A DNA stretch of 64,000 nucleotides from Candidatus Heimdallarchaeota archaeon (GTDB lineage: Archaea > Asgardarchaeota > Heimdallarchaeia > Heimdallarchaeales > Heimdallarchaeaceae), in contig JAHLWR010000003.1 of assembly GCA_019057815.1 (NCBI GenBank), forward strand, positions 164,553 through 228,552, read 5' to 3'. Positions 1 to 64,000 of the stretch are shown here, piece by piece. The notes under the pieces are model-generated. The model had not been told where the DNA came from. It was given only the letters and a program-made list of their open reading frames with translations, and did no database searches. Numbering within the stretch: position 1 is the stretch's first letter; every line of letters starts with the position of its first letter. The translations under genes were made by a program, and so were the position numbers.

Positions 1-50
1 ATTAAATATCTGAATGTAGAGGTATCTCCTTATGAGAGTAACTGCTTCTT

Positions 51-812
51 CTACTTGTCAACAAGATATACTTTGTTTTTGAATGCTACTATACGAACAT
101 TTTCTTCTCGTTCAAACCGATCATAATAATTGAAGCTTTTTGCATTGAGCTTTTGAGTCCCCATTCCTTCACCTAGATCAACAAAGATCATTCCGCCCCT
201 AGAATCGACAGGGACATATACTTGGGCTGAATGACCGATTAGAACTATTCCTTTCTTTACAGGAATAGAAGTTGTTGAAGAAATTTTCCTCCAAATCTTT
301 GAAATTATTAGAGCTAACAAATATGGAGTTATTATTACAGCTACTATTCTTAATATCCTTAAATAAAGCTCTGTTGTTTCAAGTTTCAATGTTGTAACAC
401 CTATTATTCCAAACATCAAAAAATATGTTGAGAGTATCAAGAATATTGGAGCTGATGAAGAAGTTACATCACTCAAAGCTGTGTGATCAACAGTTGTACT
501 ACTACTTGAAGAAACTAAATCTTTCTCTAGTGTTACCTCGTGATCTACTGCAACATCGTGATCTACTGTAATGTCATGGTCAACAGCAATGTCATGGTCA
601 ACAGCAACATCGTGGTCAACAGCAACATCGTGGTCAACAGCAACATCGTGGTCAACAGCAACATCGTGGTCTCCAATACCAAATGCATGGAGAAAATTCT
701 CTATATTAAGAAATACTGAAACAAAAACGAAAATTCCTCCACTTATTAGGAGAGCTAAAGCTATATTCCAAAGAACATTTTCAAATCCCACTAAGAAGCT
801 GTCATATGCCAA
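51..812 (-). CDS. NfeD/YqiJ-like membrane protein with His/Asp-rich repeat linker and C-terminal OB-like domain
   Basis: N-terminal TM, (DHDVAV)n linker, two further TMs, C-terminal LIGHSAQVYVPV...GMIFV...EENVRIV...VYLVDK resembling the NfeD OB fold; TTG start. Confidence 0.7.
   Translation of the reverse strand: MAYDSFLVGFENVLWNIALALLISGGIFVFVSVFLNIENFLHAFGIGDHDVAVDHDVAVDHDVAVDHDVAVDHDIAVDHDITVDHDVAVDHEVTLEKDLVSSSSSTTVDHTALSDVTSSSAPIFLILSTYFLMFGIIGVTTLKLETTELYLRILRIVAVIITPYLLALIISKIWRKISSTTSIPVKKGIVLIGHSAQVYVPVDSRGGMIFVDLGEGMGTQKLNAKSFNYYDRFEREENVRIVAFKNKVYLVDK
528..671 (-). repeat. 18-bp coding tandem repeat, 8 units (DHDVAV-type)
   Basis: acagcaacatcgtggtca and close variants repeated in tandem. 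Confidence 0.95.
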
Positions 813-980
813 CTTACCACTACCTTTCAGACTGTATCAAGTGAATAATGTACATACCCTTTTAAAAACCTTAACAAACGAATAATGAACAATAAAAGCT
901 ATATTAGCAAAATTTCCAATAATAATCGAATCAAAAAATAACCTTTAATTAGATATATGTGAATTTATTTTTGGAAACCT

Positions 981-2414
981 TTGATAGAGGAAAGTGAAAC
1001 AAGCTATAATTTGTGCATAGATGAGCTCAAGAAGAACAATATAACCGCTAAAATTCATGAAATTAGTGATAAAAATCTCCAAAATATTGATTCTGCAGTT
1101 CAAAATAAGATTGAGAGTGTCTTTAAAATAGCATCGCTATATAATTGCGCAATAGGTGTTATAGGGGGCTTTGTTAGAGATTTGTTATTGGGAAATCCAA
1201 GTCATGATATTGATTTCGTTGTTTTTAAAGGAAATATCAACAAATTGACAAAGATAATAGGTCACGAATTAAATGGTAAGATTGGGAAAATGAGCAATCA
1301 AACATTTACAACACAAATTAGGTTTCCAGATGGTATTATTTTCGAATTTAACTCAACTCGTAAAGAACATTATGAACATCCTTCAAGAATGCCAATAGTT
1401 GAAAAAGGAACATTAGTTGATGATTTGTTTAGGAGAGATTTTACAATAAATGCTTTTATAATGTTTGGAAAAAAGTACATTGATGTTTTTGACGGCACGA
1501 ATGATTTACAGAATATGATCATACAAACCACTCGTGAACCAACTGTTGTATTTCGAGAAGATTATTTGCGGATGTTTAGAGCGATTAGATTCTCTTGTAT
1601 GTTAAATTTCGAGATAGATAAAAGAGTAAAAGAGGGAATAAAGAAAAATGTAGAAAATCTCAAAATTGTTCCTCATGAACGCATTTTAGATGAACTCAAA
1701 CGCTCAATAAGTTCAAACCCTCTAAAAGCTTTCAGATTAATGGTTAATCTGAATATTTTTGAAACAATCTTCCCTGAAATTAAGAATTATCCTTTAGAAG
1801 ATTGCTTCTTCCTTCCTGTCACTGTTTGGAAAAAAATCGAACAAAAACTCAGATATATGCTTGATAATAAAATCACTGATAGCACTTTCTTGATAGCTGT
1901 TATCCTTCTAGAATTCGATTTAGATATGACATTAGAAAAGAACGAGACAGAATTCGAAGAATTCCGAGACATCCTAAACAAAATTCTAAAGCGATTGAAG
2001 TTCTCTAATAGGGAAGTGCAACGAATAAAAATCTATTATAAATTCAGGCACTCTCTCTTCAAATTCTGCGATTTTGATCCTTCAATTTTGGAAATTCGTT
2101 TGTTTTTACGTTCAGTTCATCCATTGTTAGATGATTTTATCTTACTCTCTCTAGCAGAAAATGAAACTAGACGGTTTCCATGTGATATGAAGAGAATAAT
2201 CACTAGACTAAGAGAAGTAAGCAATAAACCAGAACTAATACAATTTATGCCAAGATTAAATGGGCATGAAATGAATGAATTATTTGGTTTTGAAGGTAGG
2301 GTCATTGGAGATGTAAAGCTGTTACTAGTTACAGCTATAATGAATGAAGAGATAATTAATACACGTGAATCTTGTATAAACTACTTAGAAAAGAACAAAT
2401 GGAAAATTCTCTGA
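981..2414 (+). CDS. cca: class II (bacterial/eukaryotic-type) CCA tRNA nucleotidyltransferase / poly(A) polymerase family
   Basis: GGFVRDLLLG..DIDF, RKEHY...SRMP loop, DLFRRDFTINA, EDYLRMFRAIRF, ERILDEL motifs. Confidence 0.85.
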   Translation: MIEESETSYNLCIDELKKNNITAKIHEISDKNLQNIDSAVQNKIESVFKIASLYNCAIGVIGGFVRDLLLGNPSHDIDFVVFKGNINKLTKIIGHELNGKIGKMSNQTFTTQIRFPDGIIFEFNSTRKEHYEHPSRMPIVEKGTLVDDLFRRDFTINAFIMFGKKYIDVFDGTNDLQNMIIQTTREPTVVFREDYLRMFRAIRFSCMLNFEIDKRVKEGIKKNVENLKIVPHERILDELKRSISSNPLKAFRLMVNLNIFETIFPEIKNYPLEDCFFLPVTVWKKIEQKLRYMLDNKITDSTFLIAVILLEFDLDMTLEKNETEFEEFRDILNKILKRLKFSNREVQRIKIYYKFRHSLFKFCDFDPSILEIRLFLRSVHPLLDDFILLSLAENETRRFPCDMKRIITRLREVSNKPELIQFMPRLNGHEMNELFGFEGRVIGDVKLLLVTAIMNEEIINTRESCINYLEKNKWKIL

Positions 2415-2557
2415 AAAACTTGTTAGCTTGATTTACATATCTGTAGGAAAAAGATGCACATTCGATATTTTTATTGATGGAGGGGATTAGATGACGAATA
2501 AAACCCCGAATCAAGAGGTAGAAGTAAGTTTAAATGGAAGTTCTCGAAATTTCGTTT

Positions 2558-3439
2558 ATGTCAAGAGTCAAACTTTTTACTGATGCTTCTAGTTTTTTTC
2601 CTATAGATTTAGCCAAAAAGGAAAACGTTGTATTGCTCGAATCAATAGTAATGATGGGTGATAAACATTATCGTGAGATATCAGAATTAAACCGTGAAGA
2701 TTTTATAAATAGTTTAGAATCTTTAGATCCTTATCCTACAAGTACCCAAGTTCCAGCAAGTGATGTTTTAGAAGAACTAAACAAAGCAATTGAAGAAGGA
2801 TATGATGAGATTTTGTATTTAGTTGTGTCTACTCACCTTTCAAATGCTATAAATTCAATGAATATTGCTTCAAAAAAAGTAAAAGACAAAATAAAAGTAA
2901 CAATTTATCAGACTGATTACACTTGTACAGCCCAAGGAGCTATGACATATAGAGCTTGGACTATGCTAAAAGATGGTAAGTCAATTGAGGAGATAATAAA
3001 AGTTCTTGATTATGTGAAAGAAAAAACCTATTCGATAGGTGTTTCAGGAAGTTTCTTTGCTCTCTTTAGAACTGGTAAAGTTAAGAAGGGTGCAGCAATA
3101 AGTATCTTATCTTCTGCATTAAAAATGAAACCATTAGCAGAAATTAACACTACAGATGGTGTAATCGGTGTTGGTGCAGGATTAGGTTTTAAGAATGCTA
3201 TAAAAAAGATGGTGAAACACATAAAGGAAAACACTGATCCAAATATGACATATGACTTGTTTTTATCGGACGCTTTGAATAAAGAATTACTAAAACAGTA
3301 CGAAGCTGCTATTATGAAAAATCGAAAAATTGAAAAATCCTATCATTGGGACTTAACAGCTGTTGTTGCCTTAACAATTGGAAAGGGCAGCGTTATGATG
3401 GCAATAACTCCTTCAGAAAAAGAGTTAGAAAAATTGTAA
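2558..3439 (+). CDS. DegV/FakB family fatty-acid-binding protein
   Basis: VKLFTDASS, PTSTQVP, VSTHLS, MKPL, TIGKG pattern; ATG at 2558 preferred over 2534. Confidence 0.8.
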   Translation: MSRVKLFTDASSFFPIDLAKKENVVLLESIVMMGDKHYREISELNREDFINSLESLDPYPTSTQVPASDVLEELNKAIEEGYDEILYLVVSTHLSNAINSMNIASKKVKDKIKVTIYQTDYTCTAQGAMTYRAWTMLKDGKSIEEIIKVLDYVKEKTYSIGVSGSFFALFRTGKVKKGAAISILSSALKMKPLAEINTTDGVIGVGAGLGFKNAIKKMVKHIKENTDPNMTYDLFLSDALNKELLKQYEAAIMKNRKIEKSYHWDLTAVVALTIGKGSVMMAITPSEKELEKL

Positions 3440-3491
3440 TCGCTTCCTTATTCTCTTTTTAAACCAGTTTTTTGGATTTAACGAACAATGT

Positions 3492-3524
3492 AGAAGTCCC
3501 CTTCCTTTGGGTAGGGGAAGTTCA
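3492..3524 (+). mobile_element. orphan IS200/IS605-type terminal palindrome (end remnant)
   Basis: agaagtCCCCTTCC-tttg-GGTAGGGGaagttca: GC-rich imperfect hairpin ending in TTCA within AT-rich intergenic DNA; no transposase nearby. Confidence 0.55.
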
Positions 3525-3631
3525 TTTCCAATATTCAGAAAAACAAGTAAATCATTGATATTGAAGAAAAAAAAGGAAAACTGAGAATATAACTCAGATT
3601 CCAATTTCATAGAATGGGTGTTCAATTATCA

Positions 3632-5578
3632 TTAATTCTTCTTCTTTCTTCTTAATACACCTATTGCAGTTAAAGCAATTAATGACAAAACTGTCCATAA
3701 TTGACTGGAAGCTGCTTCTGTTATAATTCCTTGCGTATACATATCTATTCCAGCGAAATCTTCTGCCTCCATTGTTATAGCTGTAGTTGTTGACTCTTCG
3801 ATAGGTTCCTCGGGGTCATCTAATGCTGTTAGGATTATTGCTGTATAACCTTTAATAACAAGACCATATTGTAAAGCAAGTGAGATAATTTGAGCTCGAA
3901 GAGCATCTGTGTCTCCTTCAAGAAGGACTTGATTGAGTAAGTATGAAAGGCGGTGTTGAGCCCAGATAGATTCAACGTATGGATAGATGGTAGACGCATC
4001 AGTAGCATAGTTGGAATAGATTTCGTCACCAGTAACATAGAGGATAGTTGTTTCTATAAGAATAGAGGTTTCATAAAGACCAGAGAGAGATACTTCACTC
4101 CCATTAAAGAACGGAGAGTCTTTTAGAGGAACTAGTGACGCTGTCAAATAAGCGCCTTCAATATGTAAGGAATATCCGCTAGCGATAGGGGTAGCAAATT
4201 GTTTGTAGAAATCTATAATTTTGGTTGTTGCTTCCTCATCTGTTTGGATAAAAGTGAAGAATCCATTGTTTTGTGAAGCCATATTTGCCATTAATCCTTC
4301 ATCGGCACCATAACCGAAAGCAACAGCAGAAATAGACACTTTTTTGGAGTTCGCTTCGTTGATTGCAATTAATAGCCCAGGAGTATCAGTTATCGGGCCA
4401 GCAGTGGGTGCACCGTCAGAGAGGACAAGCATTACATTAGCTGCATTTGCCTCTGTGAAAGTCTCTAAACCTGTAATACAAGCATCATGGAAATTCGTAC
4501 TTCCACCAGCCACCAAACTATTAACCCAGTCTTTTGCTTCCTGTTTGAAGGATGCTGAAGCTATATGTGGTTCATCCCAAAGTGTAGATACTTCTGTTTC
4601 GAAAGCTACAACAGTAAAGAGATCAATTTCAGATAAGTCATCAATTATTGAACTGAAAGCGATCTTTGCTTGAGAGATTTTATCACCTCCCATAGAACCA
4701 GAAATGTCGATAACAAGAACATATTGTCGAGGGACTATATCTGAAACTTCTACAATGCTGGGAGCAAGAAGATAAGTAAAGAAATTGTGTGTTCCATTAG
4801 TATGTGTAAGCAACTGACTGCCACCAGTTTGACGTTCTAGTACATAATTTAGAGTAAGTCCAGCTGGGATGACAAAATTAGTAGATGAATAAGTTAAACG
4901 GATTCCATTTGTTATGACTGTAGCCAGATATCCAACCAAACCGGTTACTGAATATCCCTCTATGGATCCATAATTTGAGCAAATACTAACATCTAGATCA
5001 AAATCTGCTTGTAGTAAAGAAGTAGGAGTGGAAAAAGGTAGTATTAAACTGTAAAGACCCAAATCTCTTGTCAGTAAACCTTCAAGAAATATGGTCAATA
5101 GTGCTTCTGTGCCGTTCTCAATATTCATATCGATAGTATAACCATTAGACTCAGCTTTAACTAGAACTCCTGTAAGATTAGCTTCAACAGTCTCGTTGTA
5201 AATCTCTTCAGCTATCTCTACAGGTTTAATCCTACCCCAGTAGACAAGGTCACTCAAGGTAGCAGAAACATTGCTTAAGCGAATGCCATCTTGTACTTCG
5301 AAGAACCAACTGATTTCCGTTGCTTCAGCAGAAGCGGTATTATCGAAACGTAATTCATAAGTGAAATTGGCATAATTATCAACGATATCGCCTTTGACTT
5401 CAACAGAATATGGAACAAGAGAATCTTGTGCTTGAGTGGAAACGGGGAAATAAATCAATGAACAGACAAATAAAAGGATGAGTATAAAGGAAAATTTCCT
5501 GATACTTAGGTTTTTAATAGTCTGTCCAAAAGATGTAAGAGAAGATTGAGTGTGAATAAATTGTTTCATAAATAACAT
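3632..5578 (-). CDS. VIT + von Willebrand factor A domain surface protein with signal peptide and C-terminal TM anchor
   Basis: MIDAS VIDISGSM, GGSTN, LSDG, AFGYGAD; N-terminal VIT-like region; TM followed by RRKKKN. Confidence 0.85.
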   Translation of the reverse strand: MLFMKQFIHTQSSLTSFGQTIKNLSIRKFSFILILLFVCSLIYFPVSTQAQDSLVPYSVEVKGDIVDNYANFTYELRFDNTASAEATEISWFFEVQDGIRLSNVSATLSDLVYWGRIKPVEIAEEIYNETVEANLTGVLVKAESNGYTIDMNIENGTEALLTIFLEGLLTRDLGLYSLILPFSTPTSLLQADFDLDVSICSNYGSIEGYSVTGLVGYLATVITNGIRLTYSSTNFVIPAGLTLNYVLERQTGGSQLLTHTNGTHNFFTYLLAPSIVEVSDIVPRQYVLVIDISGSMGGDKISQAKIAFSSIIDDLSEIDLFTVVAFETEVSTLWDEPHIASASFKQEAKDWVNSLVAGGSTNFHDACITGLETFTEANAANVMLVLSDGAPTAGPITDTPGLLIAINEANSKKVSISAVAFGYGADEGLMANMASQNNGFFTFIQTDEEATTKIIDFYKQFATPIASGYSLHIEGAYLTASLVPLKDSPFFNGSEVSLSGLYETSILIETTILYVTGDEIYSNYATDASTIYPYVESIWAQHRLSYLLNQVLLEGDTDALRAQIISLALQYGLVIKGYTAIILTALDDPEEPIEESTTTAITMEAEDFAGIDMYTQGIITEAASSQLWTVLSLIALTAIGVLRRKKKN

Positions 5579-5639
5579 AGGATTCTAGCATTATAAAGTG
5601 TCTTTGTGTAATAATGAACACAAAAAACGAGAAATTACT

Positions 5640-5942
5640 TTAATCTATATCATCATCGGGATTAATATCATAGACATCTGTTACAGGAGCTAATAGGTGT
5701 TTATACTTCCTTTTCTTACGAATATAGTTTACTAACCAACCAACAAATATAATGGAATTTAACGTAAGTGTTGCTAGCAATAATGCTGCAAAAAGCAAGG
5801 CTAAACCTATTACACCCAAACCTTCTGCTGTTGGCAATTTAATACCTATGAAAATAGTGAATAGTGTTAATAAACCATCAATGATCAAAAAAGGCCATTT
5901 GATTAACTTTTGCCATAATGGAGGTTTTGATTTAAATCCCAT
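5640..5942 (-). CDS. small two-TM membrane protein, unknown function
   Basis: two hydrophobic segments, basic then acidic tail. Confidence 0.6.
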   Translation of the reverse strand: MGFKSKPPLWQKLIKWPFLIIDGLLTLFTIFIGIKLPTAEGLGVIGLALLFAALLLATLTLNSIIFVGWLVNYIRKKRKYKHLLAPVTDVYDINPDDDID

Positions 5943-6118
5943 AAACTACAAAGATATAACTTATTTAAAATCATTTTGTGAAGATAGAACATAATAGGAG
6001 TTGAAAAATTGAAACTTCAAGAATTGCAACAAGTTTTAACATCTTTCTACTAGAAGTATGAGCTTTCAATAAAAATGATTTAAAGAAAAAGAAAAAGAGA
6101 AAAGAAGTTTATGGTAAA

Positions 6119-8134
6119 CTATTCAGATTTCTGATTTTGATTCTTCTTTCTTCTCCTTACTTGTAGAATTATAAGCACAAATAATGATAAGAGGGCAAAT
6201 AGCGGTTGAAGACTGCTTTCTTCTGTAGTCTTTACATCTGTGTTGATTTGAGAGGAGACATCTGTTGTTGATGTTATTCCTGTAGTAACAGCTGAAGTCA
6301 TTGTTGTATATGGAGGATCATAATACCAATCATCTGTTGTAGTTATTATAGTCTCTTCTGGTTCTTCTAATGATGTAATGATTATTGCAGTATAACCTTT
6401 AACAACAAGACCATATTGTAAAGCAAGTGAGATAATCTGAGCTCGAAGAGCATCTGTTTCACCTTCTAGAAGAACTTGATTGAGTAAGTAGGAAAGACGA
6501 CGTTGAGCCCAAATAGATTCTACGTAGGGATATATAGTAGAAGGATCAGTAGCGGTATTGTAATAGCTTTCAGGACCGATAGCATACAATATAGTTGTAT
6601 TAATAGAAAGAGAGGTTTCATAAAGTCCCGTAAGTAAAACCTCACTACCATTAAAGAATGGAGAATCTTTTAAAGGAACTAATGAAGCGGTTAGATAGGC
6701 ACCTTCAATATGTATGGAATATCCACTAGCAATAGGAATACCAAAATTTTTGTAGAATTCTAGAAGTTTAGTTGCTGCATCATCATCTGTTTGAATAAAA
6801 ACAAAGAATCCATTGTTTTGTGAAGCCATATTTGCCATTAATCCTTCATCAGCACCATAACCGAAAGCAACGGTTGAGATGGATACCTTCTTAGTATTTG
6901 CTTCGCTTACGGCTGTTAATATACTAAGTGTATTAGTTATCCCAGCAGTGGGTGCACCGTCAGAGAGGACAAGCATTACATTGGCCATGTCAGCATCTGT
7001 GAAAGTCCCTAAACCTGTAATACAAGCATCATGGAAATTTGTACTTCCACCAGCTACCAAACTATTGACCCAGTCTTTTGCTTCTTGTTTGAAAGTCTCT
7101 GAAGCTATATGAGGTTCATCCCAAAGTGTAGATACTTCTGTTTCGAAAGCTACAACAGTAAAAAGATCAATTTCAGATAAGTCATCAATTATTGAACTGA
7201 AAGCGATCTTTGCCTGAGAGATTTTATCACCTCCCATAGAACCTGAAATGTCGATAACAAGAACATATTGTCTAGGGACTATATCCAAAACTTCGACAAT
7301 GCTGGGAGCAAGAAGATAAGTAAAGAAATTGTGTGTTCCATTAGTATGTGTAAGCAACTTGCTACCACCAATTTGGCGCTCTAAAGCATATTTCAGAGAG
7401 AGTTCAGCTGGTATAACTAAGCTTGTGGATGTATAAGTTAGACGGATTCCATTTGTTATGACTGTAGCTAGATATCCAACCAGACCAGTAACAGAATAAC
7501 CCTCTATAGACCCATAATTTGAGCGTATACTCACATCTAGCTCAAAATCCGCTTGTAACAAAGAAGTAGGAGTGGAGATTGGGAGGTCAAGACTGTAAAG
7601 ACCCATTTTTCGAGTAAGTAAACCTTCAAGAAATATGGTTAAAATAGCTTCTGTACCGTTCTCAATATTCATATCGATAGTATAACCATTAGACTCAGCT
7701 TTAACTAGAACTCCTGTAAGATTAGCTTCAACAGTCTCGTTGTAAATCTCTTCAGCTATCTCTACAGGTTTAATCCTACCCCAGTAGACAAGGTCACTCA
7801 AGGTAGCAGAAACATTGCTTAAGCGAATGCCATCTTGTACTTCGAAGAACCAACTGATTTCCGTTGCTTCAGCAGAAGCGGTATTATCGAAACGTAATTC
7901 ATAAGTGAAATTGGCATAATTATCAACGATATCGCCTTTAACTTTAACAGAATATGGAAGAAGAGGATCTTGAGCTTCAGAGGAAAGGGGGAAAAAAGCT
8001 AATGTACATATAAATAAAATAATGAAAAGAAAGGATAAAATTCGCTTGTTTACCTTAATTGAGGGCATTCTAGAAACTGTAGGAGAAATATTATGGTGAA
8101 TATTTTGTTTCATAATTAATCTTAGCATAGACAC
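6119..8134 (-). CDS. VIT + vWA domain surface protein (paralog of 3632-5578)
   Basis: same architecture and long near-identical stretches with the first copy; longer Thr-rich stalk. Confidence 0.85.
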   Translation of the reverse strand: MSMLRLIMKQNIHHNISPTVSRMPSIKVNKRILSFLFIILFICTLAFFPLSSEAQDPLLPYSVKVKGDIVDNYANFTYELRFDNTASAEATEISWFFEVQDGIRLSNVSATLSDLVYWGRIKPVEIAEEIYNETVEANLTGVLVKAESNGYTIDMNIENGTEAILTIFLEGLLTRKMGLYSLDLPISTPTSLLQADFELDVSIRSNYGSIEGYSVTGLVGYLATVITNGIRLTYTSTSLVIPAELSLKYALERQIGGSKLLTHTNGTHNFFTYLLAPSIVEVLDIVPRQYVLVIDISGSMGGDKISQAKIAFSSIIDDLSEIDLFTVVAFETEVSTLWDEPHIASETFKQEAKDWVNSLVAGGSTNFHDACITGLGTFTDADMANVMLVLSDGAPTAGITNTLSILTAVSEANTKKVSISTVAFGYGADEGLMANMASQNNGFFVFIQTDDDAATKLLEFYKNFGIPIASGYSIHIEGAYLTASLVPLKDSPFFNGSEVLLTGLYETSLSINTTILYAIGPESYYNTATDPSTIYPYVESIWAQRRLSYLLNQVLLEGETDALRAQIISLALQYGLVVKGYTAIIITSLEEPEETIITTTDDWYYDPPYTTMTSAVTTGITSTTDVSSQINTDVKTTEESSLQPLFALLSLFVLIILQVRRRKKNQNQKSE

Positions 8135-8404
8135 TTAAAAAGGTTCTTTGTGTAGAAGAAAACACAAAAATACCGCAAATTACCAAAACGAATTTCTTCA
8201 CACAATATAAACAAATTAAAAAATGATAAAAAAGATCGAAGTGACTCATCTAGAAGAAAAATCGAAAGAAAAAAAGGAAAAGAGAGAAAGAATCTTATGT
8301 TTAATCTAGTAGAAACTAAAAGAAATACGATAAGAGAAAAAAATAGGAAAAAAGTAAGGTTAATATTGAATTGAAGAGTATAGTTACAAAGAGCATCTAT
8401 TGAG

Positions 8405-8785
8405 GTGAAAAAGATTTCATCAGAAAAAAGGAATAAAACTGACAAAACCAAAGAAAATTCTAGAGAAGAAAAAGAAAAGGAAGATGTTTTTCCTGAATTT
8501 TCACTACTATTAAGTAAAGATGATTCAATAAAAACTCCTTCAGAAACACTAGAATCTTCTAAATTTGATGAACTATCCTTAGAAGATAAACCTTCTTCAC
8601 CACTTGACTCTAGTCGTCTTAAAATTTTGCTGCCAGAATTGGATAATGAAAAATTGAAGGAATTACAAAAACTTATTATGTCTGGCTGTAATAGCGAAAC
8701 TTGTGATCTTAGTGACTCCAAGGGTATTGACGTTCAAATAAATGCATCAGAGGGTGGAAAGAAAAAGAGAGAAAGGAAAATATAG
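8405..8785 (+). CDS. hypothetical charged protein
   Basis: 126-aa K/E/S-rich ORF, no recognisable motif. Confidence 0.45.
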   Translation: MKKISSEKRNKTDKTKENSREEKEKEDVFPEFSLLLSKDDSIKTPSETLESSKFDELSLEDKPSSPLDSSRLKILLPELDNEKLKELQKLIMSGCNSETCDLSDSKGIDVQINASEGGKKKRERKI

Positions 8786-8872
8786 GTTGATTTTTTTGTA
8801 CAATGGGGGAAGAAGAAAAAACTATCGAAAGTATATATATATTTGATAAAGAGTTAGAGTAAGTGTGATTTA

Positions 8873-10360
8873 ATGAAAAAGAGAACAACAATAATTCTAC
8901 TAATACTTATATTTACAATCTACGCATCGAATACCAATGTACAAATAAATGCTGAAGAGAATAATTATAGACTTACTTTACTAGAGTTGACTCCTCATGA
9001 TCCAATATCGATAACCAGTGATAGCGATTTTGAGGTTTTTCCAGGCTTGGGAACATCTGAGAATCCTTATCTTATTGATGGTTACAATATCACAACAACG
9101 AGTACAAATGGTATTAATATTAGAGGTACAACGAAATATTTTACTGTTCGTAATTGCTATATTGATGCAGATAGCGATGGCATTTATATCGAAAATGTAG
9201 CAGATGGTACAGCAACTGTCATTAACAACACTTGCATCAACAATGCCTATGGCATCGAGATTTGGGATTCTGTTAGTTCGACTGTCATTAACAACACTTG
9301 CATCAACAATGGCTTCAAAGGCATCATGCTTTCCTTTTCTGTTAGTTCGACTGTTACTAACAACATTTTTACTAATTGTGGTTTGTGTATAAACGAAGAT
9401 AACACTGATGCATACATATCATATACTGTCGAGAATAATTGGGTGAATGGTAAAAAACTAGGTTTTTACACTAACCTTGACTCTACAATCATTGCTGAAC
9501 CAATTTATGGTCAGTTGATATTAGTCAATTGTACCAATATGACAGTACGTGACCAAATATTAAATAACGCTACAATTGGTCTATTTCTCTGCTCCTGTAC
9601 ATCTTCAGCTATTATTAACAACATATGCAACAATGGCGACTACGGTATCTATCTTTACTCTTCTGGTAGTTCGACTATTTCCAACAACACGTGCAGTAAT
9701 AATTGGTTCAGCATTTCTCTTGTCTATTCTGGTAGTTCGACTGTCGCAAACAACACTTGTAGCAATAACCACTGGAGTGGTATCTGTCTTGGCCATTCTG
9801 GTAGTTCTACGGTGGCAAACAACACTTGCAGCAACAATGGTTACGGCATCAAGCTTGATTATTCCAGTAGTTCGATTGTCACCAACAACACGTGCAACAA
9901 CAATAACTACTGGGGTATCTTACTTTACTCTTCTGATTTTTGTGTCGTTGCTTACAATCTTCTACAAGAAAATGAATACTATGGAGTATGCTTAGGATTA
10001 GATTCTGATAATATTCTTATTCACCATAATACCTTTGTAGACAATAATATAGGAGGAACTTCGCAAGCTTGGGATGCAGGAGCTAACAACTTTTGGTATG
10101 ATACTGCAACACTTGAAGGCAACTACTGGTCAGATTGGTCAGGAACAGGTTCTTATGTTATTGATGGCTCCGCAGGATTAGAAGATCTTTATCCTCTCGA
10201 TGAACCTGCTGAATATTCAGTTGAATCTACTACAGATGAAAATCCATTAAGCTTTACATTTACTCTACTAATAGTAGTAGTTCCCTTAATGCTCACAAGG
10301 ATAATCTCAAGGAAGGCAAAGAAAAATAGAACAGCTGTCAGAAACATCATAGAAACGTAG
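8873..10360 (+). CDS. right-handed beta-helix (NosD/pectin-lyase-like) repeat surface protein, copy 1
   Basis: signal peptide, GTSENPYLIDG, 22-aa NNTCxNNxxGIxLxxSxSSTV repeats, GNYWSDW, C-terminal TM and basic tail. Confidence 0.85.
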   Translation: MKKRTTIILLILIFTIYASNTNVQINAEENNYRLTLLELTPHDPISITSDSDFEVFPGLGTSENPYLIDGYNITTTSTNGINIRGTTKYFTVRNCYIDADSDGIYIENVADGTATVINNTCINNAYGIEIWDSVSSTVINNTCINNGFKGIMLSFSVSSTVTNNIFTNCGLCINEDNTDAYISYTVENNWVNGKKLGFYTNLDSTIIAEPIYGQLILVNCTNMTVRDQILNNATIGLFLCSCTSSAIINNICNNGDYGIYLYSSGSSTISNNTCSNNWFSISLVYSGSSTVANNTCSNNHWSGICLGHSGSSTVANNTCSNNGYGIKLDYSSSSIVTNNTCNNNNYWGILLYSSDFCVVAYNLLQENEYYGVCLGLDSDNILIHHNTFVDNNIGGTSQAWDAGANNFWYDTATLEGNYWSDWSGTGSYVIDGSAGLEDLYPLDEPAEYSVESTTDENPLSFTFTLLIVVVPLMLTRIISRKAKKNRTAVRNIIET

Positions 10361-10620
10361 TATTAACAAGAGCAAAACCTTCAACACTTCCATTTTTTTA
10401 CATTCTTTATATATCAGACAATAGATATAAGTGAATCACATCTAAAGTCTTTCTTTTTTGGTTTTTTTAAAGATAGGAAGATATTAGAACGGATGGGTTT
10501 ACCTCATTATTCTCAAATTGGTATATAAACTCGAAAAATATTCTCGTTAGGATTATTACAGAAGAATTCTTTGCACAAGATATATATTCGATAAAGAGTA
10601 TAATTAAGTGTGATTTAATG
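10326..10620 (+). repeat. conserved non-coding flanks shared with the third beta-helix gene (downstream flank joined to upstream flank)
   Basis: 10326-10447 aligns with the reverse complement of 53895-54014; 10449-10620 aligns with the reverse complement of 55261-55432. Confidence 0.9.
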
Positions 10621-12249
10621 AAAAAGAAAACAACATTATTGTTAATTCTACTAATAATAACGTTGTCAATCTACGCATCGAATATCAATGTACAAATATC
10701 TGCAGAAGAGAATAAATACAGACCGATTTCGCTAGAGTTGTCAACTCATGATCCAATTACCATTACTTCTGATAGCAATTTCACAGATTATGGTTTTCTA
10801 GGAACAGGAACATCTGAGGATCCTTATCTTATTGAAGGTTACAATATCATAACAACGAGTACAAGTAGTATTCATATCACTGATACAACAAAATATTTCA
10901 TTATTCGTAACTGTTATGTTGACGCAAACAACAATGGCATTTATATCAGGTTTGCAGCTGATGGAACAGCAACTGTGATTAACAACACTTGCAGCAACAA
11001 TGGTGGAACTGGCATCTCGCTTTTCTTTTCTGGCAGTTCGACGGTGGTAAACAACACGTGTAGCTACAACGATTGGGGCATCTATCTTGAAACTTCTGGG
11101 AATTCGACTATCATTAACAACACTTGCAACGACAACGACCGGAATGACATCTCGCTTCGAAATTCTGGGAGTTCGACTATCATCAACAACACGTGCAGCA
11201 ACAATAACAACTATGGCATCTATCTTTACTTTTCTAGCAGTTCTACGGTGGTAAACAACACTTTTACTAATTGTGGTTTATATATATACGAAAATACCCT
11301 CGATGCATATCTCTCTAACACTGTTGGAAATAATTGGGTGAATGGGAAAAAACTAGGTTTTTACACTAACCTTGACTCTATGATAATTACTGAACAAGTT
11401 TATGGTCAATTAATACTAATTAATTGTACTAATGTGATAGTACGTGACCAAATATTAAATAACGCTACAATTGGTCTATTTCTCTACTCCTGTCCATCTT
11501 CAGTTATTATTAACAACACGTGCAACAACAATGGCTATGGTATCAGACTTTACTTTTCTAATAGTTCTACTGTTGCCAACAACACGTGTAGCAACAACAA
11601 TAGAAGTGATGGTATCAGTCTTTTCTTTTCTGACAGTTCGACGGTGGCAAACAACACGTGTAGCAACAACCACTCGGAAGGAATCTCTCTTCACTCTTCT
11701 GATAGTTCTACTGTCATTAACAACACGTGTAGCAGTAACAACTTGGAAGGGATCTATCTTTCCTCTTCTGATAGTTCGACTGTCATTAACAACACGTGCA
11801 ACAACAATTTCAACAGAGGCCTCGTGCTTGGGTCTTCTGATTGTGTCGTTACTTACAATCTTATACAAGAAAATAGATGCTATGGAGTATACTCCACGCC
11901 TAGTTCTGAGAATAATCTTATTCACCATAATACCTTTGTAGACAATAATCTAGGAGGAACTTCACAAGCAAATGATAGAGGTACTAACAATCTTTGGTTT
12001 GATACTATAACACTTGAAGGAAATTACTGGTCCGATTGGTCGGGAACAGGCAATTATTCTATTGATGGTGATGCTAACTCAGTTGATTACTTTCCTCTCG
12101 ATGAACCTGTTGAATATCCTACAGATGAAAATCAATTGAACTTCACATTTGCTCTCCTATTGTTAGTAGTTCCTTTATTCCTCAAAAGGATAATCTCAAA
12201 GAAGGTAAAGAAAAATAGACCAGCTGTCAGAAACTGCATGAGAAAATGA
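10618..12249 (+). CDS. right-handed beta-helix repeat surface protein, copy 2
   Basis: same architecture as copy 1 with more repeats. Confidence 0.85.
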   Translation: MKKKTTLLLILLIITLSIYASNINVQISAEENKYRPISLELSTHDPITITSDSNFTDYGFLGTGTSEDPYLIEGYNIITTSTSSIHITDTTKYFIIRNCYVDANNNGIYIRFAADGTATVINNTCSNNGGTGISLFFSGSSTVVNNTCSYNDWGIYLETSGNSTIINNTCNDNDRNDISLRNSGSSTIINNTCSNNNNYGIYLYFSSSSTVVNNTFTNCGLYIYENTLDAYLSNTVGNNWVNGKKLGFYTNLDSMIITEQVYGQLILINCTNVIVRDQILNNATIGLFLYSCPSSVIINNTCNNNGYGIRLYFSNSSTVANNTCSNNNRSDGISLFFSDSSTVANNTCSNNHSEGISLHSSDSSTVINNTCSSNNLEGIYLSSSDSSTVINNTCNNNFNRGLVLGSSDCVVTYNLIQENRCYGVYSTPSSENNLIHHNTFVDNNLGGTSQANDRGTNNLWFDTITLEGNYWSDWSGTGNYSIDGDANSVDYFPLDEPVEYPTDENQLNFTFALLLLVVPLFLKRIISKKVKKNRPAVRNCMRK

Positions 12250-12370
12250 AACAAAAGAATAGCTAGAGCTAATGCTTTAAACTTAAGAGTCTTTGTGTGT
12301 AGTATTAAGTATTCACAAGGTCATAACAAAGTTTATATACTAGAAACGAAGAAAGGTTTTAAAAAGTATT

Positions 12371-12480
12371 CGCAAAAGTTTAAAACTGTGAAAAATCTGG
12401 GGTCATCACGAGGGTAATACTCTCATTTTTTATTCTTATGCTCACTGAGATGAGAGATTCCACCTTCTTCGTTTGACCTA
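12371..12480 (+). promoter_or_regulatory. BRE/TATA followed by a structured tfb 5' leader
   Basis: cgcaaaag-tttaaaa at 12371-12385; nested stems gggtca/tgacct, acgaggg/tcttcgt, ctctcatttt/gagatgagag. Confidence 0.55.
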
Positions 12481-12502
12481 TCAAATTGCATGGGGTAAAA
12501 TA

Positions 12503-13444
12503 TTGAGTAAAAAGAAAGAAGAAAAATATGAAGAAGAAGAGGATAAAGAGTGTCCTGAATGTGGGAGTTTTGATGTTATTCTTGACCAAACTCGAGGCGA
12601 ACATATTTGCCGAAATTGTGGTACTGTAGTTGAAGAGAAGCTTATTGATGATGGTCCTGAGTGGCGTGCTTTCACTGCTGAAGAACGTTCCAAACGTAGC
12701 AGAGTTGGTTCTCCTACTACTATTACTATTCATGATAAAGGTCTCAGCACTCAAATTGGTTGGGAAGACCGCGATGTTTATGGTAAGAAGCTTTCACCTA
12801 AACGTCGAGCACAAATTTACCGTTTGCGTAAATGGCAGATACGCACTCGTGTTCATAGTTCCATCGATCGTAACTTAGCTTACGCTATGTCTGAATTGGA
12901 CCGTTTATCTTCACAGCTTGGTATTCCTCGCAGTGTCAACGAGACAGCAGCTAATATTTATCGAAAGGCTATTGAAAAACGTCTCATTCGCGGTCGTTCT
13001 ATTGAAGCAATGATTGGTGCTACTGCTTACGCTGGTGCTCGTATCAGACGTGTTCCTCGAACACTTGATGAAATTGCTCGTCACAGCCGTATCTCTAAAA
13101 AGGAACTTGGTCGCTGTTATCGTCTTATAATCCGCGAGCTTGAAATTAAAATTCCTTTAGCCAATCCTACAGATTATATAGTCAGATTTGCTGCTGAGCT
13201 ACGCTTAAGTGGTCGAACTGCTCGAAAGGCTGTTGAACTTCTTAACAGAGCTAAAGAGCATAATCTTACAGCTGGTAAAGATCCTACAGGGCTTGCTGCA
13301 GCTGCTATTTACATCGCAGGTATCACTGAGAGTGAAAGACGTACCCAACGTGAGATTGCTGAAACAGCTACTGTTACTGAAGTAACTGTTCGTAACAGGT
13401 ACAAAGAGCTTGTTAGAAAACTCAAGATAGAGGTTACAATCTAA
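12503..13444 (+). CDS. tfb: transcription initiation factor IIB
   Basis: CPECG..CRNCG zinc ribbon, GPEWRAF B-reader, two cyclin repeats, TEVTVRNRYKEL; TTG at 12503 with ggggt SD preferred over 12473. Confidence 0.97.
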   Translation: MSKKKEEKYEEEEDKECPECGSFDVILDQTRGEHICRNCGTVVEEKLIDDGPEWRAFTAEERSKRSRVGSPTTITIHDKGLSTQIGWEDRDVYGKKLSPKRRAQIYRLRKWQIRTRVHSSIDRNLAYAMSELDRLSSQLGIPRSVNETAANIYRKAIEKRLIRGRSIEAMIGATAYAGARIRRVPRTLDEIARHSRISKKELGRCYRLIIRELEIKIPLANPTDYIVRFAAELRLSGRTARKAVELLNRAKEHNLTAGKDPTGLAAAAIYIAGITESERRTQREIAETATVTEVTVRNRYKELVRKLKIEVTI

Positions 13445-13466
13445 TATCTATTTCCTCTTCAAACCT

Positions 13467-13510
13467 TATTTTTTTTTGTAAAAACAAATCTTTTTCCATT
13501 TTCACTTTTT
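13467..13510 (+). terminator. oligo-T terminator after tfb
   Basis: long T tracts directly after the stop codon. Confidence 0.45.
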
Positions 13511-13555
13511 TCAAAGCATTTAAGTACGATTCCTATTTTATCTTTTTGGATACAA

Positions 13556-15073
13556 TTGACTGAAGATAGGCTAATAGATAAAATTATCGATGTTTCGCTC
13601 CGTAGAGGTTTTATATGCCCTACAGCTGAAATTTATGGGGGAGCTGGAGGATTTTATGATTATGGTCCATTGGGTACTCTATTAAAACAGAAAATTATCG
13701 ATTATTGGCGTCAAAACTTTGTTCTTGATACTGATAATATTTTTGAAGTTTCAGGTTCTCTTCTTATGCCTGAATCTGTTTTTCAAGCTTCAGGTCATCT
13801 AGATGCTTTTGATGATCCTCTTACTCAATGTAGTGTCTGTAATTCTATGTTTAGAACTGATCAGTTAATAAATGATGCAGCAAACATCAGTGCTGAAGGA
13901 TTATCAATAGAAGAACAAGATAAACTTATTCAAGAGCACAATGTTAAGTGTCCTAAATGTAATGAAGATTTAAGTAAATCCCGCAATTTTAATTTAATGT
14001 TTAAAACAGAAATAGGTCCCTCTGGAGGATACGCTGGTTATCTACGACCAGAGACAGCTCAGAATATTTTCATCAATTTTAAAAGATTGACAGCTTTTAT
14101 GAGAAACAAACTACCTTTTGGGATTGCTCAAACAGGTTTTTCTTTTCGTAATGAAATCTCTCCTAGAAATTTCATTATACGTTTAAGGCAATTTGAACAG
14201 ATGGAAATCGAGATGTTCTTCGATCCTGATGATAAAGAAGTTTCATCTCCTTTTGAAATAGCTGAGGATTTAAAAATAAATTTTGTTACTCACGAAATGC
14301 AAGAAAAAGGATGGGAAAAACCTCTATCACTTTCTCTTCAAGAAGTTAAGCAACAGAATTTAGTACCTAATGACTATTTGTTGTATTTTTTTGCTTTAGA
14401 AACAGAGATGTTAATTGATTTTGGTGTTAAACAAGAAGATTTTTGGTTTAGACATATGCTTCCTCATGAGACACCTCACTACTCAGGCGGAAATTTCGAT
14501 TTAGAAGTTAATCTATCTGTTGGTCATAAGGAAATAATTGGTAATGCTTATAGAAGAGACTATGATCTGAAAAAACACTCAAAAGCTTCAAATTCGTCCT
14601 TTACAATAGCTTATTCCGATGGAAGGAAAGTTTTACCCCATGTAGTTGAACCTTCACTTGGTGTTGATCGTATCCTTTATACTGTTCTAGAAAAATGCTA
14701 TCGCGAAGATGATAGAGGTTGGAGTTGGTTTCAATTCCCTTCTATTATTGCTCCTTTGGAAGTTGCTGTCCTTCCACTAATGAAAAAAGATGGTCTAGCA
14801 AATCTTGCTTATGAAGTTCACAGGGAATTAAAGAACTCTGGATATATCTCTTTCTATGACGAGAGCGGTAAAATAGGCAAAAGGTATGCTAGGGCAGATG
14901 AAATAGGTATTCCTTATTGTATAACTATTGATTATGAATCACTAAAAGATTCATCTATGACCATTCGTGACAGAGATTCGATGAAACAAATACGAATTCC
15001 TTTGGAAGATCTCGATATAACTCTAGGAGAACTCATGGATTCGGAAGTAGAATTCGAAGAATATGAACAATGA
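13556..15073 (+). CDS. glyS: glycyl-tRNA synthetase (alpha2 type)
   Basis: GFYDYGPLG, LRPETAQ, FRNEISPR, VVEPSLGVDR, IGKRYARADEIG. Confidence 0.95.
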   Translation: MTEDRLIDKIIDVSLRRGFICPTAEIYGGAGGFYDYGPLGTLLKQKIIDYWRQNFVLDTDNIFEVSGSLLMPESVFQASGHLDAFDDPLTQCSVCNSMFRTDQLINDAANISAEGLSIEEQDKLIQEHNVKCPKCNEDLSKSRNFNLMFKTEIGPSGGYAGYLRPETAQNIFINFKRLTAFMRNKLPFGIAQTGFSFRNEISPRNFIIRLRQFEQMEIEMFFDPDDKEVSSPFEIAEDLKINFVTHEMQEKGWEKPLSLSLQEVKQQNLVPNDYLLYFFALETEMLIDFGVKQEDFWFRHMLPHETPHYSGGNFDLEVNLSVGHKEIIGNAYRRDYDLKKHSKASNSSFTIAYSDGRKVLPHVVEPSLGVDRILYTVLEKCYREDDRGWSWFQFPSIIAPLEVAVLPLMKKDGLANLAYEVHRELKNSGYISFYDESGKIGKRYARADEIGIPYCITIDYESLKDSSMTIRDRDSMKQIRIPLEDLDITLGELMDSEVEFEEYEQ

Positions 15074-15132
15074 GAAGAAATTCTTTAGCTAACAAAGAAA
15101 AGATTAAGAATAGAAATTAAAATGGTGATTTG

Positions 15133-15279
15133 ATGACAAAATACATTTGTTCAAGATGTAAAAATGAAATAACCCCAAGCGAATTAAGAATATTACCAGG
15201 TGTTAAATGCCCTCGCTGTTCCAGTAGGGTACTATTCAAACAACGGTCTCTTATAGCTAAACCTGTTAAAGCTCGATAA
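15133..15279 (+). CDS. rpoP: DNA-directed RNA polymerase subunit Rpo12/RpoP (absent from the ORF track)
   Basis: MTKYICSRCKNEITPSELRILPGVKCPRCSSRVLFKQRSLIAKPVKAR, zinc ribbon; GGTGA SD at 15124-15128. Confidence 0.9.
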   Translation: MTKYICSRCKNEITPSELRILPGVKCPRCSSRVLFKQRSLIAKPVKAR

Positions 15280-15425
15280 GTTCTAATTTTCAATTCTATT
15301 TTATCTATTTTATATTTCTTTGATATGTGATGTATTGATTCCTTATTAGGGCCTAAATTTCATTAGTAGAAGCACTAATTTCGAGCTTTTATTAATTGTA
15401 AGACTGGAAAAATGTCGATTCTATT

Positions 15426-17048
15426 CTAATAAAGTGACGATTCTCCTTCATTTATGATTTTACCTTCAACTAATTTATCACTAATAACCCCAGAGATTTT
15501 GACAGTAAGTATTTTTTTTATTATGTTACTAGAAGAGTAAATACTTATGGCAGGCCCACTAAAAATAGGGTAACAAATGTAGGTATCTTCACGTTTCTTA
15601 TCCTTTTCAGCTACTATTGTAGTAATTTCTGCGTTGATTAGGGATTTTTTCTTTTTTATGTTGAATTGAATGATAGTTTTTTTAAGTTCATCTCTTTTAA
15701 TTTTTAGCAAATGTCTTTCTACTGGAGAAGGGGAGTTAGTTACTGAAAATGGAGAATTAGGTAGCGGTAAGTATCTATAAACTGTTATCTTCTCTACAAA
15801 ATCAAATATATTTTCCTCAATTGTTCTCTTAGTGATTTCTACTGAATTAACAGTTTCTCCTGGTAGTGAATGTATTAAGTAAATTTGAGGGGAAATATTA
15901 TTCTCGCTAAACAGCTTTGCAGCTTCTAATGCTTTTGATGGTATGGATGGTCTTCCTATTTTATTGCTATGATCTTCATCGAAAGTTTCACAGCCTATAC
16001 TTATAGAAGTGTTTGGTAGATATTTACCAATTATTCTAGCAGCATCAAGATTTACTAGTGATGGTTTAACATTTTCGATTGATATGCTACAAGTATGTTC
16101 TTGCTGATCTCTTATTTCTGATAGTTTGGATAGTAACTCCTCGATTTTTTCTAGATTTGGAGTAGGATAAGTAGGAGAAAATAATGGCTCATCATTTTTG
16201 CCTCTACAATAGTCTAAGAAGCCAGGAGCAGAGAGAATGATTCGACTGACACCTTTTGATAGTAGTTCATTGCATTCCTTTACTATTTGCTGAACATTTC
16301 GGCTTCTTGCAGGACCAAAAGTTGCTGGAACACTGCAAAAACCACATCCTGGTGGAATATCCTCTGGACATTTTTCTTCAGAAAAAACTTCTGGGATATC
16401 ACAGAAGCTACAATTGCTACAACCACCATTTAGCTTGACTATATCTCCTCGAAGATGATTAGAGCATCCTCTAACTACTTCGACATACACTTTTGAAAAC
16501 CAATAATCTGGATAATTTTGTATAATCTCAGTGGAGGGAGAAAATTCTTCAAAAAGAGAATGAGTGTGGCACATAATTCCTTTGAAAAGCACTTTATCTT
16601 TTACAAATTTAATGCAATAATATTGATTTGACTTTTTTGCCCTAAAATTGTCTATAGAGAAACTGTTTTCTATTAAATCGGCTAAAATTCGCTCCCCCTC
16701 TCCTATTATGCCAATATCTATTTCTAGAGAGTTAATTAGTTCTTCGTCTGAGAGAATAGGTCCTCCTAGAATAATTTGTGATTTATTATTATTTTGTCGT
16801 ATTTTTCTAATAACTCTCTTAACAGCGATTAGATCAACAGTCATCCCACTTATAAGGAAAATCTCATTTTGGGAAATTAGGTTGGAAACACCTTTTTCTA
16901 GTAAATCTTCAACTCTAGAAATTTGAGTATTAAGATTATATTTCTCAAAAACTCCTGCTAATAACCGTGGTCCTACTCCGATGACATCTCGAGAATATTT
17001 TCTTCTTCCGTCGTTAGATGCTAATGAATCAATAATTAGGACACTCAC
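15426..17048 (-). CDS. radical SAM protein with split Cys motif and C-terminal TRAM-like domain
   Basis: EVVRGCSN...GCGFCSVP with an intervening CxxCxxC..C insert; ILGGP; IGCET. Confidence 0.8.
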   Translation of the reverse strand: MSVLIIDSLASNDGRRKYSRDVIGVGPRLLAGVFEKYNLNTQISRVEDLLEKGVSNLISQNEIFLISGMTVDLIAVKRVIRKIRQNNNKSQIILGGPILSDEELINSLEIDIGIIGEGERILADLIENSFSIDNFRAKKSNQYYCIKFVKDKVLFKGIMCHTHSLFEEFSPSTEIIQNYPDYWFSKVYVEVVRGCSNHLRGDIVKLNGGCSNCSFCDIPEVFSEEKCPEDIPPGCGFCSVPATFGPARSRNVQQIVKECNELLSKGVSRIILSAPGFLDYCRGKNDEPLFSPTYPTPNLEKIEELLSKLSEIRDQQEHTCSISIENVKPSLVNLDAARIIGKYLPNTSISIGCETFDEDHSNKIGRPSIPSKALEAAKLFSENNISPQIYLIHSLPGETVNSVEITKRTIEENIFDFVEKITVYRYLPLPNSPFSVTNSPSPVERHLLKIKRDELKKTIIQFNIKKKKSLINAEITTIVAEKDKKREDTYICYPIFSGPAISIYSSSNIIKKILTVKISGVISDKLVEGKIINEGESSLY

Positions 17049-17474
17049 ACATTACATATACATCGAAATGAAATATAATTTTCGGTCGTAGAAAACTTTT
17101 TTGTACTTGAGCTTAGATGAACATACTATTTTTTTAAATTAATAAGAGAACTCGTTTTAAGAACTGATCATTTACAACTAGAAAAAAAGATAAATTTAAT
17201 AGAGAAACTGTAAAAAATAGAAAATCTAACAAACAATTACAATATTGTACTCCTAGAAAAATGAGTGATGTCTACAAAATAAAAAAGCAAAAAAAAAAAA
17301 TAATCGTTCATATTCAACTCGATTAATCTTTAGGATAGAACCAATTAACATTTTTACGAGGATATACAGTTAGCAAATCCTTTCACAGCATTATTTCATA
17401 TCCAAAAATGAGAATCTAGTTCTTTTTCACTTCTGATGCAAACATATAAAAAGTATTGAGAGGTAGTTTGCACA

Positions 17475-17786
17475 ATGGAAGAAAGTTGTAAAGTGTGCGG
17501 ACTGCCAAAGGATTTGTGCGTCTGTGAAGAAATAGCAAAAGAAGAACAAGTTATACGTATTTTTTTGGAAAAACGAAAGTGGGGTAAGAACTACACTCTC
17601 GTCGTTGGTATCGATCCTACTGAAGTTGATCTTGGTGCTTTAGCTAAAAAGCTTAAATCGAAACTTGCATGTGGTGGAACAGCTAAAGAAGGAAGAATCG
17701 AGCTACAAGGTGATCATCGATTTAAAATAAAGGATATGATGATTAAGTTTGGTTTCCCAGATTCTAATATCGAAGTGCAATTTTAA
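17475..17786 (+). CDS. sui1: translation initiation factor aIF1/SUI1
   Basis: CGLPKDLCVC, LKSKLACGGT, IELQGDHR. Confidence 0.95.
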   Translation: MEESCKVCGLPKDLCVCEEIAKEEQVIRIFLEKRKWGKNYTLVVGIDPTEVDLGALAKKLKSKLACGGTAKEGRIELQGDHRFKIKDMMIKFGFPDSNIEVQF

Positions 17787-17792
17787 TACCAG

Positions 17793-18053
17793 GTGAATAC
17801 TATAAAACAAGCAAAAAATCAAGATGATTTAGATTTTGATGAATTTGATGTTAAGATGAAACGAGGTTCGTATAAAGGAGTACTTAAGGTTTGTCCCCAT
17901 TGTTTTTATCCTCTTAGAAACATAGAACATTTTCTTAGCATGAACATCAAGTATATTTGCACAAACGATGATTGTGGGTGGAAAGGGGGATTTGCCATTG
18001 AAGTTCTTTTAGAAGATTACAAAAAAGAGTTCAAAGGAAGATTAAAAGAATGA
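17793..18053 (+). CDS. small zinc-ribbon protein
   Basis: CPHC ... CTNDDCGWKG. Confidence 0.65.
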   Translation: MNTIKQAKNQDDLDFDEFDVKMKRGSYKGVLKVCPHCFYPLRNIEHFLSMNIKYICTNDDCGWKGGFAIEVLLEDYKKEFKGRLKE

Positions 18054-18108
18054 CTTTGGGTAATGTACAAAGCTTTATCTATTTGCTAGTACAGTTGGCC
18101 AATAACAA

Positions 18109-18945
18109 ATGAAAGCAGCTATTGTTATTGATTCAAGTAAGGAAATACCTCATAAATGGTTCGAATATTACAACATCTTTCCTATTGGATATCTGATAAA
18201 AAATTCTAAAGGTATTCTTCTTAAAGAAAGGAAAACAATAAGAGAACTTGAGACATCAAATTTACTTAAATTAATGCTTAAAGATAAAAAATCTCAGTTA
18301 CTTGCACCAAGTATCAAAGACTTCGTTGAATTATTCACCTATTTATCTGAAGAATTTGATTCAATAATCAGCCTTCACTCAACATTGATAACACCTGCAG
18401 TTTTTGAAAATGCTGTTTTAGCAAAGAAACTAGTTTCTGAAGTCAAGATAGACGTGATTGATTCTCCGACTCTAGGACCTTCATCCGGGCTTCTAGTTGA
18501 AGAACTAGCAAAATTTATCTTAAATGCGAAAAATATCAATGAAATCAGAAAAGAATGTTTTTCATTGAACAAGCATATTCATTCTTTCTTGATAACTAAA
18601 AATGATAGACTTAACAGTGTGGGTCTAAGGAAAGAATCTATTTTTTCTGGAATACGCAAATCTTTCAAACCATATGAGACATATGAACTGTATCATAGCT
18701 CTTGGTCCAACTTATCAAGTGGTAGAAACCCAAGATCACTCGTAAAAAATCTGATAAAGCAAATAGAAATAATTACTAAAGCTAAAGAATTCAAAAAAGT
18801 ATTTTATGGTGGATCAGGGGAATTTGAAAAGAGTATTGAGAAAGTTCTAGAAGTAATCACTATAACTAATGCCATAAAAACAGAAACCTCGTTAGTGAGC
18901 TGTCAATTACTAGGTCCAAATTATGGGTCAATTGCATTGCTTTAA
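18109..18945 (+). CDS. divergent DegV family protein
   Basis: AIVIDSS, APSIKDF, IDVIDS, LGP C-terminal pattern. Confidence 0.65.
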   Translation: MKAAIVIDSSKEIPHKWFEYYNIFPIGYLIKNSKGILLKERKTIRELETSNLLKLMLKDKKSQLLAPSIKDFVELFTYLSEEFDSIISLHSTLITPAVFENAVLAKKLVSEVKIDVIDSPTLGPSSGLLVEELAKFILNAKNINEIRKECFSLNKHIHSFLITKNDRLNSVGLRKESIFSGIRKSFKPYETYELYHSSWSNLSSGRNPRSLVKNLIKQIEIITKAKEFKKVFYGGSGEFEKSIEKVLEVITITNAIKTETSLVSCQLLGPNYGSIALL

Positions 18946-18999
18946 CTAGTGAAAGATGAGGATTCAGAATTTAGAATTATCCCATGATATGATTTTGTC

Positions 19000-19135
19000 A
19001 TATTGGCATATAACAAGCACTTCATTAGAGTTTCATCGCTGGATAGCTCACTCTAAGGGGGTAAACCACGTACCCTCCTACCCCGCCCACACTACGTTTA
19101 GGTAGCGCTTGCGAATCGCCTTTAAGTAAAATGTT
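19000..19135 (-). ncRNA. cis omega-RNA overlapping the tnpB 3' end, with putative guide at about 19019-19000
   Basis: hairpins gcgctac/gtagtgt, gggta/taccc, ttagagt/actctaa, then TGAAG; boundaries approximate. Confidence 0.65.
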
Positions 19136-20284
19136 GTAAGCAGCATTAACATCAGCGTTGATTAACAAACCTGTTGCAGAACGAAACAGTCCTCGGTGCA
19201 CTCTCTTCCCCTTATACTTGGTCTGTTCCTGGGGTGACTCATTGTCTAGAAAACTACATTTAGAGGTATACTCCTCTTCAATAGGTTCAACCTTTATCCC
19301 TTTCTCTTCTGCTTTGTATTGAAGGATTTTGATGAGTTTTTCAAAAGGAATACTGACAAAAATTTGTGTAGTCTTCTTTCTCAACCTCAGTTGCTGTTTC
19401 CAGAGAGGATTGTAACCGATGTAAACGGTGTGTAAACCCCTAGTTTCCCAGAGGTCAACGAGGAACTTGCTCACCTGATGTAACCAATCTTTCACCTTCC
19501 ATCTCCAGTGTTGACGATAAAGTTGGAAACGATTACCATAGTGTAACTTGTTCTTTTGACGTAACTGTTTGTGTTGCTGCAACGCATACTGCTTCTGTAA
19601 CTTTTTCACTTCTTTCATATAAAATTGATTGATGGATTTTATCCCTTTCCCCTCGTCCTTGATGACAATCGGACGCGATCCGATGTTATCCACGAAAGTC
19701 ACGAGGTTGATGGATCCTAAATCGATGGAACCTTTTCTACTTTTTTTCTTTCTAATTGCTTTGGGAAGATGTTTATGATAGACAATCTCGAAGGTGTATC
19801 CTATCCCTCTGGGGATGACACGTACCTCTCGTAAATTATCTAGTGACGTTAAACGTGTCTTGATAGTAAACTTAACTTTTTTTGGCAATATCACCCACCC
19901 ATTGACAATTTTCGCTTGTTGGTTGCTGAAGATAGCTATAGTCTCCCCTGAAGGTTTCTTGAAATAGGGAGAGCAGGGACAACTGAGAAATTTGCTAGGT
20001 TGTCTCTTCCACTCTTTAATAGCTTGGAAGTAAGCTTTCCAGTTTCTTGACAATAATTTAAGTGTGAGTTGAGCGGTGTGAGCTGGTAAAAACTTGTAAC
20101 ACTGCTCTCCTTTCAATATTCTATCTAGGTCATTGTAAAATAGTAATTTGTTGTTTTTCTTCAACTCTTCTTTTATCAGAAAGTTTCCTCGATTATAGAG
20201 GTTCTTAGTTTGATGGCAAAGCTTGCTTAACTCCTTATCTTTTCTTACTTCCATTATTTCTGTACGCAAGACTTTGTTCATCAT
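19025..20284 (-). mobile_element. tnpB: solo TnpB (IS200/IS605 OrfB, IS1341-like) RNA-guided endonuclease
   Basis: KNLYN, SIDLG (RuvC-I), IGYNxxWKQ, IPF..LQYKAE, EEEYTSK, NADVNAAYNI (RuvC-III); GC content visibly higher than neighbours; no tnpA adjacent. Confidence 0.92.
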
Positions 20285-20302
20285 AATCTTGATTTGTTTT
20301 CC

Positions 20303-20312
20303 CTATATAAAC
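20303..20312 (-). promoter_or_regulatory. TATA box of tnpB
   Basis: GTTTATATAG about 20 bp before the start codon. Confidence 0.55.
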
Positions 20313-20333
20313 TCAGAAGAAATTAATATGACA

Positions 20334-21137
20334 TTATGACAAATTCAACCCATAAAAATTACATACATTTTCTGTTGTTATTCGAGCTAATTCTTCATTT
20401 TTCATCTGTTTTAGGTCTGCAGCATGTTTACAGAGAATCGATATAGCCGAAGGCTCATTGTTTTTTCCTTGTTCTAACGAATGAAAAGGGCTATCTGTTT
20501 CAAACATGAGATTTCTAGGGGGAATGAGATCTATTTTCCTCTTGTAATTTTTCCTGTAAACAGCACTTGTTGGAACTGAAATGAACCATCCTTCTTCAAC
20601 TATCTGCTTAACTTGTTCATCTGTACCATCGAAACAGTGCATCAAGACATCCTTAGCATTCATTTCTTGCAGAATTTCGATTGCATCTTTTTCCGCCTTC
20701 CTTGAATGGATAACAATTGGTTTTTTATTTTCTAAAGCGAATTGTATCAACTTATGTAAGTTTATTCTCTGTTTTTCTTGTTTTAAAGACTCCTTAGTCC
20801 AATGATAATCTAATCCTATTTCTCCAATAGCAACAATCTTGTCTTTGTTTGTTCTAAAATATTTAGTAAATGTATTGAAATCTTCTTCTGATACTGAAGA
20901 AGGACCTAAACCTAGAGACAAATACACTCCTGGAAATTCTGTGGTTCTAAGTCCAAACTCATAATTATCAGCTGAAATTGCACTATTTATGATTATTTTT
21001 ACGTTTTTACTTCTAGCTCTCTCAATTACTGCTTCAATTTGGCTAAATTTAAACCATGGTGGAAGTAAGTGGCAATGAGCATCTGCAAAGATTATATCAT
21101 TTTCTCCGGTTTTTATTTCAATATTTGGATTTTTCAT
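20334..21137 (-). CDS. tatD: TatD family nuclease
   Basis: DAHCHL, AIGEIGLDY, IHSRKAE, MHCF, ETDSPF. Confidence 0.92.
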   Translation of the reverse strand: MKNPNIEIKTGENDIIFADAHCHLLPPWFKFSQIEAVIERARSKNVKIIINSAISADNYEFGLRTTEFPGVYLSLGLGPSSVSEEDFNTFTKYFRTNKDKIVAIGEIGLDYHWTKESLKQEKQRINLHKLIQFALENKKPIVIHSRKAEKDAIEILQEMNAKDVLMHCFDGTDEQVKQIVEEGWFISVPTSAVYRKNYKRKIDLIPPRNLMFETDSPFHSLEQGKNNEPSAISILCKHAADLKQMKNEELARITTENVCNFYGLNLS

Positions 21138-21177
21138 TTTTTAATACCTCTACCTTTAAAATCAATAGAAGTAGGGA

Positions 21178-22167
21178 TTATTCTTCATTAAGTAAACTAG
21201 AAGCGAATGAGCGGAGCATGTCAATACCTCTAATTTCATTTTCGAATGTTTCTATCACTTTTATATCTTGCTTAGAAAATACTGAATTAATATACTCTAC
21301 ATTTTTCAACTGTTCTTGTCTACGTTGTCTACAATGTTTACATCCAGGATTATCCGGGTTAAGCATATTGATAACAGAGAATTTATTTGATATTAGGTGA
21401 TTTTTCAACTCTGTTGAAAGGCGCTCTGATTCAAAAACGCTCATCAATGTTGGTATCATAACGATGATGAATTGAGTTTTTAGAGGATCCATTAACAGGT
21501 CTCTTGAAAACATAATCTTTTCTTTCATTGCTTCCAGTTTTTCAATCGTGGTATCTTTATCTCTTTGTCCTCCAAATAGTGATTTTACTAAACCCATTGC
21601 ATTTGAAATGAAAGCTTTCATTTTTAACATTCGTCCAAGAAAAGAATCTAGAAATTCAGGAAGATTGAGCAATCGCAAAGTATGTCCTGTTGGTGCAGTG
21701 TCTAAAACAATAGTATCATAATCATCGTTTTGGGAGTATTCGAGTATTTTTGCAAAAGATAATGCTTCATCCATACCAGGAGGTGGTATCTCTTTAAGAT
21801 CTTCTCCTAAACCTTGCAGTTCGGATAAACCTTGCCCTCCTAAGAGATTTGTAAGCTGGTCTGTTTGTAAAGATGCCATTCCTAAGGATTTGGACATCTC
21901 CTCTCCTGCAGAATCAGGATTGATTTCTAAAACAAATAATTCTCCATCTATACCATCAACTTTAGTTATTTCACCTGAAGAAAAATCTAGAGCGAAAGAA
22001 TCAGAAATACTATGTGCTGGATCTGTTGATATTAATAGAATCTTTTTGCCTTCTTCGGCTAAAGAAATAGCTATAGCAGAAGCAACACTTGTTTTTCCTA
22101 CTCCACCTTTTCCACCCACAAGAAGAAATTTCAAGTCCATAGAAAGTAAATCACGAAGGGTCATCAA
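21178..22167 (-). CDS. get3: Get3/TRC40 (ArsA family, single domain) ATPase
   Basis: GGKGGVGKT, STDPAHS, PGMDEA, DTAPTGHTLRLL, Met-rich insert, C-terminal CKHC. Confidence 0.85.
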   Translation of the reverse strand: MMTLRDLLSMDLKFLLVGGKGGVGKTSVASAIAISLAEEGKKILLISTDPAHSISDSFALDFSSGEITKVDGIDGELFVLEINPDSAGEEMSKSLGMASLQTDQLTNLLGGQGLSELQGLGEDLKEIPPPGMDEALSFAKILEYSQNDDYDTIVLDTAPTGHTLRLLNLPEFLDSFLGRMLKMKAFISNAMGLVKSLFGGQRDKDTTIEKLEAMKEKIMFSRDLLMDPLKTQFIIVMIPTLMSVFESERLSTELKNHLISNKFSVINMLNPDNPGCKHCRQRRQEQLKNVEYINSVFSKQDIKVIETFENEIRGIDMLRSFASSLLNEE

Positions 22168-22232
22168 ACATTTTCTTAAGGTTGTTATATTTAAATTGAT
22201 AGATTTGGAATAAAATAGAAAGAAAAAAAGAA

Positions 22233-22967
22233 CTATTTTTTCTTTTTCTGAACTTTCTTTTTAACTTCACGATTGCTTTTCTTTGCTGAGGGTCTTACAG
22301 AAGCTATCGGTTTCTTCTTTTTACCACGGAAGAATTTATTTAAATACAGAAAATCAAGTAGAGCGATTGTTCCAAGAGTTAAAAGTACAAGAAAGCAATA
22401 AAGTAGGGTTTTCCACCATAAATTTCCTTCAATAATAGGAATGTGTTCTATTTCGTAAACAAGAATGTTAAATTTATGAGAAATAGAAAGATATTCAGTA
22501 CCTGAAAGATCATTGTATGTTACTTCAGTTGATTCTAGCGTGAAATTACCTTCTTGAATAGGTTGTATATAGTAAAAATAGTTGATTGTAGCATTTATCT
22601 CAACTATAACATACTTTTGGACAGTAAAATTTGATATAGAGTATACCCATGAACCAAAAAAAGGATCAGTAACTGTAAGATTGTAAGCTGTTCTGTTACC
22701 AACATTCTTAATTGTTACATTAATTATAACCCACTCATAAGGCTCAAGTAGAGTAGTATTTACAATTTTTTTTACTGATAGAATAGGTCTTGCTGGAATA
22801 GTGTCATTGTCATCATTGAAAACTAAGTTGTTACTTATTGGTTCTTTTTGGAAATCAAGTCTGTTACTATTTTCTGTTGAATTGTTTTGAGATTGTGCAT
22901 TTGATATACTTATGAATAACAGAATTGTAATAATAAAGATAGTGAAACTCTTGTTTTTAGTAAGCAT
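22233..22967 (-). CDS. TRAP-beta (SSR2)-like / BatD-like Ig-fold single-pass membrane protein
   Basis: signal peptide; LSVKK..INVTIKNVGNRTAYNLTVTD..IQPIQEGNFTLESTEVTY; W-preceded TM; Lys-rich tail. Confidence 0.6.
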   Translation of the reverse strand: MLTKNKSFTIFIITILLFISISNAQSQNNSTENSNRLDFQKEPISNNLVFNDDNDTIPARPILSVKKIVNTTLLEPYEWVIINVTIKNVGNRTAYNLTVTDPFFGSWVYSISNFTVQKYVIVEINATINYFYYIQPIQEGNFTLESTEVTYNDLSGTEYLSISHKFNILVYEIEHIPIIEGNLWWKTLLYCFLVLLTLGTIALLDFLYLNKFFRGKKKKPIASVRPSAKKSNREVKKKVQKKKK

Positions 22968-23262
22968 AATGTCTTAACCTTATGAGACTTCTAACATGTG
23001 TCGGACGCTACGCTTAAATATTTTACTTTTGAAGAAGAAAATTGATATCATTACATTTTTAATTCATTGCTAACACTTTTGTTTTGCAAAATTCTTTTGT
23101 TCTACGTTTTATAGCCTTGCCTTAATCATAGAAGCTAACAAATTGGTTCCCAAAATATCTATATGATATACTCTAGTTTATTCTGGACAACATAACTTAC
23201 TAGATGTTCTCCATCCATATAACAACCCAATGTTTAAGAAAAACTGCGATATTTTTATATCT

Positions 23263-24147
23263 ATGACCGTTAAAATTGTATCTGACACTAGTGCTGATTT
23301 GAATTGTCCAGATAATAAAACACTTTATGAGAAATATGATGTGGAACCCGTTTCTATGCACATAATCTTTGGGGTCGATGATTATGAGGAATTAAAAGAT
23401 ATTACAACATCAGAGTTTTATGAAAAATTTAAAACTTCCAAAGATCATCCTCATACTTCTCAACCTACACAACAAGCAATTTTAGAAGCATATGAGAAAC
23501 ATTCTAAAGGTTATGATGAAATAATTTCATTTCACATATCAAGCGGATTAAGTGGTTCATATCCAAATGCTCTATTTGCGAAGAAAATGTATGAGAAGAA
23601 AAATCCAGATGGTGCAAAAGTGTATCCTTTTGATACAAAAGTAGCAAGTGGTTATCATGGATTAATGGTAATTAAAGCTACTCAACTTGCAAAAGAAGGT
23701 AAAAACGCAGCAGAAATCATGGAAGCAATTGTTAAATGGCGAGAAAATAATTCGCAACTATATTTTACAGTTGAAGATTTAGTTTACCTCTTCAAAGGAG
23801 GACGACTAAGTAGAGCTAAATATTATGCTGCAAAACTAATGTCTTTAAAACCCATAATTGTATTAAAGGATGGAAAACTTGAAGTGGTGAAAAGATCTAA
23901 AGGAGTGGATCTTGCTATTAAAGATATATTTGACTTACAATTCGAAAAATTTGTAGGACAAGAAAATATTACTGTACACTTTATGGAAGCTCAATATACA
24001 GACAAAGTTGAAGAAGTTAAAGAATTAATAAAAGACCAATATCCAAAGTTAAAAATAGGTGAAACATTCAAAATGGGTGGTACAATAGCTTCTCATACTG
24101 GTCCCGGAACACTGGGGATTATATTCACTACAGACATTGAAGTGTAA
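23263..24147 (+). CDS. DegV/FakB family protein
   Basis: IVSDTSADL, PHTSQP, ISSGLSGSY, YLFKGGRLS, LKPII, SHTGPGT; ATG at 23263 preferred. Confidence 0.92.
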   Translation: MTVKIVSDTSADLNCPDNKTLYEKYDVEPVSMHIIFGVDDYEELKDITTSEFYEKFKTSKDHPHTSQPTQQAILEAYEKHSKGYDEIISFHISSGLSGSYPNALFAKKMYEKKNPDGAKVYPFDTKVASGYHGLMVIKATQLAKEGKNAAEIMEAIVKWRENNSQLYFTVEDLVYLFKGGRLSRAKYYAAKLMSLKPIIVLKDGKLEVVKRSKGVDLAIKDIFDLQFEKFVGQENITVHFMEAQYTDKVEEVKELIKDQYPKLKIGETFKMGGTIASHTGPGTLGIIFTTDIEV

Positions 24148-24257
24148 ACATAACCTCTGAATAAAACTTAAATTCTACTTTTTTTTTCTCTTTTTCCACA
24201 GGAGATATAGATGATTGTATGAGTGGTGACTGATTCTGCAGAAGTTTTTCTGACAAT

Positions 24258-24449
24258 CTAATCAAGGAGAGCATGAAAACCCGATATTCTTAACACTGAT
24301 ATTTATCATGCTAGAAACGAAAAATCAGCAAATTTGCTTAAAAATTATATCGAAGATGAAATACAGCCCAAAGAATCGTTATAGCAATTAGAAATCTTGG
24401 AATGACAATTGTAATTCATGTGGGTTCTGGTTGTATAGTAACATGTTAA
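24258..24449 (+). pseudogene. frameshifted C-terminal remnant of a DegV gene
   Basis: frames give DIYHARNEKSANLLKNYIEDEIQPK / IVIAIRNLGMTIVIHVGSGCI*, matching the DegV C-terminal G..I..H.G.G pattern. Confidence 0.55.
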
Positions 24450-24498
24450 GATAAGAACGGTAAAATTTATGAATAATGGATACTTGTGGGGATGTGCG

Positions 24499-25215
24499 AT
24501 GGAATTCAAGGCATTATTCTTCGATCTAGATGGAACCTTAATAAATTTCAATGAAGGTGAATTTGTTAAATTATATCTTGGTGCTGCAGCTAAATTCTTC
24601 AGCGACTTGATACCTAATCCTAAAACGTTCGTAGAAGAACTTCTGAAATCAACGGCAATAATGGAAAAAGCTGATAATCCAGATACAACAACCTTAGAGG
24701 TTTTTGTGAATGATTTTTGTCCAAAATTTGAGATCGATTGTCAAACGATTATGAACAGATTTGAAGATTTCTACCATAAAAAATTCAATGTAATTCAACC
24801 TATAATTAAACAAATGAATGGAGTAAAAGAGATTCTCTCAATCTTAAAAAATTCTTATTCAGATATACCTGTTCTGTTAACTACTAATCCTGTTTTTCCT
24901 TATATAGCTGTAAAAAAAAGGATGGAGTGGGGAGGTTTAATAGCTGCAGATTTTGATCACATTACGCATGCAGAAAATAGTTACTACTGTAAAGGGAATG
25001 ACAAGTACTGGTATAGTGTGCTAGAATATTCTAAAACAAAACCAGAAAACACGTTAGTTGTAGGAAATGATGCTTTTCGTGATTTAAGAGCTAAGAAATT
25101 AGGTTTCAAAACGTATTTAGTTGACGAAAACATAGAGAATGAAGAATCACTAAATGAAAATATACCTGATTATAGAGGAAGTTTAGTTGATTTGCTTGCC
25201 CTCCTTAAAGCATAG
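24499..25215 (+). CDS. HAD-superfamily hydrolase
   Basis: FFDLDGTL, TNP, VVGND..RD. Confidence 0.88.
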   Translation: MEFKALFFDLDGTLINFNEGEFVKLYLGAAAKFFSDLIPNPKTFVEELLKSTAIMEKADNPDTTTLEVFVNDFCPKFEIDCQTIMNRFEDFYHKKFNVIQPIIKQMNGVKEILSILKNSYSDIPVLLTTNPVFPYIAVKKRMEWGGLIAADFDHITHAENSYYCKGNDKYWYSVLEYSKTKPENTLVVGNDAFRDLRAKKLGFKTYLVDENIENEESLNENIPDYRGSLVDLLALLKA

Positions 25216-25269
25216 TTCATACAAATAATCAAAAAAGTAAAAGCATTTATAGACCATTGATAGTTTTTC

Positions 25270-26964
25270 TTGAGGATTATGGCAATAATAGGTATGGAAG
25301 GTTCATTGGTTTTAGCATTTTTAGTATTTGTCTACAACATGTCATTAGGTTCAAAATTAATGTACGATACATTAACAAAAAAAGAATTTGAAAAACCTGC
25401 ATGGAGTTTAGCATCGGGTGTGATGACTGTAGCAGGATCAATGATGATGTTTCTATGGTTTTTCAACTCGTTTTCTCCAACAGTTGGTTGGTTAGGATTC
25501 ATAGGTTCATTGTTTATCTTTGTAAACAATCTGTTAGTAACAATATTTACTTTTATGAAATCAATAAAATCAACAACGTTTGGTAGGATAGGCAATGTCT
25601 TATTTACATTGCTAGCTTTATGGACATTTCTTTTATTACTGCAAAAAATAGCAGTATCAACAGGATTTGGATTACCTAGATTCTTAGATTGGATAATGGT
25701 GTGGCCAACAATTGGATATACAATGTTCCAAGGGTTGTTATTTGGACCTATCAGTTATTATTTTCCTATCTTAATTTTAATCCCTCTTTGTGTTCCAATT
25801 AAGTTTGTTAAGGATGAGGAAATAGAACTCATAAAAACTGAAGAAAAACCAACAGAGGAGATAAAGAGGGGAAAAGCAGCTGTATTTCTAGAACGACCTG
25901 CTGGTGAAAAACCACAGAAAAAAACTTCGGGTGGATTTGTATCTTTTCTTGACAATGGTTCAAAAATGATTGTTGCTAGTTTAGTGATAATGTTACTTGT
26001 TTTCAATATAATGAGTCTTAGCAATGTGATCTCTTTTGGAGAATATACTTCAAAAGATTACAATCCCAGTTTCACACAACGCACAGATATGGAGTTGGGA
26101 GTACACATTCAATCAGCTTCTTACCAAATAGAACCTACACAAAATTTTAACGAAATATTTCAAAAAGAATTGGCTCTGATGAAGGAACTTAATGTTACTG
26201 TAGCTAGAATAGATCTTAAAGTTGAATTCTTAGAAAACTATTCATCTCATATACTACAAATTGTGGATGATTTGAAAGCAAATGGAATAAAAGTAATGTT
26301 TGCTACTTATGGTTATGACAGACCAACGTGGAATCTTCAAAACGTGTCCTTCGAAGATTTTACTGAAGTTATAAATCAACAAGCTATAGATATTGTTAAT
26401 ATAACCAATCCTGATTACATTCTAATATATCCTGAACCATATGGTTATTCAACATACTTCTTGTCACTTGAAGAAGAAATAACTGTTAGTATGTGGGTTA
26501 ATAAAATTAACAACACAATTGAAGAACTGAGATCTATTTCAAATGAAACTAAAATAGGAATAAATCTATCAGAGAATTCAATGACAGGGGACACTGATTT
26601 GTTTGAACCTTTGTGGACCAGCACTCCATTAGATTTCATTGGAATTGATTTTTATCCATTTTATGAAAAACATTTTGATATTTCGTATTTTCTAGATCGA
26701 GCTACAAATTCTTCAAAAGAGTTTTGGTTTACAGAATTTGGAATTTCAGCAATGATTTTTGGAGAGAGAATACAAGCAGGAGCTCTAACATATGTATTAG
26801 ATCAATGTGTTAATAATCCAATAGTGAAAGGATTTATTTATTATTCATTAATGGATCAATCAATTGCAGCTAATTCTCTTGGACTAGTAGCTGAAACCGG
26901 ATATAAAAGAGACTCTTTTGAAAAATATAAAGAAATAATCCAGAAAATGAAGGGCTTATCGTAA
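25270..26964 (+). CDS. multi-pass membrane protein with C-terminal TIM-barrel glycoside-hydrolase-like domain
   Basis: about six TMs then YPEP, IGIDFYP, FTEFG (clan GH-A-like acid/base and nucleophile). Confidence 0.6.
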   Translation: MRIMAIIGMEGSLVLAFLVFVYNMSLGSKLMYDTLTKKEFEKPAWSLASGVMTVAGSMMMFLWFFNSFSPTVGWLGFIGSLFIFVNNLLVTIFTFMKSIKSTTFGRIGNVLFTLLALWTFLLLLQKIAVSTGFGLPRFLDWIMVWPTIGYTMFQGLLFGPISYYFPILILIPLCVPIKFVKDEEIELIKTEEKPTEEIKRGKAAVFLERPAGEKPQKKTSGGFVSFLDNGSKMIVASLVIMLLVFNIMSLSNVISFGEYTSKDYNPSFTQRTDMELGVHIQSASYQIEPTQNFNEIFQKELALMKELNVTVARIDLKVEFLENYSSHILQIVDDLKANGIKVMFATYGYDRPTWNLQNVSFEDFTEVINQQAIDIVNITNPDYILIYPEPYGYSTYFLSLEEEITVSMWVNKINNTIEELRSISNETKIGINLSENSMTGDTDLFEPLWTSTPLDFIGIDFYPFYEKHFDISYFLDRATNSSKEFWFTEFGISAMIFGERIQAGALTYVLDQCVNNPIVKGFIYYSLMDQSIAANSLGLVAETGYKRDSFEKYKEIIQKMKGLS

Positions 26965-27109
26965 TAAGGTGAAGAACAAGCCTCGGTCCGCCCATCACAT
27001 TTCATTTTCTTTAGAATCGTAGACCGTTGTTTCTTCATAGGCTAAATTCTTCAAGCTTTTATAAAAGTAAAAGAGTTTAAGTATTTCTATTGCTTGGTAA
27101 CTTTGATTC

Positions 27110-28336
27110 TCATTCCATCATGGCATTAACCATAGATATATATCCTTCAACTTCGCTTAATCCTGTTCTTACTAATTCTGCTAAATTATCTAGGTCTCTC
27201 TCTATTGCTAATCTTTTAGTCTCTTCAAATCTTTTTATTGCTTTGTTAAAGTTATCTAGACTTTCATCAAATTGTTCTTGATCAAAAAGAGAAATTCCTT
27301 TAGTTTCCAGTGATAAAGCTTCATAATAAGATCTTTGTGCAGTCATACTCTTGATTAGAGATTCACTCTTGATGGTTGATAACATACCAAGTGCATCATC
27401 AACAATTTCAGAAGCTTTTACAAATAAATCACTTGCTTTTTTGGGTTTATCTTCACGTTTATACAGTTCATTTGCTTGAGATTCATATTGGCTTGCTAAT
27501 GTAATTTTTGACAAAGCAAGGTATAATCTTTGTTCCATGAAATCTGAACATATTTCACTTGCTCTTGTGTAGTATTTTGAAGCAATTCTAAAGATATGAT
27601 GAGCTTGAGTGAAATTGCTAACTTGAATATTTATTAAACCTTGTTCCCAGAATTTTTCAGCTCTAGAAACGATATTTTGTTTTGTTACTTCGTCAATATT
27701 GTTTTGTAATTCTTCGAGTTCGTCTCCATATTTTCTGAAAATGAAATTAGCTTTTGTGAGTTCTGATCTGGCTTTAAGTAAGTGTTTTTTAAAAGAGATT
27801 AAGTCTTTGCTATCTTTTTCAGCTATAGATTTGAAAAGCAGATAGCGTGCGTAAGCTAATCTGGCTATGGCAATAATCCTATCAACAGGATGGTTCTCTA
27901 ATTCTCTCCCTTTAATGAATTCTTGTAAATTAACTTGACAATCCTCTAATAAATTGATTTTGTTATCAATATTTTCTTCGGTGAAAGACATAGATATTTT
28001 TAACATTCCTTCCGCATAATTAGCCCATTTAACCATTTCATTAAAAATATTATCTCCGTCTCTACCTCGTGAGGCTCTAGAGCGTACAATTAATTTGTTA
28101 GCTTGTTCATAATAACGAATAGCTTGTGAATAATCTTTTCCAAAAAACAGATTGTCACCAGAAATAACACTAACCATCCCTTCGTAGAAATATGAAAAAA
28201 CTCTGATATTGACGTTTTCTTCCCCGATTGTCTTGAAATCTTCGTAAATCTGATGATAAAGCCCATAAGTGGTGTTAATATCTGAATAACTTGGCTCATA
28301 GTGTATGAATTTAAAATCACGTTTTATCGCCGTCAA
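27110..28336 (-). CDS. alpha-solenoid/TPR-like protein
   Basis: repeated A..YY..A / A..LF..A helical pattern. Confidence 0.6.
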   Translation of the reverse strand: MTAIKRDFKFIHYEPSYSDINTTYGLYHQIYEDFKTIGEENVNIRVFSYFYEGMVSVISGDNLFFGKDYSQAIRYYEQANKLIVRSRASRGRDGDNIFNEMVKWANYAEGMLKISMSFTEENIDNKINLLEDCQVNLQEFIKGRELENHPVDRIIAIARLAYARYLLFKSIAEKDSKDLISFKKHLLKARSELTKANFIFRKYGDELEELQNNIDEVTKQNIVSRAEKFWEQGLINIQVSNFTQAHHIFRIASKYYTRASEICSDFMEQRLYLALSKITLASQYESQANELYKREDKPKKASDLFVKASEIVDDALGMLSTIKSESLIKSMTAQRSYYEALSLETKGISLFDQEQFDESLDNFNKAIKRFEETKRLAIERDLDNLAELVRTGLSEVEGYISMVNAMME

Positions 28337-28539
28337 ATGAACATCAAAAATAAATGGGTATTAGTCAATAAAAAATTAACTGTTGTTTGTTAAGAATCTT
28401 CTGATATTGATTCCTTTTATATCCAAATCATTCTTCTACTATGAAGAATATGGCGATTTTGAGCGATAATCAATCCCAGCGAGAATATGTGAAGAAGGCT
28501 TTTCAACAGCATTTGTTGGAAATAGAAAAAAAAAGACAA

Positions 28540-29595
28540 TTATGATAAAAATAGCTTGTAGCTATTTTCCCAATATAATCTCTTCAGTATATCTTGAGGT
28601 AGATTAAGTCCGTTTATCTTCGTTTTATTATCATTTTCTAGATCAGGTATTGGGAGAGGAAGGTTTTCAACATCTGTTTCGAACAATGCTTGAAAACTAA
28701 GAAAACGATTGATATAATATCCTGGAAGGGGTTCTCTATCGGTTCTACCAGCAACTAAATCTGTTCCAAATAAGATACGATTTTTATGTTTTTTAAAGAA
28801 ATCAATTACTTCTTCTTTTTTATATGCAAATTCTCTGACCATCCATTTAGCTGAACCTGTGTCAACATAGAGATTTGGGTATTTATCTAACCATGAATCT
28901 AGCTGATTAAGATTTTCTGGTAGAGAAGCCATATGAGCTCCAATGATTTTTAGTTTTGGATATTTTTCTATTATATTTTTCAATGCATTAGTGTGATTCT
29001 TCTTAATTCCAAATTTACTTGAAGGTTGGTAGTTTTTTTCATATAGGAGATCTGGATCACTTACATGAATTAACAGAGTGAATTTAAGTTCTTCAAGTTT
29101 TGTAAAAATTGGCTCTAATTTTGGGTCATTCAAATGAACATCTTGTGTTCTGAATTTAATCTTCAAATTATCAGCATTGAAGTAATTTACCCATCTTGGT
29201 GAAAACCAAAGTTTCCCCACTGTAAATCCTTGTTCATACGCTTTATCAAGAAAATCAAGAGATCCTTTCATATCACCTTGTAGAGCTTCTTGAATTGAAA
29301 GAAAAATTGCAAACACAAAAAGATCAGGAAATTCGTTTTGAATATTTAATTTTGTTTTATTATCTCTTACAATTCCGAAAATCTTCTTAATGTTGAATCT
29401 CTCTGAATATTTTACCATAATTTTAACATCGTCAACAGACCCGAGGTGAGTATGTGAATCAAAAACAGGTCCAGTATACTTTCTTTTCATAGTTTTGAAG
29501 TATGAAGGCATATTATTAGCAATGTATTCTGGATCCATTTGAAGCTCTCCAACCACTGAATTCAGTACCTGTTTATCATACTTTTGATACACCAA
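28540..29595 (-). CDS. amidohydrolase family protein
   Basis: DSHTH, IHVSD, GAHM, RILFGTD. Confidence 0.85.
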   Translation of the reverse strand: MVYQKYDKQVLNSVVGELQMDPEYIANNMPSYFKTMKRKYTGPVFDSHTHLGSVDDVKIMVKYSERFNIKKIFGIVRDNKTKLNIQNEFPDLFVFAIFLSIQEALQGDMKGSLDFLDKAYEQGFTVGKLWFSPRWVNYFNADNLKIKFRTQDVHLNDPKLEPIFTKLEELKFTLLIHVSDPDLLYEKNYQPSSKFGIKKNHTNALKNIIEKYPKLKIIGAHMASLPENLNQLDSWLDKYPNLYVDTGSAKWMVREFAYKKEEVIDFFKKHKNRILFGTDLVAGRTDREPLPGYYINRFLSFQALFETDVENLPLPIPDLENDNKTKINGLNLPQDILKRLYWENSYKLFLS

Positions 29596-29856
29596 ATTAT
29601 AGATTCATTCATTTTGTGGAAAATGTTTATTTCATTCCCAAAATGGTGGAACTAGCTCTAGATCAGTAAGAACATCATTAAAAGAAAATGGCCTATTATT
29701 TTCTAATATCCTTGATTTTCTAAAAGTATTATGGAAAAATGGACATTATGCGAAAAGATTCGCTTTCATAAAGTCTTCTTTGAAACTCTTGAAGAAATAC
29801 TAAAAGATAAATCCATATAAGGAAAATATAAAAGAAACAACTTAAATCATATCTAA

Positions 29857-30525
29857 ATGTCAATGCAATACTTAATCATTTTCGATTTAGATGGAACTTT
29901 AGTACAATCTAGAATCAATTATGATGCAATAAAAACTGAAATTATTAAGCTAATCGCAAATGTTGTAAACGAAGAAGAATTTGATATAATCAGAAGTTTC
30001 CCTCGTTCAATCCTAGAATTAGTGATAATGATCCAGAAGAAGGACTCTACAGGGTTTTATTACAAAAGAGCATGGGAATTAATAGAAAAATATGAAGTGG
30101 AGGGATATGAATATGCAGAGATTGAATTAGATGTTGTAGAAACTCTGAAAAAGCTGAAAGAGCAAAATCACTTTGTCACAATTTTAACTAACAATTCAAG
30201 AAAATTGACTGATTATGCTCTAGAAAAGTTTGGCTTTAAGGACTGTATAGATTATGTCATAACAAGAGACGATATAAAAGAAAAAAAACCAGATCCTGAA
30301 GGTCTATTCTTCCTGATGAAAAAATTCTCTAAAAAATCGAGTGAAACAATCTTCATAGGGGATTCCTGGTTAGACGCAGAAGCAGGGTTCAGAGCAGGGA
30401 TTCATTATGCTCATTTTGGTAAAGAACAACCTCCTAAAAGTAGAAAAGATGATTTTAATATAGAACATTCTCTTTCTAAAATCAGTGAAATTATTGAATT
30501 GATGGATAAGCTTGAGGAAGCTTGA
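29857..30525 (+). CDS. HAD hydrolase (phosphoglycolate phosphatase-like)
   Basis: FDLDGTL, LTNN, KPDP, IGDSWLD. Confidence 0.88.
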   Translation: MSMQYLIIFDLDGTLVQSRINYDAIKTEIIKLIANVVNEEEFDIIRSFPRSILELVIMIQKKDSTGFYYKRAWELIEKYEVEGYEYAEIELDVVETLKKLKEQNHFVTILTNNSRKLTDYALEKFGFKDCIDYVITRDDIKEKKPDPEGLFFLMKKFSKKSSETIFIGDSWLDAEAGFRAGIHYAHFGKEQPPKSRKDDFNIEHSLSKISEIIELMDKLEEA

Positions 30526-30614
30526 ATTTAATATTCTTTTCTTAGAGCTTATTTAACATAGAATCTTATTACCAAAGTAATAAATACTATCAAGGAATAA
30601 TATCTCAGATAATC

Positions 30615-32399
30615 ATGAAAACTAGTTTATTAGTACGCGGATTTATAGTATTAGCCTTGTTATGGGGTATGATCTATGGTCTTATCATAGGTGCATATGC
30701 ACTTATTTTGTACTTTGGTTCCCAAGAAGCGGCTCTTGGAACATTATTATTCACCTGGATTCCTGTTCTAATTGCGCTAGGGATAATTTTTCTGCAATTC
30801 CTAATATCACCTTGGTTACTTGATCTCAGTTTTGGATGGATGCACAAATTAACATGGATTCAGCCAGATCAACTTCCTCCGCATCTTGCTAAATTTGTAG
30901 CAGAACAGTGTCAGATTCACGGGATTTCAATTAAGAAAGTCGGAATGATTCACGATCAAATGCCTCAAGCTTTGACATATGGGAGATTCAAGAAAAGTGC
31001 AAGAATAGTTCTATCAGATGGTACTCTTAACTTGCTCACTCCTAAAGAACAGATAGGTGTTGTTGCTCATGAAATTGGTCATATTGCTCACATGGATTTT
31101 CTGTTTATGACACTAGCCTCAGCTGTCCCTATGATTTTGTATGTGTTTTACATTTTCAGTCGAGGTTTTGTTCGTGCAATGGCTATATCTTCCAGAGGTA
31201 GTAGAGATAGTAGAGGAGCAGCTGCAATGATGGCTGCTGCTGCTGCTGCAATGGTAATTAGCTATGTCTTCTATTTCATTAGCCAATTCCTAGTTCTATT
31301 CTTGAGTAGAGTTAGAGAATATTATGCTGATAGATTTTCAGGAGAAAATACAAATGATCCTAAAAGTTTGTCCACTGCTTTAGTTAAAATTGCCTATGGT
31401 ATGGTCAAATCACAAAGCGCATATGCTATTCAAATGAATGATAAAAAAACTGACAAACGAGTAAGAACTACTTATTACAGAAGAAATGGTTTTGTTAACG
31501 CGACTAGATCTTTAAACATTTTTGACATCAAAGCAGCTAATTCTTTAGTAATGACAGCTTATGCTCAAACAGCTGAAGTTACAGCAGAGGCAGTAGTAAA
31601 AGCAGCTGCATGGGATCTAGAAAGTCCATGGGCTGGTTTTATCGAACTTCAATCAACACACCCTCTAGCAGCAAAAAGATTACTCGCTCTTGACGATTTA
31701 TCAGTAGAACTTAAGCAACCTAAAACTTTTCCAACTTTAGGTACTGACCAAATAAGAGAGTCTTTATGGAACGAATTCTTAGTAGATCTATTTCTAATGT
31801 ATTTTGTCCCAGCTTTAACAATTATACTTCCAGGAGGAGCAGCACTTGTAACATACTTCTATTATCCACAATATATTATGTGGTACGCTATAGGAGGAGG
31901 TTTGGCTATTTCTGGATTGCTTTGGCTATGGAGACTACGTATTAGATATCCAAAATTAGATCAGGATTTGCCGTTGATTAACATAATGGGTGCCGTAACT
32001 GACGTTTCAGACGATGGATATGCTGAAGCATCACCATTTAGAGGAAAACCAATTCTTTTAGAAGGAACGATAATTGGTAGAGGTTCCCCAGGATATTATT
32101 TCAGCGAAGATGTTGTTTTGCAAGATCCATCTGGTATAGTAGTTTTGGATTACAATCCAGCATTTGGATTTATGAGATTCTTTACAGCTATTTTCAGAGT
32201 TGAAAAAATGATTGGATCAAAAGTGAAAGCTGTTGGATGGTATAGAAGAGGACCTAGACCAACCGTTATGATAAAACGAATACTTAGAAAAGATGGTTCC
32301 ACATTTGGTTCAAATAGGGACTTCTTTAACAAAATATTCATTGGTCTACTATTCTTAGTAGCTTTAATATGTGTATTTTATGGCATCGGGTTCTTCTAA
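30615..32399 (+). CDS. htpX: HtpX-like M48 zinc metalloprotease with C-terminal extension
   Basis: HEIGH, SRVREYYAD, STHP, multiple TMs. Confidence 0.88.
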   Translation: MKTSLLVRGFIVLALLWGMIYGLIIGAYALILYFGSQEAALGTLLFTWIPVLIALGIIFLQFLISPWLLDLSFGWMHKLTWIQPDQLPPHLAKFVAEQCQIHGISIKKVGMIHDQMPQALTYGRFKKSARIVLSDGTLNLLTPKEQIGVVAHEIGHIAHMDFLFMTLASAVPMILYVFYIFSRGFVRAMAISSRGSRDSRGAAAMMAAAAAAMVISYVFYFISQFLVLFLSRVREYYADRFSGENTNDPKSLSTALVKIAYGMVKSQSAYAIQMNDKKTDKRVRTTYYRRNGFVNATRSLNIFDIKAANSLVMTAYAQTAEVTAEAVVKAAAWDLESPWAGFIELQSTHPLAAKRLLALDDLSVELKQPKTFPTLGTDQIRESLWNEFLVDLFLMYFVPALTIILPGGAALVTYFYYPQYIMWYAIGGGLAISGLLWLWRLRIRYPKLDQDLPLINIMGAVTDVSDDGYAEASPFRGKPILLEGTIIGRGSPGYYFSEDVVLQDPSGIVVLDYNPAFGFMRFFTAIFRVEKMIGSKVKAVGWYRRGPRPTVMIKRILRKDGSTFGSNRDFFNKIFIGLLFLVALICVFYGIGFF

Positions 32400-32401
32400 A
32401 T

Positions 32402-32438
32402 TTCCTTTTTTCTTTTTTCTTTTTCTTTTCCTTTTCTT
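32402..32438 (+). terminator. pyrimidine-rich terminator after htpX
   Basis: repeated ctttt tracts after the stop codon. Confidence 0.5.
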
Positions 32439-32462
32439 TAATCAAAGCCTTTAAGTTATATG

Positions 32463-32635
32463 ACATGAATTTTGTACAAATTCTTTAAAAGTGCCTGGGG
32501 CACATCATGGGGACGCCACATCCCCCCTACCCCGCCCACATCTTCATGCAAAGATGCTTACGGTTCGCTTTTGGGTGGTTGTTGGATGTAGACCCGAGGA
32601 TAGCCATGAAGTTGGTGAATATCTACAATCCTTCA
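32463..32635 (-). ncRNA. stand-alone omega-RNA-like ncRNA homologous to the tnpB 3' scaffold
   Basis: 15-nt identity cctaccccgcccaca (32526-32540 vs 19077-19091); equivalent hairpins with compensatory changes; own GTTTATATAG TATA at 32655-32664; no TnpB coding sequence. Confidence 0.75.
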
Positions 32636-32748
32636 AAGGATATTCTATACGACACTATATAAACACTAAAAAAATGCATAAAAAACATATTATAACAGCA
32701 AAGTTAAATATTAACAAAAAGAGATGAAAATCAATTCTGGTGAAAACT

Positions 32749-33720
32749 ATGGCTAGCGAAAAAGAAAAAACCGCAGACAAAGCCGAAAAAAAAGATGAAA
32801 TTGTTGAAGAAGAAAAAGAAGAAAAAGAAGAAACTATTCTTGAGAAATATCAAAAAGCTGGAGAAGTAGCAAAAAATATTCTTCAACATATAAAAGAAAT
32901 GGCTAAACCTGGAGTAAAAGCATTGGATTTATGCGAAACTGCTGATAAAATGATTGAAGAAGCAGGAATGAAAACAGCCTTTCCATTAAATGTTTCAATT
33001 AATAATCATTGTGCTCATTATACGAGCTCTTTTGATGATCCTCTAGTATTGAAAGAGGAAGATGTAGTTAAATTAGATATTGGCGTTCGTTATGATGGTT
33101 ATATTGCAGATACAGCTCTCACAGTAGCATTTAATGATGTTCATAATGATCTAATAAAAGCAAGTAGAGAAGCCACAGAAACAGCTGTAAAAGTTATTCG
33201 AGCAGGTGGTTATACAGGAAAAATCGGTGATTTGACAGAAAGTATCATTGAAGGATATGGTTTTACGACTATCAAGGAACTTTCTGGTCATCTTTTAATG
33301 AGAAACAAAGTTCATGGGCCCAAAGTTATTCCAAATGTATCAGGTCAGAAAGGTCAATTGATACTACAAGATGAAGCTTTTGCAATTGAAACCTTCGCTT
33401 CAACTGGAGCTGGAAGATCAAAGCCGGACAGAACAAAACTTTTCATAGTGAAACTTGCTGAAGGAAGATTTCCATTAAGAACAAATGCTGCAAAACAAAT
33501 AAGAAGAGTGTTGGATAATGAGTATGACAAATTGCCAGTTGCTACACGATGGTTGTACAAAAGATTTGGAACAGCAAGAGCTAAAATGGGTATTAGGGAA
33601 CTGAAAAATGTAGGGGCTATTCTCCAATATCATGTTCTATGCGATGTTTCAGAGGCATTTGTTTCACAACACGAACATACAGTTTACATAACTGCTGAAG
33701 GTCCAATACAAACAACATAA
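32749..33720 (+). CDS. map: methionine aminopeptidase, type II
   Basis: AFP..S.N..AHYT, KLDIG..DGYIAD, LSGH, AIETFAS, SQHEHT. Confidence 0.93.
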   Translation: MASEKEKTADKAEKKDEIVEEEKEEKEETILEKYQKAGEVAKNILQHIKEMAKPGVKALDLCETADKMIEEAGMKTAFPLNVSINNHCAHYTSSFDDPLVLKEEDVVKLDIGVRYDGYIADTALTVAFNDVHNDLIKASREATETAVKVIRAGGYTGKIGDLTESIIEGYGFTTIKELSGHLLMRNKVHGPKVIPNVSGQKGQLILQDEAFAIETFASTGAGRSKPDRTKLFIVKLAEGRFPLRTNAAKQIRRVLDNEYDKLPVATRWLYKRFGTARAKMGIRELKNVGAILQYHVLCDVSEAFVSQHEHTVYITAEGPIQTT

Positions 33721-33807
33721 TATTCTTTTAGATTTTTTACTAAAAATTTCTTTTTATATTCATGTATCTCCCCAAAAAATTATATTTCCGCATTTCTGTA
33801 TTATTGT

Positions 33808-35295
33808 ATGCAATATGTTTTAGCTATTGATCAAGGAACTACTGGAACTAGAGCTATAATATTCGATAAACAAGGTCTATCTGTCAGTAAAGCCTATTAT
33901 GAACATAAGCAAATCTTCCCTAAACCTGGGTGGGTAGAGCATGACCCTGCAGAAATATGGACGAATACTAAAAAAGTTGTAAAGGAATCTGTAGAAAAAG
34001 CCAATTTAGATTTTTCTCAAATTTGCACTATAGGCATAGCAAATCAACGCGAAACAGTTGTTGCCTGGAATAAAAAATCCAATATAATTTTACATAATGC
34101 TATTGTATGGCAATGTAGGCGAACAGTGGATATGTGCAACAAGCTAAAGGTAGATGGTTACTCTGACATTATAAAAAGGAAAACAGGATTGGTGCTTGAC
34201 CCTTACTTCTCTGGCACAAAAATCAAGTGGTTGTTAGACAAATCTCAAAAAGTTAGTCAAGCCTTTGAAAACGAAGAACTTGCTATAGGAACAATTGATA
34301 GTTGGTTGATCTGGAATTTGACAGGAAACCATGTCACAGATTACTCAAATGCATCTAGAACAATGCTATTCAATATTCAGAAAGGTATTTGGGATTCTGA
34401 TTTGTTAGAAATGCTTGGGATATCTGAATGGATACTACCAGAAGTGAGACCTAGTTCAGACAAAGAAACTTATGGTAAAACTAAGAAAGACCTTTTTTCG
34501 ACGGAAATCCCAGTTTCTGGTAATGCTGGTGATCAACAAGCAGCGCTTTTTGGACAAACTTGTTTCAAAGAAGGAGAAGTAAAAAACACCTATGGGACAG
34601 GGAATTTCATTTTAATGAACACTGGTAGAAAGGTTGTTTATTCCAAGAAAGGGCTGATATCAACAATAGCTTGGAAAATAGACGATAACATAACATATGC
34701 TTTAGAAGGAAGTGTCTTTGTAACAGGAGCAGCAATACAGTGGCTTGAAAAGGGGTTAAATATACTTCAAGATAAAGATGAGCTAACAGATATTATGAAT
34801 AAAATCCCTGACACTCAAGGAGTCGTTTTTGTACCAGCATTCGTGGGTTTGGGCGCTCCTTACTGGGATCCATCCGCGAGAGGTACAATAATTGGAATAA
34901 CTAGAGGTACTTCAAGAGAACATGTAATTAGAGCAACTTTGGAATCGATATGTTTGCAGTCCCAAGATGTTTTTGAGGTTATGGAGGAAGATACAAGAAC
35001 AAAAATATCTATGCTTCGAGTAGATGGTGGTGTAACTAGTTGTAAACCTCTATTACAATTCCAAGCAGATATATCAAATATTACTGTTCAAATACCAACA
35101 ATACAGGAAACAACAGCTTTAGGCGCTGCGTACCTAGCAGGATTAGCTGTTGGGTTCTGGGAAAATCTAAAAGTTATTCAAAACAACTTCCAAATAGAAG
35201 CAGAGTTCGAACCGAAGATGTCTTCCATTAAAAGGAATGAAAAAATCAAAAAATGGCGTGTTGCAGTAGATAGAAGTTTGAAGTGGGATGTTTAA
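33808..35295 (+). CDS. glpK: glycerol kinase
   Basis: AIDQGTTGTR, NQRET, TDYSNASRT, GDQQAALFGQ, KNTYGTG, LGAPYWD. Confidence 0.96.
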   Translation: MQYVLAIDQGTTGTRAIIFDKQGLSVSKAYYEHKQIFPKPGWVEHDPAEIWTNTKKVVKESVEKANLDFSQICTIGIANQRETVVAWNKKSNIILHNAIVWQCRRTVDMCNKLKVDGYSDIIKRKTGLVLDPYFSGTKIKWLLDKSQKVSQAFENEELAIGTIDSWLIWNLTGNHVTDYSNASRTMLFNIQKGIWDSDLLEMLGISEWILPEVRPSSDKETYGKTKKDLFSTEIPVSGNAGDQQAALFGQTCFKEGEVKNTYGTGNFILMNTGRKVVYSKKGLISTIAWKIDDNITYALEGSVFVTGAAIQWLEKGLNILQDKDELTDIMNKIPDTQGVVFVPAFVGLGAPYWDPSARGTIIGITRGTSREHVIRATLESICLQSQDVFEVMEEDTRTKISMLRVDGGVTSCKPLLQFQADISNITVQIPTIQETTALGAAYLAGLAVGFWENLKVIQNNFQIEAEFEPKMSSIKRNEKIKKWRVAVDRSLKWDV

Positions 35296-35700
35296 CAAAC
35301 TCCTTCTCTCTCAGTATTCATATGAAGTCGTTTACTCTATTTTATCTCCTTCATTGATGTTTCTAAAGCTGTATTTTGATTTAGATTCCTTAGTTCTCAA
35401 ATATTAAAATTCTGCATAAATATTTTATCGTTGAAATATTGGAGTCCTTAAATTTTTTTTTGCTTTTCATATGTTTTTTTCACAGAATCATCTTTCAGAC
35501 AGAGTTAGAGTTTTTTCTAAATACACATTCTCTTAGAACGCGTTTAATCGCAACAGAATCAAATCCCACAGTTAATTGAATTCTTGAGAGAATATTTAAC
35601 TAAATTTTAAAATTCTTTCACTTTCAAGGCAAATTTACGAACACATTCTTTATTTACTTGACGACAATATATACCTAACGAGCTGGGAACTCGTTTTGGT

Positions 35701-36090
35701 GTGTTCATGACGTCTCTAATAGATTATTTGGGTAGTAAGAAGGAAGAAGTAGAAGAAGTACTTAAGAAACAAGAAGAATCTCGTAAACAACTTCTTGATG
35801 AAGAAAGAAAAAATACTCGACAAAGTATCAATTTTGAAGGTTTTGAAGGAAAATTGGACTTACTTGTCGATGGAATAAGGAAAATTCCTAATTACAACAA
35901 TTTAAAGGGATATATCAGACAAAATATTCTTCCCAAAAATCCTGGGATTGATTACAAAAACCTTTCAACTTTAGCAGGTGTTCACAAAGGAGTTGCACTA
36001 GTAATTTTGTATGATCTTTACAACGATAAATTAGAAGAAGAACTTAAATCTATAGATATAGATAGTTATAGCATTCCAACTGATATTTAA
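35701..36090 (+). CDS. hypothetical protein (coiled coil plus possible HTH)
   Basis: charged helical N-terminus; NPGIDYKNLSTLAGVHKGVA resembles an HTH. Confidence 0.55.
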   Translation: MFMTSLIDYLGSKKEEVEEVLKKQEESRKQLLDEERKNTRQSINFEGFEGKLDLLVDGIRKIPNYNNLKGYIRQNILPKNPGIDYKNLSTLAGVHKGVALVILYDLYNDKLEEELKSIDIDSYSIPTDI

Positions 36091-36108
36091 AAAAATTCTT
36101 CTTTGATT

Positions 36109-36819
36109 TCAAATTCCCCTATCCAATCGATTAATAAGAGATTCAGGGAGTTTTAATTTTTTCATGTGTTCTTGTAAAGGAGAATAATCATAATCTAAAT
36201 GAATTAAGGTAGCTTTTGAAGAAGATAAATCAACAATTGCATAATCTGCTCCTGGTACTCCCTGCCGAGGTTGTCCTACTGACCCAGGGTTTACGAATGT
36301 TATTTTTTTAGTTTTAACTATAACTGGCATGTGAGTGTGACCAACCATAAGAAAATCGGTTTTAATTTTCTCATAAGCTTCTTCTAACATTGAGATATAG
36401 CTTTTCTTTGAGTAAGCTTGAAAATAGTCAAAAGTACTAAATGGTGATCCATGAACCAAATACATCTTTTTCTTGTTTTTTTCTAATACTCTCTTTCTTG
36501 GAAGTGATGTTAACCAATCGTAATTCTTCTTGGTGAGATTTTTTTGTGTAAAAACAATCATTTCCCAAGCAGTAGGATTAAAACAGAATTGAGGTTCAGA
36601 TTGAATAACTCCTGCATCGTGATTTCCTAATAGAATTAGGGAGCAGTTCTCTTTTACAAGGTCTATACATTCATTTGGGTAAGGATAATATCCGACAACA
36701 TCACCTAAACATATTATTTCGTCAATGTTTTTTCGTTTTTGTATATCTTGTAAAACAGCTTCCAAAGCATAAATATTGGAATGAATGTCTGAAATTACTG
36801 CCATTTTACCTTTACCCAA
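36109..36819 (-). CDS. calcineurin-like metallophosphoesterase
   Basis: SDIHSN, LGDVVGY, GNHD, VHGSP, GHTH, NPGSVGQPR. Confidence 0.92.
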   Translation of the reverse strand: MGKGKMAVISDIHSNIYALEAVLQDIQKRKNIDEIICLGDVVGYYPYPNECIDLVKENCSLILLGNHDAGVIQSEPQFCFNPTAWEMIVFTQKNLTKKNYDWLTSLPRKRVLEKNKKKMYLVHGSPFSTFDYFQAYSKKSYISMLEEAYEKIKTDFLMVGHTHMPVIVKTKKITFVNPGSVGQPRQGVPGADYAIVDLSSSKATLIHLDYDYSPLQEHMKKLKLPESLINRLDRGI

Positions 36820-36958
36820 GAAAGTTCACCCTTTTTGATAGTCCCCTTTTATACCGTTGTGAGGAGTTTATTTAATTCTTTATCAAAGTTGTTATGCGAT
36901 ATTTTTGTGATAATTGGTTTTTAGTAAAGCTTTTCAACTTTCAAGTTTATGTTAGTAC

Positions 36959-37879
36959 ATGAGTTTAGGGACTATTGTAGGAAATATCAAATTACGAAAC
37001 CCTCTTATTCTTGCTTCTGGTGTGTTGGGATCTTCTTATTCTGTGCTTCAGAGAATTTATGAAGCGGGAATTGGTGCTGTTGTTACTAAAAGTGTAGGTC
37101 CTGTTAGTAGGGAAGGAAATCCTAATCCCAGTGTTTTCGCTTTGAAAGACATAAATGGAGCAATAAATTCTATTGGTTTAGCTAACCCTGGATATAAACA
37201 TTTCAGAGAAGAGATCAAAATTCTACTAGAAAATAACGTTAAAACCATAGTCTCGATATTTGGAGGAGATGTAGAAGAATTTAGTGAAGTATTAGTAGGT
37301 TTGAGTGATTTACCGATAACAGCTTTTGAATTAAATTTAAGTTGTCCAAATACAGAAAAAGAAGGGATGGTATTAGGAACAGATCCTCAAATTGTAAGAA
37401 GGATTGTCGAAAACTTGAGAAAGAAGACGAAATCTCCTATATGGGTCAAGTTAACACCTAATGTAACTGACATTCTAGAAATAGCAGATGCAGCTATTAA
37501 GGGAGGTTGCGACGCTCTGGTAGCCATAAATACTCTTAAAGCAATGGTAATCGATATATACAGTAGATACCCAATCCTCGGATTTAAGAGAGGGGGACTT
37601 TCAGGAGCTCCCATAAAACCTGTTGGGATAAGAAATATATTTGATTTATATGAACAATTTGGTGATAAAATCCCTTTGGTTGGCGTAGGGGGAATAGCTA
37701 AATGGGAAGACGTTTTTGAGTACATTTTAGCTGGAGCTTCTGCTGTTCAGATTGGAACAGCTTTAGGAGTTGCACATCCTGAAAATAAAATAAGACATAT
37801 TAAAAATAACATTCAGAAATTTATGAAAAATGAAGGTATAGAGAATATAGCTAATATAATAGGGGGTGCTCACAGATGA
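36959..37879 (+). CDS. pyrD: dihydroorotate dehydrogenase 1B catalytic subunit
   Basis: NPLILASG, ELNLSCPN, VKLTPN, GGLSG. Confidence 0.95.
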   Translation: MSLGTIVGNIKLRNPLILASGVLGSSYSVLQRIYEAGIGAVVTKSVGPVSREGNPNPSVFALKDINGAINSIGLANPGYKHFREEIKILLENNVKTIVSIFGGDVEEFSEVLVGLSDLPITAFELNLSCPNTEKEGMVLGTDPQIVRRIVENLRKKTKSPIWVKLTPNVTDILEIADAAIKGGCDALVAINTLKAMVIDIYSRYPILGFKRGGLSGAPIKPVGIRNIFDLYEQFGDKIPLVGVGGIAKWEDVFEYILAGASAVQIGTALGVAHPENKIRHIKNNIQKFMKNEGIENIANIIGGAHR

Positions 37880-38730
37880 GTAGAAAAATTACATCTTTCG
37901 ACTCTCAACCAATTATGGGAAAAATTATCAGGATTGAGGATGAGTGTGAGGACACAAAAAATTTCTTCGTAGAAATGCCTGAAAAAATAGAAGGAGTTAA
38001 AGCAGGACAATTTGTAATGCTTTGGATACCAGTTGTAGATGAATATCCTATCGGTGTTGCAGGTTTTAAAGATGAAATCTTAGAATTGGGGATAGCAAAA
38101 ATGGGTGTAGGAACTGAAGCTTTATTCAACAAACAAATAGGTGAAAGAGTAGGAATAAGAGGTTTTTATGGCAAACCTTTCAAACCTTTAGAAAATGTCA
38201 ATCACTTACTTTTAGGTGGAGGATTCGGAATGACACCTTTAAAACTACTGATAAACACTCTTAAATCCAGAAATAGGGGTGACAAAATTCATGTTTTTGA
38301 AGGAGCTAGAACAAAAAATAAGCTAATGTATTTAGATTTCTTGCAAAACCTTCATGATAAAGGAGAAATAAAGTTTCATGTTTGCACAGATGATGGTTCT
38401 TGGGGATACAAAGGTTTCCCCACAGTTGCATTAGAAGAAGTTTTACAAGAAGATTCTCAACAATCTGTTATATATGTCGCAGGTCCTGAAAGAATGATGA
38501 AAGTTGTTTTTGAAATAGGCAAGAAGTATCAAAACGTTAAAGATATGCAAATGAGCTTAGCTGATCGTTATATGAGATGCGGTTTTGGTTTATGCTCAGC
38601 TTGTACAGTTGATCCTACTGGTTGGAGAATATGTGTTGATGGACCTGTTTTCAACAAGGAACAATTAGAACAGATTACTGATTTTGGAGAATATATTAGA
38701 TTAGCTACTGGTGAAAAGAAGAGGATTTAA
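37876..38730 (+). CDS. pyrK: dihydroorotate dehydrogenase electron transfer subunit
   Basis: GQFVMLW, GGGFG, TDDGS, MRCGFGLCSAC..CVDGPVF. Confidence 0.92.
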   Translation: MSRKITSFDSQPIMGKIIRIEDECEDTKNFFVEMPEKIEGVKAGQFVMLWIPVVDEYPIGVAGFKDEILELGIAKMGVGTEALFNKQIGERVGIRGFYGKPFKPLENVNHLLLGGGFGMTPLKLLINTLKSRNRGDKIHVFEGARTKNKLMYLDFLQNLHDKGEIKFHVCTDDGSWGYKGFPTVALEEVLQEDSQQSVIYVAGPERMMKVVFEIGKKYQNVKDMQMSLADRYMRCGFGLCSACTVDPTGWRICVDGPVFNKEQLEQITDFGEYIRLATGEKKRI

Positions 38731-39954
38731 ATGGTAATTCTTGAAAATATACGTTTCTGGGATATCACTAAAAAAGAGTTCATAAGAAAGGATGTAGAGA
38801 TAGAAGCTGATATTTCTAAATTTAAGGATTTGAATAAGCATATCGATTGCCAAAATTTCTATGGAATCCCTGCAGGAATAGACATTCATGTTCACTTTAG
38901 ACAACCAGGGTATGAACATAAAGAAGATATTGAATCTGGTTGTAAAGCTGCTCTACATGGCGGAATATTGGCAGTACTTGATATGCCAAACACTAATCCT
39001 ATCACTGATTCTGTTGAAACTATACTTCAAAAGAAAAAACTTGCATCTAAACAGAATCATGTAAAGGTGTTAGTTGCTGCAGCTTTAACTGGTAAGAATT
39101 TGTCACAAATAAAAGTGTTAGATGAAAATTGTGACGCTTACAAAGTTTTTATGGCTGAATCCTTTGGAAATCTCTCCATATCTTCAGAAGATATTAAAAG
39201 TGCATTAAACAAGCTTGAAAATTATGCATCAATTAAGCCAATAATTTTTCATGCTGAAGATCCAGAAATTTTGGAGCAACACAAGAATCGTGACAACCAT
39301 TATAGACAACGACCCCCAGAAGCTGAAGCATCAGGAGTACAAAAAGTTCTTCAATGGGCAAAAGATTATCCTAAACTTAAATTCCACATAACTCATCTAA
39401 GTAGTCATTTGTCGCTAAAAATCCTTGAAATCTCCAATATAACCAACCTAACTACAGATACTTGTCCAAGATATCTCATGTTGAACAAAACATCTGAAAT
39501 GCTTGAGTGTTTCAAAAAAGTCAATCCCCCTTTAAGGGATTCTCTAGACAGCGCTATATTGCTTGAAGCTCTAGCAAAAGGACAGATTGAGATGTTAAGT
39601 TCTGACCATTCTCCACATACTATTCAAGAAAAAACTGACCCTCAAATGTGTCCAAGTGGGATGCCTGGAGTACAAGAACTTGTTCTAACTGCATTACATC
39701 TGGTTGATATTAACGAGATAGATTGGGAGAGGTTAATAGAGGCGTTGAATTTGTTTCCCTCACGTTTATTCAATCTTGAAGATAACGAATGGTTTAATGA
39801 TAGTTTCATCATTGTCGATCCTGAGAAGTTCACAACCATTTCAAAAGAATGGGTTAAATCAAAGTCAGGTTGGTCTCCGTTCGAAGGAAAAACGCTAAAG
39901 GGTAGGATAAATTATATCATAAAAAATGGAGAACTAGTAGCTAGAAATCTTTGA
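38731..39954 (+). CDS. pyrC: dihydroorotase
   Basis: DIHVHFRQPG, DMPNT, FHAED, KVNPPLR, SDHSPH. Confidence 0.92.
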   Translation: MVILENIRFWDITKKEFIRKDVEIEADISKFKDLNKHIDCQNFYGIPAGIDIHVHFRQPGYEHKEDIESGCKAALHGGILAVLDMPNTNPITDSVETILQKKKLASKQNHVKVLVAAALTGKNLSQIKVLDENCDAYKVFMAESFGNLSISSEDIKSALNKLENYASIKPIIFHAEDPEILEQHKNRDNHYRQRPPEAEASGVQKVLQWAKDYPKLKFHITHLSSHLSLKILEISNITNLTTDTCPRYLMLNKTSEMLECFKKVNPPLRDSLDSAILLEALAKGQIEMLSSDHSPHTIQEKTDPQMCPSGMPGVQELVLTALHLVDINEIDWERLIEALNLFPSRLFNLEDNEWFNDSFIIVDPEKFTTISKEWVKSKSGWSPFEGKTLKGRINYIIKNGELVARNL

Positions 39955-39997
39955 CAGTGAACAAATGATATTTTAAATACTTGTTCAAATATAGTTT

Positions 39998-40792
39998 GTG
40001 AGTTTATTGAATAGGAGATTTGTTACTAATTTAACCAAAATAATTGAGGAGAAAAACAGTTTATTATGTGTTGGGTTAGACCCTGCAATTCCCCATCAGC
40101 GACCTAAAAATGTTATTTCTACTGAAAATCGAGTTAGTTTTATGGAAAAAATAATCGAAGATGTAGCTCCTTATACCAGCGTTATAAAGATGAATAGACA
40201 GTATTTGATTGGTTTAACTATCGACCAGATTTCAAATTTGAACAAGAAAATTCACGAAAATAATATGTTATCTATTGTTGATCATAAACTAGGAGATATA
40301 GGTTCTTCTAATGATTCAGCTATATATTGGTTTAAAGAAGAGAATTTTGATGCTTTTACCTTTTCACCTTTTGCTGGAAACATAAAAGAAGCAACAGATA
40401 TGGCTCATAAACAAGGGCTTGGTATCATTGTCCTTACACTTATGTCTAATCCTCAAGCTATAATCCAGAAGCAAGCTTTAGTTGAAAAGACTCCTTTATT
40501 TCTTCACATTGCTGAAAAATGTAGAGATTCAAGAGCTGACGGTATTGTTATCGGCGCTACTGGTCACGTAGAAGAGGATGATATTAACAAAATACGTGAT
40601 AGAGTAGGCTTCGAGATATTTGCTCTTGTTCCTGGTGTAGGAGCTCAAGGCGGTAATGCTAAAACAGTATTGAGTTATTTCAATTCAAAAACACTTGTTA
40701 ATGTTGGTAGGATGTTAATATATTCTGATAATCCAAGTAAGAAAGCTAAAGAATTTAGAGACATACTAAATAGTCAAAAATCGGAGTGTTAG
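39998..40792 (+). CDS. pyrF: orotidine-5'-phosphate decarboxylase
   Basis: LCVGLDP, DHKLGDIG, VIGAT, PGVGAQGG. Confidence 0.93.
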   Translation: MSLLNRRFVTNLTKIIEEKNSLLCVGLDPAIPHQRPKNVISTENRVSFMEKIIEDVAPYTSVIKMNRQYLIGLTIDQISNLNKKIHENNMLSIVDHKLGDIGSSNDSAIYWFKEENFDAFTFSPFAGNIKEATDMAHKQGLGIIVLTLMSNPQAIIQKQALVEKTPLFLHIAEKCRDSRADGIVIGATGHVEEDDINKIRDRVGFEIFALVPGVGAQGGNAKTVLSYFNSKTLVNVGRMLIYSDNPSKKAKEFRDILNSQKSEC

Positions 40793-40802
40793 ATAAAATT
40801 GG

Positions 40803-41414
40803 TTATTTAGATACCCAGTTAGTCTTTATTATTTCTTTATCTTCTTCACTGATCCAGTCATTATCTTCTTTTAGACATTCTTCAAAAATATCTTCGATTT
40901 TTCCAAACGAGACTAGATTGGTTTCGGATTTTTCCAAATCTTCAATGCTCCCTTGGCTTCTATCAATAAGTACAATCAAATTCTTAACAATATAATTTTC
41001 TTGTCTAAGAGCTTTGATTGCTGGGATTTTACTACCTCCCGTTGTGATAAGGTCATCAATTAAGACTACTTCCTTATTTTGCTGTAAAATTCCTTCAACA
41101 AGTTTTTTTAGCCCATGTTGTTTAGATTGTGGACGAACAATTAGCGAAGGTTTGTTTAATACAAACCCTAGAACAGCTGAAAAAGGTACACCAGCTACTG
41201 CAACTCCAGCTACTGCATCAAAGCTATCTATTTTGTTCAACAGAAATTGATAACATTCGATTGTATATCGGAAAACTGAAGGATAAGAAGAAATTAAGCG
41301 CAAATCGACATAGAACCATGATCTCTTCCCAGATTTAAGTTCAAAATCTCCAAACTTAATTATTTTATTTACAACTAATAATTTTGTTAATTCAGAAATA
41401 TCTACATTCATCAA
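40803..41414 (-). CDS. pyrE: orotate phosphoribosyltransferase
   Basis: FGDFELKSG, YVDLR, LIDDLITTGGS. Confidence 0.93.
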   Translation of the reverse strand: MMNVDISELTKLLVVNKIIKFGDFELKSGKRSWFYVDLRLISSYPSVFRYTIECYQFLLNKIDSFDAVAGVAVAGVPFSAVLGFVLNKPSLIVRPQSKQHGLKKLVEGILQQNKEVVLIDDLITTGGSKIPAIKALRQENYIVKNLIVLIDRSQGSIEDLEKSETNLVSFGKIEDIFEECLKEDNDWISEEDKEIIKTNWVSK

Positions 41415-41456
41415 TTAAAAAATAGGTGATAGTTTAAAAATTTCGCTAAGTTTGAT

Positions 41457-42038
41457 TTATGTTCCCACAAAAACTATTTCATCATTTTTTCTAATTAAAT
41501 TCCCTTTAAGCAAGTTCTCATCTTTCAACTCTGCTCGACATATGGGACATGAAGATCTCTGTTTAAGCCATAAATGGAAATGATTAGAATGTCCTGCATA
41601 GTTACAATTAGGGCATAAATCTACTTCTACTTGTTTTTCGTCATCAATGTTAAACTCTTGTAAACAGATGATGCACTTATCTCCTGAGATTGTTTTTTCT
41701 ATATGTTGAACCCAATCCTCTAAGTCCTTGGCTTGATCACTGTTTTCTTCTACTTCAACTTTTTTTTGCAGTTTCTGTAAAATATTCTGGATTTTTTGTT
41801 TATTGACAAAAGAAGGTAACCAATTAACTGAATTAATATTTTTGTCAAACTTAGAAATAATTTCTGCTACTTTTTCCTTAATCTTGGGAGCAGACTCTGC
41901 ATAACTTGATTTTATCATTGAGATAATTGATGTTGCTCCATGTTTAAGTGGTTTATAAATCGGTGTTTCACCACCACAATATGGGCAAAATTTACTCTCA
42001 CTAGGTATTTCTCTCTCACAAAAACGGCACTGTGAAAT
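41457..42038 (-). CDS. zinc-ribbon + RING-finger protein (E3 ligase-like), probable ATT start
   Basis: in-frame upstream extension CRFC..CPYCG; C-terminal CIIC..CPNC..H..H..W..CPICR; AGGTGA SD before ATT at 42038. Confidence 0.8.
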   Translation of the reverse strand: MSQCRFCEREIPSESKFCPYCGGETPIYKPLKHGATSIISMIKSSYAESAPKIKEKVAEIISKFDKNINSVNWLPSFVNKQKIQNILQKLQKKVEVEENSDQAKDLEDWVQHIEKTISGDKCIICLQEFNIDDEKQVEVDLCPNCNYAGHSNHFHLWLKQRSSCPICRAELKDENLLKGNLIRKNDEIVFVGT

Positions 42039-42052
42039 TTATATCACCTATA

Positions 42053-42910
42053 CTACTTTATTTCTTTCTTAGTTTGACATTGGGGGCAGAAAAACCAACT
42101 ACCTCCTGTTGGGGGGTAATATCGATGCATTCCTAAACCACAAGTTTCACATACTTCAGCAAGATCCTCGAATTCAAGAGCAATCTGTAGGAAGTCATGG
42201 GTTTCAAAATAGTATTTAGCGAATTTTACAGTTTCAAGCATCATATCAGTTTCTTCAAGATCGATAATAGTACCATGGACTTTGTGAGTACCAATATAAT
42301 CAAAAGCTTGATTTGGTTTTAACCTACCATCTGCTAGTGGATTGCTTGTGATATAGATATTTTCTGTTGAGTTGACAATCATCTCAAGCATACTTCGATT
42401 CTGCAGTCCTATACCTAGCATATTGAAGGGAAACATGTAAACATGTATTTCAGGAATTGATGTAATATAAATAGAGACTGTACCTATAGGTTCTATGGTA
42501 TAAATGCCTATGTTATCTGTGTATTTTGAGATATTTGAAGAATATTTCTCTAATAAACTTATATCTTTTTGATCAGTTATCGAGAAATCTAAGAAAATTA
42601 CTTTAGGTTTGAATTTAAGGCCTTCTAACAATTCAACAAGATAGTCGAGTTTATCGTATTTTAGGATTAACATTTTAACAATTTTAGGATATTCTTTGTG
42701 GAAAATATTGAGTACCTCAACAAATTCCTCGTTATAAAGATAAAATACTACTCCTTCTGATCCTGCTGTTATAGATCTTTTAAGGATTTGAAATAAAGCG
42801 TCACGGTTTTTAACCGGGTGTTCTTCAGGAATTCTATTGTAATCAGAGTACTTGATTGACCCGACAATTATCTTTGGGGTTTGTTTTCTTAACGTATCAA
42901 AATTACTCAT
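42053..42910 (-). CDS. TIM-barrel (aldo-keto-reductase-like) protein with C-terminal zinc ribbon
   Basis: MFPFNMLGIG, NPLADGRLKP; CETC..CPQC. Confidence 0.55.
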   Translation of the reverse strand: MSNFDTLRKQTPKIIVGSIKYSDYNRIPEEHPVKNRDALFQILKRSITAGSEGVVFYLYNEEFVEVLNIFHKEYPKIVKMLILKYDKLDYLVELLEGLKFKPKVIFLDFSITDQKDISLLEKYSSNISKYTDNIGIYTIEPIGTVSIYITSIPEIHVYMFPFNMLGIGLQNRSMLEMIVNSTENIYITSNPLADGRLKPNQAFDYIGTHKVHGTIIDLEETDMMLETVKFAKYYFETHDFLQIALEFEDLAEVCETCGLGMHRYYPPTGGSWFFCPQCQTKKEIK

Positions 42911-42995
42911 CTATCTCAAAACAAAATATACTAACTGGTTATTAAATCTTATCGGAAAAAAGAGTGAAGAGAGCTAAATATTTTTTGAATTAAAA

Positions 42996-44087
42996 TTAGT
43001 AATCTTTCTCGTTCTCTTCCGTATTAATATCTATTACAGAATTTTCATAAAACAACTCATTTTCGTCTACAATTTTCAATATACCAGGAAGTTGTTTTGT
43101 TTTTTCTAAGGTTTTTTCTTTATTTAAAATAGTACAATTCTCAAATATAGTTCTATATTTATCGATGTAAAATTCTGTTAGTTTATTTTTATCAAGTCTT
43201 ACTAGAATATTTTCCTTATCTTCAATTTCACATTTTAGAAAAAAGTTTGAATATCTAGATGCTTCATCTTCCCATAATTCTCCATAACCATTTTTATTTA
43301 CACATTTAGTAAGATATTTATCTATCTTTAAATCTGCAAATTCTAAGAGCATACATACACCATCACAGTTATATCTAAACATACATCTGTGTATCTCTTC
43401 AATTTCCTTTTGCATTATACTCTCTTCAGTTTCTTCTTGTATTCTTCTCTCAATATCTTCTTGTATTCTTCTCTCAATATCTTCTTGTATTCTTCTCTCT
43501 TCAATATCTTTCATAGATTCTAGTTCTGACCAATCTATTTCTATAATTTCTGCAGGTAAAGAAGAAACAACATTAACTATTTCATCCTTTTTTAGTTTAT
43601 TACATAAGTTAATAATAAGAGAATAGTCTTGTTTTATAGTTTTGATCATCAATTCCTTATTTGGAAAATAAATAGAACCACCTTTTTTTTCAAGAAATAT
43701 GGACATACTTTCAACAAAATCGTCAGACACAAAGAATTCACCTTTGTCTGAAATAAAGGCAAAATCCTTTTCTGACAATTCTATTAAAGAGTAATATCCA
43801 AGTTTGATCTTTCCACAAATACCTGTACACCTTCTCTTATAATCACAGAAGAGAATATCCCATATTATATCAAATTCTACAGGTTTATCATCAATAAAAA
43901 TTTGTTTAGAAGAAATGTTTACTAAATTCAATAAAAGTCTCTCTAATCTTCTTGTTGGTTTATCAAAAGATAATTCATAACTGTCTAAAGAAGTATCAAT
44001 AGTATAACCCCAACTTCGTAGGAGTCTAACAGCTTGTTTTACACCTTGATAACCTTTAGAGGGATCAAATTTCAACAGAATTTTCAT
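42996..44087 (-). CDS. hypothetical protein with duplicated Cys-rich domain and tandem-repeat linker
   Basis: CDYKRRCTGIC and CMFRYNCDGVC, each followed later by C..L....LP. Confidence 0.6.
   Translation of the reverse strand: MKILLKFDPSKGYQGVKQAVRLLRSWGYTIDTSLDSYELSFDKPTRRLERLLLNLVNISSKQIFIDDKPVEFDIIWDILFCDYKRRCTGICGKIKLGYYSLIELSEKDFAFISDKGEFFVSDDFVESMSIFLEKKGGSIYFPNKELMIKTIKQDYSLIINLCNKLKKDEIVNVVSSLPAEIIEIDWSELESMKDIEERRIQEDIERRIQEDIERRIQEETEESIMQKEIEEIHRCMFRYNCDGVCMLLEFADLKIDKYLTKCVNKNGYGELWEDEASRYSNFFLKCEIEDKENILVRLDKNKLTEFYIDKYRTIFENCTILNKEKTLEKTKQLPGILKIVDENELFYENSVIDINTEENEKDY
43432..43510 (-). repeat. 24-bp coding tandem repeat, about 3 units (IERRIQED)
   Basis: tcttcttgtattcttctctcaata repeated. 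Confidence 0.92.
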
Positions 44088-44412
44088 AAATTTTCACTCA
44101 AATTTTACCTTGTTTTAGGATCTTGGTTATACCTGTACACATAAAGAATTAAAATACCCGAAGTTAAATAACTTTTCTAGTTTTTAACTCTTTCAGAAAT
44201 GAGCTAAATCCTATCGATGTACAATATACCTTTGAAAGGAATAATTCCTAAGTTAACAAATGTTTCATAGAAAAAAAGAAAAAAACAATATGATTTTAAA
44301 GAAAAATGCTCAAATTAAGAATTAGTGCAATATTAACTATTCTTGTTAAAAAAATGCTCTCTATATTAGAAGCTATGAATTCGCTAAAGAAGAAATTTAA
44401 ATTGAGCTATTT

Positions 44413-44721
44413 TTAGCTCATCTTATACTCTACTCCAAAACCACCTTTGGGGTAATGCCAGTCAACACTACCATGAGGGCACACAATACGGCAACTTCCA
44501 CATTCCAAACATGGAGCATAATCAAAAATTATTGGACTATCTACTTCTTCTCCTTCTGCGAATTTATAGCAGTTTGCAGGACAAGCATATACGCAATCAA
44601 ATGTCTTGCATTTTTTGCATATTTCAGGGTTTATGGTAATATGCTCGTAATTTTTATCTGTTGTCAATTTTGTCAAAGATAGTTTTTCATCAATAGTCAT
44701 TACTTTCTCTGTTTTGCTCAT
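44413..44721 (-). CDS. fixX: FixX ferredoxin-like protein
   Basis: CKKC..CVYACPANCY, CLECGSCRIVC, YPKGGFGV; ATG overlapping the fixC stop. Confidence 0.9.
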   Translation of the reverse strand: MSKTEKVMTIDEKLSLTKLTTDKNYEHITINPEICKKCKTFDCVYACPANCYKFAEGEEVDSPIIFDYAPCLECGSCRIVCPHGSVDWHYPKGGFGVEYKMS

Positions 44722-46010
44722 ATTGATCGCCATCCTCCTATTGCATCTTTTATGAGACTTAAAATATTCATCCTTTTCAGAATATAACCAACAGCTGTTT
44801 TAACTATCCTTTTTCTAGGTTTACCAGTATTTTTAAGTAATTTTTTCATTAAACCAGTAATTAAATCTGGATATTTAGTGAAGATTCTGTCTGTATCAAG
44901 GAATTTAGCTGCTCTCTTGAAAGTTTTCAGATCTTTATAAACGAAGCTTTTCTTCAGCTTATTCTCATATATCTTCGTCCCATTCGATGAAAAATCACCC
45001 AATTTTAGAATTTCGATAGCTGCCTCTCCTGCTATCTTTCCAGCTTCTAGAGCAAAGTTCATCCCTTCTATGTATAATCCAGCATTTAACACCATTCCTG
45101 CTGCATCTCCTGCAACTAAAACTCCATTTCCGTAGAGTTTAGACATATGTTTGAATCCGCCTTCAGGAATCGTTTGAGCTGAATATTCAATCATTTTAGC
45201 GTCTTGTATCAATTTTTGAATATAGGGATGTGTTTTAAATTGCTCAAAAACATCTGTGGACTTTAGTTTCTTTTTAGTTAGTTTTTTTAGGTTCAAAATC
45301 AACCCAAAAGAGAGTGTGTCTCTATTAGTATAGAAGAACCCTCCACCAGGAATACCTTCTGCATAACCAAGCATTTCGTTACTGAATCCTTCATTTTTCT
45401 CTAACCCGTATCTTGATTCTATAACATCACTAGGCAGCTCATAAGTCTCTTTTAAAGCCACTGCATAATGTTCAGGTTTTGGAAATTTAGCTAATCCAGC
45501 TTTTTCTGTAAGTAGAGCACTAGAACCTTCTGCAATTATAGTAAGCTTAGATTTTATTATGTCGTCCCCAGATTTAATACCAAGTATCTGATCCCCTTCC
45601 CAGACAAAATCTTCAACGACTGTATCTAGGAGAATCATTGCACCTGCTTCTTCTGCTTTTTTAGCTAACCATCGGTCAAATTTAGGACGTGTAACAGATA
45701 CACCGTTATAAGGTGGTTTCTTGAAATCTTGGTTATTGATATCAATTGTAACAGCTTTGTTTTCTGATAACAAAGAGATTTTTTTAATTGTGAGAAACCT
45801 TTCAAACCCTTCTTCTTCCCAATAATTAGGGACTAATTCGTTGATAACAGGACCATAAAGAGCTCCACCACTAACATTTTTTGCTCCTGGATATTGACCT
45901 CTTTCCACTAGTACAACTTCTATTCCACCTTTAGCAAGTGTAAGAGCTGCAGCAGTACCTGCCGGACCTGCACCAATTATAGTTACATCAAAATCGTAGT
46001 TAGTACTCAT
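44718..46010 (-). CDS. fixC: FixC/EtfC FAD-dependent ETF:quinone oxidoreductase
   Basis: IGAGPAG, PGAKNVSGG, RPKFDRWLA, IPEGG, AGDAAG. Confidence 0.9.
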   Translation of the reverse strand: MSTNYDFDVTIIGAGPAGTAAALTLAKGGIEVVLVERGQYPGAKNVSGGALYGPVINELVPNYWEEEGFERFLTIKKISLLSENKAVTIDINNQDFKKPPYNGVSVTRPKFDRWLAKKAEEAGAMILLDTVVEDFVWEGDQILGIKSGDDIIKSKLTIIAEGSSALLTEKAGLAKFPKPEHYAVALKETYELPSDVIESRYGLEKNEGFSNEMLGYAEGIPGGGFFYTNRDTLSFGLILNLKKLTKKKLKSTDVFEQFKTHPYIQKLIQDAKMIEYSAQTIPEGGFKHMSKLYGNGVLVAGDAAGMVLNAGLYIEGMNFALEAGKIAGEAAIEILKLGDFSSNGTKIYENKLKKSFVYKDLKTFKRAAKFLDTDRIFTKYPDLITGLMKKLLKNTGKPRKRIVKTAVGYILKRMNILSLIKDAIGGWRSI

Positions 46011-46086
46011 TAGAAATATTGATTCTTATAGTCTTTTAAATAATGTGGAATCTCAAAAAAAACAAATGAAAAAGAAGAATTTCAGA

Positions 46087-47046
46087 TTAATCTGAAATTT
46101 TCTGTTTTAAGAGTGGAAGAATTATATGCAAATCTCCAATTATTCCATAATCAGCGTAATTAAAGATAGCTGCACCTTCATCTGTATTTATAGCAATAAG
46201 CGTTTTAGCTTTAATACCTGAAATATGTTGAGGAGCACCTGAAATTCCTGCAGCAATATACACATCGGGAGAAACAGATTGACCAGTTTGACCGATTTCA
46301 TAAGTTTCTTCTACCCAATTCATGTCTGTGCAAGCTCTTGTAGCTCCAATTTGTCCCCCAAGAATAGATGCAAGTTCCTTTAGAATAGCAAATTGATCTT
46401 TTCCACCGACACCTCTACCGCCTGCTACGATGACTTTTGCATCTTTAAGATTAACAGTTACTTCTGCTTTCTTAATCTCAACATGTTTAACAAGTAAATC
46501 TTTTTCTTCAAAGGTAATATCAACGGATATAACTTCTGGTTCTTCACCTGTAGGATTTTCATTCACAAAGAAAGCTCCAGTTCTAGTAGTTACAAATTTA
46601 ATATCACCAGTAATTTTCTGCACTTTCATAGCTTGGTCATCACGAACAGGTGTATAGAATAGAATCTCTTCTCCTTCTTTGGTAATATCAGTGATTCTTT
46701 GAGCACATGATACTCCTCTTCTAATCGCTACTCGTGGAAGGAGATCTTCTCCATAGACAGTTCCAGCTGCTATAATAATGGTTGGTTGAATTTCATCTAT
46801 TACTTTAGATAAGGCTTTTACATTTGGTCTAGAAAGATAATATTCCAATTCAGGAACATCTATTGTATAAACTTTTTTCGCACCATGTACTCCTAGTTGC
46901 TTAATCCACTCTTCTTTAATATTAGAACCAAAGAGGCTTGCAGAGATTTCCGAATCTTTGAAAACTTCATTAACTTTGTTCAGAATTCCTAAAGTATTTT
47001 CCTCAATTTTATCGTCTCTAATTTGTGCAAATACTAAGATTTTCAT
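46087..47046 (-). CDS. fixB: electron transfer flavoprotein alpha subunit
   Basis: VAGGRGVG, IGQTG, GISGAPQH, AINTD. Confidence 0.93.
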   Translation of the reverse strand: MKILVFAQIRDDKIEENTLGILNKVNEVFKDSEISASLFGSNIKEEWIKQLGVHGAKKVYTIDVPELEYYLSRPNVKALSKVIDEIQPTIIIAAGTVYGEDLLPRVAIRRGVSCAQRITDITKEGEEILFYTPVRDDQAMKVQKITGDIKFVTTRTGAFFVNENPTGEEPEVISVDITFEEKDLLVKHVEIKKAEVTVNLKDAKVIVAGGRGVGGKDQFAILKELASILGGQIGATRACTDMNWVEETYEIGQTGQSVSPDVYIAAGISGAPQHISGIKAKTLIAINTDEGAAIFNYADYGIIGDLHIILPLLKQKISD

Positions 47047-47053
47047 TTTAACA

Positions 47054-47854
47054 TCACACTCCTAGTTTAATATTATCTTCTTTCAATTTGGCAAGCAATT
47101 TATCCACCATTTCATCTGGTTCTTCTTCCTTCAATATGTAAGAGTCTTTTTCAATAACAATATTAGAAAACGACGAAACAGTTAGTGAGGCAGCGTTTTC
47201 ACATACAGTTGCTTCGTCCAACTTAAGATCTTCGTTAGACCATTGAGGTATTTGTGCTCTTTTTGAAGTTAAAATACCTCTCATTGATGTGTAACGAGGA
47301 ACGAAGTATTGACTGTCAGTGCAACTAATTAGACCTCTCATAGGCATTTCGACTATTTTTCTACCACCTTCTAAAACATGCGAGATGCGGAATCTATCAA
47401 CAGTTTTTTCAATTTCTTCAGCATACAAGACACTAGGTATATCTAATAATTCTGCTAACATAGCAGGAACTGCATAGGAACTGGAAGATTGCTCTTCACA
47501 CCCTGTAAAGATAAGGTCAACATCACCTATTTTTTCGACAATTTTCGAATAGATTTTAGCTAAAATCATCGGATCTTCAAGGTAATAATTGTCATCTACT
47601 ACTTCTACAGCATCATTACAACCCATTGCAATAGCTTCACGAACAGCTTTTGAAGGTTTTATACCCCCAACACATATTGCTGTTACTTCTGCGCTTTCAC
47701 TATCTTTTAACTTTAAAGCTCCCTCTAGAGCATTTTTATCAAAAGGATTGATTATAAGATCATCTTCACTAATACGTGATGTGTCAAAATAATCAACTCC
47801 TTGCAATTTAACTTGTGGATTTACTATTTGACGGATAAAGACAATAATTTTCAT
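47054..47854 (-). CDS. fixA: electron transfer flavoprotein beta subunit
   Basis: INPFDKNALEGAL, REAIAMGC, PRYTSMRGI. Confidence 0.9.
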   Translation of the reverse strand: MKIIVFIRQIVNPQVKLQGVDYFDTSRISEDDLIINPFDKNALEGALKLKDSESAEVTAICVGGIKPSKAVREAIAMGCNDAVEVVDDNYYLEDPMILAKIYSKIVEKIGDVDLIFTGCEEQSSSSYAVPAMLAELLDIPSVLYAEEIEKTVDRFRISHVLEGGRKIVEMPMRGLISCTDSQYFVPRYTSMRGILTSKRAQIPQWSNEDLKLDEATVCENAASLTVSSFSNIVIEKDSYILKEEEPDEMVDKLLAKLKEDNIKLGV

Positions 47855-47960
47855 GTCACCAGATGAAAAGAGTAGATTAAAAAAGATTATGTCTTAACAA
47901 TTTTCACGATTTCAATGAGAAAATTTTTATTCTTGCATTTTTAGAATAAAACGATTCTAA

Positions 47961-49019
47961 ATGAATATTGACAGAGAAAATATAATTCAAACACAGAAAG
48001 ATCTAAGTAATTTAATTGGTTGTCCTGGACATGAAGAAGAGGTAACAGACTATATTTTAAACAGATTAGAAGAATGCTCAGTCGACAAAGCTTGGGTTGA
48101 CCCTCTAGGTAACGTTTTAGCATCAAAAGCTGGAGGGCGTGAAGACGGTTTAAGGATTTTACTTGATGCTCATGTGGATGAAGTTGGCTTCATGATTTCT
48201 CATATTGATGATAGTGGTTTCATAAGAATTGCTCCTCTAGGGGGTGTGGATAAAAGATTAATGCTAGGATCTATTTTGCAGTTTCAATCTGGAAAACATG
48301 AAAGAGTATTGGGAATAGTTGGAACAAGCCCTCCACATATAACCAAAATTGATGAAAGAGAGAAAGTACCACCTATTGAAGATCTATTTGTTGATATAGG
48401 GTGTTCAAATATTGATGGAGTTAGAAAAAGTGGATTAGATGTAGGTTCTGTAGGTACTTTTTACACAGAATTCAAGCAAATAAATGAAAATGTCTTAATT
48501 GGTAAAGCTTTCGATGACAGGACGGCGTGTAATGTCTTATTGCAAGTTTTACTTCTATGTGTAAATGAAAATGTCCCAAATACAATCCTAGCTAATTTTG
48601 CAGTTCAGGAAGAAGTTGGAGGAAGAGGTGCTACAGTTGGTGCTTATTCTCTTGATCCAGATATTGCTTTAGCTTTGGAAAATACAATAGCAAGCGATAT
48701 GCCTGGTGTACCTCCACATAAAGTGGTGACAAAACTTGGAGCAGGACCTGCTGTTACAGCAGCTGATAGATCACTTATTACACCAAAGAGTATCTTAGAG
48801 AGGATTAAGCAAGCAGCAGAAATAGATAACATTCCTTGGCAATATAAAAAACCAATCTACGGAGGTTCTGATGGGGGAAGAATCGCTATATCAAAATCAG
48901 GTGTACCAACATCTGTTGTCTCTGTACCTTGTCGCTATATTCATTCAAATGTCGCTTTACTTCACTTGGATGATATAATCAATACTATAAAACTTGTTAG
49001 AAACTTCTGCAAAATCTAA
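47961..49019 (+). CDS. M42 (TET-like) aminopeptidase
   Basis: AHVDEVG, KAFDDR, VQEEVG, GGSDG, PCRYIHS. Confidence 0.92.
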   Translation: MNIDRENIIQTQKDLSNLIGCPGHEEEVTDYILNRLEECSVDKAWVDPLGNVLASKAGGREDGLRILLDAHVDEVGFMISHIDDSGFIRIAPLGGVDKRLMLGSILQFQSGKHERVLGIVGTSPPHITKIDEREKVPPIEDLFVDIGCSNIDGVRKSGLDVGSVGTFYTEFKQINENVLIGKAFDDRTACNVLLQVLLLCVNENVPNTILANFAVQEEVGGRGATVGAYSLDPDIALALENTIASDMPGVPPHKVVTKLGAGPAVTAADRSLITPKSILERIKQAAEIDNIPWQYKKPIYGGSDGGRIAISKSGVPTSVVSVPCRYIHSNVALLHLDDIINTIKLVRNFCKI

Positions 49020-49498
49020 AATTTTGTTTTTTCTTTTCCTTCTCTTCATAGAAAAAATAGACACATATTATTTCTCTCCCCTTTACTGTGCATCCTATAG
49101 TTAGAAGACGAATGGCAAGATCAGCTAACTTTTAAACACACAGTAATCTACGGTGAATTAGAACTTCAAGGTCAAGATAATACATTATCATCAAGAAGCA
49201 TCTGTATAATATGTGGAATAATACAAAACGCTCATTTCACAATATCTAAATCAGGTGATAATTACTAAAATAATGGAACCTAATTCACTTTCTTCTTCTA
49301 CTATACCATTTAACCACATTATTAAGAAAGAAAATTAACGAAATCAAAAGATAAGCAAGCGTAGATATTTTGTAATAATATCTCTCAATCCATATTTACA
49401 GTATTTTTAATAACTAAGTTATACTTTAATTCTATTGTAAGTTTAAAAAGCTATAAAAGGGAGAGGAAAGATAGAATATAATAATAGTTGGGGTTCAA

Positions 49499-49852
49499 AT
49501 GAAGAAAATACTTATTGTAGATGACAATAACGATTTGCGTTATCTACTAAAAATAATGTTAGCTGAATATATTACATTAGAGGCTAGAAATGGTTCTGAA
49601 GCTGTTGGGATGTTCAAAGCTACAAAACCAGATCTTGTTCTAATGGACATTCTCATGCCTGTTATGGATGGCATTGATGCAACAAAAGAGATAATAAATA
49701 TAGATCCATGTGCAAAAATATTGGCAATAACGGCCTATGCGTCAAAAGCAGAAACAATATTAGAAGCTGGCGCAAAAGAAGTAATACAAAAACCAATGAG
49801 AAAAAAGACTCTTTTAAAGAAAACAAAAAAATATTTGTGTAATAGAGTTTAA
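49499..49852 (+). CDS. stand-alone receiver-domain response regulator
   Basis: IVDD, LMDILMPVMDG, ITA, KP. Confidence 0.92.
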   Translation: MKKILIVDDNNDLRYLLKIMLAEYITLEARNGSEAVGMFKATKPDLVLMDILMPVMDGIDATKEIINIDPCAKILAITAYASKAETILEAGAKEVIQKPMRKKTLLKKTKKYLCNRV

Positions 49853-50053
49853 CTAAAAATGTGTTAATATCTGTTTAAACTGGAGCAAATGTAGAATCTT
49901 TTGAAGAATATAGCTATTTGTAATACATAGTCTATGAAATATAATTAAATAAAATAAAAATAACTAATTGTTTTCTTGATTCAGTAATCAAAAAACAAAT
50001 AATCTCTTTATTGAACCAGAGAACATATATATCAAATCAAAAGATTATTTTCA

Positions 50054-51463
50054 ATGATGAATGGTAACAATGAGCTTAAAAATCCTTTGATGAAGAGAAT
50101 TAAACAAGAGTTAATATCAGAGAAAGATAAACTTCGAATTCTTATTGAAACCTTATCCAAGGTAGATATTGGTATTAATATATTTAATACAAAATATGAA
50201 GTACTTTTCCAAAATCAATTTTTAACAGAAAAATATGGCGATTTAACAGGAAAAATATGTTTTCAAGAATATAGGGGTCTTTCAGAACCCTGTGACTTCT
50301 GTCCCATGATTAAAGCTATAGAAACGAATGAGATATACAGAGGTGAATTAAAAGGAGTAGATGGAAGAGATTATACAATTATATCTGCGCCTTTTCTAAA
50401 TCCTGATGGTACTATTGATAAAGTAATTGAAGTTGTTATAGATATTTCTGAAAAGAAGAAAGCTGAGGAAAAAATAAAGGAGTCAGAAGAGAGGTATAAA
50501 CATATGTTGGAAAGTGTTCCTATCGGAATTGTAATTTCTGACCAACAAGGTAATATCTATGATTCCAATACAGCAATGTGGAAGATTTTAGGTGATGATT
50601 CTAAAGAGAGTTTCTTACTGAATAAAGCACAAGATTTTTACTTCAGCTCGGACTACAGAGATGCTTTTGTTGAACAACTTGAGAAAAAAGGAGAAGTAAG
50701 GAATTTTGAAAGTCAAATGAAAGGAAAAAATGGAAACATGTTTTGGGGTTTACTTAGTTCAGTAGCCGAACCAACATCAACTAGAGAGAAAATGTATATC
50801 ACTACTCTTCAAAACATTGATGAGCATAAAAAAGCTGAAGAATCTATTATTGAAGAAAGAGACAATGCTCAGATGTATCTAGATACAGCAGGAGTTATGT
50901 TATTATTAATTGACGAGAATGAAATCATTCAGCTTATTAATTCTAAAGGTTGTGAAATTCTAGAAGCTAAAGAAGAAGATATTGTGGGAAAAAATTGGTT
51001 CGATACATTTCTTCCAGCTGAAATACGAGAAGAAATTAAAATTGTCCATCGACATTTGATGAGAGGAGTCATAGAAATCGCTGAATCTCACGAAAATGTA
51101 ATAGTAACAAGCGGTGGAAAAGAAAAAACTATAGCTTGGCATAATACATTAATAAGAGACAAAACAAACAAAATAATAGGAACTCTAAGTTCAGGGGAAG
51201 ATATAACTGAAAGAAATCAAATGATAGAAGAAATGAGAAAAGCTTTTGAACAAATAGATAAAAACATCGAGCAGTTTGCGATACTGGTGGATAGTATTAG
51301 GAATCCTCTTGCAGTTATAGTCGCTCTAGTTGATCTTTATGGAGAGACAGAAAAAGAAATAATTTTTGAACATGCAGGCTCAATAGATAAAATTATAGAA
51401 AATATTGACCAGAGAACTTTAGAATCTAAAGAAGTGAGAGAATTCTTGAAAAAGCATTTCTAA
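50054..51463 (+). CDS. triple-PAS sensor with degenerate HisKA-like C-terminus and no HATPase domain
   Basis: three PAS/PAC units ending DISE/NIDE/DITE; LVDSIRNPL then ends about 50 aa later. Confidence 0.8.
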   Translation: MMNGNNELKNPLMKRIKQELISEKDKLRILIETLSKVDIGINIFNTKYEVLFQNQFLTEKYGDLTGKICFQEYRGLSEPCDFCPMIKAIETNEIYRGELKGVDGRDYTIISAPFLNPDGTIDKVIEVVIDISEKKKAEEKIKESEERYKHMLESVPIGIVISDQQGNIYDSNTAMWKILGDDSKESFLLNKAQDFYFSSDYRDAFVEQLEKKGEVRNFESQMKGKNGNMFWGLLSSVAEPTSTREKMYITTLQNIDEHKKAEESIIEERDNAQMYLDTAGVMLLLIDENEIIQLINSKGCEILEAKEEDIVGKNWFDTFLPAEIREEIKIVHRHLMRGVIEIAESHENVIVTSGGKEKTIAWHNTLIRDKTNKIIGTLSSGEDITERNQMIEEMRKAFEQIDKNIEQFAILVDSIRNPLAVIVALVDLYGETEKEIIFEHAGSIDKIIENIDQRTLESKEVREFLKKHF

Positions 51464-51596
51464 TTTCTATTTCATTTAATTGATATTATTATATATTGCA
51501 AGAGAAAAGGTAAATTTCCTAATTTGAAAACGGAGTTACTAGGTTTATTCATTCATTAAAAGATAAATATATATGCTCATTATCAAAGATGAACCT

Positions 51597-52937
51597 ATGA
51601 AACTTGAGGAACTTTTGACTATGCGTCAGATGACACGTAAAGTAACTCCTGACAATGATGGACAAGAAATTGTCTTGTGTGGTTTTGTTACAAACATTCG
51701 AAATGTTGGTAAGAATCTGAAATTTATTATTCTTGAAGATCGAGATGGTGATGTCCAGCTCATAGCGAAAAGAGGAGAAATAGAAGAAAATTATCTCGAG
51801 TTAGCAGATGAAATAACGTCTCAAAGTGTAATTTGTGTAAAAGGAATTATTAGCAAAAGCGAGAAAAGTAAAAGAGGAGTAGAAGTTAAAATTAAAGAAT
51901 TTCATATCTTAAGTAGAAGCGAACCTGCTCTTCCTTCTGATATTTCTGGTGACACACACCCAGATTTATCTACTAGATTAGATTGGAGACATCTAGATTT
52001 AAGAAACAAACGTAATCAGACAATATTCATGATTTCATCGGATTTTCTAAAATACTCTCGTGAATTTTTCGAAAAAGAGGGATTGATTGAAATAAATACT
52101 TCAAAACTAATAGGAATCCCTTCTGAAGGTGGTGCGGAAGTTTTTGAGGTAAAATATTTTGACAAAAAAGCTTTCCTTGCTCAATCACCGCAATTATATA
52201 AACAAATGGCGATTTCCTCAGGTTTTGAGAAAGTATACGAAATTGCACCTGTGTTCAGAGCTGAAAAATCTTTTACAGCAAGACATGTTACAGAATTTAT
52301 CTCTCTTGATGTAGAAGTAGCTTACTGGCCATCATTAAGTGAATTGATAAACTTTCAAGAATCTATGTTAGTTTATGCTCTTACCAAACTTAAAGAAAAA
52401 TGGAATGATAAGGTCAAGGAACTATTTGATGTGGAAATAGGTATACCTCCACAGCCAATACCCAGAATAACTATGGATCAAGCATATGAAATACTCAAAG
52501 AAAAAGGTCTAGAATTAGAAAAAGGCGATGATATAGGAACACAAGGAGAAAAACTGCTGGGAGAAGTAGCTTTGGAGAAATATAATAGTGATTACTTATT
52601 TGTTACACATTATTACTTTACTCAACGTCCATTCTATCATATGAAATCAGAAGATAACGCAGAGTTAACATTAAGCTTTGATTTATTATACAAAGGTGCG
52701 GAGACAACAACTGGTGCCTTAAGAGAACACAATTATGAAACACTAGTTATGCAAGCAAAAGAAAAAGAACTAGAAATCGAACCACTAACATTCTATCTCA
52801 ATTTCTTTAAATATGGATGCCCACCTCACGGAGGATTTGGTTTTGGTCCAGCAAGACTTATCATGAAACTCTTGAATCTAGGCAATATTCGTGAAGCTAT
52901 AATGATTCCAAGAGATACGCACAGATTACACCCTTAA
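51597..52937 (+). CDS. aspS: aspartyl-tRNA synthetase, archaeal type
   Basis: RLDWRHLDLR, LAQSPQLYKQ, FRAE, PPHGGFG, PRD; start may be 51573. Confidence 0.92.
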   Translation: MKLEELLTMRQMTRKVTPDNDGQEIVLCGFVTNIRNVGKNLKFIILEDRDGDVQLIAKRGEIEENYLELADEITSQSVICVKGIISKSEKSKRGVEVKIKEFHILSRSEPALPSDISGDTHPDLSTRLDWRHLDLRNKRNQTIFMISSDFLKYSREFFEKEGLIEINTSKLIGIPSEGGAEVFEVKYFDKKAFLAQSPQLYKQMAISSGFEKVYEIAPVFRAEKSFTARHVTEFISLDVEVAYWPSLSELINFQESMLVYALTKLKEKWNDKVKELFDVEIGIPPQPIPRITMDQAYEILKEKGLELEKGDDIGTQGEKLLGEVALEKYNSDYLFVTHYYFTQRPFYHMKSEDNAELTLSFDLLYKGAETTTGALREHNYETLVMQAKEKELEIEPLTFYLNFFKYGCPPHGGFGFGPARLIMKLLNLGNIREAIMIPRDTHRLHP

Positions 52938-52960
52938 GCATCACTCATCCTTTTTTTCAC

Positions 52961-53845
52961 TTAGTAGTTGAGTGTATCTTGTTTTTTCTCTTTCCACAAA
53001 ACTTCTAATACTTTCTTGAAGTATACTGCAGCTCTATAATACTCGTTAAGGAAAACCGCTCCCTTAGCTAGTGTATGTAAGATCCATACTTCCTTACATT
53101 TATCGACCTTCTTGATTAACTCTCGGTCATTTTCGATTATTTGCATAAGTTCGCGCATCTTATCATGATATTGGGGTTTGTTGAAGCTTTTACTTAAATA
53201 GACACTGAGCAACCTTCCCATGCTTTTAACTGTTGCAAAATAATATCCTGCCTTTCTGAAATAATCTATACATTCACAGACGTATTTTTCTGATTTTTCA
53301 AGATTGTCTATGAATTTATCTGCTGCTATCAAGATGTATAAAGTCTTGTAATAGAAATAACCCTTTACAAGTGAAGAAAGAGATTCAATTATCTTTTGAG
53401 CTTCATTCAAATAGTGTCTAGAACCTTTATCGTCGTCTATTAACCTCACTAAACAGGATTTAGAACCAAAGGTTGAAGCCAAGAAAACCCTACTGTTGAG
53501 TTTGTTAGCTAGAATAACCATCTTATCCAATAATTCTGAAGATTTTTGAACATTTTTAGGATTTAACCAAATAAGGTCGAATTCAAGATCATAAAGATAG
53601 AAGAGAGAAAAGTTATCTTCTATTTCTAAACTTTTTTCAAGAACTCTCTCGATAAGAGGTATAAAGGCTTTGTCTTTAGTATTGGAAACTTTTCTATGCA
53701 GAGATTTGACCATAATTCTTAATTTTCTGACATCTATCACTTTTTCTAGTTCCTGATAGAAATAGTCCAGTGAGAAATCAACCAAAACTTCTTTTTCTTT
53801 CTGATCTAACCCTTCTTTCCCAATAACTCTTTGCATACTTTTCAC
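52961..53845 (-). CDS. hypothetical TPR-like helical protein, possibly truncated
   Basis: helical repeats with A..YF patterns. Confidence 0.55.
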   Translation of the reverse strand: MKSMQRVIGKEGLDQKEKEVLVDFSLDYFYQELEKVIDVRKLRIMVKSLHRKVSNTKDKAFIPLIERVLEKSLEIEDNFSLFYLYDLEFDLIWLNPKNVQKSSELLDKMVILANKLNSRVFLASTFGSKSCLVRLIDDDKGSRHYLNEAQKIIESLSSLVKGYFYYKTLYILIAADKFIDNLEKSEKYVCECIDYFRKAGYYFATVKSMGRLLSVYLSKSFNKPQYHDKMRELMQIIENDRELIKKVDKCKEVWILHTLAKGAVFLNEYYRAAVYFKKVLEVLWKEKKQDTLNY

Positions 53846-54015
53846 TGATTCTATTCTTTAATTATTGGGTTAAGAGTAAAAGAAAAGTAATATACTTTAG
53901 GTTTAGTTCACTTATATATCTATTGTCTCATATATAAAGGATGAAAAAAGGAAGAATTGAAGGTTTTAGTGCTTCTTATTGCTTCTGTTCTATGTTGTTT
54001 CTAACAGCTGTTCCA

Positions 54016-55263
54016 TTATTTCTTTTTCTTCTTTGAGATTGTCCTTGTGAGTAATAAGGTAACTACTAACATTAGAAGAGTAAATGTGAAGTTTAATTGA
54101 TTTTCATCTGTAGAATATTCAGCAGGTTCATCGAGAGGGTATCGATCTTCTGGACATGCAGAGCCATCAATATAATAATCACCTCTCCCTGACCAATCGG
54201 ACCAGTAATTGCCTTCTTTTACCTCAGGGTCATACCAAAAGTTGCTAGTGCCATTATCACAAGCTTGTGAAGTTCCTCCCAGATTATTGTCTACAAAGGT
54301 ATTATGGTGAATAAGATTATTATCAGAACTGGAACTTAGGTATACTCCATATCTTTCATTTTCTTGTAGAAGATTGTAAGTAATGACACAAAAAGCAGAA
54401 GAGATCAGCCAGATGCCATCGTAATTGTTGTTGCACGTGTTGTTATCCACAGTAGAACTACCAAAATCCTCAAGCGAGATGCCATATTTGTTATTGTTGC
54501 ACGTGTTGTTAAACACTGCTGATCTACTAGAAGAGTAAACCCTGATGCCGTACCAGTTGTTGTTGTTGCATGTGTTGTTAACCACAGTAGAACTAACAGA
54601 AGACTCAAGATAGATACCTTCCCAGTTATTGTCGCTGCAAGTGTTGTTGGCAATAGTCGAACTACCAGAAAACAAAAGATGGATGCCATAGGTGTTATTA
54701 TTGCACGTGTTGTTGACCACAGTAGAACTACCAGAAGAGGAAAGAAAAATACCCCAGTAGTTATTGCTGCAGGTATTGTTTGCAACGGTAGAACTGCCAG
54801 AAGACTCAAGCCAGACGCCATAGTGGCTATTATTGCACGTGTTGTTGGTAACAGTAGAACTGCCAGAAGACTCAAGATTGATGCCGAACCTGTTGTTGTT
54901 GCTGCAAGTGTTGTTAATGATGGTTGCTGTTCCATCAGCTTAATAGATATGAATACCATTTTCCTCTGCGTCAACATAGCAATTACGAATAGTAAAATAT
55001 TTAGTTGTACCTCTAATAGAAATACCCCTTGTACTCGTTGTTGTAATATTATATCCTTCAATGACATAGGGATCTATTTCTGTTCCTGTTCCTGGAAAAA
55101 CCTCAAAATCGCTATCACTTGTTATTTCAATTGGATCATGCGGAATCAACTCTAATGAATTAGGTCTATAATCATTCTCTTCTACAACACTTTGTACATT
55201 GATATTCAATGCGTAGATTGTCAATGTTAGTATTAGTAGAATTATTATTGTTTTCTTTCTCAT
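54016..55263 (-). pseudogene. beta-helix surface protein copy 3, interrupted by one in-frame TAA at 54940-54942
   Basis: ORFs 54940-55314 and 54016-54720 share a frame: NGIHIY*ADGTATIINNTC, versus GIYIENVADGT and GIYIRFAADGT in the paralogs. Confidence 0.85.
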
Positions 55264-55457
55264 TAAATCACACTTAATTAAACTCTTTATCGAATATATA
55301 TTTTGTGCAACCAATTCTTCTGATAATAATCCTAACTAAAATATTTTTCGAGTTTATATATCAATTTGAGAATGACTAAGTACTCCCATCCGTTCTAATA
55401 TCTTCCTATCTTCGAAAAACCCAAAAAGAAAGTATAAAATTACAGGAGGACTATTTC

Positions 55458-55871
55458 ATGATGGAAGAACTCTTAGAACGTCAATATTCAGTAACAGTCA
55501 GTATTCTAGAAAAGGTCATCTTTATCTTTTTCACTATTCTTTCTATTATTGCTTCTATTCTTTCCTTTACTGATTCTTCTGATAATTCTTCTTATTCCCT
55601 TGTTTTCAATATCTTCATCGTTTTCTTAACTCTCTTAATCTTTCTCTACTCTTTCATCATCACTATCCTTATTCCTGTAATTACTAAAATTATTCTTCCA
55701 AAAATGGTTGTCTTGCTTTACTGCAATGTTAATTCTTTTAGGTTTTTTTCTACTTATAGATTGGAATCTTTCCACTACAAGAATTTTCAAGAGATAGAAC
55801 TATTTGAGGATATTAGATTTGAAGAGAATAAGGATATAGAGGATTTATCAATTTCAGGAGGTATTAACTAA
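55458..55871 (+). CDS. hypothetical membrane protein
   Basis: GGAGG SD, two hydrophobic segments, unusually T/C-rich coding strand. Confidence 0.55.
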   Translation: MMEELLERQYSVTVSILEKVIFIFFTILSIIASILSFTDSSDNSSYSLVFNIFIVFLTLLIFLYSFIITILIPVITKIILPKMVVLLYCNVNSFRFFSTYRLESFHYKNFQEIELFEDIRFEENKDIEDLSISGGIN

Positions 55872-55873
55872 CT

Positions 55874-56140
55874 ATGTTATGGGAATTAATTTTCGAGATT
55901 GAACATAAAGTCAAAGGAGTAACTGTCGGTTTAGCCAATTATAAAATCTCTACCAGAGATGATTTGGAATACTTTTTGAGTCATTGTGTAAATGAATCTG
56001 ATACTCTTGATGTACTATGGGAATATAGAGCTGTGCTTTTGGATGGAAATGGGAAAAAAGTTATTTTATCCGATCTTAATGAAATAATTATTAACAAAGA
56101 AAAATGCTTTAGTTCTGATACTATACCAACTAGCGTTTAA
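55874..56140 (+). CDS. hypothetical protein
   Basis: GGAGGT SD, coupled to the upstream ORF. Confidence 0.55.
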   Translation: MLWELIFEIEHKVKGVTVGLANYKISTRDDLEYFLSHCVNESDTLDVLWEYRAVLLDGNGKKVILSDLNEIIINKEKCFSSDTIPTSV

Positions 56141-56260
56141 AGTTAATAGTATTGAGATATCTTAATAAAGACAAAATAAGAGCAAAAATAGGTTTTCCAT
56201 TATTTATAACATTAGTATTTCCTTTATTTGGCTAACCATAGGAAAAAAACTAAGAAACCT

Positions 56261-56758
56261 TCATAAAACAGTACTCAAATATCTCGTAAGGTGGCTGATA
56301 AACATCTTTTCTAATTCATCTGCATTATTAGCAGAAACAAGAAAATAGTCTATATCGAATTTTTTTGAAATAGCTTGAATTTCCTCTTCACTAATTTCAT
56401 GGAAGTCTACCATGTTTTTCTTAGTTCCGAGAAAAACAATATAGGGAATGTATTTCAAGGAATCGGCTACTTCTTTTACCCACTTCCACAGGTCTGTGAA
56501 TGTCGTCCGCCGAGTTAGATCAAAAACAATAATTATAGTACTACTCCCTTTATAATAGACTTTTCTTACAGATTCAAATCTTTGTTGAGCAGGGAGATCC
56601 CACAAAGTAACTTGAACTTTCTTTTTCCCAAGATACAGTTCTTTAGAAGCGATATTTTGTCCATATTCCTCAGATATTGTTTTTCCGCAAAGCGTTTTTA
56701 GTATCTGAGTTTTACCTACTCCTGGATTACCAATAATTGATATCTTAAACTGCTCCAC
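56261..56758 (-). CDS. Rab-like small GTPase with divergent G3/G4
   Basis: GNPGVGKT, WDLPAQQRF, YYKGS, VFDLT, GTKKN, VSA. Confidence 0.88.
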   Translation of the reverse strand: MEQFKISIIGNPGVGKTQILKTLCGKTISEEYGQNIASKELYLGKKKVQVTLWDLPAQQRFESVRKVYYKGSSTIIIVFDLTRRTTFTDLWKWVKEVADSLKYIPYIVFLGTKKNMVDFHEISEEEIQAISKKFDIDYFLVSANNADELEKMFISHLTRYLSTVL

Positions 56759-56899
56759 AAGAAATAAAGTTCAATAAAATATAAAAACATAGTGTGAGGA
56801 TAGTCTACAGCTGCAAAATCTAGTCTAAACGGATTGTTTTTAATAATCAATATCAACATATATTTCGTAAGTGATTAACATTTTCTGGAAATATTTCAA

Positions 56900-59800
56900 A
56901 TGAGCTATATTAATTACTTAGTCCGTAAAACCTTCAAAAGAAGAATGGGGAAGAATATAGGGACAATTATTGCCATTACGCTAGGCGTTAGCTTAATGAT
57001 GGGTGTACAAATAACGATAACTAGTTTCGGTAGTACAGCCACAGATTTCTTTCTTGAAGCTCTAGGTGAGAATGACATCATCATAACTAAAATGCCTCTC
57101 GCTCTCGATAATTATACAGATTTAATTTATGAGATTGAAAACTCGGGAATTAATGTCTCTGCTATGAATGCCCGTGTAAGACAATTCATCACTGTCTATA
57201 ATGAAGAAGAGGGACAAATTGAACAAAGAGTTCCCTTTGTAGGTTTTGATTTTAATGAAGACGAAGTCTTTGGAGATTTATATGATGAAAATGGGACAAT
57301 CTATTCTCAGGATCGATTAAACCTCCTTTTGCAAGATAATAATTCTATTTTAATATCTAATAGAATAATTAATGATATCTTTTCAGAAGAGACGACACAA
57401 GTAGTAGGGAAGGAGTTGTTGGTTGTTCTTCCTGTTATAAATATAAGTGCAACTTCTTTCGAGGACCTGTTTTATTATACAGACTATAATATGACAATAA
57501 AAGGGATAGTTAAAAACGAAGGAAAAGGAAGAGAAGGTGGTAATCGAAACTTATGGACAAAGATAGACCATTTAAGAGAAATTACTGGATTAAACGAATC
57601 ACAATGTACAGAAATCAATATAGCTCTTAGTGCTGATCACATCGAAAATCCTATCTCCAGTGAAGAAGCTTATGCAGCTGAAGACATTCTTAATGAATTA
57701 TTAGCTCCTAAAGAACCTGGAATAATTATTATAGCTATAAGAGCCACAGCTTTAGATGCATCAGAAGATATTTTGAATGATGTTTTGGTAGCCTTTAATC
57801 TCTTTGGAGCTTTAATAATTTTTTCCGGTGTATTATTAATCGTAAATATTCAATTAATTCAAGTAGAAGATCGATTACAACAGCTTGGAATTTTAAGAGC
57901 AATAGGCTCAAAACGAAGAGAAATTATTAAACTATTTTTGATGGAATCAACTATTGCAGGAGTTGTGGGGTCAATAGCAGGGATTGGTGGGGGATATGGA
58001 ATGTCAATGTTCTTAGTGTGGCAAATAGGTAAAACTTTCTTTGATGTATCTATTCAGTTGAGACCTATTGTCACAATTGCTTCTGTTACGTATTCCCTTG
58101 TAGTTGGTTTAATATTATCGTTAACATCGGGGTTATTACCTGCTATAAGAGCAAGTAGAGTTGATGTTATAGAAGTAATCAGAGGAATAAAGAAAGTCCC
58201 AACAAAAAGAGCTGGAACATTTTCATTACCTTTAGGATTAACATTGGTAGTTGGAGGAATTACAACATTTGTAACTCAATCAATTGTGCAAGATTCCTAT
58301 TTTACTTCAGCAGGATGGGATTCATCAGTTGAACAATGGATTTTCTTGGGTGCTACAGGTGCTTTCTTAATAGGATTGAGTATCCTATTTGGTTATTTAT
58401 TCTCAAAGAAAATCTTAGGGAATTTTCTAGGTCTTTCTCTGATTGGATTAACAATAGTTATGTTAATGGCTACTCTTCCATTACTTAACGACTTAGCCGA
58501 GAGCAGCAAAATTCTGATTACCCTTGTTGTTTTATTAGCTCTTTCCACCATCCTATTTGTTGGAGTGAATTTGAGAGCTGTGACTAATTTCATAAGAACA
58601 ATTTTTTATCGGACAAGGTTGAAAAAAGCTGTTTCCCTTGTAGCAAGCAAATATATGACTGCCAGAACAATGAGAAGTACTCTTACTTTTGGAATATTCA
58701 CTCTTGTTCTAACAATGAATATTTTTGCTAGTGTTTATCAACAAACTTTCAAAGTTAATACTCTTGATTCTGTAGAATTCTACAGTGGAGGAGGAGCTAT
58801 TTACGCACAACTCGATATTCCTGTATCAAACATTTCTGGAATCGATGTAGAATCGGAACTTCTTCAAGTAGATGATTCTATAACAAAAGTTCAAGGAATA
58901 AAATCCGCAATAGCCTTCACTAGTGATTTGGATCCGGTAGGAAACGAGAGTGCATTTATGATACCTTCAGGTTTTGATCTTGTAGAAAATGATACTTTTA
59001 AAGACGGGGATGATTACGTTTTCGATTTCATATTCTCAAACTCGATCAAGCAGTTTAATGCAGAGTATAAACCTGACGGATCCCAAGAATATCAGAGAGA
59101 ATATAGTCATAAAATATGGGATATATTCTATTCTAGAGATCGTGTAAATAGAGAAGGCTACATCGATAATGAAGATGGATTACTCACTATAATCTCTACA
59201 CTTCCCTTTATAACTCCAGGAGAAACAATTTTCATTTCTACATTGTTTGGATGGCAAGAATTTATAGTGCTTGCATTAATGCTGCAATATCCTTTCAGTT
59301 TGACTAGCATGCTTCCAAAATATATTGCAACTCCTGATGTTTATAACATTCTGCCTTTTTCTCTAATAGTACCAGCTCCAAATCAATATCTATTTAAAAC
59401 TAGTGAAGATTTCAGAGAAGGGCGAAATCATCAGATTGCTCAAGATATTGAATATTTCTTCAACGCTAACACTTCAATAATAAGACAATCTGGGCAAAGA
59501 GTTGCAGCTACTGCTCATTCTGTGTGGGATGTAATGCTTGAAACAGTCGAATTCCAAGTAAAGACTTTCGATTTTATGCAATATTTTGTTGGATTTGGTC
59601 TAGTTGTTGGAGCAATGGGGATGATAATAATTGCCGTGAGGAATGTTTCAGAAAGAAGAAGAGAAATAGGTATGATGAGAGCGATTGGATACAAGAAAAG
59701 GCAGATTATAGAGTCCATCATGCTAGAATTATTCATACTTGCAGGATTGGGTCTTTTCATGGGTCTGGTAAATGGAATAGTATTAGGTTGGTCATTTGCT

Positions 59801-59950
59801 AGATTGTACGATTGGAGCGTTGTCATACCTCTAACAAGGGTTTTAATCTATACTGGTATAATGATTGGTGTAGCGCTTGTAGCTTCGATAATACCGGGGA
59901 TTAGAGCAAGTAGAATAACACCAGCAGAGGCTCTCAGGTACGTGGGTTGA
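56900..59950 (+). CDS. MacB/FtsX-type ABC permease with duplicated permease domain
   Basis: two R..E/LG.LRAIG motifs, PAIRASR / PGIRASR..EALR. Confidence 0.9.
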   Translation: MSYINYLVRKTFKRRMGKNIGTIIAITLGVSLMMGVQITITSFGSTATDFFLEALGENDIIITKMPLALDNYTDLIYEIENSGINVSAMNARVRQFITVYNEEEGQIEQRVPFVGFDFNEDEVFGDLYDENGTIYSQDRLNLLLQDNNSILISNRIINDIFSEETTQVVGKELLVVLPVINISATSFEDLFYYTDYNMTIKGIVKNEGKGREGGNRNLWTKIDHLREITGLNESQCTEINIALSADHIENPISSEEAYAAEDILNELLAPKEPGIIIIAIRATALDASEDILNDVLVAFNLFGALIIFSGVLLIVNIQLIQVEDRLQQLGILRAIGSKRREIIKLFLMESTIAGVVGSIAGIGGGYGMSMFLVWQIGKTFFDVSIQLRPIVTIASVTYSLVVGLILSLTSGLLPAIRASRVDVIEVIRGIKKVPTKRAGTFSLPLGLTLVVGGITTFVTQSIVQDSYFTSAGWDSSVEQWIFLGATGAFLIGLSILFGYLFSKKILGNFLGLSLIGLTIVMLMATLPLLNDLAESSKILITLVVLLALSTILFVGVNLRAVTNFIRTIFYRTRLKKAVSLVASKYMTARTMRSTLTFGIFTLVLTMNIFASVYQQTFKVNTLDSVEFYSGGGAIYAQLDIPVSNISGIDVESELLQVDDSITKVQGIKSAIAFTSDLDPVGNESAFMIPSGFDLVENDTFKDGDDYVFDFIFSNSIKQFNAEYKPDGSQEYQREYSHKIWDIFYSRDRVNREGYIDNEDGLLTIISTLPFITPGETIFISTLFGWQEFIVLALMLQYPFSLTSMLPKYIATPDVYNILPFSLIVPAPNQYLFKTSEDFREGRNHQIAQDIEYFFNANTSIIRQSGQRVAATAHSVWDVMLETVEFQVKTFDFMQYFVGFGLVVGAMGMIIIAVRNVSERRREIGMMRAIGYKKRQIIESIMLELFILAGLGLFMGLVNGIVLGWSFARLYDWSVVIPLTRVLIYTGIMIGVALVASIIPGIRASRITPAEALRYVG

Positions 59951-59955
59951 TAAGA

Positions 59956-60639
59956 ATGGAAGAAGAATACGCACTAATAACAAAAAACCTTCACAAAATC
60001 TATGCCCAAGGAACAGAGATGGCAGTCCATGCTCTAAAGGGTATTGACATCAAAATACGAAAAGGTGAGATGGTCGCTATTATGGGCCCCTCAGGTTGCG
60101 GCAAAACGACTCTTCTAAATCTTATTGGTGGAATCGATTTACAAACAGAAGGAGAAATCTTCGTTGCTGGCAATGATATATCTAAATTAACTGATGAGGA
60201 AATGACAAACTTCAGATTATTTAATATAGGATATATTTTTCAGCTGTTCAATCTTTTCGAGTTCCTTTCTGCACTAGAGAATACAGTTCTTCCACTCTTT
60301 CTAACAAAAACAACTAGGTTTGAAGCTGAAGAAGAAGCTAAAATGATGTTAAGACAAATGGGTTTAGGAGATAAATTGAATCAACTCCCTGGAGAACTAA
60401 GTGGTGGAGAACAGCAAAGAGTTGCAGTTTCTAGAGCTTTGTTGATGAATCCAGCAATTATACTTGGGGATGAGCCAACAGGAGATTTAGATAATTCAAC
60501 AGCTACTGACATTATGAACCTTTTTGTTTCAATTAATGAAAATTATAAACAAACGTTCATCATAGTTACACATTCTGAACATATAGCTCAATTCTGCCAT
60601 AGAATCATTAGAATAGTCGATGGCGAAATAGTAGATTAA
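59956..60639 (+). CDS. LolD/MacB-type ABC ATP-binding protein
   Basis: GPSGCGKT, LSGGEQQRV, DEPTGDLD, VTH. Confidence 0.93.
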   Translation: MEEEYALITKNLHKIYAQGTEMAVHALKGIDIKIRKGEMVAIMGPSGCGKTTLLNLIGGIDLQTEGEIFVAGNDISKLTDEEMTNFRLFNIGYIFQLFNLFEFLSALENTVLPLFLTKTTRFEAEEEAKMMLRQMGLGDKLNQLPGELSGGEQQRVAVSRALLMNPAIILGDEPTGDLDNSTATDIMNLFVSINENYKQTFIIVTHSEHIAQFCHRIIRIVDGEIVD

Positions 60640-60656
60640 GGATTTTAGGTGATTAG

Positions 60657-62525
60657 ATGTCTCAAATTCTATATGATAAAGAAAAGAAAAATCTACCTGA
60701 TGTAGGGTTGTCAATGGGATTTTTGATCAATAAACTAAATCGAGAATCACTAGATAAACACATACGAAAGCTTAAAAGATACTTTTTACGAACAATAAAG
60801 GTTTCAAATTTTGAATATAAAGAAGTCAATACGTTCATATTCATTACATCTTCAATACCATATCACAAAGTTGCATCTACGAAACAACGAGAAGAAATTG
60901 AATATCAAATAAAAGGTTTTATTCTTAAATATAGTCTAAAAGAAAGTAGTAGGTATAAAGTACAAATCAGTAAAAATATTGAAATCAAAGATATCTCTAA
61001 AATCCTCTCAAATCTAGTTAAATCATCTGAATCACCAAATTCAGAGGAGTTAGAACTTGAAATAGTTAGAAGGTCAGAAGAAATTAAACAAAGAGCAATG
61101 GTTCACGTTAATAATGTCTTACTGAACAGTTTTGTTATTTTGTGGGAATATCCTGATAACGAACCAGATTTAATTTCTTTCCCTGATGATTTTTCTCTAA
61201 AAATAGAAAAAAGAGAGCTTGTGAATAAAGAATTTCAACTAAGAGCTCTATTAGAAAATCTGACAATAATTCAATTCTCTAAAATGTGCGTGTCAAACCT
61301 TTCTTGGATAGTAGGGTCTTTCGAGCACTCCATTGATACCTTGACTCTTTTATTTAGAGATGAAAGTGAAAAAAAGAGATTAGTTAAAAATGTCAACAAA
61401 CAATTGTGGAGATCATTAAGAGTAACATTTGGTTTATTATCAACAACACAACAAATTCTCTCTGATCTTCTAAAACAAGTCAATAGAATTAATGAAATAA
61501 AAAATGATTTGTCAAAACAGGTTGAAGAATTAGAGCTTGATGAGTTAAGAAATTATCTGACCAAGATAAATTTAGATGCGGAATGTACAGATTACATTGT
61601 ATGGCTAAATCAACTTCAGCAAACAGTAAAATTATCTTATCAAAACCTTCTAGAGCTTATAAATTGCTGTCATGATGTTCCAGATAGGAAAACAGGTGAC
61701 GTTTCCAAATTAATACACAGTTTTTCATGGATTCAATCTGATATTCAAGTGATGAAGTTTTTCTCGGATAAGTTCAGAGATGTAGCCTTTTTCCAATCAA
61801 TTCCACATGAGGTTAGATACGAAGATGAAACAGAGATAGAAGTTCACGACGATGTTATTTTGAAAGGAATTGCTCTTTTCAAAACTTATCGTTTATTCGG
61901 TTCTACTATTTATGCTTTAAGAGGTTCAGATATAGAATTAAAGAAAGGGGAGATGGTCGCAATACTTGGACCCTCAGGAAGTGGTAAGACTACTCTTCTT
62001 AACTTGCTCTCAGGTCTAGATACTCCTGAAAGAGGAGGGGTCTTCATTTTGGGCAAAAACATTAACAAACTTTCTGACAGAGAAATATCGTCATTCAGAA
62101 GAAAAAACATGGGGTTCATCTTTCAATATTACAACTTGATTCCTCAACTTACAGTACTGGAAAATGTTATGTTACCTGCACTCATGATTGGTCAACCTCA
62201 ATCAAAAGTCATGAAAAGAGCAATAAATTTGTTAGTAGAAGTGGGAATTGAAGAATATAAAAACCAATTTCCAATAAAACTATCTGGAGGACAAATGCAG
62301 AGAGTAACTATAGCTAGATCGATGATTAACGACCCATCAATTCTTTTTGCAGATGAGCCAACAGGAGACCTTGATTCGCAAACAGGACTTATAGTTGTCG
62401 AATTAATCCAAAAATTTGCTAGAGAAAAGAATATGGGTGTTCTTTTCGTTACGCATGATTTGCAAATGGCAAAGATGTGTGATAGAATCATTCATATCAC
62501 AGATGGTCGTGTAGTATCAGGTTAG
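60657..62525 (+). CDS. ABC ATP-binding protein fused to a ~390-aa N-terminal domain of unknown function
   Basis: C-terminal GPSGSGKT, LSGGQMQRV, ADEPTGDLD, VTHD; N-terminal helical region without motifs. Confidence 0.85.
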   Translation: MSQILYDKEKKNLPDVGLSMGFLINKLNRESLDKHIRKLKRYFLRTIKVSNFEYKEVNTFIFITSSIPYHKVASTKQREEIEYQIKGFILKYSLKESSRYKVQISKNIEIKDISKILSNLVKSSESPNSEELELEIVRRSEEIKQRAMVHVNNVLLNSFVILWEYPDNEPDLISFPDDFSLKIEKRELVNKEFQLRALLENLTIIQFSKMCVSNLSWIVGSFEHSIDTLTLLFRDESEKKRLVKNVNKQLWRSLRVTFGLLSTTQQILSDLLKQVNRINEIKNDLSKQVEELELDELRNYLTKINLDAECTDYIVWLNQLQQTVKLSYQNLLELINCCHDVPDRKTGDVSKLIHSFSWIQSDIQVMKFFSDKFRDVAFFQSIPHEVRYEDETEIEVHDDVILKGIALFKTYRLFGSTIYALRGSDIELKKGEMVAILGPSGSGKTTLLNLLSGLDTPERGGVFILGKNINKLSDREISSFRRKNMGFIFQYYNLIPQLTVLENVMLPALMIGQPQSKVMKRAINLLVEVGIEEYKNQFPIKLSGGQMQRVTIARSMINDPSILFADEPTGDLDSQTGLIVVELIQKFAREKNMGVLFVTHDLQMAKMCDRIIHITDGRVVSG

Positions 62526-62542
62526 ATGCACGATCAATTTTT

Positions 62543-63913
62543 CTATATTTTCTTCTTTTCCAGTCTCATTATTTTCTTTTGCCATTTAGCAAAATAATCA
62601 GGGTCTTCTGGGTATTTTTGAGCTAATTTTTTGATTCTTTCCGCAAGATATAGCGTTTTTATAACTTTAATTAACATCTTTGGTCTTTGAAGAAGTTTTA
62701 TTGCTTTTCCAAAAACAGGGATTTTAGCATCATAAGAATCCATTATTGCATCTACATCCTTTTGTGTAATTATTCCTTTTTCGAAAAGAAAAGCAAATTC
62801 ACTGAAAGGTATAGCATTAAGGAGCTTTTGCACTGCTACACCTAACCCCCCATCATAACCATATAAATTCCAAATTGTAATGTTATATTCCCACAAAGCT
62901 CGCTCATCTGATCGCTGTTCCCTAATTGCTTTTTCAATTACAATCGATGCATAAAAAGCACTTAATAAAGCAGGACCGTGACCTTCACCACTGATAGGAT
63001 TAACTAAAGCTGCAGCATCACCACAGGTGATAAAACCATTGGCAACCATTGAATACAAAGGAAGTCTCCCAGTAAGTGTATCACCAGCACCATCAATTAC
63101 TTCAGCATCTGGAAAGAATTTCTTCCTCAATTTAATAAGAGCTTCCTTAACATTAATATGCTTATTTTGATCATTTATAAGCCACCCCGTGCCAACATTG
63201 AGTGTATCAATTCCCTTAGAAAATATCCAAAAATATCCCGGAGGGGGAAGTTCATCGCGAGCCTCGATTCTCATCTGCTTTTGAAATCGGTGTTTTGTTT
63301 TAGTTTTAATTATTTCACGATAAGAAATGATGGTTTCATGTTTTTGGATTTTATTAGGTATTTTAGAGGTAACTTTAGGATTAAGATTTCTTCTTACAAT
63401 TCCTATAACGCCTGAACAATCTGCAACGATATTAGCATATATATTAACATGATTACCATCAGATTTTCGGATTTTACAGCCTATAACTTTATCATTTTTA
63501 ATTAGTGTTTCAACTACCTTATACTTGCTATAGACCTTAATCCAAGGATAATCTACTAGTGATTTAAGAAGTCTTTGTCCATATTTTAACCTGTCAATAG
63601 CCAAGGATGGAAAAGGGAACTGAAATTCAAAGTTCTCAGAGGGTCGAAAATAAGCAGTATCAAGATTTTGAGCTATTTCTTCTCCTCTTGGTCGATTTAT
63701 ACCTGAGAGCTCAAAAAGCCTTCTTGTAGAAGCAGGTGCAAGAAGATCACCACACGGTTTGTAACCTATTTCCTTTTTAGGTTTCTGATCAATAAGAATG
63801 GAAGGAATATTCCTTTTACCGAGATTAATAGCTAAACTTAATCCTGCTGGGCCAGCTCCCACAATTAAGACATCGGTAACCATGTCTGATAACTTCATTA
63901 TCATTGACAACAA
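62543..63913 (-). CDS. geranylgeranyl reductase family flavoprotein
   Basis: VGAGPAG, KPCGD, GYFWIF, CGDAA..NPISGEG; true start may be slightly downstream. Confidence 0.88.
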   Translation of the reverse strand: MLSMIMKLSDMVTDVLIVGAGPAGLSLAINLGKRNIPSILIDQKPKKEIGYKPCGDLLAPASTRRLFELSGINRPRGEEIAQNLDTAYFRPSENFEFQFPFPSLAIDRLKYGQRLLKSLVDYPWIKVYSKYKVVETLIKNDKVIGCKIRKSDGNHVNIYANIVADCSGVIGIVRRNLNPKVTSKIPNKIQKHETIISYREIIKTKTKHRFQKQMRIEARDELPPPGYFWIFSKGIDTLNVGTGWLINDQNKHINVKEALIKLRKKFFPDAEVIDGAGDTLTGRLPLYSMVANGFITCGDAAALVNPISGEGHGPALLSAFYASIVIEKAIREQRSDERALWEYNITIWNLYGYDGGLGVAVQKLLNAIPFSEFAFLFEKGIITQKDVDAIMDSYDAKIPVFGKAIKLLQRPKMLIKVIKTLYLAERIKKLAQKYPEDPDYFAKWQKKIMRLEKKKI

Positions 63914-64000
63914 TTAGTGTTCTAAAAATCTTTTTCTAATAATTTACAGAAATTGTTAACTCAACAGACATGGGTTACACTTGAGGGTAAATGGAGAGTC

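Follow-up and report, generated by a model that had tools for sequence, protein, structure and literature searches.

Between htpX (30615–32399) and map (32740–33720), in a stretch of 64,000 nucleotides from Candidatus Heimdallarchaeota (hereafter the window), lies an intergenic island whose minus strand parallels the 3′ end of a tnpB gene in the same stretch. An earlier note had read this island as an orphan omega-RNA with its own guide, possibly loading TnpB in trans and intermediate between transposon systems and multi-guide Cas12-like systems. What is the element at this locus, from where does its RNA take a guide, and which enzyme moves it? Our comparison of copies and alleles indicates that it is probably a protein-less mobile element (mini-element, or mini) derived from an IS607-lineage tnpB transposon.

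The mini-element and its tnpB relatives

The locus and its presumed partner in the window comprise the following features.

32460..32693, minus strand: complete, non-autonomous mini-element of 234 bp including both AT dinucleotides (homology limits among copies; empty alleles)
18984..20353, minus strand: tnpB-only element of 1370 bp with AT-bounded inverted ends, candidate nuclease source (copy comparison)
19025..20284, minus strand: tnpB gene, 419 aa, with an intact rearranged RuvC (D188, G290, E337, D378; PF01385, PF07282, NF040570)

The motifs listed for the island in the earlier note were all recovered on the minus strand, including a 15-nt core identical in the mini and tnpB (32526–32540 and 19077–19091) and a TATA element that is the same in both (32655–32664 and 20303–20312). 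A 14-nt core pattern has exactly 2 matches in the window, as against 0.02 expected. The TnpB frame runs into a stop (KSEP*) and NADxN is absent, as had been described, and an Rfam search of the window gave zero matches. The interval previously assigned, 32463–32664, does lie inside the mini, but it leaves out the left end (32665–32693) and, on the right, the final 3 nt of the element.

The locus is not a single orphan, as had been supposed, but one copy of a dispersed family. This genome holds 10 full-length minis at unrelated sites and at least 2 partial ones. Minis were retrieved by DNA and covariance-model searches from 17 of the 30 further family genomes, spread over two genera, and from 0 of 16 genomes of other families; the covariance-model scan of this and related genomes, which had been proposed as a check, retrieved further minis and tnpB 3′ ends. 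The copies are mostly 226–237 bp long, with a median identity of 83%, and their architecture is uniform across dozens of unrelated sites in the two genera. Neither an effector gene nor a transposase gene is present in the mini, and its mobility is evidenced by the copies and by empty alleles. The same genome carries 11 intact tnpB copies of one clade, with a common layout and the same TTAT/TCAT junction as the minis. The window copy, running from 20353 to 18984, has 30-bp imperfect inverted ends, and the closest relatives of its TnpB are Ca. Heimdallarchaeota records, which bears out the earlier note's reading of the host as an apparent Asgard archaeon. This protein keeps D188, E337 and D378, and has a glycine at the canonical RuvC-II glutamate and an alternative glutamate 47 residues downstream.

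At htpX–map, neither the sister species nor any other relative read carries the mini. The region upstream of map has received independent insertions of these elements in at least three lineages (L030, L039). The genome also contains many solo ends and decayed fragments of these elements, together with derivatives of 50–140 bp that apparently consist of both inverted ends only (C12:96120, C26:7323, C27:25605, C1:108067).

The omega-RNA and its predicted guide

The RNA of the mini is resolved into a promoter-like box, four helices and a pseudoknot, as follows.

32655..32664, minus strand: TATA-box-like element of archaeal type, with the predicted start at about 32635, just 5′ of the first hairpin (conserved in 53 copies; 10-mer identical upstream of tnpB)
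32584..32631, minus strand: hairpin P1 with an inner stem, extra at the 5′ side, a clear counterpart lacking in tnpB-embedded RNAs (5/14 pairs changed on both sides)
32532..32563, minus strand: scaffold stem P2 of the omega-RNA, corresponding by homology to the codons of tnpB that follow the last RuvC motif (5/11 pairs changed on both sides; same stem in tnpB)
32509..32525, minus strand: stem-loop P3, whose 7-nt loop forms a pseudoknot with 32460–32465 (comparative pairing)
32491..32503, minus strand: short hairpin P4, longer in tnpB elements (comparative pairing)

P1 and P4 correspond to the extra 5′ hairpin and the third hairpin of the earlier note, and P2, as stated there, differs in sequence between the mini and tnpB while its pairing is kept. 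The 7-bp stem with a 3-nt loop drawn in that note is better represented by the short stem P3, with a 7-nt loop that pairs with the last 6 nt of the element. Across 90 minis and tnpB elements, 534 of the 540 possible pairs of this pseudoknot are formed (best shuffle, 501; the automatic mini/tnpB labels misassign a few rows), and one of its positions is C–G in minis and U–A in tnpB elements. Pairing of ATGA after P3 with the terminal TCAT had also been considered, and was replaced by the P3-loop pairing, which is valid in minis and tnpB and covaries between them.

Across 53 copies, 97.8% of the cells of the fold are paired, 14 of 39 pairs have changed on both sides, and both pairing and covariation exceed all shuffles and slid controls. 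On a tree built from the same alignment columns, and hence not fully independent of them, 17 pair-keeping double changes (16 in retained helices) were counted as compared with 3.3 expected and a maximum of 12 in 5000 simulations, bearing out the earlier claim that RNA structure has been maintained without coding constraint. Paired columns change 1.7–2.6 times and loop columns 5–6 times, a stem rate of about one third of that in loops, and single changes keep pairing in 62% of cases versus 37% expected. By comparison, the fold of the window RNA as a single sequence is no better than shuffles (z −0.61), so that support for the structure is comparative. A covariance model made from minis only matches tnpB 3′ ends at 36–56 bits, and the mini scaffold is homologous to the RNA at the tnpB 3′ end, with which it shares stems and core.

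P1 may have a role in RNA stability or loading, and it persists in a diverged orphan whose 3′ half is tnpB-like. This orphan (L353:1470–1735, genome G013) is a single case that combines the mini 5′ hairpin with tnpB-type 3′ hairpins and right end, and it is a possible intermediate between the two types.

These data bear on whether the locus is a neutrally decaying, internally deleted tnpB copy devoid of RNA function, an outcome that the earlier note had itself allowed for. Decayed ends and fragments are indeed numerous in the genome and single-sequence folding is unremarkable, but the uniform 226–237-bp architecture and the compensatory changes at 83% median identity make this scarcely credible; the mini belongs to a selected, separately transposing family. 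Because the structure is under selection without coding constraint, the mini omega-RNA likely loads TnpB in trans, supplied by the 11 intact related TnpBs of the genome, which are presumably compatible with the mini RNA. Selection for transposition or for RNA stability could alternatively account for the structure.

The earlier note had placed unrelated guides immediately after TRAAG. Copies of both element types, however, conserve that sequence through to TCAT (32460 in the mini; 18984 in the tnpB element), and thus neither proposed guide is a guide. A pseudoknot at the 3′ end of the scaffold is a conserved and required feature of TnpB systems (bioRxiv 2023.11.20.567912), which places the first guide base at 32459. 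The element end at TCAT is fixed both by this pseudoknot and by four pairs of empty and filled alleles.

32460..32483, minus strand: right end of the mini, conserved, closing with TCAT and holding the formerly proposed guide (least variable region, 1.2 changes per column)
32444..32459, minus strand: predicted true guide of the mini, taken from host DNA just past the right end, its length of about 16 nt being assumed from other TnpBs (differs in every copy)
18964..18983, minus strand: host flank next to the tnpB element, its predicted true guide (copy comparison)

With the guide drawn from the host DNA that follows the right end, each copy would target its own empty site. Consistent with this, the only exact target of each mini guide is its own empty allele, and in an empty allele from a close strain (L408) the predicted guide of the window mini is present next to the left flank. 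Elsewhere in the genome, the window guide has no TAM-adjacent match with fewer than 3 mismatches in 16 nt, and for the ten mini guides searched, every TAM-adjacent genome match had at least 2 of 16 nt mismatched. The right-end pattern had no matches in viral contigs. In one genome (G024), a mini and a tnpB element (L063 and L119) at apparently paralogous sites have right flanks, and hence predicted guides, that are almost identical.

We propose that transcription from about 32635 would run through the right end into host DNA and yield a scaffold of about 175 nt with a guide of about 16 nt. TnpB from the tnpB-only elements of the genome would bind this RNA, and the complex would cut the empty allele (TTAT followed by the flank), whether left by excision or present on a second copy of the chromosome; the filled copy would then serve as repair template and the mini would be regained. 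Such a mechanism, in which the guide matches the element's own empty site and thereby supports retention, is established for IS605 and IS607 TnpB (PMC10055086; bioRxiv 2023.11.20.567912). The mini would thus probably rely on borrowed TnpB for the defence of the site it occupies, a selfish strategy that is already known.

A domesticated role for the minis, as a scattered set of multiple guides that the host or TnpB would direct at foreign DNA or at genes of the host, would accord with the strong structural selection, the promoter-like box in every copy and the presence of about 10 different guides for 11 intact TnpBs. The guides, however, are merely the host flank at each insertion, 0 of 10 has a TAM-adjacent genome target with fewer than 2 mismatches in 16 nt, and neither an array nor a repeat–spacer structure is present. 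Site turnover, as seen in the sister species and all other relatives read, which lack the mini at htpX–map, has already weakened this explanation, and we regard it as very improbable. For the same reasons of absent array and locally derived guides, the suggestion of an intermediate to multi-guide Cas12 systems falls away; nothing supports a domesticated or Cas12-intermediate system.

Ends, insertion site and mobilising enzyme

How a mini without a transposase gene is moved is a question on which its ends and target site are informative.

32692..32695, minus strand: target motif TTAT, the predicted TAM, its last two bases forming the AT core (positional conservation)
32675..32693, minus strand: left end of the mini, an imperfect inverted copy of the right end, degenerate here (copy comparison)

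Homology among minis begins at the AT inside TTAT and stops at TCAT (32693 to 32460 in the window). The bases preceding the AT are T at −1 in 43/44 and at −2 in 37/44 minis, and T at −1 in 21/21 and at −2 in 19/21 tnpB elements. The ends of both element types are imperfect inverted repeats of 18–30 bp, and no left-end hairpin was found in these elements. Exact pairs of empty and filled alleles are available for three minis and one tnpB element. In all four, the empty allele X-AT-Y corresponds to a filled allele X-AT-element-AT-Y, with the identical AT dinucleotide at both termini and in the empty target, and insertion is precise at the AT within (T)TAT without further duplication. These pairs fit equally a 2-bp recombination core, a 2-bp AT duplication and Y1-type TTAT/TCAT junctions. 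A 4-bp ATNN duplication was rejected, on the basis of 105 matches in minis versus 99 by chance (permutation test) and of an allele pair (L143) with different bases at its two junctions.

In the close strain L408, the site of the window mini is empty, with nearly identical flanks and the central two bases changed. Alignment of L408:575–590 with window 32455–32699 places these two adjacent changes exactly at the end of the TAM and the first guide base. In this one case, the change removes the TTAT motif while the local palindrome is retained, which is suggestive of escape from TnpB cutting or of a palindrome-preserving change. A decayed tnpB element of the sister species has its right end, oppositely oriented, at this very AT. 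One AT would seem to have received insertions in either orientation, which a symmetric 2-bp core permits.

In tnpB elements (e.g., window 20346–20353 compared with 18979–18985), the first five inner bases of the left end resemble the element's own right flank, with 55 matches versus 40 expected in 21 elements, in a comparison window chosen after looking; the likeness is absent in minis. It could reflect repair tracts or a junction-like target choice.

The TnpB relatives point to an IS607-type origin. Among 80 metagenome loci, serine TnpA lies directly upstream in 16 and Y1 in 0, the adjoining relatives having 39–45% identity. The Heimdall TnpB clade nests within these loci (FastTree), where the adjacent transposase is always a serine recombinase, and cyanobacterial relatives are IS607 elements with GG ends. 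That GG is not universal is shown by the genome itself, in which a bona fide IS607-type tnpA element has a CG core. We therefore consider an IS607-type serine recombinase, acting in trans by exchange over the 2-bp AT core, the most likely candidate for moving the mini. Different ends are present at those IS607 tnpA loci of the family that were inspected, and none of the Y1, serine recombinase and Cas1 loci across the family has ends of the mini/tnpB type. A search with the left-end pattern for a transposase element returned only minis or contig ends. The mini is without the second short repeat of tnpB ends, and so it may use another transposase.

Mobilisation as a Y1-dependent PATE of the IS200/IS605 family, with TTAT as the Y1 target and TCAT as the right cleavage site, would yield the same allele pairs without duplication; this genome contains two Y1 tnpA–tnpB elements, and TnpB with a rearranged site is also found with Y1 (PMC10530073). 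It is nevertheless quite unlikely, given the absence of a left-end hairpin, the ends that are inverted copies of each other, the unrelated hairpin ends of the two Y1 elements, the apparent use of one AT in both orientations, and the finding of Y1 TnpA in 0 of 25 draft genomes (72–92% complete) of genus g3, which is the richest in minis. The inverted ends of 18–30 bp could likewise mark a TIR MITE mobilised by a transposase of DDE or Cas1 type that duplicates 2 bp (AT); such a duplication fits the allele pairs equally well, and guidance of TnpB by the RNA might still take place. DDE-linked TnpBs with symmetric ends have been described, and Cas1–TnpB loci are known from Asgard archaea (PMC10691335). 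This, too, we hold to be unlikely, since a TA duplication of the IS630 type is excluded by empty alleles that are 2 bp longer than predicted, a search of the genome for a DDE_3 gene gave no match, such ends do not occur near Cas1 loci, and the TnpB relatives adjoin serine TnpA.

A second gene-less mini family of about 320–370 bp, with a promoter and a structured RNA (L022:1180–1502; C8:42394–42766, C20:11817–12187, C1:35383–35757), shares its ends with an IS607-type tnpA element and has a CG core; in L022 it is inserted into an AT-core mini. At L001:1363–3410 (C27:146–148.6 kb), downstream of an IS607 tnpA with stops lies a TnpB-like ORF of 652 aa; it has DIN/E/N-A-A-I-N motifs and a zinc finger, and its first 480 aa have no Pfam or NCBIfam match. 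Three solo small serine recombinases without an N-terminal HTH (L004, L005, L006) are not flanked by the ends described here, and one of them is conserved at about 80% across the family.

Comparison with known systems

Judged from its sequence, the mini would work like a stand-alone omega-RNA or PATE and descend from an IS607-type lineage, yet it lacks the defining hairpin ends of PATEs and departs from the GG core and absence of inverted termini of typical IS607 elements. The original examples of stand-alone omega-RNAs are reportedly IscB. Mobilised stand-alone omega-RNAs acting in trans have already been described (Altae-Tran et al.) and, as far as the summary in PMC10691335 goes, resemble the mini in carrying no effector or transposase in genomes that hold effector loci. 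The mini differs from those summarised there in its IS607-linked TnpB clade, Asgard host, AT core and extra 5′ hairpin, and in that trans action is predicted here and demonstrated there. PATEs often encode omega-RNAs that need TnpB in trans (Meers et al., PMC10055086). The PATE-like elements of Geobacillus IS200/IS605 are, like the mini, protein-less with both ends present, dependent on the TnpB of other elements, and supplied by the flank with a guide that serves retention (PMC10055086). By comparison, PATEs have hairpin ends recognised by Y1, whereas the mini has inverted ends and a distribution that does not follow Y1 TnpA.

IS607, IS1535, ISC1926 and CboIStron likewise have a 2-bp core in both termini and in the target without further duplication, and elements of this tnpA(serine)–tnpB family resemble the mini in the short motifs that recur at both termini, in the pseudoknot at the 3′ end of the scaffold and in a TAM that is the insertion motif (PMC6188088; bioRxiv 2023.11.20.567912). 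The core is GG in most members, including ISC1926. The mini is distinct in its AT core, its near-full inverted-repeat ends of 18–30 bp, as compared with the shorter inverted motifs of published members, and the absence of tnpA and tnpB inside. The TnpB2 or rearranged-RuvC TnpBs (PMC10530073; PMC10711439) show the same replacement of the RuvC-II glutamate by glycine with an alternative glutamate downstream as the window TnpB, which has DLG versus DPG in pro-Fanzors; a rearranged RuvC alone does not assign the transposon family.

Since the concept of a mobile stand-alone omega-RNA is already published, the mini is not a new kind of RNA-guided system, and a literature search of partial coverage retrieved no paper on Heimdallarchaeia TnpB minis. 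Setting it apart from the published systems are the IS607-lineage TnpB, the AT rather than GG core, the near-inverted ends in place of Y1 hairpins, and the added conserved 5′ hairpin. More tentatively, and with appreciable doubt, these features may define a hitherto undescribed AT-core, near-TIR branch of Heimdallarchaeia TnpB whose transposase is neither canonical IS607 nor Y1 TnpA, and in which the dedicated 5′ hairpin would let a separately promoted RNA load TnpB without excision from tnpB mRNA, such that one nuclease pool with some twenty guides would select against empty alleles.

With more than 50 copies and more than 40 tnpB partners, this well-sampled natural set defines the scaffold, the pseudoknot, the TAM and the first guide base for one clade of Asgard TnpBs. 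Its omega-RNA, selected after loss of the reading frame, opens trans-loading to direct tests. The AT core and the inverted ends suggest a transposase specificity that has so far gone unrecognised.
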